Origin: Alphaproteobacteria bacterium
GTDB taxonomy: Bacteria > Pseudomonadota > Alphaproteobacteria > UBA828
Direction: 5' to 3'
Length of the DNA stretch: 64,000 bases
NCBI GenBank assembly: GCA_965221125.1
Contig: CBDCRW010000005.1
Location: 256,001-320,000, forward strand
The translations under genes and the position numbers were made by a program. The first letter of the stretch is position 1. Every line of letters begins with the position of its first letter. The notes under the pieces were generated by a model that was not told the DNA's origin, did no database searches, and saw only the letters and a list, made by a program, of their open reading frames with translations. Below are positions 1 through 64,000 of the stretch, piece after piece.

Positions 1-295
1 ACATGGCGAGTGGGTTCTCGTGAGTGTAGCCGTGGACGCCGATCTCGTGGCCGTGCTTCGCGACCATCTCGGCTTCCCTCGGGAAGCTCTCGATGGAGTG
101 GCCGGTGATGTCCCAGGTCGTCCTGATGCCGTAGCGGGCGAACACGTCGAGGATGCGCGGCACCCCCTTGCGCGCCGCGAAGACGCCGCGCGAGATGTCG
201 CAGGGCGAATCCGCGCCGCCGAACGATCCGATCCAGAGCGAAACCGCATCGAAGTGCGGATTGATGCAAACCTGGATGTCCTTTGCCGTGGCCAT
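1..295 (-). CDS. Polysaccharide deacetylase (CE4, PuuE/HpPgdA-like), 5' part; runs off the window
   Basis: Manual translation MATAKDIQVCINPHFDAVSLWIGSFGG...GVPRILDVFARYGIRTTW...GHEIGVHGYTHENP, with the CE4 HGYxHE metal motif. SD-like GGAGGGGAG upstream. Confidence 0.85.
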   Translation of the reverse strand, partial: MATAKDIQVCINPHFDAVSLWIGSFGGADSPCDISRGVFAARKGVPRILDVFARYGIRTTWDITGHSIESFPREAEMVAKHGHEIGVHGYTHENPLAM

Positions 296-462
296 GGTCT
301 CCCCTCCCCGTGCAGCCCGGTCGCCGTGTCCGCCGATGATAGCGCGCGACGCGCCGGCCGGGCTCCTTTTCCGCCTTCTCTCGGCCTCTAGGGCGCGCTA
401 CGCTCACGGCAAGGCGCGGGGCAAGAGGGACGCGGCCGGCGGCGGCCGCGGGGAGGCGAGCG

Positions 463-1557
463 ATGACCAAGCCGGTGCTGAACCTGACGGGCGAGCCCAA
501 GGATCGCGGCCGCGCCCACGGCGAGATTCTCTCGCGGGAGATCGACCAGAACCTCGACCGCTACCTCAAGCGCTTCCAGCTCTTAGGGTTCGAGAAGGAC
601 GCGCTGATGGCGGAGTCCGCGACCTGGGCCGAGGCGCTCCGACCGAAGGACCCGATCTTCTGGGAGGAGATCGACGGCGTGGTCGAGGGCTCGGGCAGGA
701 GCCTGGAGGAGATCACGCTGCTCAATGTGCGCTACGAGCTGCTCGTCGGCATGATGAAGAGCAAGGCACAGGCCGCGCCACTGCCGGCCGGGGCGGCCGA
801 CGGCTGCACCTCGTTCGCGGTGCTGCCCGAGCGCTCGAAGAACGGCGATACCGTGATCGGCCAGAACTGGGACTGGGTGCGGGACATCAACACCGCGGTC
901 TCGCGGGTGACGCGGGACGATGGGCCGGACTTCATCCACATCGGCGAGGTCGGCACCATCGGCGGCATGCAGGGCGTGAACGAGCACGGCATCGGCGTCT
1001 GCATCAACGCCCTGATGACGACGGAGGACGGCACCTACGAATACGAGAGGCCCTTCCGCATGCGGGTGCGGGACATCCTGAATGCCCGCAACATGCACGA
1101 GGCGATCCTCGCCATCTGCGGCACCAACCGCACCGTCGCGATGAACTTCCTCATCGCGCACGAGGACGGCATCGCCATCGACATCGAGACGAGCCCGGAC
1201 AAGGAGGCCTTCATCTACCCGGAGGACGGCCTGCTCACCCACTCCAACCACTTCTGCGCGCTCGACGTGGAATCGGAGGTGGTGAAGCTCTGGCCCAACA
1301 CCATGTACCGCCACGTGCGCCTCGAACGGCTGCTCAGGCAGTCGCAGGAGCTGGACGTGCCGGCCATCGGGGACGCCATGGCCGACCACTTCGCGCACCC
1401 GCACTCGATCTGCGCGCACTACGACGAGGACGAGCCGGAGAACCTGCGGCTGGAGACCAACCATTCGGTGGTGATCTCGCTGAAGCAGCGGACGCTGCAC
1501 ATCACCGACACCCAGCCCTGCCGCTCGTCGTTCGAGGCGTATCCGCTCGCCGCGTGA
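463..1557 (+). CDS. Peptidase C45 family (acyl-CoA:6-APA acyltransferase-like Ntn hydrolase)
   Basis: RGRAHG N-terminus, DG-CTS autoprocessing site, GQNWD, GVNEHG, THSNHF. GGAGG SD upstream. Confidence 0.88.
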   Translation: MTKPVLNLTGEPKDRGRAHGEILSREIDQNLDRYLKRFQLLGFEKDALMAESATWAEALRPKDPIFWEEIDGVVEGSGRSLEEITLLNVRYELLVGMMKSKAQAAPLPAGAADGCTSFAVLPERSKNGDTVIGQNWDWVRDINTAVSRVTRDDGPDFIHIGEVGTIGGMQGVNEHGIGVCINALMTTEDGTYEYERPFRMRVRDILNARNMHEAILAICGTNRTVAMNFLIAHEDGIAIDIETSPDKEAFIYPEDGLLTHSNHFCALDVESEVVKLWPNTMYRHVRLERLLRQSQELDVPAIGDAMADHFAHPHSICAHYDEDEPENLRLETNHSVVISLKQRTLHITDTQPCRSSFEAYPLAA

Positions 1558-1591
1558 GCGCCGGCCCGCGGGGCTCGGACGAGGCCGCGCC

Positions 1592-1932
1592 ATGTGCGCC
1601 TTCTGCGCGATGATGGCGGACGGCAGCACCCATTGGACCGAGGCCGGCACCGATGCCGGGCAGACAGAAGAACCCGAGAGCGGGCGCGCGCGCTACCTCG
1701 GCCGCCTGCGCCGGGTCGCGCTGGTCAACCGCATCCTCGATCACTACGGCTGCGAGGCGTCGGACTGGGCCAACAACCAGTACGTCGTCAGGAGTCGCGA
1801 CGGGCGGACGAGCCTGGTGGCGCACCTGCCCCAGGTCTGGGCGGCGGCGGAGGAGATCGCCGGCCGCCCGCTCGACCCCCTGGACCCGGCGCTCGTGGAT
1901 GCGCTCCGCCGCGCCACTGCGCCTGCGGGAGT

Positions 1933-1936
<4 letters not shown>
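1592..1936 (+). CDS. Small hypothetical protein with N-terminal MCxxC motif
   Basis: MCAFCAM...HWTE...DW...LW..AE...GRPLDPLDP. Coding-like codon usage; follows the C45 gene by 34 bp. Confidence 0.75.
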
Positions 1937-3798
<1,862 letters not shown>

Positions 3799-3904
3799 GG
3801 CGGGTTTCTGCGCCGTCCGCGCGTGCGGCGCAAGGCCCGGCCGACGCCGATTCCGCGGATGTGCGACAATGGCGGCCACACACAGGGATGAGGGAGAGCG
3901 CCCC

Positions 3905-4237
3905 ATGCTGATCGTCGCCGTCGTCTTCGAGTTCGTGCCCGGCGGGTTCGACCGCATCGAGGCGGAGGTCCTCGACGCCGTCGAGAACTCGCGCAAGGAG
4001 CCCGGCGCGCAGATCTACGACTGGGCCATCGACGTCACCGCGCCCAACCGGGCCATCATCTTCGAGGTGTGGGACGACCAGGCGGCGCTCGATGCGCACT
4101 TCACCCATCCCTACATGGACACCCTCGTCGCGGCGCTGAGCGCGGCCAACATCCGCGGCGACATCACCCACTACTCGGCGGAGATCTACGACGTGAGCGG
4201 CAAGCGCGACATGGGCTTCCGGCTGCCGACCGAATAG
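3905..4237 (+). CDS. Putative quinol monooxygenase (ABM domain)
   Basis: SRKEPG...FEVWDDQAALDAHFTHP ABM pattern. SD GGAGAG upstream. Confidence 0.85.
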   Translation: MLIVAVVFEFVPGGFDRIEAEVLDAVENSRKEPGAQIYDWAIDVTAPNRAIIFEVWDDQAALDAHFTHPYMDTLVAALSAANIRGDITHYSAEIYDVSGKRDMGFRLPTE

Positions 4238-4260
4238 TGCGTGCCGAACGAGGTATCGCC

Positions 4261-4674
4261 GTGAGCGCCGGCCCCATCGCGCCGCCCTTCGACGAGAGCG
4301 CGGCGCGCGCCATCGTCCAGGCCTTCGAGGACGCCTGGAACCGCAGGGTCGCCGAAGAGATCCCCAAGACCTGCACGGCGGACACACGCTGGCGCTACCG
4401 CGAGGCCTTCGTCGAAGGGCGGGAGAACATCGTGCCGTTCCTGCGCGAACGCTGGCCGCTGCAGGAGCACTATCGGCTCAGGAAGGAGCTGTGGAGCTAC
4501 ACGGCGAACCGCATCTCCGTGCGCTTCGTCAGCGAATGGCGCCACCGCGACAGCGGCCAGTGGTACCGGACGCACGGCAACGAGCACTGGGCGTTCGCGG
4601 CGGACGGGCTGCAGAGCGTGCTCGATCTCTCCGCCAACGACATCCCGATCGAGGAGTCCGAGCGCTCGCTCTGA
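4261..4674 (+). CDS. DUF1348 / NTF2-like (SnoaL-like) protein
   Basis: PPFDE..A...EDAWN, YRLRKELW, RISVRF, GQWYRTHGNEHW, SANDIPI. GTG start after GAGGT. Confidence 0.85.
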   Translation: MSAGPIAPPFDESAARAIVQAFEDAWNRRVAEEIPKTCTADTRWRYREAFVEGRENIVPFLRERWPLQEHYRLRKELWSYTANRISVRFVSEWRHRDSGQWYRTHGNEHWAFAADGLQSVLDLSANDIPIEESERSL

Positions 4675-4692
4675 TTACCAGCCGAGTGGGGA

Positions 4693-6411
4693 TTACCAAC
4701 CCAGCGCGCGGCTCATGCGCCGGGGGTCGGCGGCGCCTTCGATCCCGCCGGTCTCGAGGTCCTGGCGGACGGCGCAGACGCCGCCGGTCCAGTGCGACCA
4801 GTCGTCCAGCCGCTCGACCCGGTGGCCGCGCGCGGCGAGCGCATCGCCGGTCGTGTCGTCAAAGCGCCCTTCGAGGGTGACGAGGCCCGGACGCGCCGCG
4901 TGGGGCGCGAAGGAATCCGGGTGGCTGTGGGTGACGAGGCGCGGGGCCTCCACCGCATCCTGCAGGCCGAGGCCGAAGGCCAGGTGGCCGAGTAGCGTCT
5001 GCAGGTTCGCCTGAATTTGCGTGTCGCCGCCGGGGGTGCCGAAGGGCATGACCCAGCGGCCGGGAGAGAGGGCGAGGCAGGGGTTGGGCGTGAGCCGCGG
5101 CCGCTTGCCCGGCGCGAGGCAGGAGGGGTGCCCCCGCACTGCCCGCGACTGCGCGCCGCGCGAGGAGACCGCGAGCCCGGTCCCCGGCACCACCGGCGTA
5201 TCCCAGCTCGTGTCCGACGGCGTCGAGCAGAGCGCGTTCCCGTCCCCGTCGATGACGCAGACGATGGACGTGTCGGCCGGCGGCTTCAGCGACGCGGAGC
5301 ACGCGCCCGCCGGCGGAACGTATGGCTCGTGGCCCGCGATCCGGCCGGGGCGCGGCATGCCGGGGGATGCCGTGCGGGGGTCGATGGCCTTGCTCCGCTC
5401 CGCCGCGTAGGCGTCGCTGGTGAGCGCATCGAGAGGCACGTCCACGAAGTCCGGGTCGCCGAGGTAGCCTTCCCGGTCGGCGAACGTGAGCTTGAGGGTC
5501 TCGGCGATTGTATGCAGGTAAGCGTCCGAACCGTACTGCCGATCGGCGATGCCCGCCGCCTCGGCGATGGCGAGCGCCTCCAGCAGGAACGGCCCCTGGC
5601 ACCAGGCGCCGCAGGTGTGGACCTCGACCGCCTCGCCGTCGAAGCGGAAGCGCCGGGAAACGGAGGGCACGATCCGGCAGCGGAAGGAGTCCAGGTCGTC
5701 CGCCGTGAGCAGCCCGTCGTTCTCTCTCTGGTGCGCGAGAATCTGGCGCGCGATGTCGCCCCGGTAGAACGCGCGGCGCACGGCGGCGAGGCCGGCCATG
5801 CGGTCGCCGCCGGCCGCGCGCTCCTCATCGCAGAGGAACTTGAGGGTCCGGCCGAGATCGGCTTGTACCAGCCGCTCGCCAGGCGCCGGCACGGCGCCGC
5901 CGGGCATCCAGATCGCGACGTTCTCCGGCCACTGGCGGAATTCATCGGCGTGGCTGCGCACGTAATCGAGCATGACCGGGTGGCGGGGAAAACCCTCGGC
6001 CGCGTAGCGCACCGCGCGCGCCGCCACGTCGCGGAAGCACATGGTGCCCCAGCGCTCCAGCGCCTGGATGCAGGCGTCCGGGGCGGCCGGCACCACGGTG
6101 CGCCGCACGCCGAGGGGGATGGTGCCCCCGTGGCGCGCGATGAAGGCGTCCGCGTCGAGCGCCCGCGGCCAGCCGCCGACGCCGGCGATGGTGACGACCT
6201 CGCCGGTCGCCGCGAGGCGGACGATCATCGGCGCGACCCCGGCCACGCTCACCTGGTCGCTGTAGACGACGCCGAGGGTCAGGATCGCGGCGACGCCCGC
6301 GTCGATCGCGTTGCCGCCGTTCTCCAGCGCCTCGAACGCGGCCAGCGCCGCGAGCTCGTGGCCTGCGCTGACGACGTGGTGGTGGCCGCGGGTGACGGGG
6401 ACGACGGACAT
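4693..6411 (-). CDS. Gamma-glutamyltransferase family protein
   Basis: GGNAIDA, FYRGDIA, ADREGYLGDP, D-T(SIV) nucleophile site, PGKRPRLT, GTPGGD, GAADPR. Confidence 0.92.
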   Translation of the reverse strand: MSVVPVTRGHHHVVSAGHELAALAAFEALENGGNAIDAGVAAILTLGVVYSDQVSVAGVAPMIVRLAATGEVVTIAGVGGWPRALDADAFIARHGGTIPLGVRRTVVPAAPDACIQALERWGTMCFRDVAARAVRYAAEGFPRHPVMLDYVRSHADEFRQWPENVAIWMPGGAVPAPGERLVQADLGRTLKFLCDEERAAGGDRMAGLAAVRRAFYRGDIARQILAHQRENDGLLTADDLDSFRCRIVPSVSRRFRFDGEAVEVHTCGAWCQGPFLLEALAIAEAAGIADRQYGSDAYLHTIAETLKLTFADREGYLGDPDFVDVPLDALTSDAYAAERSKAIDPRTASPGMPRPGRIAGHEPYVPPAGACSASLKPPADTSIVCVIDGDGNALCSTPSDTSWDTPVVPGTGLAVSSRGAQSRAVRGHPSCLAPGKRPRLTPNPCLALSPGRWVMPFGTPGGDTQIQANLQTLLGHLAFGLGLQDAVEAPRLVTHSHPDSFAPHAARPGLVTLEGRFDDTTGDALAARGHRVERLDDWSHWTGGVCAVRQDLETGGIEGAADPRRMSRALGW

Positions 6412-6520
6412 GGCAACCTGCGAAAGCGGTGGACGGGCATGGGTTGGCCCGGAGCAGTATAGACTGTAATGCAACGGCGGCGTCTCGCCTGCCGATCAAC
6501 CTCACGGGGGCCGAAAGTCA

Positions 6521-7285
6521 ATGCAACGTGTGTGTCTTGTCATCGGCGCCGGCGCCGGGATCGGCAGCCATGTCGGAAGCCGCTTCGCCCGCGAGGGCTA
6601 CCACGCCGTCCTCTGCCGGCGGACGGACGAGCAAGGGCTGAGCCGCGCGGTCGCCGCCATCGTCGCGGAGGGCGCCGCCGCCTCGGGCTTCCTGCTGAAC
6701 GCCGTGGCGCCCGATGCGATCGAGGAGCGCATCGCCGCGGTCGAGGCGGAGATCGGGCCGATCGAGGTGGCGGTCTACAACCTGGGCGCGCAGATCGGCG
6801 ACCGGGCGCTTGCAGACACCAGCCACAAGGCATTCGAGCTGGGCTGGCGGCTTGCGACCTTCGGCCTGTTCCGCACCGCATCCAGCGTCTGCCCGCTGAT
6901 GGCGGAACGGGGCGGGGGGACGATCCTCGTGACCTCGGCGACTGCGGCGATGCGCGGCAACAAGGGCCAGCATTCCCACGCTTCCGCCATGGCCGGGCGG
7001 CGCATGCTGTGCCAGAGCCTCAATGCGGAGTTCGGGCCGAAGGGCATTCACGTGGCCCACGTCATCGTCGACGGCATGGTCGATGCGCCCGATACCCTGG
7101 GCCGGATGCTGGGCGCGGACGGGTTCCGCAAGCTGCGGGAGGAACGGGGGCTGGAGAAGGACGGCCTGCTGCTCCCCGCCGCGATCGCCGATACCTATTT
7201 CCACCTGTCGCAGCAGCACCGCTCCGCCTGGACGCAGGAGCTGGATTTGCGGCCGTTCTCCGACAAGCCGTGGTGGAACGACTGA
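6521..7285 (+). CDS. Short-chain dehydrogenase/reductase (SDR)
   Basis: GAGAGIG Rossmann motif, VYNLG, TSATAAMRG, GIHVAHVIVDG, WTQELDLRP. Confidence 0.9.
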   Translation: MQRVCLVIGAGAGIGSHVGSRFAREGYHAVLCRRTDEQGLSRAVAAIVAEGAAASGFLLNAVAPDAIEERIAAVEAEIGPIEVAVYNLGAQIGDRALADTSHKAFELGWRLATFGLFRTASSVCPLMAERGGGTILVTSATAAMRGNKGQHSHASAMAGRRMLCQSLNAEFGPKGIHVAHVIVDGMVDAPDTLGRMLGADGFRKLREERGLEKDGLLLPAAIADTYFHLSQQHRSAWTQELDLRPFSDKPWWND

Positions 7286-7287
7286 GG

Positions 7288-7322
7288 TCGGAGCGTTTCC
7301 GTACCTGACGGACGCGCTCTAA
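7288..7322 (-). repeat. Collapsed (solo-hairpin) copy of repeat family B
   Basis: The reverse complement TTAGAGCGCGTCCGT-CAGGT-ACGGAAACGCTCCGA joins the left end and the right end of the family B copies at 16136 and 25661. Confidence 0.7.
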
Positions 7323-7556
7323 AGCGATTTCCGATCTTACGAGATCACTGCGGACGGAGCGTTCCCACCTCCCCCTGTCCCCCTCCCCCCAATGGGCGGA
7401 GGGGGGACGCTGACACCGATGGCGGAGTCTCCCTCTCCTCCCCTCGGGGGAGGAGAGGGCCGGGGTGAGGTGGGGGATTCTTCTGGCCGCGCGGAATGTG
7501 AAGTCGTGACTCTGCGGCAACTGCGAACGATTCCGGCCGGTCGGAAACCGCTCCAG
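7319..7556. repeat. MITE-like palindromic repeat, family A copy 1
   Basis: Imperfect terminal inverted repeats CTAAAGCGATTTCCGATC / GGTCGGAAACCGCTCCAG. Internal CCCTCTCCTCCCC-TC-GGGGGAGGAGAGGG hairpin. Closely similar to 17768-18125. Confidence 0.85.
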
Positions 7557-7625
7557 CCAGCCGGTGACGCCGGCCTGCTTGTCAGGCGTGCTTGCAACGC
7601 GACCGTCCCTCCGCCACAATCGCAG

Positions 7626-7716
7626 GCGCTCTGGGGGAGCCGTACGCGGCTGAGAGGTCGGACCCACCCGACGACCCCTTGAACCTGATCCGGTTAGGAC
7701 CGGCGTAGGAAACGAG
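7626..7716 (+). ncRNA. TPP riboswitch (THI element)
   Basis: GGGGAGC...GGCTGAGAGG...GACCCCTTGAACCTGATCCGGTTAGGACCGGCGTAGGAA matches the THI consensus and lies directly upstream of the thiamine-precursor ABC transporter. Confidence 0.95.
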
Positions 7717-7718
7717 AC

Positions 7719-8494
7719 GTGCCCCCGCCACAACACCAACACTCCGAATCGAACCACGCCGTTCGCGTGCACGGCGCGCGCGCTTCGGCTTCGAAGGCAC
7801 GCTGCTCTTCGACGGCCTGGAGCTCGGCCTGGAGCGGGGACGCTGGACCTGCCTGCTGGGGCCGAGCGGCGTGGGGAAATCCAGCCTGCTGCGGGTCATT
7901 GCGGGCCTGGAGCGGCTGGAGGCCGGCGGCCTCGCCGTGGACGGCGGTGCGTCGGTCGCCTACATGGCGCAGCAGGACCTGTTGATGCCGTGGCTGAGCG
8001 CGCTCGGCAACGTCTCCCTCGGCGCGCGCCTGCGCGGCGAGACGCCGGACCGCGCACGCGCGCGCGCGATGCTGGAGCGCGTGGGCCTCGGCGGAGAGGC
8101 CGACGCGCTGCCGCACACGCTCTCCGGAGGCATGCGCCAGCGGGTGGCGCTCGCGCGTACGCTGATGGAGGACCGCCCCATCGTCCTCATGGACGAGCCG
8201 TTCTCCGCGCTCGACGCGATCACGCGCATGCGGCTGCAGGAGCTTGCCGCCGGCCTGCTCGCCAGCCGCACGGTGCTGCTGGTGACCCACGACCCGCTGG
8301 AGGCGCTGCGGCTGGGGGATCGCATCTACGTCATGGCGGGGCGCCCGGCCTCGCTGCAGAGCGCGCCCGCGCCCGACGGCCCGCCGCCCCGCAGGCCCCG
8401 CGACCGCTCCCTGCAGGCGATGCATGCGGAGCTGCTCGAACGGCTCGGCGCGGCCGACGACGCCGGGGCCGAGCTGCGGCCCGCCACCCGATGA
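7719..8494 (+). pseudogene. thiZ: Thiamine-precursor (HMP) ABC transporter ATPase, ThiZ-like, with an apparent 2-bp frameshift at 7774-7783
   Basis: The GTG 7719 frame gives ...HAVRVHGAR, and a second frame continues FGFEGTLLFDGL...LLGPSGVGKS, LSGGMRQR, LMDEPF, LVTHD. The frames join if one GC of (GC)5 is removed. May be a sequencing error. Confidence 0.8.
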
Positions 8495-8506
8495 CGGCGG
8501 CGGGGA

Positions 8507-9247
8507 ATGCGCGCCCTCAGGCTGACGGCGGTCTGCGGCCTTCTGGTCCTGGTCTGGCAGGCGGTGGTCTGGCTGGCGGAGACGCCCCACTACATCCTGC
8601 CGGGGCCGGCGCGGGTTGCTGCGACCTGGTGGGAGCACGCCGGGCTGATCCTGGAGCATGCCCAGACCACGGTTCTGGAGATCGCGCTGGGGCTCGTCCT
8701 CGGCACGCTGCTCGGCGTCGTCAGCGCGCTGGTGCTCACCTACGTGCGGCCGGCGCGGCTCTGGCTGCTGCCGGTGCTGGTCGCCTCCCAAGCGGTGCCG
8801 GTCTTCGCGCTCGCGCCGATCCTCGTGCTCTGGCTCGGCTACGGCATCGCGTCCAAGGTCGCGATGGCGACGCTCATCATCTACTTCCCCGTGGCCGCCA
8901 ACTTCTTCGACGGGCTGAGGCGGACCGAGCCCGGCTGGCTCGACCTCGCCCGCGCCATGGGCGCGCGCCCGTGGCGGACGCTCTGGCGCATCCGCGTGCC
9001 GGCGGCGCTGCCCGCGCTGGCCTCGGGCGTCCGCGTGGCGGCGGCGGTGGCGCCCATCGGCGCCGTGGTGGGCGAGTGGGTGGGCTCGAGCGCGGGCCTC
9101 GGCTTCCTCATGCTGCACGCCAACGGGCGCATGCAGATCGACCTGATGTTCGCCGCGCTGCTCACCCTCGCGGTCTTCGCGGTGACGATCTACTTCATCA
9201 TCGACCACGTGCTGCGCCGAGCCCTGCACTGGCAGCCCGACGCGTAG
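8507..9247 (+). CDS. thiX: ABC transporter permease, ThiX-like
   Basis: Hydrophobic; ILPGP, PVFALAP, VPAALP, GAVVGEWVG...GLG (SsuC/TauC family). Lies in the TPP riboswitch operon. Confidence 0.88.
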   Translation: MRALRLTAVCGLLVLVWQAVVWLAETPHYILPGPARVAATWWEHAGLILEHAQTTVLEIALGLVLGTLLGVVSALVLTYVRPARLWLLPVLVASQAVPVFALAPILVLWLGYGIASKVAMATLIIYFPVAANFFDGLRRTEPGWLDLARAMGARPWRTLWRIRVPAALPALASGVRVAAAVAPIGAVVGEWVGSSAGLGFLMLHANGRMQIDLMFAALLTLAVFAVTIYFIIDHVLRRALHWQPDA

Positions 9248-9270
9248 CGCACCGGCAGGGAGGACGTTAG

Positions 9271-10230
9271 ATGCGGAAATTGACCAGGACGCTGATGGTT
9301 GCGGCCGCCGTTTGTCTGGCTGCGGCGGTGCTCGCCCCGAGACCTTCCGGGGCTGCGGAGACGATGACCCTGATGCTCGACTGGTTCATCAACCCCGACC
9401 ACGCGCCGCTCTTCGTGGCGCAGGAGAAGGGCTACTTCGCGGAGGCCGGGCTGGAGGTCGAGCTGATCGCGCCGGCCGATCCCAACGACCCGCCGAAGCT
9501 GGTCGCCGCCGGCAAGGCGGACCTCGCGGTCTCCTACCAGCCGCAGCTTCACCTGCAGGTGGCCGAGGGGCTGCCGCTGGTCAGGATCGCGACGCTGGTG
9601 GCGACCCCGCTCAACACGCTGCTGGTGCTGGCCGACGGGCCGGTGCAATCCATCGCCGACCTCAAGGGGCGCACGGTGGGCTACTCGGTCGGCGGCTTCG
9701 AGGACGCGCTGCTCGGCGCCATGCTCGAGCGCCACGGCCTGAGCGTGGACGACGTGACGCTGGTCAACGTCAACTTCTCGCTCTCGCCGTCGCTGATCTC
9801 GGGCCAGGTCGATGCGGTGATCGGCGCCTACCGCAACTTCGAGCTCAACCAGATGGATATCGAGGGCCGCCCCGGCCGCGCCTTCTACATCGAGGAGGAA
9901 GGCGTGCCGCCCTACGACGAGCTGATCGTCGTGGCCCAGAGCGGGCGGCAGGGCGAGCCCGCGATGCGCCGCTTCGTCGATGCGCTGGAGCGCGGCGTGC
10001 AGTTCCTCATCAACCACCCGGACGAGTCCTGGCAGCTCTTCCTGCGGGGGCGGGAGGAGCTCGACGACGAGCTCAACAAACGCGCCTGGCGCGACACGCT
10101 GCCGCGCTTCGCGCTCCGGCCGGCGGCGCTGGATACCGCGCGCTACGAGCGCTTCGCGGCCTTCCTCCAGGCGCAAGGCCTGATCCCGGAGGCGCTGCCC
10201 GCTTCGGCCTACGCGGTGGAACTCGACTGA
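9271..10230 (+). CDS. thiY: ABC substrate-binding protein, ThiY (NMT1/THI5-like)
   Basis: Signal peptide, LDWFINPDH, DLAVSYQP, GAYRNFE, GVPPYDEL. Confidence 0.92.
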   Translation: MRKLTRTLMVAAAVCLAAAVLAPRPSGAAETMTLMLDWFINPDHAPLFVAQEKGYFAEAGLEVELIAPADPNDPPKLVAAGKADLAVSYQPQLHLQVAEGLPLVRIATLVATPLNTLLVLADGPVQSIADLKGRTVGYSVGGFEDALLGAMLERHGLSVDDVTLVNVNFSLSPSLISGQVDAVIGAYRNFELNQMDIEGRPGRAFYIEEEGVPPYDELIVVAQSGRQGEPAMRRFVDALERGVQFLINHPDESWQLFLRGREELDDELNKRAWRDTLPRFALRPAALDTARYERFAAFLQAQGLIPEALPASAYAVELD

Positions 10231-10332
10231 CCGGGGGCTGTCGCGCCGGCAGGCGCGCGGAAGCAAAGGACGGCCGGCTGCCGTGAGCGGAAAATTCGTA
10301 GAGCGTTTCCGTTCAGGGCGGATACGCTCTAC
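10231..10332 (+). repeat. Repeat family B, partial (3' half) copy
   Basis: TCGCGCCGGCAGGCGCG...CTGCCGTGAGCG...GTAGAGCGTTTCCG-TTCAGGG-CGGATACGCTCTAC. Homologous to 16136-16315. Confidence 0.8.
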
Positions 10333-10369
10333 TTTCCCGCCCGACGCCGCCTGCGGAGGATCCCGGCCC

Positions 10370-11083
10370 ATGATCGACGCCCATTACTGGCCGACGCCCA
10401 ATGGATGGAAGATCTCCATCGCGCTGGAGGAGATGGACCTCGACTACCGGATCGTCCCGGTCAACATCTACCGGGGCGAGCAGTACGAGCCCGACTTCCT
10501 CGCCATCAGCCCGAACAACCGGATGCCGGCGATCGTCGATCACGATCCGGCTGACGGCGGCGAGCCGCTCGCGGTGTTCGAGTCCGGCGCGATCCTGATC
10601 TATCTCGCCGAAAAGACCGGGCGCTTCCTGCCGGCGGACCTGCGCGGGCGCAAGACGGTGCTCGAATGGCTCTCGTGGCAGCTCGGCGGCCTCGGCCCGA
10701 TGATCGGCCAGGCCGGCCACTTCAAACTCTATGCGCCGGAGCAGATTCCCTACGCCATCGAGCGCTACCGCGCGGAAATGCTGCGCCTCTACGGCGTGCT
10801 CGACCGCAGGCTGGAGGGGCGCGAGCACATCGCGGGCGACTACTCCATCGCCGACATGGCCTGCTGGCCCTGGGTCATCACCTACAAGGGGCAGAAGGTC
10901 GACCTCGACGCCTTCCCCAACGTGAAGCGCTGGTACAAGGCGCTGCAGCAGCGCCCGGCGCTCCGGCGCGGCTACGACGCCGGCAAGGAGCTCGGCAAGC
11001 TCAAGACGGAGTGGGACGAGGAAACCAAGCGAAACCTCCTGCCCGGCTACCGGCCGGAGCGCGCGGCGGGTAGCGCCGGCTGA
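10370..11083 (+). CDS. Glutathione S-transferase, YfcG-like disulfide oxidoreductase
   Basis: WPTPNGWK, SPNNRMPAIVD, FESGAILIYLAEK, GLGPMIGQ, YSIADMACWPW. Confidence 0.93.
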   Translation: MIDAHYWPTPNGWKISIALEEMDLDYRIVPVNIYRGEQYEPDFLAISPNNRMPAIVDHDPADGGEPLAVFESGAILIYLAEKTGRFLPADLRGRKTVLEWLSWQLGGLGPMIGQAGHFKLYAPEQIPYAIERYRAEMLRLYGVLDRRLEGREHIAGDYSIADMACWPWVITYKGQKVDLDAFPNVKRWYKALQQRPALRRGYDAGKELGKLKTEWDEETKRNLLPGYRPERAAGSAG

Positions 11084-11162
11084 GACGCGCGCCGGGGTGC
11101 GGCGCCTCGGGGCGAGGTGCCATAATGGCGGCGCGCAGTCGCGTCAGAGGGAGGCAGGGACC

Positions 11163-12407
11163 ATGGCCCAGCGCAAGCCGCTGAAGACGCTCCGTATCGG
11201 CATGATCGGCGCGGGCTTCATCGCCCGCTTCCACCTCGAGTCCTTCACCGGCGTGCGCAACTGCGCCATCACCGGGGTCTACAGCCCGACGAAGGAGAGC
11301 CGCAACGCGCTGGCGGCGCGGGCCAACGCGCTCGACCTCGGGCCGTGTACCGCCCATGCTTCGCTCGACAAGCTGATCCGGGCGAAGGACGTGGACGCGC
11401 TCTGGATCCTCGCGCCCAACGATACCCGCGTCGCCACGATGCAGGCGATCCACAAGGCGGTGAAGGGCGGCAAGCGGCTGCGCGGCGTCGCCTGCGAGAA
11501 GCCGCTCGCGCGCAACCTCGCCGAGGCCCGCGCCATGGTGGAGCTTGCGGACGACGCCAGGCTCGCCACCGGCTACCTGGAGAACCAGGTGTTCTCGACG
11601 GCGGTCGAACGTGGCAAGGAGATCATCTGGCGGCGCGCCGTGCCGCTCACGGGCCGGCCCTACCTCGCGCGCGCGGCCGAGGAGCATTCCGGCCCGCACA
11701 TGCCGTGGTTCTGGCAGGGGGAGAGGCAGGGCGGCGGCGTCCTCTCCGACATGATGTGCCACTCGGTGGAGGTCGCGCGCCACATGCTGACCGCGCCGGG
11801 GGAAGCGCGGGATTCGCTCAAGGTCATCAGCGCGAACGCCACCATCGCCAACCTGAAGTGGACCCGGCCGGCCTACGTGCGCCGGCTGAAGCGGGAGATG
11901 GGGCGCGAGGTGGACTACGGCCGCCGGCCCGCCGAGGATTTTGCGCGGGGCACCCTGGTGCTGGAGGACGCGGACGGCAACGAGGCGATGATCGAGACCA
12001 CCACGTCCTGGGCCTACGTGGGCGCAGGCCTGCGCATCCAGCTTGAGCTGCTGGGGCCGGAATACTCGATGGAGTTCTCCTCCCTCGGCACCGGACTCAA
12101 GGTCTTCATCTCGCGCGCGGTCAAGGGCGACGCCGGCGAGGACCTGGTGGAGAAGCAGAACGCCGAGCAGGGGCTGATGCCGGCGCTGGAGGACGAAGCC
12201 GGGGTCTACGGCTACACCAGCGAGAACCGCCACATGGTGGAGTGCTTCCGCACCGGCGCCACGCCTTCCGAGACCTTCCGCGACGGGCTCGCCGTGACCG
12301 AGATCCTGATGGCGCTCTACCGCTCGGCAGAGCTGGGGCGCACGGTGCACTTCGGCGAGGAGGACCTCACCGACTACATCCCGCCGGTCGCCCGCGCCGC
12401 GTCCTGA
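11163..12407 (+). CDS. Gfo/Idh/MocA family oxidoreductase
   Basis: GAGFIA, CEKPLA, GGGVLSDMMCH. Confidence 0.9.
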   Translation: MAQRKPLKTLRIGMIGAGFIARFHLESFTGVRNCAITGVYSPTKESRNALAARANALDLGPCTAHASLDKLIRAKDVDALWILAPNDTRVATMQAIHKAVKGGKRLRGVACEKPLARNLAEARAMVELADDARLATGYLENQVFSTAVERGKEIIWRRAVPLTGRPYLARAAEEHSGPHMPWFWQGERQGGGVLSDMMCHSVEVARHMLTAPGEARDSLKVISANATIANLKWTRPAYVRRLKREMGREVDYGRRPAEDFARGTLVLEDADGNEAMIETTTSWAYVGAGLRIQLELLGPEYSMEFSSLGTGLKVFISRAVKGDAGEDLVEKQNAEQGLMPALEDEAGVYGYTSENRHMVECFRTGATPSETFRDGLAVTEILMALYRSAELGRTVHFGEEDLTDYIPPVARAAS

Positions 12408-12480
12408 AACAGGCGGAACACACCCTCGCCCGCCGACGAACCTGCACATCGGTGGCTACCCGAAAGGAGACCGTGGAGCG

Positions 12481-14514
12481 ATGAACGGCGACTCTCTGCT
12501 CTGGACGCCGTTTCGCCTCGGCGAAATCGAGCTGCGCAACCGCTTCGTCATGCTGGCGCACTGGAACGGGCTGGAGGCGGCGGACGGGACGCCGACGGAG
12601 GACCTCGCCGCCTACTACGCGGCGCGGGCGCGGGGCGGGACCGGCCTCATCGTTACCGGCAGCCAGTCCGTTCATCCCTCCGGCCTGATGTGCCCCGCTT
12701 ACGGCCGGGCGTGGGACCGCGCGGCGCTGCCGGCCTACCGCCGGCTGGTCGACGCGGCCCATGCCAACGGCGCGCACATCTTCGCCCAGCTCAACCACGG
12801 GGGGCACACCAGCCTGGAGCACCCGCCGAAGGAGCTCTGGGCGCCCACCCAGATGCCCGAGCCCCATGCCCGCTACAACACCCTCGAGATGGGGCCGGGG
12901 GAGATCGAGGCGGTCGTCGAAGGGTTCGCGACATCGGCGGCGAACATGCAGGAAGCCGGCTTCGACGGGCTCGAGTTCAAGATCGGCCACGACGGACTGC
13001 TGCGAAGCTTCGTCTCGCCCTTCTTCAACCGCAGGGAGGACCGCTACGGCGGCTCCTTCGAGAACCGCATGCGCCTTCCCCTGGAGGTGCTGGCCGCGAT
13101 ACGGGGCGCGGTCGGCCCCGACTGGCCCATCTCGATCCGCCTCTGCCTGCACGAGTACACCTCCTTCGGCTACGACTTGGACTACGGTCTCGACATCGCC
13201 CGCGCGCTCGCGGCGAGCGGGCACGTCGACCTCTTCTGCTCCGATGCCGGCACGTTCAGCAGCTTCTGGATGGAGATACCGCCGTCGGCGGTGCCGCAGC
13301 TCGTCTTCAACGACCTGAACGCCGCGCTCAAGCGCGCGACCCCTGTGCCGGTGGTCGCCTTCGGCCGGATCAAGAAGCCGGAGGACGCGGAACGAATCCT
13401 GCGCGACGGCGATGCGGACCTCATCGGCATGGCGCGCCAGCTCGTGGCCGACCCCGAGATCGCCAACAAGGTGCGCGACGGGCGGCTCGGCGAAGTGCGG
13501 CCCTGCATCGCGTGCAACGCCTGCCTCCTTCGAGTCTCGCGCCAGCTCCCGATCCGCTGCGGGCAGAACCCGCAAGCCGGGCGCGAGCGCACGATGGGCG
13601 CGCCTGCACCTGCCACCCTGCCCCGTCACGTGGCCGTGGCAGGCGGCGGGCCGGCCGGGCTCAGCGCCGCGGTGACCCTCGCCCGGCGCGGCCATCGCGT
13701 CACCCTGTTCGAGCGCGAGAGCGAGCCGGGCGGCCTTATCCGGCTCGCGGAACGCCAGCCCCTCCACGCCGAGATCGGGGAATCGGCGTGGCACTTCGCG
13801 TCCGAAGCGGAACGCCTCGGCGTCGACATGCGCCTCGGCGTGGAGGCGAGCGCAGACACGATCGAGGCGCTCGGGCCCGATGCCGTGATCGTCGCCACCG
13901 GCTCGCGCCCCTACCTGCCGGGGCGCGACGCTCGGGACGGGCCGAGCCCGCCAATCGCGACGGAGGGGCTGTGGGCCTCGATGGGCGGGCTGGTGCCGGG
14001 CCTTGCCGACGATCCGAGGGTCGTCTCGGTCGACGACGTGCTGTCGGGGCGCGTCGACGCGGGGGGAAGGGTCGTGGTGCTCGACCGCAACGCGCACTGG
14101 GAGGCGTGCGGCACCGCCGAGTTCCTGCTGGAGGCGGGCCGGGATGTCGAGTTCGTGACGCCGCTCGGGGGAGCGGGCGTGGACCTTGAGCCGGGCAACG
14201 TCGAGCTCTTCTATCAGCGCGCCCGGCGGCGGGGGCTTCGCATTACCACGCACACGGATATCCGCGCCATCGCGCCGGAGGGCGTGGCCCTCGTCGACGT
14301 CCATACGAACGAGGAACGCGTCCTCCGCGACGTGGACACGATCGTGCTCGCCATCGGGCGGCGCTCCAACGACGCGCTCTACCGCGCCTTGCGCGAGCGG
14401 CTGCCCACCTTCCGCATCGGCGACTGCCGCGCGCCCCGCCTCGTCGAGCACGCGATCCACGACGGGGACGCCATCGGGCGCGATCTCGAGGAACAGCTCG
14501 CCGGGCGCGCGTGA
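12481..14514 (+). CDS. FadH/TMADH-type NADH:flavin oxidoreductase (OYE barrel + 4Fe-4S + FAD domain)
   Basis: LRNRFVM, RARGGTGLI, NRREDRYGGSFENRMR, CIACNAC...CGQNP, GGGPAG, IGDCRAPR. Confidence 0.92.
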   Translation: MNGDSLLWTPFRLGEIELRNRFVMLAHWNGLEAADGTPTEDLAAYYAARARGGTGLIVTGSQSVHPSGLMCPAYGRAWDRAALPAYRRLVDAAHANGAHIFAQLNHGGHTSLEHPPKELWAPTQMPEPHARYNTLEMGPGEIEAVVEGFATSAANMQEAGFDGLEFKIGHDGLLRSFVSPFFNRREDRYGGSFENRMRLPLEVLAAIRGAVGPDWPISIRLCLHEYTSFGYDLDYGLDIARALAASGHVDLFCSDAGTFSSFWMEIPPSAVPQLVFNDLNAALKRATPVPVVAFGRIKKPEDAERILRDGDADLIGMARQLVADPEIANKVRDGRLGEVRPCIACNACLLRVSRQLPIRCGQNPQAGRERTMGAPAPATLPRHVAVAGGGPAGLSAAVTLARRGHRVTLFERESEPGGLIRLAERQPLHAEIGESAWHFASEAERLGVDMRLGVEASADTIEALGPDAVIVATGSRPYLPGRDARDGPSPPIATEGLWASMGGLVPGLADDPRVVSVDDVLSGRVDAGGRVVVLDRNAHWEACGTAEFLLEAGRDVEFVTPLGGAGVDLEPGNVELFYQRARRRGLRITTHTDIRAIAPEGVALVDVHTNEERVLRDVDTIVLAIGRRSNDALYRALRERLPTFRIGDCRAPRLVEHAIHDGDAIGRDLEEQLAGRA

Positions 14515-14532
14515 CACCGGCCACGGCGATCG

Positions 14533-16059
14533 TCAGCCGTCCCCCGCCTGAAGGTACGCACGCAGTCGGGCCGCGCCGTCGGCGGAGACGCCGAGACCCT
14601 TGCGGGTGCGCCGCCACAGGATGTCCCCGGCGGTCCGGGCCCACTCGTGCTCGACCAGATACGCGACCTCCGCCGCGTAGAGCCCGGCGCCGAAGTGCTC
14701 GCCCAGGTCTTCGACGCCGTTGCAGCCCGTGAGCAGCGCGTGCAGCTCGGCGCCGTAGTGGCGGAGGTAGTGACGAAGCAGCCGCTCCGGCAGCCACGAA
14801 TAGCGCGCGGCGCATTGCGCGGCGAAGGCGCCGATGTCCGCGCCCGGGATGTCGCCGCCGGGGAGAGGCGCGGCGCTCGTCCACCGCGACCCTGCGGCTT
14901 GGAGCGGCCCCGCCAGCATGTCCACCGCCTGCTCGGCGAGCCTGCGGTAGGTCGTGATCTTGCCGCCGTAGACCGAGAGCATCGGCGCGGGTCTCGAGTC
15001 GAGGTGCAGCGCGTAGTCGCGCGTGACCTCGCTCGCCTTCTCGGCGTGGTCGTCGAAGAGCGGCCGGATGCCGGCGTAGCTCCACACCACGTCGCGCGGG
15101 GCAACGGGCGCCGCGAAGTAGGCGTTGGCGGCGGCGCAGATGTAGTCGACCTCCTCCGGCGTGATTTCGACAGGACCGGGCGCGCCTTCGAACTCCACAT
15201 CGGTCGTCCCCAGCAGCGTGTAGTCCTCCTCGTAGGGGAGCGCGAACAGCACGCGGCCGTCGCCGGTCTGGAAGATGTAGGGGTGATCGTGGTCGAAGAG
15301 CCTGCGCACCACGATGTGGCTGCCCTTGACGAGCCTCACCCTGTGCGTCGCCCCGCCACCGCCTGCGAGCGAGCGGACCTGGCCGACCCAGGGGCCGCTC
15401 GCGTTGACGACGGCCCGCGCTTCCACCGCGACACGCGCGCCGGATACCTGGTCGGCAAGGACCGCCGTCCAGCGCGCGCCGGACGGCGTGAGCGAGACGC
15501 AGGCGGTGCGGGTGCGAACCTCCGCTCCGCGGGCGTGCGCGTCGCGGGCGTTCAGCACCACCAGCCGCGAATCCTGCACCCGGCAGTCCGAGTACTCGAA
15601 GGCCCGGCGGTAGCGGCCCTGCAGCGCGCGCCCGCTCGCGTGCCGGCCGAGGTCGATGCTGGCTGACGGCGGCAGCGGGCCGCGCGGGCCCAGATGGTCG
15701 TAGAGAAAGAGGCCGAGCCGGATCATCCACCAGGGGCGGAGCCCTGCGTGATGCGGCAGCACGAAGCGCATGGGCCAGATGATGTGCGGGGCGATCCGCA
15801 GCAGCACCGCGCGCTCCCGCAAGGATTGGCGCACCAGCCGGAAGTCGCGCTGCTCCAGGTAGCGCAGCCCGCCGTGGATGAGCTTGGTGCTGGCGGACGA
15901 GGTGTGCGCGGCCAGGTCGTCCTGCTCGCAGAGCAGCACGTCGAGGCCGCGTCCCGCCGCGTCCCGCGCGATGCCGCAGCCGTTGATGCCGCCGCCGACG
16001 ACCAGCAGGTCGACCGTGCGGGGCGCCCCATCCCTCATGCCCATCCGAGTCCGGCTCAT
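14533..16059 (-). CDS. glpD: Aerobic FAD-dependent glycerol-3-phosphate dehydrogenase
   Basis: GGGINGCG, TSSASTKLIHGGLRYLE, KGSHIV, GGKITTYR. Start uncertain (16059, 16044 or 16038). Confidence 0.95.
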   Translation of the reverse strand: MSRTRMGMRDGAPRTVDLLVVGGGINGCGIARDAAGRGLDVLLCEQDDLAAHTSSASTKLIHGGLRYLEQRDFRLVRQSLRERAVLLRIAPHIIWPMRFVLPHHAGLRPWWMIRLGLFLYDHLGPRGPLPPSASIDLGRHASGRALQGRYRRAFEYSDCRVQDSRLVVLNARDAHARGAEVRTRTACVSLTPSGARWTAVLADQVSGARVAVEARAVVNASGPWVGQVRSLAGGGGATHRVRLVKGSHIVVRRLFDHDHPYIFQTGDGRVLFALPYEEDYTLLGTTDVEFEGAPGPVEITPEEVDYICAAANAYFAAPVAPRDVVWSYAGIRPLFDDHAEKASEVTRDYALHLDSRPAPMLSVYGGKITTYRRLAEQAVDMLAGPLQAAGSRWTSAAPLPGGDIPGADIGAFAAQCAARYSWLPERLLRHYLRHYGAELHALLTGCNGVEDLGEHFGAGLYAAEVAYLVEHEWARTAGDILWRRTRKGLGVSADGAARLRAYLQAGDG

Positions 16060-16135
16060 GGCTGAACATATAGTCTCACGTTCGCGCATTGCCCGCGGCG
16101 CGGAGGCCGTGACCCTGGCGAGACAAGCGGGCTAG

Positions 16136-16315
16136 CTAGAGCGCGTCCGACTTTGACGGACGCGCGACAGGCCGCGACAGCGGCCCGCCGCGAATGCGGC
16201 GCGCCCGCGCAGGCGCTGGCCGGTCGCGCCGAAAGGCGCGCGCAAGCGAAGACCGGCCAGCTGCCGTGAGCGACAAATGGCTAGAGCGTTTTCGTGCAAA
16301 ACGGAAACGCTCTAG
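16136..16315 (+). repeat. Repeat family B, full copy (multi-hairpin element)
   Basis: CTAGAGCGCGTCCG..CGGACGCGC, then a string of short hairpins, CTGCCGTGAGCG, and the terminal hairpin CTAGAGCGTTTTCGT..ACGGAAACGCTCTAG. Homologous to 25661-25809 and 10231-10332. Confidence 0.88.
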
Positions 16316-16325
16316 CATGCCTCGC

Positions 16326-17767
<1,442 letters not shown>

Positions 17768-17771
<4 letters not shown>

Positions 17772-18125
17772 AGCGATTTCCGACCTTACGAGATCACTGC
17801 GGTCCGAACGTTCCCACCTCCCCCTGTCCCCCTCCCGACTCTTTCATTTCCCTCAGACGCCGGGCGCTCGCTCCGCTCGATCGTGCGCTCCGCGCACGTG
17901 GCCGTGCGACGCTTCGCGCTACGCGCGCGGCGCGGTCGCGCCGTCCGGGCCTGCGGCCCGGCAGGCGGAGGGGGGACGTCGACGCCGATGGCGGAGTCTC
18001 CCTCTCCTCCCCTAGGGGAGGAGAGGGCCGGGGAGAGGTGGGGGTTTCTTTTCGGGCCGCACTGCACGCAAATTCGGACCCTGCAGCGAGTGGGTCGGAT
18101 GCTATCCGGTCGGATCGTGCCCTAA
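17768..18125. repeat. MITE-like palindromic repeat, family A copy 2, with a ~127-bp internal insertion
   Basis: Starts CTAGAGCGATTTCCGACC, shares the internal blocks of 7319-7556, and ends GGTCGGATCGTGCCCTAA. Its ends coincide with the stop codons of glpK and the phaB paralog. Confidence 0.85.
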
Positions 18126-18844
18126 TACATATGCGTGCCGCCGTTCATGGTGATGGTGGAGCCCGTGGTCCACGCCGCCTTGTCGTCGACGAGGAAGAGC
18201 ACGGCATGGGCCACCTCGTCCTCGTGGCCCATGCGGCGGATGGGGGACTTGTCGACGATCTTCTTCGCGATCCGCTCCGGCATGTTGCGCATGAGGTAGG
18301 TGTCCACGTAGCCGGGCGCCACGGTGTTGACCGTGATCCCGTGCTTCGCCCCCTCCTGCGCGAGCGCCTTGGTGAAGCCGTGCATGCCGGCCTTGGCGGC
18401 GACGTAGTTGACCTGGTTGAGCTGGCCGGCCTGGCCGTTCATGGAGCCGATCTGGATGATGCGGCCCCAGCCGCGCTCCATCATGCCGGGGTAGACCGCC
18501 TTCGACATGTAGAAGACGGAATCGAGATTGACCCGGACGACGCGCTGCCACTGGTCGTCGGTCATGTTCTCGAACTTGTTGTCGGAGACGGTGCCCGCGT
18601 TGTTGACGAGGATCTCGACCGGGCCGTGCTCGGCCTCGATGGCTGCCACGCCCGCGCGGCAGGCCTCGCCGTCGCTCACGTCCCACTTGAGCGCGGGGAT
18701 GCCGGTCTCCTCCGTGAAGGCGGCGGCGCATGCCTCGTCGGCATGGTAGTTGACCACCGCCGGGTGGCCCGCGTCCTTGAGCGCGCGCGCGATGGCGGCG
18801 CCGATGCCGCGCGTGCCGCCCGTAATCAGTGCCAGCCGTGCCAC
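18122..18844 (-). CDS. phaB: Acetoacetyl-CoA reductase-like SDR (second PhaB paralog)
   Basis: TGGTRGIG, LVNNAG, NGQAGQ...NY.AAKAG, LAQEGA, APGYVDT, NGG. Confidence 0.8.
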   Translation of the reverse strand: MARLALITGGTRGIGAAIARALKDAGHPAVVNYHADEACAAAFTEETGIPALKWDVSDGEACRAGVAAIEAEHGPVEILVNNAGTVSDNKFENMTDDQWQRVVRVNLDSVFYMSKAVYPGMMERGWGRIIQIGSMNGQAGQLNQVNYVAAKAGMHGFTKALAQEGAKHGITVNTVAPGYVDTYLMRNMPERIAKKIVDKSPIRRMGHEDEVAHAVLFLVDDKAAWTTGSTITMNGGTHMY

Positions 18845-18875
18845 GCCCGCCTCCCCTCAGTCCGTGCCCTCAGTA

Positions 18876-19598
18876 TTAGTACATGTGGTGGCCGCCGTTG
18901 ACCGAGATCGTGGACCCGGTGATGAAATCGGCGTCGTCGGCGGTGAGGAAGAGCACCGCGCGCGCGATGTCCTCGGCCCGGCCGAGCCGGCCCACGGGGA
19001 TGGACGCCACGATCTTCTCCAGCACTGCTTCCGGCACCGCGCGCACCATGTCGGTGTCGACGTAGCCGGGTGCGACCGCGTTCACGGTGATGCCGTGGCG
19101 CGCGCCCTCCTGCGCCAGCGCCTTGGTGAAGCCGTGGATGCCGGACTTGGCGGCGGCGTAGTTGACCTGGCCGTACTGGCCGGCCTGGCCGTTGATCGAG
19201 CCCACGTTCACGACGCGGCCGAACTTGCGCGCGCGCATGCCGGGGAAGGTGGCGTGGCAGAGGTTGAAGCAGGAGCCGAGGTTGGTGTCGAGCACCGCCT
19301 GCCATCGCTCCGGCGTCATCTTCTGCAGCGTGCCGTCCCGCGTGATCCCGGCATTGTTCACGAGGATGTCGATGGGGCCGAGCTCCGCCTCGATCCGCTC
19401 CACGCCCGCCTCGCAGGCCGCGAAGTCGCTCACGTCCCACTTGTAGACCGCGACGCCGGTCGCCTCGCGGAAGCGCTCGGCCGCCTCGTCGTTCGCGCCG
19501 TAGTTCGCGGCCACCCGGCAGCCGGCGTTCTTCAGCGCCTGGGAAATTGCAGCGCCGATACCGCGCGTTCCGCCCGTCACCAGTGCGACCCGATCCAT
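18876..19598 (-). CDS. phaB: Acetoacetyl-CoA reductase
   Basis: TGGTRGIG, NNAGITRD, SINGQAGQYGQVNYAAAKSG, IPVGRLG, NGGHHM. Confidence 0.93.
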   Translation of the reverse strand: MDRVALVTGGTRGIGAAISQALKNAGCRVAANYGANDEAAERFREATGVAVYKWDVSDFAACEAGVERIEAELGPIDILVNNAGITRDGTLQKMTPERWQAVLDTNLGSCFNLCHATFPGMRARKFGRVVNVGSINGQAGQYGQVNYAAAKSGIHGFTKALAQEGARHGITVNAVAPGYVDTDMVRAVPEAVLEKIVASIPVGRLGRAEDIARAVLFLTADDADFITGSTISVNGGHHMY

Positions 19599-19711
19599 TC
19601 TCTCTCTCCCGGCAATGATGCGCGCCGCCGGGAGCCGACTCCTCGGCGGCGCGCGGCCCTCATATGCGCTCGCGCCCGCGCATTTTCAAGCGCTGGTGCC
19701 GATAATTGGGA

Positions 19712-20932
19712 TCAGGCCGCGGCGTGATCCGCGATCCAGGCCGCGAGCTTGCGCCAGAGCAGGCGCTTGGCGCGGGGACTTGCCATCATGCCGATGTGGC
19801 CGAGGGGCGGGCGCCAGGTCTCCACGTGCGGCAGCGCATCGCTCAACGCCTCCGCCGAGGCCGGCGGGACGATGCGATCCCGCGCCGGCACGACGTTGAG
19901 CGCCGGGCAGGTTATGCGCTCGGGCCGCACCGCCTCGCCGCCCACCCGCCAGAGCCCGCGCGCGGGCGCGTTCCCGCCGTACCAGTCTTCGAGGCAGGCG
20001 CGGGCCACGGGGCCGGTGAGCGGCACGGCGTCGTTGAGCCAGTCCTCCAGCGCCACGAAGTTGCGCGCCGCGGCGCAAGCCGGCGGGAGATCGGCGAAGG
20101 CCGAGAACTTGCGCGCCGCCAGCAGCGGGTCGAGGGCGGCGAACATGGCCTGCAGCGCGTCGGGCGGCAGCTGCCCGAGACTCTCGTTGAGCAGGGTGAG
20201 CCCCGGCCGGTGGGCCGCGATCAGCCGTGCCTGATGGCCACCGTCGGCCCGAAAATCCCAGGGCGTCGCGAGCAGGACGAGCGCGGCGACGTCGGCGCGG
20301 GCGGCCAGCGGCAGCACCATGGTGCCGCCCATGCAGTAGCCGGCGAGCGCCAGCGGCCGGCCCGCGTGCCGGCGCACCGCCTCCAGCGCCGGCGCGAGGC
20401 GGCCGAGGATGTAGTCGTCGAGGCCGAACGCGCGCTCTTCCGCGCCTGGCGCGCCCCAGTCGAGCAGGTAGGGGCGGAGGCCGCGGCCCCGCAGGTAGCG
20501 GGCGAAGCTGCGCTCGGGCCTGAGGTCGAGGATGTAGGCGCGGTTGATGAGCGAGGGTACGAGCAGCGCGGGCGCGCCGGCCGCCTCGCCGCCGAAGGCG
20601 AGGACCCGCGTGGTGCCGGCCTGCCAGAGCACCGGCGGGTCGGCGAGGCGGCGGCGGTAGGGATGCGCGCGGTAGCCCTCGATGCCGTCGAGGAAGCGGG
20701 CGATGCGGGCCGCCGCTTCGGCGCCGAGCGCGCGTGCGAGCGCTTCAGGCTCGGCCTTGGCGAGGGCCTCCTGCAGGGCCGTCGCCTCCGCCGGGATCGC
20801 GCTGCGCCAGTTGAGCGATCCGCTCCTCGCAGGCGGCAAGGCGGCGAGCGAGCTCAGCCAGCCGCCGAGCGCCATCCCCAGATGGAGGGGGAGCGGCCTC
20901 GGCCCGAGACGCGGGCGTGCCGGCGCGGCCAT
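19712..20932 (-). CDS. phaC: Short (class III-like) PHA synthase / alpha-beta hydrolase
   Basis: LVPSLINRAYILDL, YLLDWG, lipase box GYCMGG, LEDWLND, RDRIVP, GHIG (C/D/H triad). Adjacent to phaB. Confidence 0.8.
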   Translation of the reverse strand: MAAPARPRLGPRPLPLHLGMALGGWLSSLAALPPARSGSLNWRSAIPAEATALQEALAKAEPEALARALGAEAAARIARFLDGIEGYRAHPYRRRLADPPVLWQAGTTRVLAFGGEAAGAPALLVPSLINRAYILDLRPERSFARYLRGRGLRPYLLDWGAPGAEERAFGLDDYILGRLAPALEAVRRHAGRPLALAGYCMGGTMVLPLAARADVAALVLLATPWDFRADGGHQARLIAAHRPGLTLLNESLGQLPPDALQAMFAALDPLLAARKFSAFADLPPACAAARNFVALEDWLNDAVPLTGPVARACLEDWYGGNAPARGLWRVGGEAVRPERITCPALNVVPARDRIVPPASAEALSDALPHVETWRPPLGHIGMMASPRAKRLLWRKLAAWIADHAAA

Positions 20933-21110
20933 TCAGGCCGCCGGGCGCGGCGCCCGGCGCCAGCGCCGCGAGGTGCAGGGCGCCGAGGCGGAGCGTGAGC
21001 GCGCCGGGGCCTTCGTCCCGCCCGGTGCCGGCGACCTCCTCCTGCCAGAGGTCGAGGAAGCGCCGGGCGAGCGCCGCCGGGTCGTCGTCATCGCTCGTGC
21101 CCCTGCTCAT
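20745..21110 (-). CDS. Small protein overlapping the phaC 5' end (possible PhaE/phasin-like partner)
   Basis: LARRFLDLWQ N-terminus and C-terminal coiled coil RLAELARRLAACEERIAQL. TATACT lies 6 nt before the ATG. Confidence 0.65.
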   Translation of the reverse strand: MSRGTSDDDDPAALARRFLDLWQEEVAGTGRDEGPGALTLRLGALHLAALAPGAAPGGLNGRAGTPASRAEAAPPPSGDGARRLAELARRLAACEERIAQLAQRDPGGGDGPAGGPRQGRA

Positions 21111-21191
21111 GGTGCCAGTATAGCCGATGCGGCGGCCCCGTCGCGCGGCCGCCCCGTCGCGCGGCTACCTGGACATGCGGCCGCCCGGTCG

Positions 21192-21220
21192 TTGACTTGG
21201 CCGGCCCCGCCAACCATGCT
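21192..21220 (+). promoter_or_regulatory. Sigma70-type promoter for a leaderless RidA-family mRNA
   Basis: TTGACT-17 bp-CATGCT, with the ATG 6 nt downstream. Confidence 0.6.
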
Positions 21221-21226
21221 CGGGCC

Positions 21227-21751
21227 ATGACCATCGAGCAGAAGATCGAGGCCGCGGGCCTGACCCTCCCCCGGCTCGAGGACAGCTACGGCAACAACCC
21301 GGCGGGCGCGAAATACGTCTCGCACCATGCGCTGGGGCGGGTGCTCTACCTCTCAGGCTGCACGCCGTTCAAGGACGGCAAGCCCTACATGACCGGGATC
21401 CTCGGCGTGGACCGCACCATCGAGGATGGCTACGAGGCGGCGCGCCAGTGCATGCTCTGCTACCTCGGCCTGATCAAGTATGCGCTGGGCGATCTCGACC
21501 GGATGCACCGCATGCTGCACCTCACCGGCTACGTGAACTCCGGCCCCGGCTTTGCGGATCAGCCGCGCGTCATCAACGGCGCCGTGGACCTGCTCGTCGA
21601 GCTCTGCGGCCAGCGCATGATGCCGACGCGGGCCGCCATCGGCTGCCACGGACTCGCGGTCAACCATTCGGTCGAGCTGATCGCGATGGTGGAATTCGAC
21701 GGCGGCAGCGTGGCGCCGCCGCTCGCCCGCGACGGAACGGTGCTCGACTGA
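21227..21751 (+). CDS. RidA/YjgF family protein
   Basis: LYLSG, GYEAAR, GYVNS...QPRVINGAVDLL, RAAIG, VEL. Confidence 0.9.
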   Translation: MTIEQKIEAAGLTLPRLEDSYGNNPAGAKYVSHHALGRVLYLSGCTPFKDGKPYMTGILGVDRTIEDGYEAARQCMLCYLGLIKYALGDLDRMHRMLHLTGYVNSGPGFADQPRVINGAVDLLVELCGQRMMPTRAAIGCHGLAVNHSVELIAMVEFDGGSVAPPLARDGTVLD

Positions 21752-21800
21752 GGCGCGCGCCCGCCCGCCAGTCCCCCCGCCATTCACGAGACCTGACGCC

Positions 21801-22790
21801 ATGAAAGCGGTTCTGTGCAGGGCCTTCGGCCCGCCCGAGATTCTTGCGTTCGAGACCGTGGACCCGCCCGCGCTCGGACCCGGCGAGGTGCGCGTCGCCG
21901 TGGCCGCGGTCGGCGTGAACTTCCCCGATCTGCTGCTGATCGAAGGCAAGTACCAGATCAGGCCGCCCTTTCCCTTCAGCCCCGGCCTGGAGTGCGCGGG
22001 CACCGTCACGGAGCTGGGAGCGGGCGCAGACGGGCCGGCGCCCGGCACCCGCGTGCTCGTCTACTGCACCCACGGCTGCATGGCAGAGGAGGTGGTGGCG
22101 CCGGCGTCTTCGGTCATCCCGATCCCCGATGCGATGCCCTTCGACGCCGCGGCGGCCTTCCCCGTGGTCTACGGCACCGGCTACCACGCGCTCGTCGGCC
22201 GCGCGGCGCTCGCCGAAGGCGAGACCCTGCTGGTGCTGGGCGCCTCCGGCGGTGTGGGGCTGTCGGCGGTGGAGATCGGCAAGCGGCTGGGCGCAACCGT
22301 GATCGCGGCCGCGAGCAGCGACGAGAAGCTGGCTCTGGCCGGGCAGCACGGCGCCGACCACCTCGTCAACTACGGCACGGACGATCTTCGCGAGCGGGTC
22401 AAGGCGCTGACCGACGGGCGCGGCGCGGACGTGATCTTCGACCCCGTCGGCGGCGATTTCTTCGACGCGTCGATGCGCTGCATCGCCTGGAACGGCCGGC
22501 TGCTGGTCATCGGCTTCGCCTCCGGGCGCATCGCCGAGGCCAGGACCAACATCATCCTGCTCAAGGAGATGAGCGTGGTCGGAGTCGCCTGGGGCGCCTT
22601 CGCCTTTCGCGATCCCGCCGCGAATCGCGCCTATTTTGCCGAATTGCTGCGCTGGTACGAGGCCGGCGCGCTGAAGCCCCTCGTCTCCCGCAGCCTGCCG
22701 CTGGCCGACGCCCCTGCGGCGCTGGCGGCGTTCCAGAGCCGGAGCGTGGTCGGCAAGCAGGTGCTGACGGTGGAGCGGCCTGGCGGCTGA
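21801..22790 (+). CDS. NADPH:quinone oxidoreductase (MDR family)
   Basis: GVNFPD, FSPGLE, GASGGVG, DPVGG, GFASG, GKQVL. Confidence 0.92.
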   Translation: MKAVLCRAFGPPEILAFETVDPPALGPGEVRVAVAAVGVNFPDLLLIEGKYQIRPPFPFSPGLECAGTVTELGAGADGPAPGTRVLVYCTHGCMAEEVVAPASSVIPIPDAMPFDAAAAFPVVYGTGYHALVGRAALAEGETLLVLGASGGVGLSAVEIGKRLGATVIAAASSDEKLALAGQHGADHLVNYGTDDLRERVKALTDGRGADVIFDPVGGDFFDASMRCIAWNGRLLVIGFASGRIAEARTNIILLKEMSVVGVAWGAFAFRDPAANRAYFAELLRWYEAGALKPLVSRSLPLADAPAALAAFQSRSVVGKQVLTVERPGG

Positions 22791-22878
22791 CTGCTTTACC
22801 CAAGCGCGCGAATTTTCTACCTTGTTGCAGCCCCGCGGCGCCGCGGAGCAGTGGACTGCAGAACGGCTAGGACAGAGC

Positions 22879-23949
22879 GTGGCTGGGGAGGCGATCCGAG
22901 GCGCTGCGGGGCCGCTCGTGGACGATCCCGTCATCGGACATGCGGTCCGCGCCGGCGGCTTCGCGGATCACGCGGCCTCGTCCTACATGCTGGCGGCGGA
23001 CGCCCTCGATGAGGGCCGCTTCGCCGACGCCGCGGCGCTGGCCCGCCATACGGTCGAGGAAGCCCGCGAGGGCTACGAGCTCTACGCGCTCTGGGCCGAG
23101 CAGATCAGGGAAACGCTCGCCGCCGAAGGCGTGGACGACGCCGAGATCGCGGCGGGCGAAGCGCAGCTGCGCACGCTGCTGGCGGGCGAGGCGGGGGAGC
23201 CGTTCGACATTCACGCCGGCTGGGCCGCCTATACGGGCGAGATCGGGGCGGTCGAGGCCGCCTGCGGGGCGGGCGATGCGCCGGCGGCCCGCGCGCGCCT
23301 GGAGCGCGCCCGCACGCTCTGGCTCGAGACCCACGACAGGGGCTGCGACCTGGTCTACGGCATGCTCGACCTTGTGGTCCGCCATCTCGGCGAGCGCCGC
23401 ATCGGCCCGCTCTGGGACGAACTGATGGCGCCGATGTACGAGACCTACGACGTCTACGATACCGCCACGCACCCGTGGCCGCGCTCCATGCACCGGCTGA
23501 TCCTGATCGCGGCGCTCTCGCTCCGCGGGCACCTGAGCGGGCCGGGGCGCACGGGCGCCATCGACATCGCGGAGGAGGCCGACCGCTGGGTGCTGAGCTT
23601 CGACCCCTGCGGCTCCGGCGGGCGCACCTACCGTGACGACGACCCGAAGGGTCCCCGCATGGAGGCCCCTTACGGCTTCGCCGTGACCACGGAGGCCCAT
23701 GACTGGGCCTGGGGCAAGACCGGCGTCTGCGTCTACTGCGTCCACTGCTGCCAGCTCAACCAGCGCATGCCCATCCGGCGCTTCGGCTATCCGACGCGGG
23801 TGATCGACCCGCCCACATGGCCCGCGTCCAGGGCGGGCGGCGTCTGCCGCTGGTCGGTCTACAAGGATCCTGCGCTCGTGCCCGACGAGGCCTATACCAG
23901 CGTGGGCTACGAGAGGCCGGCGGCGGCCGGTGCGGGAGCGGCGCGATGA
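22879..23949 (+). CDS. Cys-rich hypothetical protein
   Basis: LRGHLSG, DPCGSGGR, WAWGKTGVCVYCVHCC, CRWSVYKDP. The stop overlaps the next ATG (ATGA). Start uncertain (GTG 22879 or TTG 22822). Confidence 0.8.
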   Translation: MAGEAIRGAAGPLVDDPVIGHAVRAGGFADHAASSYMLAADALDEGRFADAAALARHTVEEAREGYELYALWAEQIRETLAAEGVDDAEIAAGEAQLRTLLAGEAGEPFDIHAGWAAYTGEIGAVEAACGAGDAPAARARLERARTLWLETHDRGCDLVYGMLDLVVRHLGERRIGPLWDELMAPMYETYDVYDTATHPWPRSMHRLILIAALSLRGHLSGPGRTGAIDIAEEADRWVLSFDPCGSGGRTYRDDDPKGPRMEAPYGFAVTTEAHDWAWGKTGVCVYCVHCCQLNQRMPIRRFGYPTRVIDPPTWPASRAGGVCRWSVYKDPALVPDEAYTSVGYERPAAAGAGAAR

Positions 23950-25304
23950 GCGGGACGGAGAACGAGGGGCTGGATGCCGTGCGCGAGCGCATGCGGGCCG
24001 ACGGCGTGCGCTACGTTCAGGTCGAGGTGCCGGAGCTCGACGGCGGGCTGCGCTGCAAGCTGCTCGCGCTTGACAAGGGGCTCTCCGACGGGATCGGCTG
24101 GTCCAACATCATCTACGGGCTGACCGCGGCGGACGACGTCTATGAATCGCCGTTCTCCTCCTACGAGAACGGCTTCGCCGACGTCTTCGGAACGCCGGAC
24201 GCGGCCACGGCCTGCCGCCTGCCCTGGCGGCAGGACACGGCGGCGGTCCTGATCGACGTTCACGATGCGGACGGCACCATGACGCCGGAAGGCCCGCGCA
24301 CGATGCTGCGGCGCGCCGTGGGCAAGGCGGACGCCATGGGCTTCCAGCCGCGCTTCGCGGTCGAGTACGAGGTCGCCGTCTACTACGCGGACGACGCCGC
24401 CTCGCCGCCCTCGCCCGCGACGCTCACGCCGGTCTCGCGCACGCGGAACGCCTACAGCGTGGTCCGCATGCCGGAGCTGCGCGCGCTCTTCGAGACCTTC
24501 ATGCAGCGCATGGAGGAGGTGGGCGCGTCGGTCCTCTCCATGCACACGGAGTTGGGGCGCGGCGCGGTCGAGTTCGCGCTCGCCCATGCGCCGCCGCTGG
24601 CTGCCGCCGACGGCGCCATGCGCGCCAAGGCCTATCTGAAGGAGCTCTGCGCCGAGCGCGGCATGGTCGTGACCTTCATGGCCAAGGTCGACCCCGACAT
24701 GCCGGGCTCCGGCGGGCACGTGCACCAGAGCCTGTGGCGGGACGGCGAGAACGTGTTCTGGGACGGCACGGGTGCGAGCGAGACGGCGCGGCAGTACGCC
24801 GCCGGGCAGATCGAGCACCTGCCGGCGCTCACCGCGCTCTTCATGGCCAACATCAACTCGTACCGGCGGCGGGACTGGCAGCACTGGGTGCCGCTCAACG
24901 CATCCTGGGGCGACGACAACCGCAGCGCGGCGCTCCGCCTCATCACCCGGCCGGTACCGCACGGGGCCCGCTTCGAGAACCGCGTGCCGGGCGCCGATTC
25001 CAACGCCTACCTCTGCATCGGCGGCATGCTGGCCGCGGGGCTCGACGGCATCGAGCGCGGCCTCGTGCCGCCGCCGCTCTGTTCGGGTAACGCGGCGCTC
25101 GACGAGAGCTATACGAAGCTGCCGGCCACGCTGGCCGAGGCGGTGGACGCCTTCGCGGGCTCGGCCTTTTTGCGCCACGCCTTCGGCGAGCGCTTCGTCG
25201 ATCACTACGCGCTCTCGCGCCGGGTCGAGCTCGATCACTGGCACGCCTGGCTGCGGAGCCACGTGAGCGCCTGGGAATACGAGCGCTATTTCGAGACAAT
25301 TTGA
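23946..25304 (+). CDS. Glutamine synthetase-like protein (gamma-glutamyl-amine ligase type)
   Basis: VEYE, HTELGRGAVE, TFMAK...GSGGHVHQSL, NSYRR, WGDDNR, FENRVPGADSNAY. No GSI-beta adenylylation loop is evident. Confidence 0.92.
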   Translation: MSGTENEGLDAVRERMRADGVRYVQVEVPELDGGLRCKLLALDKGLSDGIGWSNIIYGLTAADDVYESPFSSYENGFADVFGTPDAATACRLPWRQDTAAVLIDVHDADGTMTPEGPRTMLRRAVGKADAMGFQPRFAVEYEVAVYYADDAASPPSPATLTPVSRTRNAYSVVRMPELRALFETFMQRMEEVGASVLSMHTELGRGAVEFALAHAPPLAAADGAMRAKAYLKELCAERGMVVTFMAKVDPDMPGSGGHVHQSLWRDGENVFWDGTGASETARQYAAGQIEHLPALTALFMANINSYRRRDWQHWVPLNASWGDDNRSAALRLITRPVPHGARFENRVPGADSNAYLCIGGMLAAGLDGIERGLVPPPLCSGNAALDESYTKLPATLAEAVDAFAGSAFLRHAFGERFVDHYALSRRVELDHWHAWLRSHVSAWEYERYFETI

Positions 25305-25406
25305 GGCAGGCGCGGCCAAGCGCCTTTTCGCTCCGGCCTTCTGCCACTATATCGGTAGGGTCGGGCCGGCGCGGCGTGCCGGACCCGAGGGGACGAAGAG
25401 GGACCG

Positions 25407-25595
25407 ATGACCGATCAGGAGACCATCGCGCAGCGCCTGGAGGCGTTGCGCGCCCAACATCAGTCGTTGAACGACGAAATCGATGCGCTTGCGGGCCGCG
25501 GCGACGCTCTCGAGATCCAGGGGCTCAAGCGCCAGAAGCTGCGGCTCAAGGACGAGATCGCGCGGCTGGAGAGCGAGCACGCGCACGCGGGGTAA
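25407..25595 (+). CDS. YdcH / DUF465 family protein
   Basis: L..LRAQHQSL...LKRQKLRLKDEI. Confidence 0.88.
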   Translation: MTDQETIAQRLEALRAQHQSLNDEIDALAGRGDALEIQGLKRQKLRLKDEIARLESEHAHAG

Positions 25596-25660
25596 ACCGC
25601 GGAACGCGAAATTGAAAAACGAACCCAATTTCGCATAGAACCCTGTTTTACATTATGAAT

Positions 25661-25809
25661 TTAGAGCGCGTCCGTCACGCACGGACGCGCGACAGGCCGC
25701 GATAGCGGCCCGCCGCGTATGCGGCGCCCTCGCGGAGGCGCTGGCCGCAGGCCAGCTGCCGTGAGCGATAAAGAGTCAGAGCGTTTCCGTGTGAACGGAA
25801 ACGCGCTGA
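25661..25809 (+). repeat. Repeat family B, full copy
   Basis: TTAGAGCGCGTCCGT..ACGGACGCGC-GACAGGCCGC..GCGGCC-CGCCGC..GCGGCG...CTGCCGTGAGCG...TCAGAGCGTTTCCGT..ACGGAAACGCGCTGA. Confidence 0.88.
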
Positions 25810-25813
25810 GGGA

Positions 25814-26677
25814 TCAGGCCGGGGCGGGCTTCACCCCGGTGCCGATCCGCACGTGGGCCGCGAGAGGGATCTCGTCCCCCTCGCGCAAATGCTCGAAGCC
25901 TGCCGCCACCGCCTCCAGCAGGGCCGGGCGCTTGTCCTCGCCGGCGCCATCGAGTGCGCGGCCGAAGGTCATGTCGAACTGCGCCTGCCAGAAGGGGGCG
26001 CCCGCCGGGACCCGCGGCGCGAAGCGAACCTCGCGCTCTTCCACGTCCGTGAACCCGCCCTCGGTGAGCGCGCCGGCGAGGGCGCCGCTGGCGCCCAAGG
26101 AGAAGGGCCGGGCGAGGTCGATCTCGTCCACCTCGTCGAGCGGGCCGAGCACGGCCTCGGCGGCGGCGGCGAAGACGACGAACATGGTGGTCTCCGCGCG
26201 CGGCCCCCAGACGAGATAGGCCACCCGCCCGCCGGGCTTGAGCACGCGGAGCGCCTCGGCGGCGGCGCGTGCGGGCGCCGGGCAGAACATCAGCCCGAAG
26301 CGGCAGATCACCCGGTCGAACGCGGCATCCGCATCGGGCAGCGCCAGCATGTCAGCGGTGCGGAAGGTCATGTTGCTGAGCCCATGCGCTGCGGCTCGGC
26401 GGCGGGCGCCCAGCATCATTTCGGGGCAGAGGTCGGTGGCGAAGACGCGGCCCTCCGCGCCCACCAGTTGGGCCACGCTGAGCGCGGGCTCGCCCGCGCC
26501 CGTCGCGATGTCGCAGACCTGCTGGCCGGGCGCGATCTCGGCGGCCTCGATGAGCGGCGCGTTCATGCGCGCCGCCTGGTCGGCGATCTCGTCGGCGCGG
26601 CGGTCCCAGTGGCGCCCGCGCCCGGCCCAGTCGGCCCGCACGCGCTCGGTCTCGCGTCTGATCGCGTCAGCGTCCAT
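25814..26677 (-). CDS. Class I SAM-dependent methyltransferase
   Basis: DIATGAGEP motif I, FDRVICRFGLMF, LKPGGR. Confidence 0.9.
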   Translation of the reverse strand: MDADAIRRETERVRADWAGRGRHWDRRADEIADQAARMNAPLIEAAEIAPGQQVCDIATGAGEPALSVAQLVGAEGRVFATDLCPEMMLGARRRAAAHGLSNMTFRTADMLALPDADAAFDRVICRFGLMFCPAPARAAAEALRVLKPGGRVAYLVWGPRAETTMFVVFAAAAEAVLGPLDEVDEIDLARPFSLGASGALAGALTEGGFTDVEEREVRFAPRVPAGAPFWQAQFDMTFGRALDGAGEDKRPALLEAVAAGFEHLREGDEIPLAAHVRIGTGVKPAPA

Positions 26678-26731
26678 GGCTCCGCACTCTCCCCGCGCCC
26701 GCGCCCGTGTCAAGGCCGGTAAACCCGTTCG

Positions 26732-28270
26732 TCAGAATAGCTGCACGGCGAGCAGGCCCGCGAGTAACGCGGCGATTACCGCCAGAATAAGCGGGAGCGC
26801 GCTGCCGCCCCGCCTGCGGCCGCTCATCGCCTCCAGGGTGTCGGGCGAGAGCGAGACGCCTTCCTCCAGCCCGTCGAGGACGCGCTCGGCGCGGGCGGCG
26901 AGGCGCGGGATTCGCCCTGCCGCCTCCAGGAACTCCTCCGCCGCATCGCGCACGCGCGCCTGGACCCCCAAATTCTCCCGCGCCCAGCGCTCGATGAGCG
27001 GGCGGGTGAAGACCCACATGTTCTGGTCCGGCGTGAGCCGGCGCGTCAGCCCCTCGGCCATCAGCATCGTTTTCTGCAGCAGCAGGAGCTGCGGCTGGGT
27101 CTCCATCTCGAAGGCCTCGGTGATCTGGAAGAGCTGGCCCAGCAGCTGGGCGATGGAGATCTCGTGGAGGGGCCGGCCGAGGATGGGCTCGCCGATGGAG
27201 CGGAGCGCCTGCACGAACGCGGCTTTCGAGGTGCGCCGCGGCACGTAGCCCGCCTCGACATGCACCTCGGCCACGCGCTCGTAGTCGCCGATCAGGAAGC
27301 CCAGCAGCATCTCCGCGAGGTAGCGCCGGGTCTGGGCGTCGAGCCGCCCCATGATGCCGAAATCGACGGCGACGACGTTGCCCTTCGCATCCACCAGAAG
27401 GTTGCCGGGGTGGAGGTCGGCGTGGAAGAAGCCGTCCCGAAACACCTGGTTGAAGAAGGCGGCGGCCGCCTTGCCCAGCACCTCGTGCGGGTCGTGGCCG
27501 GCCGCGACCAGGGCGTCGCGCTCGTCGATGGGGATGCCGTCCACGCGCTCCAGCGTGAGCACGCGCCGGCTGGTCCTGCGCCAGTCGACCGCCGGCACCA
27601 GGAAGCCTTCGTCCTCGGCGAAGTTCTGGCGCAGCTCCGATGCCGCGGCGGCCTCGAAGCGGAGGTCCATCTCGATCATCACGCTCTGGGCAAAGGTGCG
27701 GATGACCTCGACCGGCCGGAGCCTGCGCCAAGAGGGGAGCGTGCGCTCGGCAATCTCGGCCAGCCAGTAGAACAGCTCGAGGTCGCGCTCCAGGGCGCGC
27801 TCCACGCCCGGCCGTAGGATTTTCACCGCCACCGGCTCGCCGGCCGCGGTGACGGCGAAGTGCACCTGGGCGATGGAGGCGGCGGCGACCGGCTCGTCGG
27901 TGAACGCGCGGAAGAGGGAGTCCAGCGGTGCGCCGAACTCGGATTCAACGATGGCGCGGGCGGCCTTCGCGTCGAAGGGCGGCAGGCGGTCCTGCAGCGC
28001 GGACAGCTCGGCCGCGGTCTCCTCGCCCACCAGGTCCGGCCGGGTGGAAAGCGCCTGGCCGAACTTGATGAAGCTCGGCCCCAGCGCCTGGAACGCGCCG
28101 GCAAGGCGCTGGCCGGGCGAGCCGAGGCCGCGCTTCCTCGGCGCCATGCCGGCGAGGACGGTGACCGCCGGCACGAGGCCGTAATCGCTCAGCAGGAAGA
28201 GCGCGTCCCAGCGCCCCAGGGTCCAGGCAATCCGCAGCAGCCGCCCAATATTTCTGAGCGCCCGGCGCAC
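26732..28270 (-). CDS. ubiB: Ubiquinone biosynthesis protein UbiB
   Basis: LGPSFIKFGQ, AAASIAQVH, VAVKILRP, FFHADLHPGN, DFGIMG. Follows ubiE. Confidence 0.96.
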   Translation of the reverse strand: MRRALRNIGRLLRIAWTLGRWDALFLLSDYGLVPAVTVLAGMAPRKRGLGSPGQRLAGAFQALGPSFIKFGQALSTRPDLVGEETAAELSALQDRLPPFDAKAARAIVESEFGAPLDSLFRAFTDEPVAAASIAQVHFAVTAAGEPVAVKILRPGVERALERDLELFYWLAEIAERTLPSWRRLRPVEVIRTFAQSVMIEMDLRFEAAAASELRQNFAEDEGFLVPAVDWRRTSRRVLTLERVDGIPIDERDALVAAGHDPHEVLGKAAAAFFNQVFRDGFFHADLHPGNLLVDAKGNVVAVDFGIMGRLDAQTRRYLAEMLLGFLIGDYERVAEVHVEAGYVPRRTSKAAFVQALRSIGEPILGRPLHEISIAQLLGQLFQITEAFEMETQPQLLLLQKTMLMAEGLTRRLTPDQNMWVFTRPLIERWARENLGVQARVRDAAEEFLEAAGRIPRLAARAERVLDGLEEGVSLSPDTLEAMSGRRRGGSALPLILAVIAALLAGLLAVQLF

Positions 28271-28280
28271 GATGGTTGCT

Positions 28281-29051
28281 CTAGGTGCGCCAGCCCGAAT
28301 GGAGCGTGGCGATGCCGGCAGACAGCGGGCGCACGCGCACGCCGCCGAAGCCGGTGTCGGCCATCATCGCGGCGAGCGTCTCCGGCGGGGGGAAGCGCCG
28401 GATGCTCTCCACGAGGTAGGCGTAGGCGTCGCGCTGGCCGGTCACCGCCGCGCCCAGCAGCGGAATGACGGCGAAGGAGTAGGCGTCGTACAGCCGGTCG
28501 ATACCCACAGGCGGGCGGGCGTTGAACTCGAGGCAGAGGAAGCGCCCGCCGGGCCTGAGCACGCGCGCGGCCTCGGCCAGCCCATGTTCGATCCGGGTGA
28601 GGTTGCGGATGCCGAAGGCGATCGTGTAGGCGTCCACCGAGCGGGCCGGGAGCGGCAGCGCCTCCGCATCGCCCACCAGCCACTCGATGCCGCCGACGAT
28701 GCCCGCGTTCCAGGTGCGCTCGCGGCCGGCGTCCACCATCTGCGCGCTCGCGTCGCAGACGACCACGCGGCCCTCGCCCCCCATCGCCGCCAGCACGCGG
28801 CGCGCGATGTCGCCGGTGCCACCCGCCACGTCGAGCACCGCCATGCCGGGGTGGGGTGCGAGCCACGCCACCATCTCGCGCTTCCACAGGCGATGAACGC
28901 CGCCGCTCATCAGGTCGTTCATGAGGTCGTAGCGGCCGGCGACCCGGTCGAACAGGTCGCGGACGAGACCGGGCTTCTCGTCCTCGCCGACGCGGCGGAA
29001 GCCGAAGTCGGCGCCATCCGTGGCGTCGTGCTCTCCGCGCGCCCAAGCCAT
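28281..29051 (-). CDS. ubiE: Ubiquinone/menaquinone C-methyltransferase UbiE
   Basis: YDLMNDLMSGGVHRLWK, DVAGGTGD, FGIRN, YLVESIRRFP. Start 29051 (or 29063). Confidence 0.96.
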   Translation of the reverse strand: MAWARGEHDATDGADFGFRRVGEDEKPGLVRDLFDRVAGRYDLMNDLMSGGVHRLWKREMVAWLAPHPGMAVLDVAGGTGDIARRVLAAMGGEGRVVVCDASAQMVDAGRERTWNAGIVGGIEWLVGDAEALPLPARSVDAYTIAFGIRNLTRIEHGLAEAARVLRPGGRFLCLEFNARPPVGIDRLYDAYSFAVIPLLGAAVTGQRDAYAYLVESIRRFPPPETLAAMMADTGFGGVRVRPLSAGIATLHSGWRT

Positions 29052-29100
29052 GACGGCGACCATAGCCCAGCGCCGAAACCCGCGCTACCGTGGCCCGAGG

Positions 29101-29925
29101 ATGCCGGAATTGCCCGAGGTCGAGACCGTGCGCCGCGGGCTTGCCGCGCGGCTTGCGGGCCGGCGCATCACCCACGTCACGGTGCGCCGCCCCGATCTGC
29201 GCCGCCCGCTGCCGCCGGACATGGGGCAAGCGCTCACGGGGCGGACGCTGCAGGGCTTCGGGCGCCGGGGGAAATATCTCCTGCTGCGCCTCGACGGCGG
29301 CCGCGTGCTGATCGTCCACCTCGGCATGTCGGGGCGCATGTCCGTGGGCGACGCGCCCAGCGGGGGCGCGCACGAGCACGTCGTCCTGCACTTCGACGAC
29401 GGCGCGGTGCTCAGCTACGAGGACCACCGCCGCTTCGGGCTGATGGACCTAGCGGACGCCGGGCGGCTCGAGGAGCACGACCTGCTGCGCAGCATGGGGC
29501 CGGAGCCGTTGGCGCCCGACTTCGACGGGCCGGCGCTGGCGCAGCGGCTCCGCGCCAAGGACACGCCGATCAAGGCTGCGCTGCTCGATCAGCGGGTGAT
29601 CGCGGGCCTCGGCAACATCTACGTGTGCGAGGCGCTCTTCCACGCGGGGCTGAGCCCACGACGCCGCGCGGGCTCGGTGCAGGGCAGGCGCGCGGATAGG
29701 CTGGCGCGCGCGATCCGCGACGTGCTGGAAGACGCCATCGCGGCGGGCGGCTCGTCGCTCCGCGACTACGTGCAGGCGTCGGGCGAGCTCGGCTACTTTC
29801 AGCACCGCTTCGCGGTCTACGACCGGGCGGATCTGCCCTGCCCCGGCTGCGATTGCGGGGCCGCGGTGCGGCGCATCGTGCAAGGCGGGCGCTCGACATT
29901 CTATTGCGCTAAGCGGCAACGGTGA
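29101..29925 (+). CDS. mutM: Formamidopyrimidine-DNA glycosylase
   Basis: [26 protein letters not shown]-terminal zinc finger. Confidence 0.97.
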
Positions 29926-30017
29926 GTAATAGGCGAGCCGCACGCCCCTCACAGCGCCCGGCCGGCAGCAGCCTGCCGCTTCAGAACGCGGGCCCCGGCC
30001 GCTCAAGGGAGAACACG

Positions 30018-30791
30018 ATGGCGTACGAACACATTACCGTCGACCGGCGCGGCCGGGTCGGCCTGATCACGCTGAACCGGCCCAAGGCGCTCAACGCGCT
30101 GAACGGCGCGCTGATCGATGAGCTCAACGCCGTGCTCGACAGCTTCGAGGCGGAGGAAGAGATCGGCGCCGTCGTCCTCACCGGAAACGAGAAGGCCTTC
30201 GCGGCCGGCGCCGACATCACCGAGATGCGCTCGATGAGCTTCGTGGACGCGCACGACAGCGACTTCATCGCCAGCTGGAACCGGATCACCGCCTTCCGCA
30301 AGCCGGTCATCGCTGCGGTCGCGGGCTATGCGCTGGGCGGCGGCTGCGAGCTCGCCATGATGTGCGACATCGTGATCGCCGCCGACAACGCGCGGTTCGG
30401 CCAGCCGGAGATCAAGCTCGGCACCATCCCCGGCGCCGGCGGCACCCAGCGGCTCACGCGCGCGGTCGGCAAGTCGAAGGCGATGGAGATGATCCTGACC
30501 GGGCGGATGATGGACGCCGAGGAGGCCGAGCGCAGCGGGCTCGTGAGCCGCGTGGTGCCGGTCGCCGACGTCGTCGACGAGGCGATGGCCGTCGCCAAGC
30601 GGATCGCGCACTTCTCCGCCCCCACCGTGGCGCTCGCCAAGGCAAGCGTGAACCGCGCCTTCGAGACCACGCTGACCGAGGGCGTGCTGTACGAGCGCGC
30701 GGTCTTCTACGCGACCTTCGCCACCGAGGACAAGCGGGAGGGGATGGACGCCTTCATCGAGAAGCGCGAGCCGGCCTTCACCAATCGTTAG
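30018..30791 (+). CDS. Enoyl-CoA hydratase
   Basis: [40 protein letters not shown]. Confidence 0.95.
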
Positions 30792-30813
30792 TCCGTATCA
30801 GCCGGTGGCGGCG

Positions 30814-30841
30814 TTGACCCTGCCGGAGCGCGTGGTATAAG
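30814..30841 (+). promoter_or_regulatory. Sigma70 promoter of rpsT
   Basis: TTGACC-16 bp-TATAAG. Confidence 0.65.
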
Positions 30842-30870
30842 GCCGCCCAACCAGAAGAGAGACCTCCGCC

Positions 30871-31140
30871 ATGGCCCATTCGCGCCAGGCCCGCAAGCGG
30901 GTTCGGCAGAACAAGCGCCGCGTCGCGATCAACCGCACGCGGCTTTCGCGCATCCGCACCTTCATCCGCCGCGTCGAGGAAGCGATCGAGAGCGGCGACA
31001 AGAGCCGGGCCGAGCAGGCGCTGCGCGAGGCCCAGCCGGAGATCATGCGGGGCGCGTCGAAGGCGCTCCTGCACCGGCGGACGGCATCGCGCCGGGTCTC
31101 CTCGCTCGCACGCCGCGTGGGCGCGCTGCCCGACGGCTGA
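30871..31140 (+). CDS. rpsT: 30S ribosomal protein S20
   Basis: [13 protein letters not shown]...[13 protein letters not shown]...TASRRVS. Conserved position before dnaA. Confidence 0.95.
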
Positions 31141-31723
31141 GGGCGGGGCGCGGGCGCTCGGGCGCCGCGTCAGTTCAGCGCAGGTGCGCCGGGGCAGGGC
31201 CGCGCCGCACGCGGCCCGTCCGCCATTCCCCTCGACAACGATGGCCCGAGACGCCCTGCCGCGGGAGGGTGCTCACTCCCGGCGGGCTGCCTTTCAGCTT
31301 TCTCCATAACAATCTTGAGAGGTCGCGGGCGCCGATCGGAATCCCGGCGTGGCGCCAACCGATTGCAGTCCCGCGTTCACGCCGGCAGCCAAGAGAGTGG
31401 CGGAAGTCGGGGCGCCATAATTTTCGCCGGTTCCGCTTTCATACCTGTTGCCAGCGCCGACTCCGCACTTTAACCTGACCGTCACATTCCGCCGGAAGGA
31501 GCCGCCGGTGGAATGCAAACCGAAAACACAGCGTTCACGACGGCGAGGCAGGCAGTGCTTGCCCCGGAGAGAAGACCCCTCGCCGTGCCCGAGAACCGCG
31601 ACACAACACAAGAACATAAATGGGACCAAGCAGGGAGATAACAGGAACATTCGGCCCGACGCGGCCTGAGCGGTGCCGTCACGGTGCGCGCATGAGCGTT
31701 GCCCACAGTCGCCGGGCAGGCCC

Positions 31724-33178
31724 ATGCGGCTCGCTCCGCCGGCCGCAGGCAAGGCGCCCGTGATGGACTGCACGCCGGCGCCGGCCCGGGACGGGCAGGA
31801 CGCCTGGGAGAGGGTGCGTGCGCGCCTCCTCGCCGAGGTCGGTCAGGCCACCTTCGCGAGCTGGCTGGCGCCGCTCACCCTGGTCGGCGTCGACGGCGAC
31901 CAGGTCACGCTCGGCGTCGGCACGCGCTTCCTCCGCGACTGGGTCGTGTCGCGCTTCGCGCACCGCATCGCGGCGCTCTGGTCCGACGAGCGGCAGGGCA
32001 TTCTGGGCGTTCGCATCGTGATCCACGCGGGGCAGCCGGCAGCGGCTGAGGGCGAGCCCGGTGCCGCCGGCGAGCCTGTTCCGGCCGGTCGCGGCAACAC
32101 GGGCAAAACGCCGGTGCGCGCACAGGACGGCGTGCTGGCCGATTTCGGCTCGCCGCTCAACGGCCGCTTCACCTTCCGCGAGTTCGTCATCGGCGAGACC
32201 AACGAGCTTGCCCACGCGGCGGCGCAGCAGGTGGCGGGCGTGGATCACCTGCCCTTCAACCCGCTCTACCTCTATGGCGGTGTCGGCCTCGGCAAGACGC
32301 ATCTGCTGCATGCCATCGCATGGTGCATCCGGGACCGCGAGCCGGGGCGGCGCGTCGTCTACCTCTCCGCCGAGCGCTTCATGTACCAGTTCGTCCAGGC
32401 GATCCGGCGCAAGGACACGGTGGCGTTCAAGGAGCGCTTCCGCTCCGCCGACGTGCTGCTGATCGACGACATCCAGTTCATCTGCGACAAGGAAAGCACG
32501 CAGGAGGAGTTCCTCCACACGCTCGATGCGCTGCTCGAGCACCGCTGCCAGGTGGTGGTCTCCGGCGATCGCGCGCCGTCGCGCCTCGACGGCATGGGGG
32601 AGCGCCTCAAATCCCGCCTTGCCGGGGGCCTCGCCGTCGACGTCCACCCCGCCAGCTACGAGCTGCGCCTCGGGATCCTGCGGGAGAAGGCGGCGCCGCT
32701 CGGCATCGCCGACGCGCCGGCGGAGGTGATGGAATTCCTGGCCCGGCAGATCACGTCGAACGTGCGCGAGCTGGAGATGGCGCTCAATCGTATCGCAGCC
32801 CATGCGGCCCTCCTCGGCGGCGCGATCACGCTGCAGACGACCCAGTCGGTGCTGCGCGACGTGCTCGGCGCGAAGGAGCGGCGGATCACGATCGAGGAGA
32901 TCCAGCGCCGCGTCGCCGCGCACTACAACATCAAGCCGGCGGAGCTTTCCTCCAGCCGGCGCGCCCAGGCGGTGGTGCGCCCGCGCCACGTGGCGATGTA
33001 CCTCGCCAAGCAGCTCACCGCGCGCTCGCTGCCCGAGATCGGGCGCAAGTTCGGCAAGCGCGATCACACCACGGTCATGTACGCGATCCGCCGCATCGAG
33101 GAGCTGCGGGCGGGCGATGCGGCCTTGGACGAAGACGTGGAGTTTCTCTGGCGAAGCCTTGAAGACCCGCACCGTTGA
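31724..33178 (+). CDS. dnaA: Chromosomal replication initiator DnaA
   Basis: FNPLYLYGGVGLGKTHL, LLIDDIQF, NVRELE, SLPEIGRKFGKRDHTTV. Start uncertain (31724 or 31763). Confidence 0.97.
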   Translation: MRLAPPAAGKAPVMDCTPAPARDGQDAWERVRARLLAEVGQATFASWLAPLTLVGVDGDQVTLGVGTRFLRDWVVSRFAHRIAALWSDERQGILGVRIVIHAGQPAAAEGEPGAAGEPVPAGRGNTGKTPVRAQDGVLADFGSPLNGRFTFREFVIGETNELAHAAAQQVAGVDHLPFNPLYLYGGVGLGKTHLLHAIAWCIRDREPGRRVVYLSAERFMYQFVQAIRRKDTVAFKERFRSADVLLIDDIQFICDKESTQEEFLHTLDALLEHRCQVVVSGDRAPSRLDGMGERLKSRLAGGLAVDVHPASYELRLGILREKAAPLGIADAPAEVMEFLARQITSNVRELEMALNRIAAHAALLGGAITLQTTQSVLRDVLGAKERRITIEEIQRRVAAHYNIKPAELSSSRRAQAVVRPRHVAMYLAKQLTARSLPEIGRKFGKRDHTTVMYAIRRIEELRAGDAALDEDVEFLWRSLEDPHR

Positions 33179-33290
33179 CGGCTGCATGGCCCGAGTGGCC
33201 GGCTGAAAGCCGAAGGGGCACGGCGCGCCCTGCCCCGAGCGCTTGTCGCGCGCCGATAGTGCTGCGAATTCCGCCACTTCTCCGCTATAA

Positions 33291-38105
<4,815 letters not shown>

Positions 38106-38123
38106 CCCGCTCCAGGGAGGCCG

Positions 38124-40058
38124 ATGGCAACACGCCGCCGCTCGCCCCCGCCGAAGCGGCCCCGCGCGAAGGCGAAGGCCGCGCCCAAGAAGTCCAAGCA
38201 GGCTGCCGCCAAGCCGAAGACCGCCACTGCCAAGGGAAAGTCCGGCGGCGCGAAGCCGAAGGCGGGAGGCAAGACGCCCCGCATGCCAGCGCGGCGACGG
38301 CGGCTCGGCTGGCGCATCGCCAAATGGTCGCTCGTCTTCGTCCTCTGGCTGGTGGTGCTGGGCGCGGGCTTCGTCGGCTACTACGGGCACGACCTGCCCG
38401 ATACCGAGCACCTCACCGGGCCGGAGACGCCGCTCGCGATCACGGTGCTGGCGGCGGACGGCTCCGAGGTCGCCACCGCGGGCGAGATGTGGGGCGAGCT
38501 GATCCCGGCGGGCGAGATGGCGCCGGTGCTGCCGGAGGCCGTGCTCGCGATCGAGGACCGGCGCTTCTTCACCCACGGCGGCATCGACGCCTTCGGCGTG
38601 ATCCGCGCGGCCTGGCAGAACGCGGTCGAGGGCCGCGTGGTGGCCGGCGGCAGCACGATCTCGCAGCAGGTGGCGAAGCTGGTGTTCCTCTCGCCGGAGC
38701 GGAGCGTGAAGCGCAAGATCCAGGAGGCGATGCTCGCCTTCTGGCTGGAGCGCGAGTTCACCAAGGAGGAAATCCTCACGATCTACCTGAACCGGGCCTA
38801 CTTCGGCGCGGGCGCCTACGGCGTGGATGCGGCCGCGCGGCGCTACTTCGGCCGCTCCGCCCGCGACGTGGACGTGGCGCAGGCCGCCATGATCGCGGGC
38901 CTGCTGAAGGCGCCGTCGCGCTACAGCCCCGCCAACGACCTCAAGCTCGCGCGCAAGCGCGCAGGCGTCGTGGTCGATGCGATGGTGGACGCGGATTTTC
39001 TGACGGAGGCCGAGGGCGGGGCGGCGAAAGGACGGGTCGACGCCCTCACGGTCGCCCGGCGCAGCGGCCCGCCCGCCGGCTATTTCGTCGACTGGGTGCT
39101 GGAGCAGGTGCCGGGCTATGTCGGGCGCGACCATGGGGCGCTCCGCGTCTTCACGTCCCTTGAGCCCGCGCGCCAGTGGGCGGCGCAGGCGGCGCTCACG
39201 GACGTGCTCGCGGCCGCCGGCGAGAGCCGCAGGATCGGCCAGGGCGCGCTCGTCGCGCTGGACGAGAACGGCGCCGTGCGCGCCATGGTGGGCGGGCGCG
39301 ACTATTCCAGGAGCGTGTTCAACCGGGCGACGCAGGCGAGGCGGCAGCCGGGCTCGGCCTTCAAGACGGTGGTCTATCTCGCAGGCATCGAGGCAGGGCT
39401 CGCGTCCGACGACGTGCTCGACGACGCACCCGTCACCGTCGCCGGTTGGTCGCCCCGCAACTACGACGGCGAGTACCGGGGGCCGGTGACGGTGCGTGAG
39501 GGCTTCGCGCGCTCGATCAATACCGTGGCGGTCCGCGTCGGCCTGCGCGCCGGCGTGAAGGGGATTCATGCGGCCGCGCGCCGCCTCGGCATCGAGAGCC
39601 GGCTGCCGACCGATGCGAGCATTGCGCTCGGCTCGGGCGAGGTGACGCTGCTGGAGTTGACCTCCGCCTACGTGGCGCTCGCCAACGGCGGCGCGCGCGC
39701 GTTGCCGCACGGCATCGTCGAGATCCGCAACCGCGCGGGCGACGTGCTCTACCGCCGCGCAGGCTCCGGCGCGGGTCGGGCGGCGGATGCAGCGCCGGTG
39801 GCGGCGATGCGCGACCTGCTCCGCGCCGCCGTGGCGTGGGGCACCGGCCGCGCCGCCCAACTGCCCGAGGCGCTGGGGCCGGCCTACGGCAAGACCGGCA
39901 CCAGCCAGAAGTTCCGCGATGCGTGGTTCGTAGGCTGGGCCGAGGGACTCGCCGCCGGCGTCTGGCTCGGCAACGACGACGGCAGCGCGATGGACGAGGT
40001 GACGGGGGGCAGCTACCCGGCCGAGATCTGGCAGCGGTTCATGGTGGAATCACTCTAG
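38124..40058 (+). CDS. Class A penicillin-binding protein (transglycosylase/transpeptidase)
   Basis: EDRRF, GGSTISQQ, RKIQE, YLNRAYFG, GSAFK (SxxK), SIN, KTGT. Lys/Ala-rich N-terminal tail. Confidence 0.93.
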   Translation: MATRRRSPPPKRPRAKAKAAPKKSKQAAAKPKTATAKGKSGGAKPKAGGKTPRMPARRRRLGWRIAKWSLVFVLWLVVLGAGFVGYYGHDLPDTEHLTGPETPLAITVLAADGSEVATAGEMWGELIPAGEMAPVLPEAVLAIEDRRFFTHGGIDAFGVIRAAWQNAVEGRVVAGGSTISQQVAKLVFLSPERSVKRKIQEAMLAFWLEREFTKEEILTIYLNRAYFGAGAYGVDAAARRYFGRSARDVDVAQAAMIAGLLKAPSRYSPANDLKLARKRAGVVVDAMVDADFLTEAEGGAAKGRVDALTVARRSGPPAGYFVDWVLEQVPGYVGRDHGALRVFTSLEPARQWAAQAALTDVLAAAGESRRIGQGALVALDENGAVRAMVGGRDYSRSVFNRATQARRQPGSAFKTVVYLAGIEAGLASDDVLDDAPVTVAGWSPRNYDGEYRGPVTVREGFARSINTVAVRVGLRAGVKGIHAAARRLGIESRLPTDASIALGSGEVTLLELTSAYVALANGGARALPHGIVEIRNRAGDVLYRRAGSGAGRAADAAPVAAMRDLLRAAVAWGTGRAAQLPEALGPAYGKTGTSQKFRDAWFVGWAEGLAAGVWLGNDDGSAMDEVTGGSYPAEIWQRFMVESL

Positions 40059-41080
40059 GGCGGGCCGGCGCGGTAGCCGTAAGGGGCGGTCTCCGCCTCG
40101 CATTCCTGCCAGGTGCGGATGGTGGCGTTGGTGTCGAGGCTCTCCAGGCTCAGCGCCGCCACGGAGACCGCGAGCGCGAGGCCGCGCGGCACCGGCCAAC
40201 CCTCGTGCAGGCCGTAGACGAGGCCGGCCGCGAAGGCGTCGCCCGCGCCGACCGCGCTCACGATGCGCGACTCCGGCCAGCGCACCGCCGCCTGCGCGTA
40301 CACGTCGCCCGCCGCATCCACCGCCACCGCGCCCTCGGGGAAGTGGATGGCCGCCACCTGCCGGACCCCCATCTCGCGGAGCCGCCGGCAGGCTTGCCCT
40401 GCCGCCCTCCAGTCGAGGGTCCCGCCGGGGCGGATCTCGATCTCCGTCACCGCCTCGCCCTCGAGGTCGTTGATGACGATGCTGTCGAGGAGCGGAAGGC
40501 ACGGCCGCACGATGGGGCGCAGCATCTCGCCATCCAGGCTCGCCATCTCCATGTTCGTGCGGAAGCCGAGCGCGCGGGCGCGTTCGAGAACCCGCGTCCA
40601 GCCGTTTCCGCCGTCCGGGTGCGGGCGGTCCAGGCGAGGGTGAAGGCCGGGGGCGCCCAGGTGGAAGATGCGGGCGCGCGACGCGCCGGGGTCGACGTGG
40701 CTCTCGTCCAGCAGGTCGGCGGTGCCCCGGAAGAAGAAGAAGGTCCGCCGCCCGGTCGCCTGCGACGCCATGACCTCGACGTAGACCTGCGGCGCCTCGG
40801 CCGTGAGCGTCATCCCGTCCGCCGCGATGCCGTGCCGGGCGAGGGCGTCGAGCACCACCCTGCCGTTCTCGTCGTCGCCGAGCAGGCCGTGGCACTCGAC
40901 CCGCATGTCAGGATCGAGCCGGCGCAGGTTCGCGGCGATGTTGTAGCCCGGCCCGCCGGCTGCGAGGTGGCGGCGGTCGATGAAGGTCGTCTTGTCCTCG
41001 GGCGGATAGGACTCGATGGCGAGGTTGTGGTCGGTGATGAACGACCCGAAGGTGAGCACGCCGCTTCTCGGCTCCGCCAT
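40055..41080 (-). CDS. PfkB family carbohydrate kinase
   Basis: GGPGYN, LGDDENG, INDLE, SAVGAGDAFAAG. Confidence 0.92.
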   Translation of the reverse strand: MAEPRSGVLTFGSFITDHNLAIESYPPEDKTTFIDRRHLAAGGPGYNIAANLRRLDPDMRVECHGLLGDDENGRVVLDALARHGIAADGMTLTAEAPQVYVEVMASQATGRRTFFFFRGTADLLDESHVDPGASRARIFHLGAPGLHPRLDRPHPDGGNGWTRVLERARALGFRTNMEMASLDGEMLRPIVRPCLPLLDSIVINDLEGEAVTEIEIRPGGTLDWRAAGQACRRLREMGVRQVAAIHFPEGAVAVDAAGDVYAQAAVRWPESRIVSAVGAGDAFAAGLVYGLHEGWPVPRGLALAVSVAALSLESLDTNATIRTWQECEAETAPYGYRAGPP

Positions 41081-41132
41081 CCTGGTGTCTCCGCGATGCC
41101 TGCCGCGCTCGGGCGTCTCGTGCCGCTCAGGC

Positions 41133-42122
41133 TCACGCCAGGAGGGCGGGCTCGGTGATCCGCAGGTCGTCGTCGAGGGAGCGGGCCGGCACGAGGCCAG
41201 CCGCCCGGATCGCGGCGTGATACGCCTGGACCGCCTCCTCCGGCGCGAGCTCCCCGTCGACCACCAGTCGCATGTGGCGGACCATCTCGAGCGGAGACTC
41301 CGCGAGCTTGATCTTGCGGCCGAAGAGGGCCACGCGGGCGCCGTCCCGCTGGGCATTGGCCAGGAGCTGGAAGGTGTCGCGGTTGGTCCCCGCCGCCCCG
41401 CCGAGGATGCCGACGATCAGCTCGGGGTCGTAGGAGCAAAGCTCGGTCATCGCGCGCGGGCCGTTATAGGCGATCTTGAGGAAGCGGGGCCGCTCGGCCC
41501 GCGTCAGCCCCGCGAGGCAGCTGATGATGCGGTCGCCGACGTAGGCGCCGGTCTCCTCCAGCGAGGCGAAGCCCGCGTCGACGTTGGGGTTGAACACCTC
41601 CAGGAAGTAGCGCATGCCGCAGGCGCCTGCGTCCTCGCGGAAGTGCGCGAAGGCCTCGAGGCTCCGCAGGTCGTCGTCCACGCGGTTGTTGAAGGTGATC
41701 GAGTAGAGGCAGAGGTCGCAGCCGAGCTCGCGCGCACGGGAGAGCGACGCGGTGCGGAACGGGCGCGACGGCGTACCCGTGTAGGCGGCGCCCCGCCCGC
41801 CCCAGATGTCCGTCGTGTCGTTGGCGCGAATGGCGGGGGTGACCTGCGAGCGCTCGAACAGGTCCGCACCCAGCCGCTCCAGGGACGAGGACGAGACGAG
41901 CATCACGTCGACGATACCCTGGCGGGTGATCGCCCGGATCTCGTCGAGGTACCCGGAGAGCGGCCGGAACGCATCGAGCGGCCGCCCGTCCGCGCCGCGT
42001 TCCGGGCCGGGGGAGGGCCGCCCGCCGCCCATGTCGGCGTCCTTGGCGTCCGCGATGATGAAGTCGCCCCTTGCGCCGGCTCCCTGCAGGAGTGCCGCGA
42101 GCTTTCGATCGAGTGTCTTCAT
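41133..42122 (-). CDS. Hypothetical protein, probable class I aldolase-like TIM barrel
   Basis: ADAKD, RANDTTDIW, FLEVF, FLKIAY, ILGG, LFGRKI resemble the strand-end motifs of class I aldolases. Upstream of the PfkB kinase. Confidence 0.7.
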   Translation of the reverse strand: MKTLDRKLAALLQGAGARGDFIIADAKDADMGGGRPSPGPERGADGRPLDAFRPLSGYLDEIRAITRQGIVDVMLVSSSSLERLGADLFERSQVTPAIRANDTTDIWGGRGAAYTGTPSRPFRTASLSRARELGCDLCLYSITFNNRVDDDLRSLEAFAHFREDAGACGMRYFLEVFNPNVDAGFASLEETGAYVGDRIISCLAGLTRAERPRFLKIAYNGPRAMTELCSYDPELIVGILGGAAGTNRDTFQLLANAQRDGARVALFGRKIKLAESPLEMVRHMRLVVDGELAPEEAVQAYHAAIRAAGLVPARSLDDDLRITEPALLA

Positions 42123-42205
42123 GCAGGTGGCTCCCCAGGGTCGTGCCGTCCGCCGCGCTTCGCGGCGCATCAATGGGCCGGATTCTCCGGATTCGCAAAT
42201 GCGGG

Positions 42206-42838
42206 CTAGGAGGAGGCTTCGAGAATCTGCATGCGGATCGGGGTCGGGCGGCCCCCGGCAGCCGGGTTGTTGACTTGAGGGCAGTTGGAGACGATCGCGA
42301 GGACGTCGCGCTCGGCCCGCAGGTCGACGCGATCGCCGGGCCTGGACGGGCCGGCGACGAAGGTCCGCTCCGCCAGGCGGCCCCCGTCATAGACCGGCAC
42401 GGCGCAGAAGAAGTTCACGTTGGGCACGATGTCCGTCCATCCCAGGCCGTGCTCCGCGAGCGCGGCCAGGAAGTTCTCGCGGCAGCCGGGCACGCCTTCC
42501 ACGCCGTAGAGCATGGCGTTACTGGGGGCGCTGCAGCAGCCGGCGATGGTGTCGTGATGGCCGCAGGTGTCGGCCACGATCGTGAAGAGCGCGCGTCCCC
42601 GGTCCGAGTAGAGCGCGTGGCCCTCGGTCAGGCGAAGCGTGCCGCTCTTCTTGATGGTGTTCGGCGCGTTGTAGCGCTCGCTCGGATCGGCCGCGTCGTA
42701 ACAGAGGAAATCGACGCCCTGCTCGCCCTCCAGGTCGACGATGCGCAAGGTCTGGTCCCGCCGCAGGTGGGCCGACCACGGCGCGCCGGGTGCGACGATC
42801 TCGTCCCGGACGACAGGCAGCGCCCGCTCTTCATTCAT
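42206..42838 (-). CDS. DUF1989 / urea-carboxylase-associated protein (CgdB/UAAP2-like)
   Basis: LRIVDLEGEQGVD, DTCGHHDTIAGCC, GCRENF, NVNFF, SNCPQVNNP. Confidence 0.88.
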   Translation of the reverse strand: MNEERALPVVRDEIVAPGAPWSAHLRRDQTLRIVDLEGEQGVDFLCYDAADPSERYNAPNTIKKSGTLRLTEGHALYSDRGRALFTIVADTCGHHDTIAGCCSAPSNAMLYGVEGVPGCRENFLAALAEHGLGWTDIVPNVNFFCAVPVYDGGRLAERTFVAGPSRPGDRVDLRAERDVLAIVSNCPQVNNPAAGGRPTPIRMQILEASS

Positions 42839-42917
42839 CACCGTGCCCTCCACTCTGGCCCGCCGCGTAGCCTAGCTCATTTGGGACGCATCGAATCCCG
42901 ACGAGTCAGGTTCGCGC

Positions 42918-44216
42918 TCACGCGCGGTCGATGAGGTGGATGAAGGAGCCTGAGACCGTGCCCACGCTCATGCCGGCGTCACCCAGCGGCGCGCCGGTGG
43001 CGTCGGAGGCCGCGAACAGGGGTTGCTCGGCGTCTTCGGAGACCACGCGGCAGTAGTGGAACTCGTGGCCGCTGTAGGCGGTCCCCGCCCTGCCGAGGGG
43101 GCCGTCGGCGGCAAGACGCGCCTGGCGGTAGCCGAGGGCAAGCCCGCGGGCCTCGAAGCTGGTCTCAAGCGGCAGCAGGCCCGCCATGGCGTGGCGGCGG
43201 CCGTCGGCGTCCGCAAGCCCCCGGCCCAGCACCATGTAGCCGCCGCACTCGCCGAAGAGGACCGCGCCACGCCCCGCCGCAGCCCGCAGCCCGGCGAGGA
43301 AGCGCGGGGCGGCGGCGATGCGGCCTGCGTGAAGCTCGGGATAGCCGCCCGGCAGGTAGACCGCGTCGGCCTCTGCATCGGGCGCCTCGTCCGCGAGCGG
43401 CGAGAACGGCAGGACCGCCGCACCGGCGGCGCGCCAGTCCTCTAGCAGCGCCTCGTAGCAGAAGCCGAAGGCCGCGTCCCGCGCGACCGCCACCCGCTGG
43501 CCGAGAGGGGGGATCGCCGCGCCGGGCGCTTGCGTTTCCGACAGCAGCGGGCGGGCGAGGGCGGCGAGGGCGTCGGTGTCGACCGCGCCGGCGACGGTGG
43601 CGGAAGCGTCCTCCAGCCACGGCGCTTCGCTCTCGCAAGCCTGCACGAGGCCGAGGTGGCGCGAGGGCAGGCTAAGCGCGTCCGCCCTGGGCACGGCGCC
43701 GAGAACCGCGATGGCGCGCGCGTCGAGGGCGCCCCGCAGCAGCGTCTCGTGCGCCGCACTCGCCACCCGGTTGAGGAGGACGCCTTCAACCGCCACGTCG
43801 CTGCGGTGATTGGCGAAGCCTTCGGTGAGCGCCGCGACGGAGGCGCCCTGGCCGCGCGCGTCCACCACCAGCACCACGGGGAGCCCGAGCCGGGCCGCGA
43901 GGTCGGCGGTCGACCCGGTGCCGTCCCGCGCGCCGTCGAAGAGGCCCATCGCGCCCTCGCCGACGACGAGGTCTGCGCCCGCCGAGAGCGCCGCCACGCG
44001 GCGCGCCAGCGTCTCGGCCCGCATCCCCCAGGGGTCGAGGTTGACGCAGTCGTGGCCCGTGGCCAGGCGGTGATAGCCGGGGTCGATGTAGTCGGGCCCC
44101 GCCTTGAAGGCGCGGACGGCGAGGCCGCGGCTCCGGTAGTGCGCGAGCAGACCGGCGCACAGCACGGTCTTGCCGCTGCCAGACGCCGGCGCGGCGAGGA
44201 TGATGGCGGAGGCCAA
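42918..44216 (-). CDS. cobB: Cobyrinate/hydrogenobyrinate a,c-diamide synthase
   Basis: SGSGKT, KAGPDYIDP, EGAMGLFDG, PSRHLGL, GGYPEL, ECGGYM, GHEFHY. TTG start. Confidence 0.95.
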   Translation of the reverse strand: MASAIILAAPASGSGKTVLCAGLLAHYRSRGLAVRAFKAGPDYIDPGYHRLATGHDCVNLDPWGMRAETLARRVAALSAGADLVVGEGAMGLFDGARDGTGSTADLAARLGLPVVLVVDARGQGASVAALTEGFANHRSDVAVEGVLLNRVASAAHETLLRGALDARAIAVLGAVPRADALSLPSRHLGLVQACESEAPWLEDASATVAGAVDTDALAALARPLLSETQAPGAAIPPLGQRVAVARDAAFGFCYEALLEDWRAAGAAVLPFSPLADEAPDAEADAVYLPGGYPELHAGRIAAAPRFLAGLRAAAGRGAVLFGECGGYMVLGRGLADADGRRHAMAGLLPLETSFEARGLALGYRQARLAADGPLGRAGTAYSGHEFHYCRVVSEDAEQPLFAASDATGAPLGDAGMSVGTVSGSFIHLIDRA

Positions 44217-44219
44217 GGC

Positions 44220-44912
44220 TCAGCCCGTCAGCGCGCGCTCGATATCGATGGCGAGCTTGGTCGGCCCCTCTCTCGACTCGAAGGACTGGATGAACCTGCC
44301 GTCCGGCCCCATGAGGTAGAAGAACGACGCGTGGTCCACCATGTAGTCGGTGTCCTCCGGCCCCTCCGCGTGGGAGCGCCGGTAGATGCCGAAGGATTCG
44401 AGCGCGCGCGCCACCGCCTCCTCCGAGCCGGTGAGGCCGATCAGGCCGGGCACCAGCGCCGAGACGTAGGCCGAGAGTTTTTCCACCGTGTCGCGCTGCG
44501 GATCGACGGTGATGAAGAGGGGCTGGACGATGGTCTCCTGCGCCTCCAGGTCCTCGACCACCTGCGACATGGTGAGCATGGCGGAGGGGCAGACGTCGGG
44601 GCACCAGGTGAAGCCGAAGTAGATGAGCGTGTGCTTGCCGAGAAAATCCTGGTTGGTGCGCGGCGTGCCGGTATGGTCGATCAGCGAAAACTCGCCCTTG
44701 ATCTGCTCGGGCGCCAGCGCCATGCGGGAGACGTGGCTCTGGTTGACGGGGCCGAACAGGTTGCCGTCGGTCTGCGTGTAGATGAGGATCGCGCCGATGA
44801 TGAGGATCCAGAGCAACGGGTTGTTGCGCCTGAGCGGGTTCTTCGGTCCGCCTGGCTGCTGACCGCCGCCGGACGGCGGACCCATGCCGAACTTGCCGAG
44901 TTCCTTCCACAT
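44220..44912 (-). CDS. SCO1/SenC family copper chaperone
   Basis: TM anchor, FGFTWCPDVCP, ITVDPQRD, YMVDH. Confidence 0.92.
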   Translation of the reverse strand: MWKELGKFGMGPPSGGGQQPGGPKNPLRRNNPLLWILIIGAILIYTQTDGNLFGPVNQSHVSRMALAPEQIKGEFSLIDHTGTPRTNQDFLGKHTLIYFGFTWCPDVCPSAMLTMSQVVEDLEAQETIVQPLFITVDPQRDTVEKLSAYVSALVPGLIGLTGSEEAVARALESFGIYRRSHAEGPEDTDYMVDHASFFYLMGPDGRFIQSFESREGPTKLAIDIERALTG

Positions 44913-45006
44913 GAGCGGGCTGTGCGTGGCCGGGGGGATCGCGCGGCGTCAGACTAGCCCCGCTACGGCCCGCGCGGCAAAAGGATTCGATCCTCTCCGC
45001 ACCCTC

Positions 45007-45861
45007 CTACCCCGCGACGCGGCGCCAGTGCCGGGCGAGAGCCTGGGCCGCTTCAGCCCTTGATTCGAGGGAGGCCACTGGGTCCAGGGCGCGGCGGAGC
45101 CGCACCACGTCGCCCACGACCACGAGGCAGGGGGCCTCGATGCCCGCGCGTTCAGCTGCTGCTGCGGCCTCGGAGAGCGGGGCTTCGACAACGCGCTCGG
45201 CCCCGGTGGTGGCATGGCTGATGAGCGCCACCGGCGTCTCGGCCTTCAGCCCGTTCCGGGTGAGCCGGGTGGCAATGGCGTCGAGCTGGCGGAGCGCCAT
45301 GTAGAAGATCAGCACCGGCGCGCCGTGCGCGATGGCCTGCCAGTCGAGCCCGTCCGGCACGCCGCCCGCCGCGTCGTGGCCGGTGAGCAGCGTCACCGCC
45401 GAGTTCGTGGTGCGATGGGTCATGGGGATGCCGGCCGCCGCCAGCCCGCCGGCAGCGGCGGTGACGCCCGGCACGAGGCGGACGGGGATGCGGGCGGCGG
45501 CGAGCGCCAGCGCCTCCTCGCCGCCCCGGCCGAAGACGAAGGGATCGCCCCCCTTGAGCCGCAGCACGCGGAGGCCCTGGCGGGCGAGGCGGATCAGGCG
45601 GCCGCAGATATCGGGCTGGCGGGCGGACGGCTTGCCGCCCCGCTTGCCGGCGTATTCGAGCGCCGCACCCGGCCGGGCGAGCGCCAGAATCTCCGGCGAG
45701 ACCAGGGCGTCGTAGACGACGCAGTCGGCGTGGGCGAGCGCGTTCGCCGCGTGCAGCGTGAGCAGCCCCGGATCGCCCGGCCCTGCGCCCACGAGCCAGA
45801 CGGAACCGGGCTCGATGGCAGGCAGCGCGGGCAGGCGCGGGGGCGTGGCGGGGTCGTCCAT
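45007..45861 (-). CDS. cobA: Uroporphyrinogen-III C-methyltransferase
   Basis: LVGAGPGDPGLLT, YDALV, RLKGGDPFVFGRGGEE, PMTHR. Confidence 0.95.
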   Translation of the reverse strand: MDDPATPPRLPALPAIEPGSVWLVGAGPGDPGLLTLHAANALAHADCVVYDALVSPEILALARPGAALEYAGKRGGKPSARQPDICGRLIRLARQGLRVLRLKGGDPFVFGRGGEEALALAAARIPVRLVPGVTAAAGGLAAAGIPMTHRTTNSAVTLLTGHDAAGGVPDGLDWQAIAHGAPVLIFYMALRQLDAIATRLTRNGLKAETPVALISHATTGAERVVEAPLSEAAAAAERAGIEAPCLVVVGDVVRLRRALDPVASLESRAEAAQALARHWRRVAG

Positions 45862-45908
45862 CGCCGCACTCTACACCGGCCGGTGGCCTGCGCGGTATAA
45901 CCGGCGGG

Positions 45909-47009
45909 ATGACGGCGCGCGCGGGCAGAGCAGGCGAGCTGAGGCGGGGCTGGACCACCGGCGCCTGCGCCGCTGCTGCGACCCGCGCGGCCTACACCGC
46001 GCTGGTCACCGGGCGCTTCCCCGACCCGGTCTCGGTGACGCTGCCGGGGGGCGAGGAGCCCTCCTTCCCGCTGGTGCTGGCCGAGCGGGGCGCGGGCCAC
46101 GGGCGGGCCGCGGTGCGCAAGGATGCCGGCGACGACCCGGACGTGACCCACGGCGCGCTGGTCGAATCCTGGGTGCGGCCCGCGCCGGCGGGGGCCGGCA
46201 TCGTCTTCCGCGCGGGCGAGGGGGTGGGCATCGTGACCAAGCCGGGGCTCAGCCTCGCCGTGGGCGAGCCCGCCATCAACCCGGCGCCCCGCACGATGAT
46301 CGAGACGATGCTGGGTGCGCTCGCGCCTGCGCTCGGCGGGCCGGCCGACGTCTCCGTCGCCATCGGCATCCCGGACGGCCGCCGGCTGGCGGAGCGCACG
46401 ATGAACGGCCGCCTCGGCATCGTGGGCGGCCTCTCGGTGCTCGGCACGTCCGGCATCGTCAAGCCCTACTCCTGCGCCGCGTGGATCGCCTCGATCCGCC
46501 AGGGCATCGACGTGGCGGCCGCGACCGGCGCCACCCACCTCGCGGCGGCGACGGGCCGCGTCTCGGAGGAGGCGGCGCGGGCGCTCTATGGCCTCGGCGA
46601 GAGCGCGCTCATCGACATGGGCGATTTTGCGGGCGCCACGCTGAAGCTGATCCGCCGCAAGCCCGTGCCCCGGCTCACCGTCGCCGGCGGCTTCGGCAAG
46701 ATCAGCAAGCTCGCCGACGGCCACATGGATCTGCACTCGCAGCGCAGCACGGTCGACCGCGCCGGCCTCGTCCGCCGGCTCGCGGCCCTCGGCGCGTCGG
46801 AGGCGACGCTGGCGCAGGCGGAGGCAGCCGGGTCGGCGGCGGCGATCCTCGAGGTCGCGAACGAAGCCGGCCTGCCGCTCGCCGATGCGATTGCCGCCGA
46901 GGCCCGCGCCGTTGCGGAGGGCGCGCTCGCCGGCGCCCGGCCCGCGCCCAGCGTGGACGTGCTCATCGTCGACCGCACGGGCTGCATCGTTGGCCGCGCC
47001 GGACCCTGA
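45909..47009 (+). CDS. cbiD: Cobalt-precorrin-5B C1-methyltransferase
   Basis: GWTTGACA, KDAGDDPDVTHG, GEPAINP, GGLSVLGTSGIV, DMGDF. Confidence 0.96.
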   Translation: MTARAGRAGELRRGWTTGACAAAATRAAYTALVTGRFPDPVSVTLPGGEEPSFPLVLAERGAGHGRAAVRKDAGDDPDVTHGALVESWVRPAPAGAGIVFRAGEGVGIVTKPGLSLAVGEPAINPAPRTMIETMLGALAPALGGPADVSVAIGIPDGRRLAERTMNGRLGIVGGLSVLGTSGIVKPYSCAAWIASIRQGIDVAAATGATHLAAATGRVSEEAARALYGLGESALIDMGDFAGATLKLIRRKPVPRLTVAGGFGKISKLADGHMDLHSQRSTVDRAGLVRRLAALGASEATLAQAEAAGSAAAILEVANEAGLPLADAIAAEARAVAEGALAGARPAPSVDVLIVDRTGCIVGRAGP

Positions 47010-47763
47010 GCGGCGGTCGCGGCTGCTGATCCTGGGCGGCACGGCCGAGGGCCGGGCGCTCGCGGCGGCTGCCGAGGCGCGCTTCGGGCCGGCGCTCACG
47101 GTGATTTCGGCACTCGCGGGCCGCACCCGCGCGCCGGTTTTGCCGGCCGGCGAGGTCCGCATCGGCGGCTTCGGCGGGGTCGAAGGCCTGGCCGCCTATC
47201 TGCGGGACGAGCGGATCGGCCTGCTGGTCGACGCCACCCACCCGTTCGCCACGCAGATATCGGCGCAAGCCTGCGCGGCGGCGGCTGAGGCGGGGGCGCA
47301 GCGGACCGCGCTGGTGCGCCCGCCCTGGCGCAGGGGCGCGGGCGATCGCTGGATCGAGGTCGACACGGTGGACGACGCTGCGGTGGCGATCCCGGCCGGA
47401 GCGGACCGGGTGTTCCTCACCGTGGGCGTCCGTTCGCTATCTCCCTTCGCCGGGCGCCGGGATTGCTGGTTCCTGGTGCGGCTGGTGGACGAGCCGTCCG
47501 AGGCGATCCCGCTCGCGCGGCACCGGCTCATCTGCGCGCGCGGGCCGTTCACGGAGGCGGACGAGCGCGCGCTTCTCACGGCGCACGGCATCGATTGCCT
47601 GGTCACGCGGGCGAGCGGCGGCGATGCAACGGTGGCCAAGCTCGCGGCGGCACGCGGGCTCGGGCTGCCCGTGGTGATGGTGCGCCGTCCGGCCCCGCCG
47701 CCCGGCGCACAGGCCGCCTCGGTGGACGACGCCCTCGCCTGGATCGCGGAGCGCCTCGGCTAA
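46990..47763 (+). CDS. cobK: (Cobalt-)precorrin-6A reductase
   Basis: ILGGTAE, RIGGFGG, DATHPFA, RGPF, VMVRRP. TTG start inferred. Confidence 0.93.
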
Positions 47764-48518
47764 CGCTTCGGGCGGAGCACGTGGTGGTGGGCGGGGTCGT
47801 AGAGGTGGCTCTCGTCGAAGTCGGGCGCGTCGAGCGCGCGGCCGACGAGGATCAGCGCGGTCCGCGTCAGCCCGAGGGCCTTCACCCTGTCCCTGACGGT
47901 GCCGAGGGTGCCGCGCACGATCCGCTCGTCGGGCCAGCTCACGCGGTAGGCGACGACGGTGGGGCAGTCCGCGCCGCGGTGCGGGATGAGCGCTCGGGTC
48001 ACGGCTGCCAGGTTGTTGATGGAGAGGTGGATGGCGAGGGTCCCGCCGGCAGCGGCGAGCGTCTCCAGCCGCTCGCCCTCGGGCATGGAGGAGGCGCGCA
48101 CGGCGGTCCGGGTCAGGATCACGGTCTGGGCAATGCCGGGGAGCGTGAGTTCCTGTTTGAGCGCCGCCGCGGCCGCGGCGTAGGCCGGCACCCCCGGCGT
48201 CACGTCGTAGGCGATGCCGAGGCGGTCGAGGCGGCGCATCTGCTCGGCAATGGCGCCGTAGAGGGAGGGGTCGCCGGAATGCAGCCGGGCGACCTCGTGG
48301 CCTGCGGCGGCCGCCCGCTCGATCTCCGCCATGATGGCGTCGAGGTCGAGCGGCGCGGTATCGACGATGTGCGCACCCGCCGGCGCCTCCGCCAGGATCA
48401 TTGGCGGCACCAGCGAGCCCGCGTAGAGCACCACCGGGCAGCGCCGCAGCAGGGCGAGCCCGCGCACGGTGATCAGGTCCGCAGCGCCGGGGCCGGCGCC
48501 GATGAAGTGGACCGTCAC
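47760..48518 (-). CDS. cobM: Precorrin-4 C11-methyltransferase
   Basis: [40 protein letters not shown]. Confidence 0.95.
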
Positions 48519-50371
48519 GCGCTCTCGGCCGCGCGCGGTGCCTCGGCACGCGGTGTCGCCACGTCGCCCGCGCCGTAGCCGCGTGGGGTGTAGAGCCAGG
48601 CGCGGCCCGCGTGCTCCACGCGCCGGGTCTGGCTGCTGCCGACGACGACGACGGTGAGCATGTCGACGGCATCCGTATCGAGGTCGGCCAGCGTGGTGAC
48701 GGTGACCTGCTCGCCGTCCCGCCCGAGGTTGCGGGCGACGACCACCGGACAATCCGGTGGACGGCGGGCGGCGAGGATCGCCCGCGCCTGCGCCAGCTGG
48801 GTGCGCCGCCGCCCCGACGCCGGGTTGTAGAGCGCCACCACGAAATCGGCCTCGGCGGCGGCCCGGAGCCTGCGCGCGATCGCGGGCCAGGGCGTCAGCA
48901 GGTCGGAGAGCGAGATCGCGCAGAAATCGTGGCCGATGGGCGCGCCGGCACGCGCCGCGGCGGCCTGCAGCGCGCTGATGCCGGGCTCCACCGCAAGCGC
49001 GATGCCGCGCCAGCCGAGGCCAGCGGACTCGCCGTCCAGCAGTTCGAAGAGGAGCGAGGCCATGCCGTAGACCCCGGCATCGCCCGAAGAAACCAGGGCG
49101 ACGCGGCGGCCCTCTGCCGCGAGTGTGAGGGCTGCGCGGCAGCGTTCCTCCTCCGCGCCGATGGGGAAGGCATGGCGCGCGCAGCCCGGCGGCAGCGGCT
49201 CCAGCAGGTCGAGGTAGCGGGCGTAGCCGACGAGGTCGGTGGCGTCCGCGATGGCGGCGTCCGCGCCCGGCGTCCGCCAGGCCCGGTCGCCGGGGCCGAT
49301 GCCGACCGCCGTGACCCGGCCACGCCCGCGCCCGCAGCGCGCGGGCTCGATGACCGCCAGCGCCCGGGCGATGGCGCAGGTGCCGCGCGCGCTCCTGGTC
49401 TTGGGCTGGGCGAGCGTGCCGTCCGCGCCGGCGCAGGCCAATGCCGCGGCTTCTGCGACGCCGTGGCAGCCGACCGCGCGGAACACCACGTCGGACGGTG
49501 CCGTGAGCCGCGGGGTCTCGCGCTCCAACGCCGCGGCGTCGAAGAGGCGGAGCGGCACGCCGAGCCGGTCCGCGACGGCGTTCACCGCCGGCTCGTCGGC
49601 CTTGAGGTCGAGGGAGGCGACGCAGGCCACGGCCTCGGGCGCGAGTCCGCCGGCCGCCAGCGTGCGCTCGGCAAGGTCGATCAGCTCCTCCGGCGCGCAG
49701 CCGCGCTCGCAGCCGAGGCCGAGGGCGAGGACCGCAGGATGCAGCGTCACATCGGCTACGTCGTCACCGGGCGCGGGCCGCCGGTCGGTGATGCGCACCG
49801 TGAGTTGGCCTTCGTCCGCGAAGGGCGCGCCGCCTGCGGTGAGCCAATCCGCCGACGCGGCCTCGGTCACGAGGCGCACCGGCTCGCCCGCGAGCAGCAC
49901 GGCGGTGACCTCCTTCACCCGCGCGCCCTCGCCGAGGCGCCAGCCGGGGGGCGGCGCGTCGAGGGCGAAGCCCAGCGCCGTGTCGCCCGCGGTGGTGATG
50001 GCGGCGCGGGCGCCGAGGGCGTCGGCAATGGTGCGGGCGAGCCGGTTCGCGCCGTGGTGGCCGCCCAGGAGCGGCACGACGCTCTCGCCGTCCTCGGAGA
50101 CGGCGATCACCGGGGGCTCGGCGTGCTTGTCCGCGAGATGGGGGGCGAGGAGGCGGATGAGGATTCCCGAGGCGCAGATGCCGACGACGGGCGTGCCCGC
50201 GCGGAAGAGGGCGGGGAGGTGGGACGCGAGGCGTTCGTAAAGGACCTCGGCGGCGCCGTCGAGCGACGCCGGGCCGTGGATCGCAGCGCCCGGCAGCGCC
50301 GCCTGGATGCGCCGCGCCAGCGCCATCTGGCGCCGGTCGAGGATCACGACGGCGGCCCCGGTCAGCGCCAT
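48515..50371 (-). CDS. cobJ: CbiG-CobJ/CbiH fusion (cobalt-precorrin-5A hydrolase + precorrin-3B C17-methyltransferase)
   Basis: N-terminal CbiG ([32 protein letters not shown]). C-terminal [37 protein letters not shown]. Confidence 0.93.
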
Positions 50372-51066
50372 GCCGCGCCCCGCTTGTGGACGATGATCAT
50401 GGAGAAGTAGGGAGCCGGCGGCTCGACCGCGGCGAGCGGCAGGACCCGCTCCGCCGCCATGGACGCGCGCTCGACGTAGTGCGCGCGCTCCAGCAGGCCG
50501 AGGTCCGCCACCACGCCCCGCACCTTCCCGAAGTGGCGGCCCACCTTGACGATGGCGGCGGCGTCGCAGTTGGCGAGCTGGGCCGTGAGCCGCTGGGCAT
50601 CGAGCGGCGCCGGGATCACCGCAAGCACGTCGTTGCGCGCGGCCAGCGGCAGGCGCAAGGCTGCGGCGCAGGCCATGGGCGACGAGACGCCGGGGATCAC
50701 CTCGACCCGGTGGCGCTGCGCCAGGCGCTCGAAGAGGTAGAGGAAGGAGCCGTAGACGAAGGGGTCGCCCTCGCAGAGCACGGCCACGTCGCGGCCCGCG
50801 TCCAGCCGCGCGCCGAGCGTCGCCGCCGCCTCGTCGTAGACCTCGGTCGCCGGGAAGCGGGCAGGCTCCAGCGGCATGCGGATGGCGATCTCCTCCTGCC
50901 CGCCGGGGAGGTGGGGGGCGGCGATGCTCCGCGCGAGGCTCTCGCCCTCCGGCGGCGCAGGGTAGGCCACGACCGCGGCCCGCTGGAGCGCCTTCAGCGC
51001 CTTCAGCGTGATGAGGTCGGGGTCGCCGGGGCCGACGCCGATGCCGCTGAGCAGGCCGGCGCTCAT
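50362..51066 (-). CDS. cobI: Precorrin-2 C20-methyltransferase
   Basis: GVGPGDPDLITLKA, LCEGDPFVYGS, IPGVSS, PYFS. Confidence 0.95.
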   Translation of the reverse strand: MSAGLLSGIGVGPGDPDLITLKALKALQRAAVVAYPAPPEGESLARSIAAPHLPGGQEEIAIRMPLEPARFPATEVYDEAAATLGARLDAGRDVAVLCEGDPFVYGSFLYLFERLAQRHRVEVIPGVSSPMACAAALRLPLAARNDVLAVIPAPLDAQRLTAQLANCDAAAIVKVGRHFGKVRGVVADLGLLERAHYVERASMAAERVLPLAAVEPPAPYFSMIIVHKRGAAWR

Positions 51067-52298
51067 GGCTCCCGCGCGCGGGTGCCGCGTGCCTCCCCCT
51101 TGACGAGCGCGAGCTGGGTTACGGGCATGAGCGGGCGCCAGGCGAGGTGGCTCCCCACGGGCCGGGCGCGGGAGACCGCGAGGCGGGTGAGCGTGCCGTC
51201 GTGGCGCGCGGCCCAGTCCGCGAGGACCGCTTCGCCGGCGAGGGTGACGGCGTTCGCCACCAGCACCCCGCCGGGCGCGAGCCGCGCCCAGCAGGTCTCG
51301 ATCAGGCCGCCGACTGCGAGCCCGCCGCCGATGAAGACCGCGTCCGGCACCGGCAGCAGCTCCAGCGCCTCGGGCGCCGCGCCCTGCTGCACCTTGAGGC
51401 GGGGCACGCCGAGGGCCGCGGCGTTGCGCGCGATCCGGGCGCAGCGCTCCGCGTCGCGCTCGATGGCGATGGCGCTGCACGTGCGCTCGCTCAAGAGCCA
51501 TTCGATGGCGACCGAGCCGGCGCCCGCGCCCACGTCCCAGAGCAGGGCGTGCGGCCGCGGGTCGAGCGCGCTCACCGTCTGCACCCGGATCTCGCGCTTG
51601 GTAAGCTGGCCGTCGTTCTCGAACGCGCGGTCCGGCAGGCCGGGCGCGCCGCGAAAGCGCTTCACCCGGCCCTCGGCGCGGCACTCGATGGCGATGGTGT
51701 TGAGGTCCGGCATCTGCGCTTCGGACCAGCCGTCGGCGCGCGCGCTCACGCTGGCCTCGTCGGCGCCTCCCATGTGGGCGAGGACGGTGAGCCGGCTTGC
51801 GCCGTAGCCCACCTCGGTGAGTTGCGCCGCCACCTGTGCGGGCGTGGAGCCGTCGTGGGAGAGGACGAGCAGGCGCTGGCCCGGTGCGAGGTAGGCGCGG
51901 AGGGTCTCCAGCGGGCGCCCGTGGAGCGTCACGCCCACCACCTCGTGCGCGCTCCAGCCGAGGCGCGCGCGGGCGAGGCTGAAGGCGGACGGCGCCGGGA
52001 TGGTCAGCATTTCGTCGTCGGGGAAGGCGCGCCGCAGCGTCGTGCCGATGCCGAAGCAGAAGGGATCGCCGGTGGCGAGCACGACCACGCGCCGGCCGCG
52101 TGCGGCGCGGATATCGTCCATGGTCTCGGCGAGCGGGCTGCGCCAGGTGAGGCGCTCAGCGTGGCCGTCCGGGATCATGGCGAGGTGCCGCGCGCCGCCG
52201 ATCAGCACCTCGGCCTGCTCGATCAGCGCGCGGGCGGTGGGCGTCAATGCCTCCGGCCCCTCCTCGCCGAGGCCGACGACGGTGAGCCAGCCGCTCAC
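51063..52298 (-). CDS. cobL: Precorrin-6Y C5,15-methyltransferase (CbiE/CbiT fusion)
   Basis: LATGDP..FGIG, LHGRP, GQLTKREIR, WDVGAGAGS, FIGGG, NAVT. Confidence 0.95.
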   Translation of the reverse strand: MSGWLTVVGLGEEGPEALTPTARALIEQAEVLIGGARHLAMIPDGHAERLTWRSPLAETMDDIRAARGRRVVVLATGDPFCFGIGTTLRRAFPDDEMLTIPAPSAFSLARARLGWSAHEVVGVTLHGRPLETLRAYLAPGQRLLVLSHDGSTPAQVAAQLTEVGYGASRLTVLAHMGGADEASVSARADGWSEAQMPDLNTIAIECRAEGRVKRFRGAPGLPDRAFENDGQLTKREIRVQTVSALDPRPHALLWDVGAGAGSVAIEWLLSERTCSAIAIERDAERCARIARNAAALGVPRLKVQQGAAPEALELLPVPDAVFIGGGLAVGGLIETCWARLAPGGVLVANAVTLAGEAVLADWAARHDGTLTRLAVSRARPVGSHLAWRPLMPVTQLALVKGEARGTRAREP

Positions 52299-52951
52299 GG
52301 GGCGGCCTCGGGACCGGGCGGTACGGCCAGCGCGTTCACGGCGGCGGCCGCGACGGCGCTGCCGCCCCGCCGGCCCAGCAGGGTGAGGAAGGGGACGCCG
52401 TGATCGCCGCCAGCCAGCGCCGCCTTGCTCTCGCTCGCGCCGACGAAGCCGGGGGGCGTGGCGACGATCGCCGCGGGCCGGGGGGCACCCTCCGCCACGA
52501 GTTCCAGCAAACGGAAGAGCGCGGTGGGCGCGTTGCCGATGACGCAGAGCGCGCCCGCGAGCTGCGGCCGCCAGAGGTCTACCGCTGCCGCCGAGCGCGT
52601 GGTCTGCGCCGACGCCGCGCGTTCGGCGAGGCCCGGTGCGCCCAGCGTGCAGATCACCGCGTTGCCCGCCGCGAGCCGCGGGCGGGAGATGCCGGAGGCC
52701 ACCATCCGGCAGTCGGCGAGGATGGGGGCGCCGGATGCGAGCACCGCGCGCGCCTTCGCCGCCACGTCCGCCGAGAAGGCGAGGTCCGCCACCAGGTCGG
52801 TCATGCCGGAGGCGTGCACCATGCGGTAGGCGACATCCACGAGGCCCGGCGGCAGGGCGCTCACGTCCGTCTCCCGCCGGATGATGGCGAAGGAGCGCCG
52901 CGTGATCCCCTCCGGGTCGCGCAGGTAGTCAGCCGTGGTTGTGGCCGCCAT
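52295..52951 (-). CDS. cobH: Precorrin-8X methylmutase
   Basis: SFAIIRRE, RMVHASG, TRSAAA, IGNAPTAL, GFVGASESK, GRRGGS. Confidence 0.95.
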   Translation of the reverse strand: MAATTTADYLRDPEGITRRSFAIIRRETDVSALPPGLVDVAYRMVHASGMTDLVADLAFSADVAAKARAVLASGAPILADCRMVASGISRPRLAAGNAVICTLGAPGLAERAASAQTTRSAAAVDLWRPQLAGALCVIGNAPTALFRLLELVAEGAPRPAAIVATPPGFVGASESKAALAGGDHGVPFLTLLGRRGGSAVAAAAVNALAVPPGPEAAP

Positions 52952-53882
52952 GTCCGTCGCTTCCGTGGTGGTGGTGGTGATGGTGGGCGTGGTCGGCGTC
53001 GGTGCCGATGCCCTCGACGTGGTGGTGGTGGCCCACCTGCGGCGCGCCGAGGTCGCCCTCGTGGCCGATGATCTGCTCGCGGTACTTGCAGAGCCGGCAG
53101 TTCATGCGGTTGTCGCCTTCCGGGATCTCGGCGATGCGGGCGAGGAAGGCATTCAGCACCAGCGGATGGTCGTTGAGGTAGGCGGCCTTGCGGAAGGCAA
53201 TGGCGGGGTGCGCGCGGGCGGCCTCGTCCACGGCGTCGTAGATGCGCCGCACCAGCACGCCGGTGAAGAGGAAGTAGGGGAAGACCACGATGCGCCGAAA
53301 ACCGAAGCCCGCGATCCGCTCCAGCGCAGGCGCGACGAGCGGCGTGGTGACGCCACTATAACACGTCTCCGCCCAGCTGAAGCCGAGGCCCTCCCACAGC
53401 ATGCGGGTGACCTTGGCGACGTTGCTGTTGGCGTCGGGGTCGGAGGTGCCGCGCCCGACCACGACGAGGAGGCTGTCGGCCGGCGGCGCGTCGCCCGGCT
53501 GCTGGGCCGCCTCGACGCGCTCCGCCGCGGCGCGGAGCAGGAGCGGATCGACCGCGAGGTCGCGCCCGTAGCGGACCGCGACGCCGGGATTGGCGGCGGC
53601 GAAGTCGTTCAGCACCGAGGGGATGTCGTTCTTCGCGTGGCCGGCGGCGAAGAGCATGCCGGGGACGGCGTCGATGGCCTCAGCGCCGTCGTGCTTGAGC
53701 GCGGCGAGGGTGGTGCGGATGGTGGGCCGCGCGAACTCGAGGAAGCCGTGGCGCACGCGGCGCTCCGGCAGGCGGGCTGCGACCACGCGGGCCAGGTGCT
53801 CGAACTCAGCGACCGCCGCGTCGTCGCGGCTGCCGTGGCCGCAGAGAAGCACCGCAGGTGCGCGCACGGCGGGATCGCTCAT
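52929..53882 (-). CDS. cbiX: CbiX-type sirohydrochlorin cobaltochelatase with MxCxxC motif and His tail
   Basis: CGHGSR, GFLEFARP, AGHAKNDIP, GRGTSDPDAN, FPYFLFTG, MNCRLCKYR, poly-His C-terminus. Confidence 0.92.
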   Translation of the reverse strand: MSDPAVRAPAVLLCGHGSRDDAAVAEFEHLARVVAARLPERRVRHGFLEFARPTIRTTLAALKHDGAEAIDAVPGMLFAAGHAKNDIPSVLNDFAAANPGVAVRYGRDLAVDPLLLRAAAERVEAAQQPGDAPPADSLLVVVGRGTSDPDANSNVAKVTRMLWEGLGFSWAETCYSGVTTPLVAPALERIAGFGFRRIVVFPYFLFTGVLVRRIYDAVDEAARAHPAIAFRKAAYLNDHPLVLNAFLARIAEIPEGDNRMNCRLCKYREQIIGHEGDLGAPQVGHHHHVEGIGTDADHAHHHHHHHGSDGHGGHNHG

Positions 53883-53903
53883 CGCCCCGCTCCATTCAGT
53901 CCA

Positions 53904-53932
53904 TTGACCGGGCTGCGTGGCCTTTTCATTGT
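53904..53932 (+). promoter_or_regulatory. Sigma70-type promoter for a leaderless cobD mRNA
   Basis: TTGACC-17 bp-CATTGT, with the ATG 6 nt downstream. Confidence 0.6.
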
Positions 53933-53938
53933 GGGCCG

Positions 53939-54937
53939 ATGCTCCTCTTCGCCGCGCCCGACTGGCCCATCGGCCAGGCGGTGCCGTTCATTCTTCTCAT
54001 GGCGCTGGCGCTGGATGCGCTCGCGGGCGACCCGCGCTGGCTGCCGCACCCGGTCCGCGCGATGGGCTGGCTCACCGGGTTTTTGGACCGTGCCCTCAAC
54101 CGGGAAGGCCTGGGCGAGGGCGCGCGCATGTTCCTCGGCGCGGTGGCGGTCGTGCTGGTCGTCGGCGCGAGCGCCGCTGCCGGCTGGGCCGTCGCCCATT
54201 ACGTGGCGGTCCTCAGTTGGGGCTGGCTCGCGGAACTGGCGCTGGTCGCGATGCTGCTCGCGCAGCGGACCATGTGCGACCACATGGTGCGGGTGGCCCG
54301 CGCGCTGGATAGCGGCGCAGACCCCGCGCGCGATGCCGTGCGCCACATCGTCGGCCGCGACGTGCGCGCGCTCGACGAACACGCCATCGCGCGGGCGGCG
54401 ATCGAGAGCGGCGCCGAGAATTATTCCGACGGTGTGGTGGCGCCCGCCTTCTGGTACCTGCTGCTCGGCCTGCCGGGGCTCTGCGCCTACAAGGCGATCA
54501 ACACCATGGACAGCATGATCGGCCACCGCTCGCCCCGCCACCGGGCCTTCGGCTGGACGGCGGCGCGCCTCGACGATTGGGCGAACTGGGTGCCGGCGCG
54601 GATCGCGGGCGGGCTCGTCGGGCTGGCGGCTGTGTTCGTGCCGGGCGGCGCGCCGGGGCGGGCGTGGCGAACCATGGTGAGGGATGCGCCGAAGCACAGC
54701 TCGCCCAACGCCGGCTGGCCCGAGGCCGCGATGGCGGGGGCGTTGGGCCTCGCCCTGCTGGGCCCTCGCCGCTACGAGGGCGAGGCGGCAGGCGACGAAG
54801 CCTGGCTCGGCGACGGCCGGGCGGAGGCCACGGCCGACGATCTCCGGCGCACGGTGCGGGTCTTCGCCGTGGGCTGCGCGCTGGTGGCCGTGCTCGCCGC
54901 CGCCATCGCCGCGGGAACGGCGCTCGGCGGGTCCTAG
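53939..54937 (+). CDS. cobD: Adenosylcobinamide-phosphate synthase (CbiB/CobD)
   Basis: GDP..LPHPV, IVGRD, ESGAENYSDG, YKAINTMDSMIGH, SPNAGWPEAAMAGAL. Confidence 0.95.
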   Translation: MLLFAAPDWPIGQAVPFILLMALALDALAGDPRWLPHPVRAMGWLTGFLDRALNREGLGEGARMFLGAVAVVLVVGASAAAGWAVAHYVAVLSWGWLAELALVAMLLAQRTMCDHMVRVARALDSGADPARDAVRHIVGRDVRALDEHAIARAAIESGAENYSDGVVAPAFWYLLLGLPGLCAYKAINTMDSMIGHRSPRHRAFGWTAARLDDWANWVPARIAGGLVGLAAVFVPGGAPGRAWRTMVRDAPKHSSPNAGWPEAAMAGALGLALLGPRRYEGEAAGDEAWLGDGRAEATADDLRRTVRVFAVGCALVAVLAAAIAAGTALGGS

Positions 54938-54944
54938 CCGGGGT

Positions 54945-56441
54945 TCAGCGCGCACGGGCCACCTCCAGCAGGCGGTCGAGGTCGAGATGGGCCTCGAGGT
55001 GGGCGGCGAGCGCGTCCAGGGTCTGTTCGACAAGCGCGTCGTAGGCGATGCCGGCGGTCTCCCGCCCGCGCAGCCGGGCGAGGAAGGCGCGGCGGAAACC
55101 GTCGGCGGCGAAGAGGCCGTGCAGGTAGCAGCCCATGACCCGGCCGTCGCGCGCGCGGGCACCGTCGGGGCCGCTTTCGAGGTCGATCAGCGGGCGCGCG
55201 GTGTCGGGCCCCGTGGTCTTTCCTAAGTGCATCTCGTAGCCCGCGACCGCCTCGCCGCCCTCGCACGCGTGTCCCCGCGCCCGGACGAGGCGCTTGCCCG
55301 CGCTCATCACGGTTTCGACGTGGAGCAGACCCAGGCCGGGCGTCTCTCCCGGCGGGCCTTCGATGCCGGCGGGGTCGGCGACGCGGCGGCCCAGCATCTG
55401 GTAGCCGCCGCAGAGACCCACCACCCAGCCGCCGCGGCGGACGTGCGCGGCGATGTCGAGGGCCCAGCCTTGGACGTGCAATGCCGCGAGGTCGCTGCGG
55501 GTGGCCTTGCTGCCCGGCAGCAGCACGAGGTCGGCGTCGCCCGGCAGGGCGCGGCCCGGCGGCACCAGCTCCAAGACCGTGTCGGGCTCGGCGCGGAGGG
55601 GGTCGAGGTCGTCGGTGTTCGAGATGCGGGGCAGGCGGGGCACGGCGATCTTGATCGCGCGGCCGGGGGCGGCCGCGGCGGCGACGGCGGGGGTCGAGTC
55701 CAGGCCGACGCTGTCCTCCGCCGGCAGCAGCCGGGCTGCCTCGAACCAGGGCACGAGACCGAGGTTAGCCCACCCGGTCTTCTCCTCGATGATCGCGTTG
55801 GCGCCGTCAAAGAGCGTGGCGTCGCCCCGGAACTTGTTGACGACGAAGCCCCTGGTGAGCGCGCGCTCGGCCGCCGGCAGCAGCGCCCAGGTGCCGACGA
55901 GGCTCGCGATCACGCCGCCGCGATCCACGTCGCCCACCAGCGCCACGGGGACGCCGGCCGCGAGCGCGAAGCCCATGTTGGCGATGTCGTTCTCCCGCAG
56001 GTTGACCTCGGCCGGGCTGCCCGCGCCTTCCACCAGGATCAGGTCGGCGCCCTGGCCGAGCCGCTCGAAACTCTCCAGCACGCGCGGCATGAGCCCGGCC
56101 TTGAGCGCGTGGTAGCCGCGCGCATCCGCCGTGCCGGTGACGGCGCCCTGCACCACCACCTGCGCGCCGTGCTCGCTCTCGGGCTTGAGCAGCACCGGGT
56201 TCATGTCGGCGTGGGGCTCGATGCCGGCGGCGCGGGCCTGCAGCGCCTGGGCGCGGCCGATCTCGCGCCCGTCGCCCGCGATGGCGGCGTTGTTGGACAT
56301 GTTCTGCGGCTTGAAGGGGCGCACGCTGAGCCCGCGCGCGGCATAGGCGCGGCAGAGGCTGGCCACCAGCAGCGACTTGCCGACGTTGGAGCCGGTGCCC
56401 TGAAGCATCAGGGCCGGCGGCTGGCGGGCGGCCATCGCCAT
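54945..56441 (-). CDS. cobQ: Cobyric acid synthase
   Basis: [57 protein letters not shown]. Confidence 0.96.
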
Positions 56442-57064
56442 CAGAACTCGATGCCCACCTGCGCCTTCACGCCGGCGCGGAAGGGATGCTTGATCTCGGT
56501 CATCTCGGTCACCAGGTCGGCCGCCTCGATGAGCGCGGGCTTGGCGTTGCGCCCGGTGACCACGACGTGCTGGCCCGCATCGCGCGCGGCGAGGCCGGCC
56601 AACACGTCGCCCAAGTCGAGGTAGTCGTAGCGCAGCACGATGTTGAGTTCGTCGAGGACCACGAGGCGATAGGAAGGATCGGCGAGGAATTCCTGCGCCG
56701 ATTCCCACGCCTTGCGGGCGGCGGCGATGTCGCGCTGGCGGTCCTGCGTGTCCCAGGTGAAGCCCTCGCCCATGACGCGGACCGTGACGAGGTCGGGGAA
56801 GCGCTCCAGCACGGCGCGCTCGCCGGTCGCCCACTTGCCCTTCACGAATTGCACGATGCCCACCTTCATGCCGTTGCCGATGGCGCGGGCGGCGAGGCCG
56901 AAGGCGGCGGTGGACTTGCCCTTGCCCTTGCCGGTGTGGACGATGAGCAGGCCCTTCTCGATGGTCTTGGTCGCCAGCATGCGCTCGCGCGCGGCCTTGC
57001 GCTTGCGCATCTTCTCGGCGTGGCGCCGGTCGAGCGCGGCCTCGGTCTCGGTCTCGCGTGCCAT
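56441..57064 (-). CDS. cobO: Cob(I)yrinic acid a,c-diamide adenosyltransferase
   Basis: [43 protein letters not shown]. Confidence 0.96.
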
Positions 57065-60000
57065 CAGAGCGCCTCCTGCCTGCCGTCGCGGAGCGCTGCG
57101 AGGAGCGCGTGCGCGTGGTTCGCGCGCGGCCGCCAGAGGCTCCGTTCCTGCGCCTCCAGCAGCCGCGCGGCAAGCTCGCGCAGGGCCGCCGGGTTCGCGT
57201 CCGCCATGAACGCCCGCACGTCGTCGTCCGCCACGTAGGCATCGAACACGGCGTCGAAGTGGTGGTCCTTCACCGCGCCGGTGGTGGCGGCGAAGGCGAA
57301 GAGGTAGTCCACCGTCGCCGCGATCTCGAAGGCGCCCTTGTAGCCGTGGCGCATGACGCCGGCGATCCACTTCGGGTTGGTCACGCGGGCGCGGACCACG
57401 CGGCCGAGCTCGTCGGCAAGGGTGCGGATGCGGGGGTTGTCGGGCACCGAGTGGTCGTTGTGATAGAGCGCGGGCGCGCGGCCGGCGTGGACCGTGACCG
57501 CCGCCGCGAGTCCGCCCTCGAACTGGTAGTAGTCGTCGCTGTCCAAGAGGTCGTGCTCGCGGTTGTCCTGGTTCTGCACCACGGCCTCGACCGCGCCGAG
57601 GCGGCGCTCGAAGAGCGCGTGCTCGGCAGCGCCGCCTTCGCCCGCGCCATAGGCCCAGCCGCCCCAGGCGACGTAGGCGGCGGCGAAGTCGCCCGCATCG
57701 GCCCAGCCGCGCTCGTCGATCAATGCCTGCAGGCCGGCCCCGTAGGCGCCGGGCTTCGAGCCGAAGACCCGGTAGGAGGCCATGCGCCGCGCGCGGGTCT
57801 CGGAGGTGCCGTTGCCGGCGAGCGCCCGCGCGTCGGCGGCGACCTTGGCGGCCAGCGGGTTGTCGTCCGGGTCTTCGTCGAGCGCCGCGACCGCGCGCAC
57901 GGCGGAATCGAAGAGGTCGATCAGGCCGGGGAAAGCGTCGCGGAAGAAGCCGGAGACGCGGAGCGTCACGTCCACGCGCGGCCGATCGAGCAGGTCGAGC
58001 GGCATGATCTCGAAGCCGGTGACGCGCCCGGACGGCCCCTCCCAGCGCGGGCGGGCGCCGATGAGCGCCAAGGCCTGGGCGATGTCGTCCCCGCCCGTGC
58101 GCATGTTGGAGGTGCCCCAGGCGCTGAGCGCCATCGCGCGCGGCCAGTCGCCGTGGGTCTGGGCGTAGTGCTCCACCAGGAGCTGGGCCGAGGCCCAGCC
58201 GAGCTGCCACGCCGCGGCGGTCGGCACCTGGCGCGTGTCCACCGAGTAGAAGTTGCGGCCCGTGGGCAGCACGTCCGCGCGGCCCCGCGTGGGCGCGCCG
58301 GCGGCGCCCGGTGCGACGAAGCGGCCGTCGAGCGCCGCGAGCAGGCCGGCGGTCTCGGCGTCCGCGCTTGCGTCCAGCGCCGGGCCGATGGTCTCCGCCA
58401 CCTCGCGCAGCACGGCGGCGCTGGCGGCCCACTCGGCGGGCAGGCGATAGGTGCCGGCGATCAGGCTGGCGGCAAGGGTCTCCAGCCGCTCCACCGTGTC
58501 GCCGGTGCTGCGCCAGGCGGCACCGTTGGCGAGCGCTTGCGGCCGCGGGCCCTGCCAGGGCTCGCCGAGCGGGGCGGAGAGCGGGTCGATGCCGAGGGCG
58601 AGGTCGTCCGCCAGCGCGCGGAGCAGCGAGGCCTCGCCGGCAGCAGGGCCGCGCACGCTGCGGGCGATGGCGCGCAGCAGCGCGGTGCGGCGTTCCGGCG
58701 CGGGCGCCTCGCCGAAGACGTGGAGGCCGTCGCGGATCTGCATCTCCTTGATTTCGCAGAGATAGCCGTCGAGCTTGCGGAGCGCGTCGTCGCTGCCGTC
58801 GCCGGCCTGGATGCCGCAATCCTCATCCAGCCCGGTGGACGCGGCAAGCTCCAGGATGCGCGCCGAGAGCGGCGCGCAGCGGCGGGGGTCGACCGAAGCG
58901 GCGTCGAAGAACTCGTCCACGAGGCGCTCCAGCTCCTCCAGCGCGCCGTGGCTGCCGGCGCGCGTGAGCGGCGGCGTCAGGTGGTCGACGATGACGGCCG
59001 CGCCCCGGCGCTTGGCCTGGCTGCCCTCGCCGGGGTCGTTCACGATGAAGGGGTAGACGTGGGGAAGCGGGCCGAGCGCGGCCTCCGGAAAGCAGTCGGC
59101 GGAGAGCGCCAGCGCCTTGCCCGGCAGCCATTCCACGTTGCCGTGCTTGCCGACGTGCACCACCGCGTGGGCGTCGAAGGACGTGCGCAGCCAGGCGTAG
59201 AGGGCGAGGTAGCCGTGCGGCGGCGGCAGGTCGGGGTCGTGGTAGCTCCTCTCGGGGTCGATGTTGTAGCCGCGCGCCGGCTGGATCGCGACGGCGACGT
59301 TGCCGAAGCGCGTAGCGGAGAGCGCGAAGCAGCCTTCGTCCGCGCGATAGAAGGGGTCCGCCTCGGGGACTCCCCATCGTTCCGCGACGGTGGTGCGGAC
59401 CGCCTCCGGCAGCGCGGCGAAGAAGCGTTCGTAGGCGGCAAGCGGGAGCGTGGCCTCGGCCGGTTTCGTGCGGCTGTCGGCGGCGTTGGTGGGGCCCGCG
59501 GTGAGCCGCGCCATCAGCGCCGCGCTGTCAGTCGGCGGGTTCTCCACGCGGTAGCCGGCGTTAGCGAGGGCCGCCATGATGCGCGCCGTGCTCGCGGGCG
59601 TATCGAGGCCGACGCCGTTGCCGATGCGCCCGTCGCGGTTGGGGTAGTTGGCGAGCACCAGGGCGATGCGGCGCTCCGCCGGGGCCGCGCGGGCGAGGCG
59701 CACCCAAGCTGCGGCGAGGGCTGCGACGAAGCGGCAGCGCTCCGCGTTCGCCTCCGACACCACGATGGGCGCCTGCGTCGCCTCGTCGAAGCGCGCCTCG
59801 GTCTTGAACGCGACCGCGCGGGTGAGGATACGCCCGTCGACCTCGGGCAGCGCCACGTTCATGGCGATGTCGCGGGGCGACAGCCCGCGCGTGGCCTCCG
59901 CCCACTGGCGCGCAGTGGCGCCCGCAAAAACCGCCTGCAGCACGGGTACGCGGGCTTGCGCGAACGGGGTTTCTTGCGGCGTGCCGGGGCGGGAGACGGC

Positions 60001-60804
60001 GAAGCCCGTGGCGTTCAGCACGATTTCGGGGCCGGTGGTGCGCATGAGCGCCGCGATCAGCTCCGCCGCCGGCTTGTCTCTCAGGCTGGTGACGAAGACG
60101 GGGAGCGGATCGAGGCCCGCGTCCCTGAGCGCCGCCACTAGCGCATCCACGGGCGCGAGCGATCCGCCCTGCAACAGCGCGCGGTAGAAGACCACGCACG
60201 CGCGTGGTGCGCCGGCGCGCCAGTGGCGGGCCAGCGCCTCCAGGTCGAGCACGCCCGCGCCCGGCCAGTAGAGGCCCGCGCGGGGCACCGGGCGCGGCGG
60301 CTCGCACGCGCCGCCCCGCCCGATCAGCAGGGCGGCGTGGCGGAGCGCGTGCTCGGCATTGTCGATGCCGCCGTGGGTGCAGTAGCGCCAGAGCGTCTCT
60401 GCCGCGTCGGCTGCGAGCGTGCTGCGGGCAGCGAGTCCTGCGTCCGGCTTGTCGTCGCCCGGCAGCCAGGCGATGGGGATCGCGCGCGCGGCGCAGACGG
60501 CGCTCAGCCGCTCGACACCGTAGGGCCAGTAGCTCTCGCCGCCGAGCAGGCGCACGATCACGAGGCGCGCGCCGCCGACCACCCGTTCGGCATAGCGATC
60601 GACCGAATGGTTATGGCCGAGCTGCATGAGGTTCGCGAGGCGGAGCGTCGGCGCGCCCGCACCGAGGCGGCCTTGCGCCTGGGCGAAGCAGGCGAGCTCG
60701 GTATCGGCGGCCGACAGCAGCACGATGTCGCCCGGCGACTGGCCGAGGTCCACGGCCTCCGCGCCGTCCTCGATGGCGCCGGGCTGGGCTGCGAGCAGGT
60801 GCAA
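57064..60804 (-). CDS. cobN: Cobaltochelatase subunit CobN
   Basis: MHLLA..., [56 protein letters not shown]. Confidence 0.97.
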
Positions 60805-60817
60805 GGCGCGGGCCTCC

Positions 60818-61852
60818 CTAGCCCCGGATCGCCGCTTCGACCGCCGCGCGGTCGAGGGGGGCCAGGCCGATCACCACGAGGCGGCTCTCCCGCGCCTCGC
60901 CCGCGCGCCAGTCGCGGTCAAAGTGGCGGTCGACGCGGCTGCCGACCGCCTGCACCACCAGCCGCCGGCGCTTGCCCGCCACGTCCAAGAAACCCTTGGC
61001 GCGGAGCACCCCGTGCGCGGCCGCGGCCCCGCTCAGCCGCTCCGCGAAGGCCGCCGGGTCGTCGACGGGCCCGGGCGCCATCACGAAGCTCTCGAACTCG
61101 TCGTGGTCGTGCTCTTCGTCGAGGCCGTCGTGGTGCGAGCGGCGGCTCGCGAGATCGTCCTCCGCCGCGGCGTCGAGGCCGAGCAGCAGGTCGGGCGGCA
61201 CGCGCCCGTGCGCCGCCCTGACGACGCGGGCGCCGGGGCGCAGGTGCGGCTCCATGCGGGCCGTGCCCTCCTGGGCGCCGTTCGCCGCCAGCAGGTCGGC
61301 CTTGTTGAGGATCACCATGTCGGCGCAGCCGATCTGGTCCTCGAACACCTCGGCGAGCGGGGATTCGTGGTCGAGCGCCTCGTCCGCCTCGCGCTGGGCC
61401 TGGAGCGCCTCTTCGTCCTCGGCGAAGCGGCCTTCCGCCAGCGCCGGGCCGTCCACCACGGCGACCACGCCGTCCACCGTCAGCCGGGTGCGGATCTCGG
61501 GCCAGTTGAAGGCGGCGACGAGCGGCTTCGGCAGCGCGAGGCCCGAGGTCTCGATCAGGATGTGCTCGGGCGCGGGCTCGCGGGCGAGCAGCGCCTCGAT
61601 CGCCGGCACGAAGTCGTCGGCCACGATGCAGCAGATGCAGCCGTTGGCGAGCTCGACGATATCGGCCTCGTCGCAGGCCGTATCGCCGCAGCCCTGCAGC
61701 ACCTCCCGGTCGATGCCGAGGTCGCCGAACTCGTTGATGATGAGCGCGATGCGCCTGCCGCCGGCTTCGCCCAGGGCGTGGCGGATGAGGCTGGTCTTGC
61801 CGGCGCCGAGGAAGCCGGTGATCACGGTCGCGGGGATTTTCTGGTCCTGCAT
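60818..61852 (-). CDS. cobW: Cobalamin biosynthesis GTPase CobW
   Basis: TGFLGAGKT, INEFG, NGCICC, ETSGLA, NKAD, HDHDEF. Confidence 0.96.
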   Translation of the reverse strand: MQDQKIPATVITGFLGAGKTSLIRHALGEAGGRRIALIINEFGDLGIDREVLQGCGDTACDEADIVELANGCICCIVADDFVPAIEALLAREPAPEHILIETSGLALPKPLVAAFNWPEIRTRLTVDGVVAVVDGPALAEGRFAEDEEALQAQREADEALDHESPLAEVFEDQIGCADMVILNKADLLAANGAQEGTARMEPHLRPGARVVRAAHGRVPPDLLLGLDAAAEDDLASRRSHHDGLDEEHDHDEFESFVMAPGPVDDPAAFAERLSGAAAAHGVLRAKGFLDVAGKRRRLVVQAVGSRVDRHFDRDWRAGEARESRLVVIGLAPLDRAAVEAAIRG

Positions 61853-61858
61853 CGTTCT

Positions 61859-62776
61859 TCACGTCTCCAGGCGGGCCCACCCGGTGCCCTCGTGGCCGAA
61901 GTCGAAGTGCGCCGGGTGGAGGATCTCGGCCAGGATTTCGGCGGACTCGACGAGCCGCGGCCCCGGCCGGTTGAAGTAGGCATTGCCGTCGGTGGCGTAG
62001 ATCTCGCCGGCGCGGACGGCGCGCAGTTCCGCCCAGGCCGTATCGGCGAGCAGCGCGCGGCCGTCGTCTGCGGTGCGGGGCAGGTCGTAGCCGCAGGGCA
62101 TGAGCACGATCACGTCGGGATCGGCCGCGGCCACCGCGTCCGCGCTGACGACCGGCGCATGGCGGCCCTCGGCGCCGAGCGTGTCGATGCCGCCCGCGAG
62201 CGCCACGATCTCCGGCACCCAGTTGCCGGCGCTCATGGGCGGGTCGGTCCACTCGACGGTGACGATGCGCTTCGGTGGAAGACTCCGCGCCCGCTCGGCG
62301 ATGACGGCGATGCGGGCGCGGAGGCCATCGCAGACCGGCCCCACATCGACGCCGAGGGCATCGCCCACGCGCGCGATGTCGCCCCAGACGTCGCCAAGGC
62401 GCATGGGCGCGAGGGAGACGATCTCCACCGGCGCCTCCAGGAATTCCGCCGCCGCCGCCCGCACCTCGCCGAGCCCCACCGCGCAGACGTCGCACTGGTC
62501 CTGCGTGACGATGTGGGTGGGCCGCGCTGCGCGCAGGATGTCGGTATCGAGGTCGTAGAGGCTGAGCGCTGCGGCGAGCAGCGCGCCCACCTCCTCGTGG
62601 ATCGCGCCGCTCGGCTTGCTCGCGTCGATGCGGGCGCGGGTGCACGCCGGCGCGCGGGCGACCTGCGCCGGCCAGTCGCACTCGTGGCTGCGGGCGACGA
62701 TGTTCTCCGCGTGGCCGAGGGCGGCGACGATCTCCGTCGCGCTCGGCACCAGCGAGGCGATGCGGGGCGCGCTCAC
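61859..62776 (-). CDS. BtuF/TroA-like binding protein with no signal peptide
   Basis: RIASLVPSATE, SHECDWP, TQDQCDVCAV, EWTDP..AGNWVPE, MPCG, YFNRPGPRL. GTG overlaps the cobU stop. Confidence 0.85.
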   Translation of the reverse strand: MSAPRIASLVPSATEIVAALGHAENIVARSHECDWPAQVARAPACTRARIDASKPSGAIHEEVGALLAAALSLYDLDTDILRAARPTHIVTQDQCDVCAVGLGEVRAAAAEFLEAPVEIVSLAPMRLGDVWGDIARVGDALGVDVGPVCDGLRARIAVIAERARSLPPKRIVTVEWTDPPMSAGNWVPEIVALAGGIDTLGAEGRHAPVVSADAVAAADPDVIVLMPCGYDLPRTADDGRALLADTAWAELRAVRAGEIYATDGNAYFNRPGPRLVESAEILAEILHPAHFDFGHEGTGWARLET

Positions 62777-63312
62777 GGCTTCAGCACGAGCGGCAGGCCG
62801 GACGCGACGAAAACGACGCGCCCGGCGGCCTGGGCCACGGCCTGGTTGAGGCGCCCGGCATGGTCGCGGAAGGCGCGCGCAGTGGCGTTCTCCGGCACGA
62901 TGCCGAGGCCGACCTCGTTGGCGACCAGCACCGTCCGCCCCTCCAGCCGGGCGAGGCAGGCGGTGAGGCGCTGGGTCTCGGCGGCGATGTCGCGGCCGGC
63001 GTCCATCAAGTTGCTGAGCCAGAGGGTGAGGCAATCGACCAGCAGGGCGGCGCCGGGGCGGCTCTCGGCCTCCAGCGTCTCGGCGAGCGCGAGCGGGGCT
63101 TCCACCGTGCGCCAGCCGGGGCCGCGCCGCGCGCGGTGGGCGGCGATGCGGGCTTCCATCTCGGCGTCGCGGGCTTCGGCGGTCGCGATGTAGAGCCGCG
63201 CGCCGGCGTGGCACGCCAGCAGCGCCTCCGCATGGGCGCTCTTGCCCGAGCGGGCGCCGCCGAGAACGAGGGTGATGCGCGCCGGATCCGGCGCCTGGTC
63301 GAGACCCGCCAT
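62773..63312 (-). CDS. cobU: Adenosylcobinamide kinase / cobinamide-phosphate guanylyltransferase (CobU/CobP)
   Basis: GGARSGKS, YIATA, RIAAHR, DCLTLWLSN, NEVGLG, FRD..G.LNQ. Confidence 0.96.
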   Translation of the reverse strand: MAGLDQAPDPARITLVLGGARSGKSAHAEALLACHAGARLYIATAEARDAEMEARIAAHRARRGPGWRTVEAPLALAETLEAESRPGAALLVDCLTLWLSNLMDAGRDIAAETQRLTACLARLEGRTVLVANEVGLGIVPENATARAFRDHAGRLNQAVAQAAGRVVFVASGLPLVLKP

Positions 63313-63341
63313 GATCCTCCCTCCGAGGACGTTGCAGCCCT

Positions 63342-63524
63342 GTCGCGCAGCCGGTCTCCTGGCTCGGGGTCGTCGACGGGGCCCGGCCTTCCCGACCCTT
63401 GCGGATCAGTGGCCTGCGCGGTGCGCGAACGGGCCCGTCTCGCCGCTTACAGTTGCGGGGGCAGCGCCGGACTGGCCCGTGCCTCGGCCGAGGCGGGCGT
63501 CACCGGCTTCCCACGCTGCGTGAC
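63342..63524 (-). ncRNA. Cobalamin riboswitch
   Basis: Minus strand reads GGGAAGCCGGTG...CCGGCGCTGCCCCCGCAACTGTAAG...GCCACTG...GGGAAGGC...GAGCCAGGAGACCGGC (B12 box). Upstream of cobU. Confidence 0.95.
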
Positions 63525-63684
63525 GGGGCCACGCTACCCCAGGCGGGCGCGAAACGCTACTGCGCGCGGGCCCGTCTCGGAAGGGTCATCGAACCGTCAC
63601 ACGAATGGGGCAGTCTTGGCGCCGTGTGGCGCAGGCTGCGTGCCCTCTGCGCGCGGCGTCCTGCCCAGGGCCACGGGGGAAGAC

Positions 63685-64000
63685 ATGGCCGACCGGGTCT
63701 ACAACGTCCTGTTTCTCTGCACCGGCAACTCTGCCCGCTCGATCCTGGGCGAGGCGATCCTGAACCGGGTGGGCCGGGGGCGCTTCAAGGCCTGCTCCGC
63801 CGGCTCGCGGCCTGCGGGCCGGGTGCACCCCTACACGCTCGACCTGCTCGCGACCCTGAACTACGGGACCGGGTGGGCGCGGTCCAAGAGCTGGGATGAG
63901 TTCGCGGGCCCGGACGCGGCGCACCTGGATTTCGTCTTCACGGTCTGCGACAACGCCGCCGCCGAGGTCTGCCCCGCCTGGCCGGGCCAGCCCATGAGCG
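63685..64000 (+). CDS. arsC: Arsenate reductase ArsC (LMW-PTP family), partial; runs off the window
   Basis: Manual translation MADRVYNVLFLCTGNSARS...SAGS...SKSWDEF...FTVCDNAAAEVCPAWPG. Confidence 0.92.
   Translation, partial: MADRVYNVLFLCTGNSARSILGEAILNRVGRGRFKACSAGSRPAGRVHPYTLDLLATLNYGTGWARSKSWDEFAGPDAAHLDFVFTVCDNAAAEVCPAWPGQPMS

Follow-up and report, generated by a model that had tools for sequence, protein, structure and literature searches.

A small gene dual-coded with the 5′ end of a short alphaproteobacterial PHA synthase gene, and its predicted role as a synthase accessory subunit

The short PHA synthase gene (phaC) of the window (the whole 64,000-nucleotide stretch of alphaproteobacterial DNA analyzed here) starts inside a small gene, one base out of frame, so that some 188 nt belong to two open frames. 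Comparison with orthologs shows a genuine and ancient dual-coding region, in which both frames are open and, as judged from sequence divergence, under purifying selection. On balance, we think it probable that the dual-coding region is part of a leaderless operon and that the small protein, as predicted, is an accessory subunit of PhaC.

Results

Layout of the locus

All features discussed lie on the minus strand. The small ORF (20745..21110) encodes 121 aa, with an ATG start and a TGA stop at 20747-20745. The phaC gene (19712..20932) encodes a PHA-synthase-like alpha/beta hydrolase of 406 aa, short and class-III-like, and in the ORF reading of the window its frame is +1 relative to that of the small ORF. 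The dual-coded stretch (20745..20932, 188 nt) specifies residues 60-121 and the stop of the small protein, together with residues 1-63 of PhaC. The TGA stop (20745..20747) is composed of the T in the third position of PhaC codon 62 (CCT) and the GA of codon 63. The original prediction had described a 121-aa ORF with a TATACT hexamer 6 nt 5′ of its ATG and a 188-bp stretch shared with phaC in another frame; both particulars were borne out by reading of the sequence. A start of the phaC frame upstream of 20932 is precluded by a TGA that immediately precedes the ATG. It contains no ATG, GTG or TTG from codon 32 to approximately codon 87, and a start 3′ of the small-ORF stop would therefore come at the cost of conserved sequence. 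A phaC start downstream of 20745 had been named as an outcome contrary to the prediction; the start was found upstream of the small-ORF stop. Directly 3′ of phaC is phaB, an acetoacetyl-CoA reductase gene (18876..19598; TIGR01829 348.1 bits, cut-off 302.1; Pfam SDR domains), and a second, tandem acetoacetyl-CoA reductase gene is found at 18122..18844 (TIGR01829 304.4 bits, cut-off 302.1).

The synthase scored 181 bits against the class III model TIGR01836, over residues 108-402. This is below the cut-off (365.3 bits), yet TIGR01836 was the best of the PhaC models, class I giving 79 bits and class II 49 bits; PhaC_N and Abhydrolase_1 matched as well. Its N-terminus is longer than that of class III PhaC by about 60 residues. 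Across 25 aligned sequences the GYCMGG motif with C200, together with D352 and H379, does not vary, and judged from their positions these three residues would constitute the catalytic triad. The nearest solved structures in a sequence search were those of class I PhaC (E 8e-15). The genome of the window also carries a class I PhaC, and hence the short synthase may be secondary.

Short PhaCs of Alphaproteobacteria are annotated only as “alpha/beta fold hydrolase”. In the portion of PMC11338129 available to us, the short PhaC of Azospirillum baldaniorum (PhbC2) is put in class IV, with the regulator PhaR as its assumed subunit; that portion reports no enzyme activity for PhbC2. The Azospirillum gene order is phaR / an unannotated gap containing the small ORF / phaC / phaA / phbB, and the NCBI annotation of the plasmid record omits the small gene. 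The same layout (phaR / phaC1-phaA-phaB) is given in the literature for Rhodospirillum rubrum PhaC1, a likeness in gene order.

Conservation of the overlap

With the single protein as query, 36 of 61 relatives gave a match to the small ORF. The PhaC type is present in 42 of the 61, and 35 of these 42 also have the small ORF by the same query; of the remaining seven, five have it by the family profile. In one relative with the PhaC type (G028) the small ORF was not detectable, and another (G056), with a more distant PhaC (40% identity, matching only from residue 74), is likewise without it. The original prediction called for open frames in orthologs and was vulnerable to stops before or inside the overlap. 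Every one of the 30 loci fetched from the relatives (overlap 170-230 nt) had an open small ORF that overlapped phaC in the +1 relation, and so had all 80 further loci from named Alphaproteobacteria (overlap 140-266 nt), these last being mostly of Rhodospirillales-type lineages by their record titles.

A genome of 45.5% GC is of note. Its match to the small-protein family is weak (E 3.9e-7), and stops amount to 6.9% of codons in the non-coding frame at this locus. The arrangement is kept nonetheless, with an overlap of 143-191 nt by the nearer candidate starts. The coiled coil of the small protein is retained in this genome, whereas the PhaC motif encoded by the same bases is not. The opposite was seen in two species of one genus (G016 and G017), in which the small ORF is shortened and Gly and Pro have entered the heptads of a degenerate coiled coil; the zipper can thus not be essential in every lineage. 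It appears that two lineages (G016/G017 as opposed to G053) have relaxed one frame or the other, and this makes the locus a good natural system for the study of two proteins on one DNA.

Selection in both frames

Counts of stop columns, indels and rare codons were made on a set of 27 orthologous loci. Stops in the alternative frame of the 27 phaC genes are rare (87 in 10,917 codons, 0.8%). Despite this rarity, the small-ORF stop falls in one alignment column in 25 of the 27 loci, with no other column holding more than five, and thus the arrangement is beyond chance. The third codon position that forms the stop is T in 25/27, compared to 8.6% T at third positions overall, and in nine genomes the conserved stop is the sole stop in that frame across the entire phaC gene. 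Between GPRP and the small-ORF stop no indel was present in the 27 loci. Among the 80 further loci, the stop is at position 63 of the PhaC profile in 45 (range 46-85).

The strongest signal of the small frame lies in the coiled-coil core (20799..20867), which encodes residues 82-104 of the small protein and residues 24-45 of PhaC, the latter bearing the motif WLSSLAALPxARSGSLxW. For the small frame, dNN/dNS was 0.47-0.59 in the core, as against 1.23-1.30 in the rest of phaC. Over the whole overlap the ratio was about 1 (0.93-1.04), which is under the control value of 1.23-1.30 and not under 1; the signal by this measure is limited to the core. The suppression of synonymous variation anticipated for the overlap was indeed found, and the phaC minimum lies under the coiled coil of the small protein: among the 22-codon windows of synonymous divergence (355 across phaC), the lowest-ranked start at codons 12-26 in three sequence sets. 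Synonymous divergence is high in the tail 3′ of the coiled coil. Several codons of the core that are rare elsewhere in phaC are fixed or nearly so: Leu32 is TTG in 27/27 (6.4% usage elsewhere), Arg36 is AGG in 20/27 (2.4%) and Gly38 is GGA in 19/27 (3.6%). These are the places at which the same bases spell heptad residues of the small protein (Leu, Glu and Ile). The aligned loci thus show that the stop codon and the heptad residues of the small gene are maintained by imposing rare codons on phaC.

The phaC frame is constrained in its own right. Within the overlap dNN/dSN was 0.51-0.59, with confidence intervals below 1, and GPRPLPLHL of PhaC is invariant at positions where the small frame varies. 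The peptides that had been quoted as protein-like in both frames proved to be correct, and each frame carries signs of selection.

The alternative that survives best holds that only the N-terminal half of the small protein matters, and that its last 62 codons, those shared with phaC, form a tail without selection, which stays open since stops are rare in this frame of GC-rich DNA. The low frequency of stops in the small frame (0.8% of codons), the dNN/dNS of about 1 over the whole overlap, the high synonymous divergence 3′ of the coiled coil and the retention of the ORF in G016 and G017 without a heptad pattern can all be accommodated by this explanation. In contrast, a tail of this kind has no need of a stop column kept in 25/27 loci by a T at the phaC third position, nor of a core in which a dNN/dNS of 0.47-0.59 coincides with the lowest synonymous divergence in phaC. 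It would also leave rare phaC codons fixed precisely where they give Leu, Glu and Ile to the small protein, and a 45.5% GC genome that keeps the coiled coil and not the PhaC motif on the same bases. We regard the unselected tail as unlikely, and selection on both frames is the reading that we carry forward.

A putative leaderless transcript

The −10-like promoter hexamer TATACT (21117..21122, minus strand) is followed by 6 nt (GGCACC) and then by the ATG of the small ORF. A TAnnnT hexamer 5-8 nt 5′ of an in-frame start was present at 74 of 83 loci, with a spacing of exactly 6 nt in 53; these 83 are the loci, out of 111, at which the pattern used located the small ORF, the other 28 being left out of the count. 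The background frequency of TAnnnT is 0.0022 per position. The 6-nt spacing between hexamer and ATG suggests a transcript that starts at or beside the ATG, that is, a leaderless mRNA with a putative −10 element sited for such a start. A full two-hexamer sigma-70 scan and a terminator scan of 18700-21400 returned no promoters and no terminators, and the reading of a −10-only leaderless promoter is based on conservation, not on the sigma-70 scan.

The small protein and its family

The small protein has an acidic N-terminus, followed by a conserved amphipathic helix with the motif ALARRFLDLWQ, a linker rich in Ala, Gly and Pro, a coiled coil in heptads (LAELARRLAACEERIAQL) and, last, a tail rich in Gly. 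The tail is basic in most other lineages and Gly-rich in the genus of the window. The LARRxLDLWQ motif, which the original prediction had put forward, is real and nearly invariant: in the family alignment L21 and W22 are invariant, and L14, A15, R17, F18 and D20 nearly so. Within the genus, dN/dS of this N-terminal motif is 0.15. Outside the overlap, the small ORF has a GC3 of 0.97.

In metagenomic protein sets the family profile matched 1268 cluster representatives with a limit of E<=1e-3, and 619 when the limit was E<=1e-10; the lengths of the family members are 105-190 aa. A word search retrieved only 27 database proteins, all unnamed or “hypothetical”. Neither the small protein of the window (E<=1) nor 14 family members (E<=0.01) matched a family in Pfam/NCBIfam, and the phasin models (Pfam Phasin and Phasin_2) gave no match at these same limits. 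A full-text literature search, with coverage of few subscription journals, returned no account of a gene overlapping phaC or of the small protein.

Predicted complex with PhaC

The modeled complex of the small protein with PhaC scored 0.73, compared to 0.05 for the best of three controls. Of 157 solved complexes, 116 came up to the mark set for this score, as did 2 of 215 mismatched pairs; this calibration is rough, since alignments made for the present analysis were used. The runs agreed in at least 45% of contacts, and the pLDDT of the partner was low (51-53). In the modeled interface, residues 8-49 of the small protein (20964..21089, minus strand, mostly outside the overlap) meet PhaC residues 13-76 and 237-273, the N-terminal helix being placed on the N-terminal extension of PhaC. 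The search of solved structures returned class I synthases only, and therefore no solved complex was found for the model to recall. The PhaC segment modeled in contact is itself encoded by the overlap, so that the two partners would be physically locked together on the DNA. We infer from the model that PhaC of this type has the small protein as an accessory subunit. As for the earlier proposal of a miniature partner subunit or granule protein, the partnership is favored by the complex model (0.73 against 0.05) and by the operon context, while the implied link to the PhaE family was not shown.

A different role for the ORF can be envisaged, in which it is a cis-acting translated leader that tunes translation of phaC through ribosome traffic and its product has no function of its own. 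The start of phaC and the region upstream of it are inside the small ORF, and ribosomes in the small frame must cross both; the leaderless first cistron also suggests an unusual regime of initiation. Against this, the conservation of the amino acids far exceeds the needs of a leader (dN/dS of 0.15 in the N-terminal motif), with residues invariant or nearly so across class-level relatives, and the family comprises hundreds of clusters of consistent length and architecture. The specific interface with PhaC that the modeling predicts, and that passes its controls, is likewise more than a leader would require. We consider a cis-acting leader quite improbable, and the accessory-subunit reading is retained.

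Other explanations for the overlap

The constraint on synonymous sites of phaC might come from an element in the nucleic acid itself, such as an mRNA hairpin or a site bound by a protein, and not from a second frame. RNAalifold did predict a small hairpin as the consensus of the core (−8.6 kcal/mol, z −3.5 versus column shuffles), where other windows gave 0 to −3.2, and the nucleotide sequence of the core is very conserved. Compensatory changes, however, were seen in none of the nine predicted pairs, and two of the pairs are broken in 9 and 11 of the 27 sequences; RNA structure was accordingly rejected as the source of the synonymous constraint. A nucleic-acid element of either kind would leave unexplained the conserved stop column, the absence of indels and the heptad-conservative substitutions, as well as the fact that the 45.5% GC genome retains the coiled coil as protein. 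The probability that we assign to it is slight.

A programmed +1 ribosomal frameshift, yielding an N-terminally extended PhaC that bears the LARRFLDLWQ helix, would agree with the +1 relation of the frames, which is fixed in all loci examined, and with the GC3 signal, which follows the small frame until near the start of phaC and the phaC frame thereafter. It is contradicted by the selection on the small frame 3′ of the junction and by its end at a conserved stop, and no slippery or shift-prone motif is conserved at the junction beyond the genus. A phaC start is found 5-16 codons upstream of GPRP in 26 of the 27 loci (23 codons in L030). Fused forms were not found among 8000 scored candidates, which included one longer protein (347 aa) without sign of PhaC, although this is weak evidence. 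Frameshifting is thus hardly credible. The last explanation, by which phaC starts 3′ of the small-ORF stop and owes its first 63 codons to an error of annotation, could cite the alignment of the class III model only from residue 108 (model position 48), which leaves about 60 extra residues, near the length of the overlap, and we nevertheless discount it almost entirely in view of the lack of start codons noted above, the conservation at the protein level of GPRPLPLHL and the next motif where the small frame varies, and the dNN/dSN below 1 within the overlap.

Discussion

A dual-coded operon with a predicted synthase subunit

The dual-coding region and the predicted subunit can be combined in a working model. 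A leaderless operon transcript would encode the 121-aa protein first, then the short PHA synthase, then the two acetoacetyl-CoA reductases. The N-terminal amphipathic helix of the small protein may dock on the N-terminal extension of PhaC and on its cap/dimerization subdomain. The active form of PHA synthase is a dimer, and the leucine-zipper-like coiled coil at the C-terminus could pair two copies of the small protein, helping to join two PhaC molecules. The basic tail, as present in most lineages, might tether the complex, either at the nucleoid or on the surface of the granule; with the Gly-rich tail in the genus of the window, tethering through the tail is weakest for this locus. The small protein would then fill the functional place of PhaE (class III) or of PhaR (class IV), or that of a PhaM-like activator of PhaC.

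We raise, as a tentative extension, the idea that the pair represents an unrecognized two-component type of PHA synthase, composed of a PhaC of about 45 kDa and a coiled-coil subunit of about 11-20 kDa, the latter dual-coded with the very segment of PhaC that binds it. Should this hold, the pair would be inseparable by recombination and its co-evolution enforced at the level of the single nucleotide, and the “orphan” short PhaCs of Alphaproteobacteria, PhbC2 of Azospirillum among them, would have been studied or expressed without their partner. A conserved, unannotated partner gene offers a testable reason for the possible poor behavior of short PhaCs expressed alone, and the small protein would be a new part for the engineering of PHA production. 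A gene omitted by NCBI in the Azospirillum record has a profile that gives 1268 cluster representatives. Long same-strand overlaps (here about 188 nt) that are kept across many genera and offer quantitative evidence of selection in both frames are rare in bacteria, and the locus is one of them.

Comparison with known systems

PhaE is a required partner, encoded as a neighbor in the same operon, of a PhaC without the long class I N-terminal domain. The small ORF resembles it in its position beside a short PhaC in one operon, always directly upstream and overlapping. Profile-profile alignment puts both motifs of the small protein, without a change of order, onto the C-terminal half of PhaE, which is the conserved one; the match takes in the stretch aligned as “LkRrv..Le..l”. 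The hhalign comparisons, with small-protein families of 26 and 174 sequences and PhaE alignments of 14 and 34, were weak, with P values of 0.0033, 0.00095 and 0.0026 and probabilities of 10-22%; by part, the N-terminal portion alone gave P 0.014 and the C-terminal portion alone P 0.00089. PhaE is far longer (about 350-450 aa in 34 sequences, against 105-190 aa). By hmmscan, the PhaE models PF09712 and TIGR01834 (both at E<=1) did not match the small protein of the window, nor did PF09712 match the 14 family members (E<=0.01). Membership in the PhaE family is not supported, since hmmscan finds nothing and hhalign is weak; a remote homology of the small protein to PhaE may exist, with weak backing from profile comparison. 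The absence of phaE from the window, part of the original prediction, extends further: PF09712 was not found in the genome of the window (92% complete), and PhaE is not reported among the same-class genomes listed. To our knowledge, no PhaE gene shares bases with phaC in another frame.

PhaM of Ralstonia eutropha and PhaF of Pseudomonas putida are small to mid-sized granule-associated proteins that combine a part binding PHA or PhaC, an oligomerizing helix and a DNA-binding tail rich in Lys and Arg; PhaM activates PhaC1. The small protein would have a like succession of binding part, oligomerizing helix and, in most lineages, basic tail. It differs in that the PhaM and PhaF genes are not dual-coded with the synthase, and in that its tail is Gly-rich, not basic, in the genus of the window. 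PhaR of class IV (Bacillus), a small subunit of about 20 kDa, has its gene 5′ of that for its partner, a PhaC of about 40 kDa, in the operon (PMC11338129); it belongs to another phylum, and in size and gene position it would be a counterpart of the small protein. The divergent regulator gene phaR of Azospirillum, assumed by the authors of PMC11338129 to encode the subunit of PhbC2, is not the unannotated small ORF.

As an instance of dual coding, the locus can be set beside other overlapping genes. In Bacillus subtilis, comS inside srfA encodes a small protein out of frame within a larger enzyme gene on the same strand. Here, in contrast, the overlap is partial, between the 3′ half of one gene and the 5′ end of the next, and binding between the two products is predicted. 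The arrangement is, moreover, kept over the Alphaproteobacteria examined, with measurable selection in both frames.

Gene arrangement at the phaC locus

The small ORF runs on the minus strand from an ATG at 21110 to a TGA at 20747-20745 and encodes 121 amino acids. The phaC ORF, on the same strand, extends from an ATG at 20932 to 19712 and encodes a PHA-synthase-like alpha/beta hydrolase of 406 amino acids. The two share 188 nt (20745-20932), with phaC in the +1 frame relative to the small ORF, and a TATACT hexamer (21122-21117, minus strand) stands exactly six bases ahead of the small-ORF ATG; overlap and hexamer are both as the original prediction described them. Two acetoacetyl-CoA reductase genes lie in tandem directly downstream of phaC on the minus strand (19598..18876 and 18844..18122), matching TIGR01829 with 348 and 304 bits, both above the cut-off. 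The locus has no phaA between phaC and the reductase genes (18122-19598), the layout in Azospirillum being phaC-phaA-phbB, and, unlike in Azospirillum, no phaR beside it. The divergent neighbours on the plus strand encode a YjgF/RidA-like protein (21197-21751) and a zinc-type alcohol dehydrogenase/quinone oxidoreductase (21801-22790).

The top curated model for this PhaC was that of class III, TIGR01836, at 181 bits, below its cut-off of 365.3. The alignment spans residues 108-402, and about 60 N-terminal residues are therefore extra. The GYCMGG motif with Cys200, as well as Asp352 and His379, was invariant among 25 aligned PhaC relatives. Another contig of the same genome (G000) carries a class I PhaC (G000:C6:794730-796328; 736 bits, above cut-off), which makes the short PhaC a second synthase, and also a PhaR-type regulator (G000:C6:753818-754000). 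No PhaE was found in this genome, which is 92% complete.

The overlap is conserved and very probably codes in both frames

In the phaC frame the ATG at 20932 has a TGA immediately before it. Besides this ATG, translation could begin only at codon 20 (ATG) or codon 32 (TTG), which also lie within the small ORF, and no ATG, GTG or TTG follows codon 32 until about codon 87. Residues 10-18 of PhaC, GPRPLPLHL, were invariant in the 27 aligned loci of relatives, while the small frame on the same bases was a variable, low-complexity sequence; translation of PhaC therefore begins upstream of this motif. A start codon precedes GPRP in 27/27 loci, at a distance of 5-16 codons in 26 and of 23 codons in the remaining one (L030). 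The motif and these start codons place the PhaC start upstream, and not downstream, of 20745.

The overlap measured 170-230 nt across the 27 loci, with no indels between GPRP and the small-ORF stop, and the +1 relation was constant in all 30 loci fetched from relatives. A wider scan with one genome per species added 80 loci, some surely of the same species as the first set, with records titled under the names Ferrovibrio, Paramagnetospirillum, Phaeospirillum, Pacificispira, Pelagibius, Thalassobaculum, Oceanibaculum, Denitrobaculum, Stellaceae, Dongiaceae and Kiloniellaceae. The +1 overlap was present in 80/80, with a length of 140-266 nt when counted from the point where the PhaC profile begins to align. 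The stops in orthologs that would speak against dual coding were thus not encountered, the small frame being open and overlapping in 30/30 and 80/80 loci. One 2.5-kb contig, assigned to a Chloroflexota MAG (L102), carries the small-ORF end and phaC; its phaC matched the PhaC profile of the window's genus with an E-value of 1e-214, its small-ORF segment was 83% identical, and its placement is most likely a binning error.

The position of the small-ORF stop is itself conserved. Across the 27 phaC genes the small frame contains 87 stops in 10,917 codons; 25 of these fall in a single column (PhaC codon 63), every other column holds at most five, and in nine genomes the codon-63 stop is the sole one over the whole of phaC. 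This stop owes its T to the third base of PhaC codon 62, which is T in 25/27 loci compared to 8.6% T at third positions overall, and the residue encoded by codon 62 varies among Pro, Ser and Ala. Among the 80 further loci the small ORF ends at PhaC profile position 63 in 45 (range 46-85).

Selection was estimated with our own estimator, written in the manner of OLGenie, in which dNN/dNS reports on the small frame and dNN/dSN on the phaC frame. For the coiled-coil core (PhaC codons 24-45, 20799..20867) dNN/dNS was 0.47 within the genus, 0.59 for all sequences and 0.54 for the distant set, with bootstrap shares at or above 1 of 0.029, 0.004 and 0.001, respectively; dNN/dSN was 0.46-0.79, with confidence intervals that include 1. 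The rest of phaC, treated with the same dummy frame as a control, gave 1.23-1.30 and 0.19-0.42. Over the whole overlap dNN/dNS was about 1 (0.93-1.04) and dNN/dSN 0.51-0.59, with confidence intervals below 1. The suppressed synonymous variation that had been proposed as a check was found inside the overlap: when 355 windows, each 22 codons long, were ranked by phaC synonymous divergence, the bottom twelve all began at codons 12-26, whichever of the three sequence sets was used.

Codon choice in phaC follows the small frame at individual sites. Leu32 is TTG in 27/27 loci (6.4% elsewhere in phaC), which gives CTT, a heptad-position Leu, in the small frame; Arg36 is AGG in 20/27 (2.4% elsewhere), giving GAG, Glu; Gly38 is GGA in 19/27 (3.6%), supplying the A of ATC, a heptad-position Ile; and Pro62 is CCT in 22/27 (5.8%), supplying the T of the stop. 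RNA structure was considered as the cause of the constraint and rejected: a consensus hairpin is predicted, yet none of its pairs is backed by compensatory changes, and two are disrupted in 9 and 11 of the 27 sequences. We regard dual coding of the overlap, judged from these comparisons, as very probable.

Lineages that depart from the pattern

The short PhaC type occurs in 42 of 61 relatives, 35 of which also gave the small ORF with a single query. For the remaining seven, a small search with the family profile and generous E-values detected it in five (the related genomes G023, G037, G016, G017 and G053, the last weakly); in G028 and G056 it found none. In G016 and G017, of the same genus as the window, the PhaC motif is largely or partly kept and the small frame lacks heptads. 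Their small ORFs (loci L069 and L070; about 78-94 codons) have the linker deleted and the coiled coil replaced by Gly/Pro-containing sequence, but are still open and end in "RRS" or "RRP" like their relatives. In G053 (L073) the small-protein coiled coil is kept and the PhaC motif is lost. The G053 genome has 45.5% GC, and stop codons make up 6.9% of the non-coding frame at this locus. The small ORF is still open here for 173 codons and shares 143-191 nt with phaC, the length varying with the choice among the nearer candidate starts; an AAGAGG Shine-Dalgarno-like sequence, and no -10 box, lies upstream of its first ATG. G016/G017 and G053 look like opposite relaxations of a shared code. In G028 (L072), the PhaC N-terminal motif is degenerate beyond GPRP.

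The small protein forms a family of its own

Outside the overlap, the small ORF has the coding signature of this genome (GC3 0.97, GC2 0.59). A single-protein query matched it in 36/61 related genomes, including 18/20 others of the genus as well as other families and orders of the class. The homologues share a constant order of parts: an N-terminal motif, a variable Ala/Gly/Pro-rich linker, heptads and a tail. The LARRxLDLWQ motif named in the original prediction appears as a conserved ALARRFLDLWQ, in which L21 and W22 are invariant and five further positions are at least 90% conserved; dN/dS for this motif was 0.15 for the genus alone and 0.37-0.39 for broader sets. R90, A99 and L101 are invariant in the heptad motif (LAELARRLAACEERIAxLE); most lineages have a tail rich in Arg/Lys, the window's genus one rich in Gly. 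A 26-sequence family profile, run against a library of 1.84 billion proteins, retrieved 1268 cluster representatives with E<=1e-3, of which 619 still passed at E<=1e-10. The best 150 matches were nearly all of 105-200 amino acids and aligned end to end, and twelve representatives that we inspected had the same architecture. The family lacks a Pfam or NCBIfam model and gave sub-threshold coiled-coil matches only, and a word-based search returned just 27 proteins, all unnamed or "hypothetical".

A putative leaderless promoter

A TAnnnT hexamer, mostly TATACT, stands 6 nt before the small-ORF ATG in the inspected upstream regions, and 7 nt before it in Azospirillum. In a pattern count covering the 83 of 111 loci where the pattern located the small ORF, 74 had TAnnnT 5-8 nt ahead of an in-frame start, 53 of them at exactly 6 nt; the background frequency of TAnnnT is 0.0022 per position. 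A two-hexamer promoter scan of the locus found none. This spacing would set the transcript start at the start codon, from which we infer that the small-ORF/phaC transcript may be a leaderless mRNA. Further upstream, some 25-50 nt from the -10 box, AGTCAACGACGGGG is common to most loci of the genus, and several distant loci have TGC-rich repeats, such as CTGCAGCTGCGG. By analogy, PhaR or a similar regulator could use these as operators.

A predicted partner of PhaC

The modeled complex of the small protein with PhaC scored 0.73, the best of three controls reaching 0.05. In a benchmark 116/157 solved complexes and 2/215 mismatched pairs attain that mark, counts that hold only roughly because our own alignments were used. 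The runs agreed in at least 45% of contacts, with a partner pLDDT of 51-53. The confident contacts lie between residues 8-49 of the small protein (its conserved N-terminal helix) and two segments of PhaC, residues 13-76 and 237-273. The former segment is the N-terminal extension, encoded mostly in the overlap; the latter would be the cap/dimerisation region, as judged by alignment to class I structures. A sequence search of solved structures related PhaC to class I synthases only, and thus no solved complex was found for the model to recall. The model supports binding, and we consider it rather probable that the small protein is a PhaC-binding accessory subunit. The original prediction of a miniature partner subunit or granule protein is supported as far as sequence evidence goes, the binding itself being predicted.

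The a/d spacing of the C-terminal motif is that of a leucine zipper (L-3-L-4-L-3-C/L-4-I/L-3-L), and its nearest sequence matches in the PDB are designed and GCN4-type coiled coils. Taken together with the modeled PhaC contacts, this spacing leads us to propose a dimeric adaptor, whose heads would hold two PhaC molecules. The basic tail, where present, might bind the nucleoid or the granule, for which PhaM and PhaF provide a precedent. This zipper and tail mechanism is tentative, and we hold it to be somewhat doubtful.

Comparison with known synthase systems

A full-text literature search returned no account of the small gene or of its overlap with phaC. In the PLSDB gene table, which is incomplete and may differ from the original record, plasmid p04 of Azospirillum sp. 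TSH58 lists phaR, a 516-nt gap, an "alpha/beta fold hydrolase" annotated from a GTG, an acetyl-CoA acetyltransferase and phbB. A longer small-ORF homologue of about 180 amino acids, with a Pro/Ser/Gln-rich repeat (SQGPSSQGPSFQG) in the linker, is contained in the gap (positions 1958-2474 of locus L031) plus the first 230 nt of the hydrolase gene. Passages of a study of A. baldaniorum Sp245 describe a plasmid enzyme of 419 amino acids, AbPhbC2, proposed as class IV with the regulator PhaR as its subunit, and report activity for the chromosomal class I enzyme only (PMC11338129). For Rhodospirillum rubrum, the portions consulted of two reports give a phaC1-phaA-phaB operon with a divergent phaR, and just 14-18% identity of PhaC1 to its paralogs (PMC12983893, PMC4026134).

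The PhaE models left the small protein unmatched in hmmscan. Profile-profile comparison of its family with PhaE alignments, drawn first from 14 genomes of the phylum and then from 34, gave P values of 0.0033, 0.00095 and 0.0026, with a probability of only 10-22%. Both motifs of the small protein align, in order, with the conserved C-terminal half of PhaE, and some PhaE N-termini (e.g., "FESLARQYW") resemble the first motif by eye. The possible relation to PhaE is thus a lead, not a finding. What is new is a protein family in a known functional niche, that of a putative partner of the short PhaC, with an unusual encoding that is conserved across many genera.
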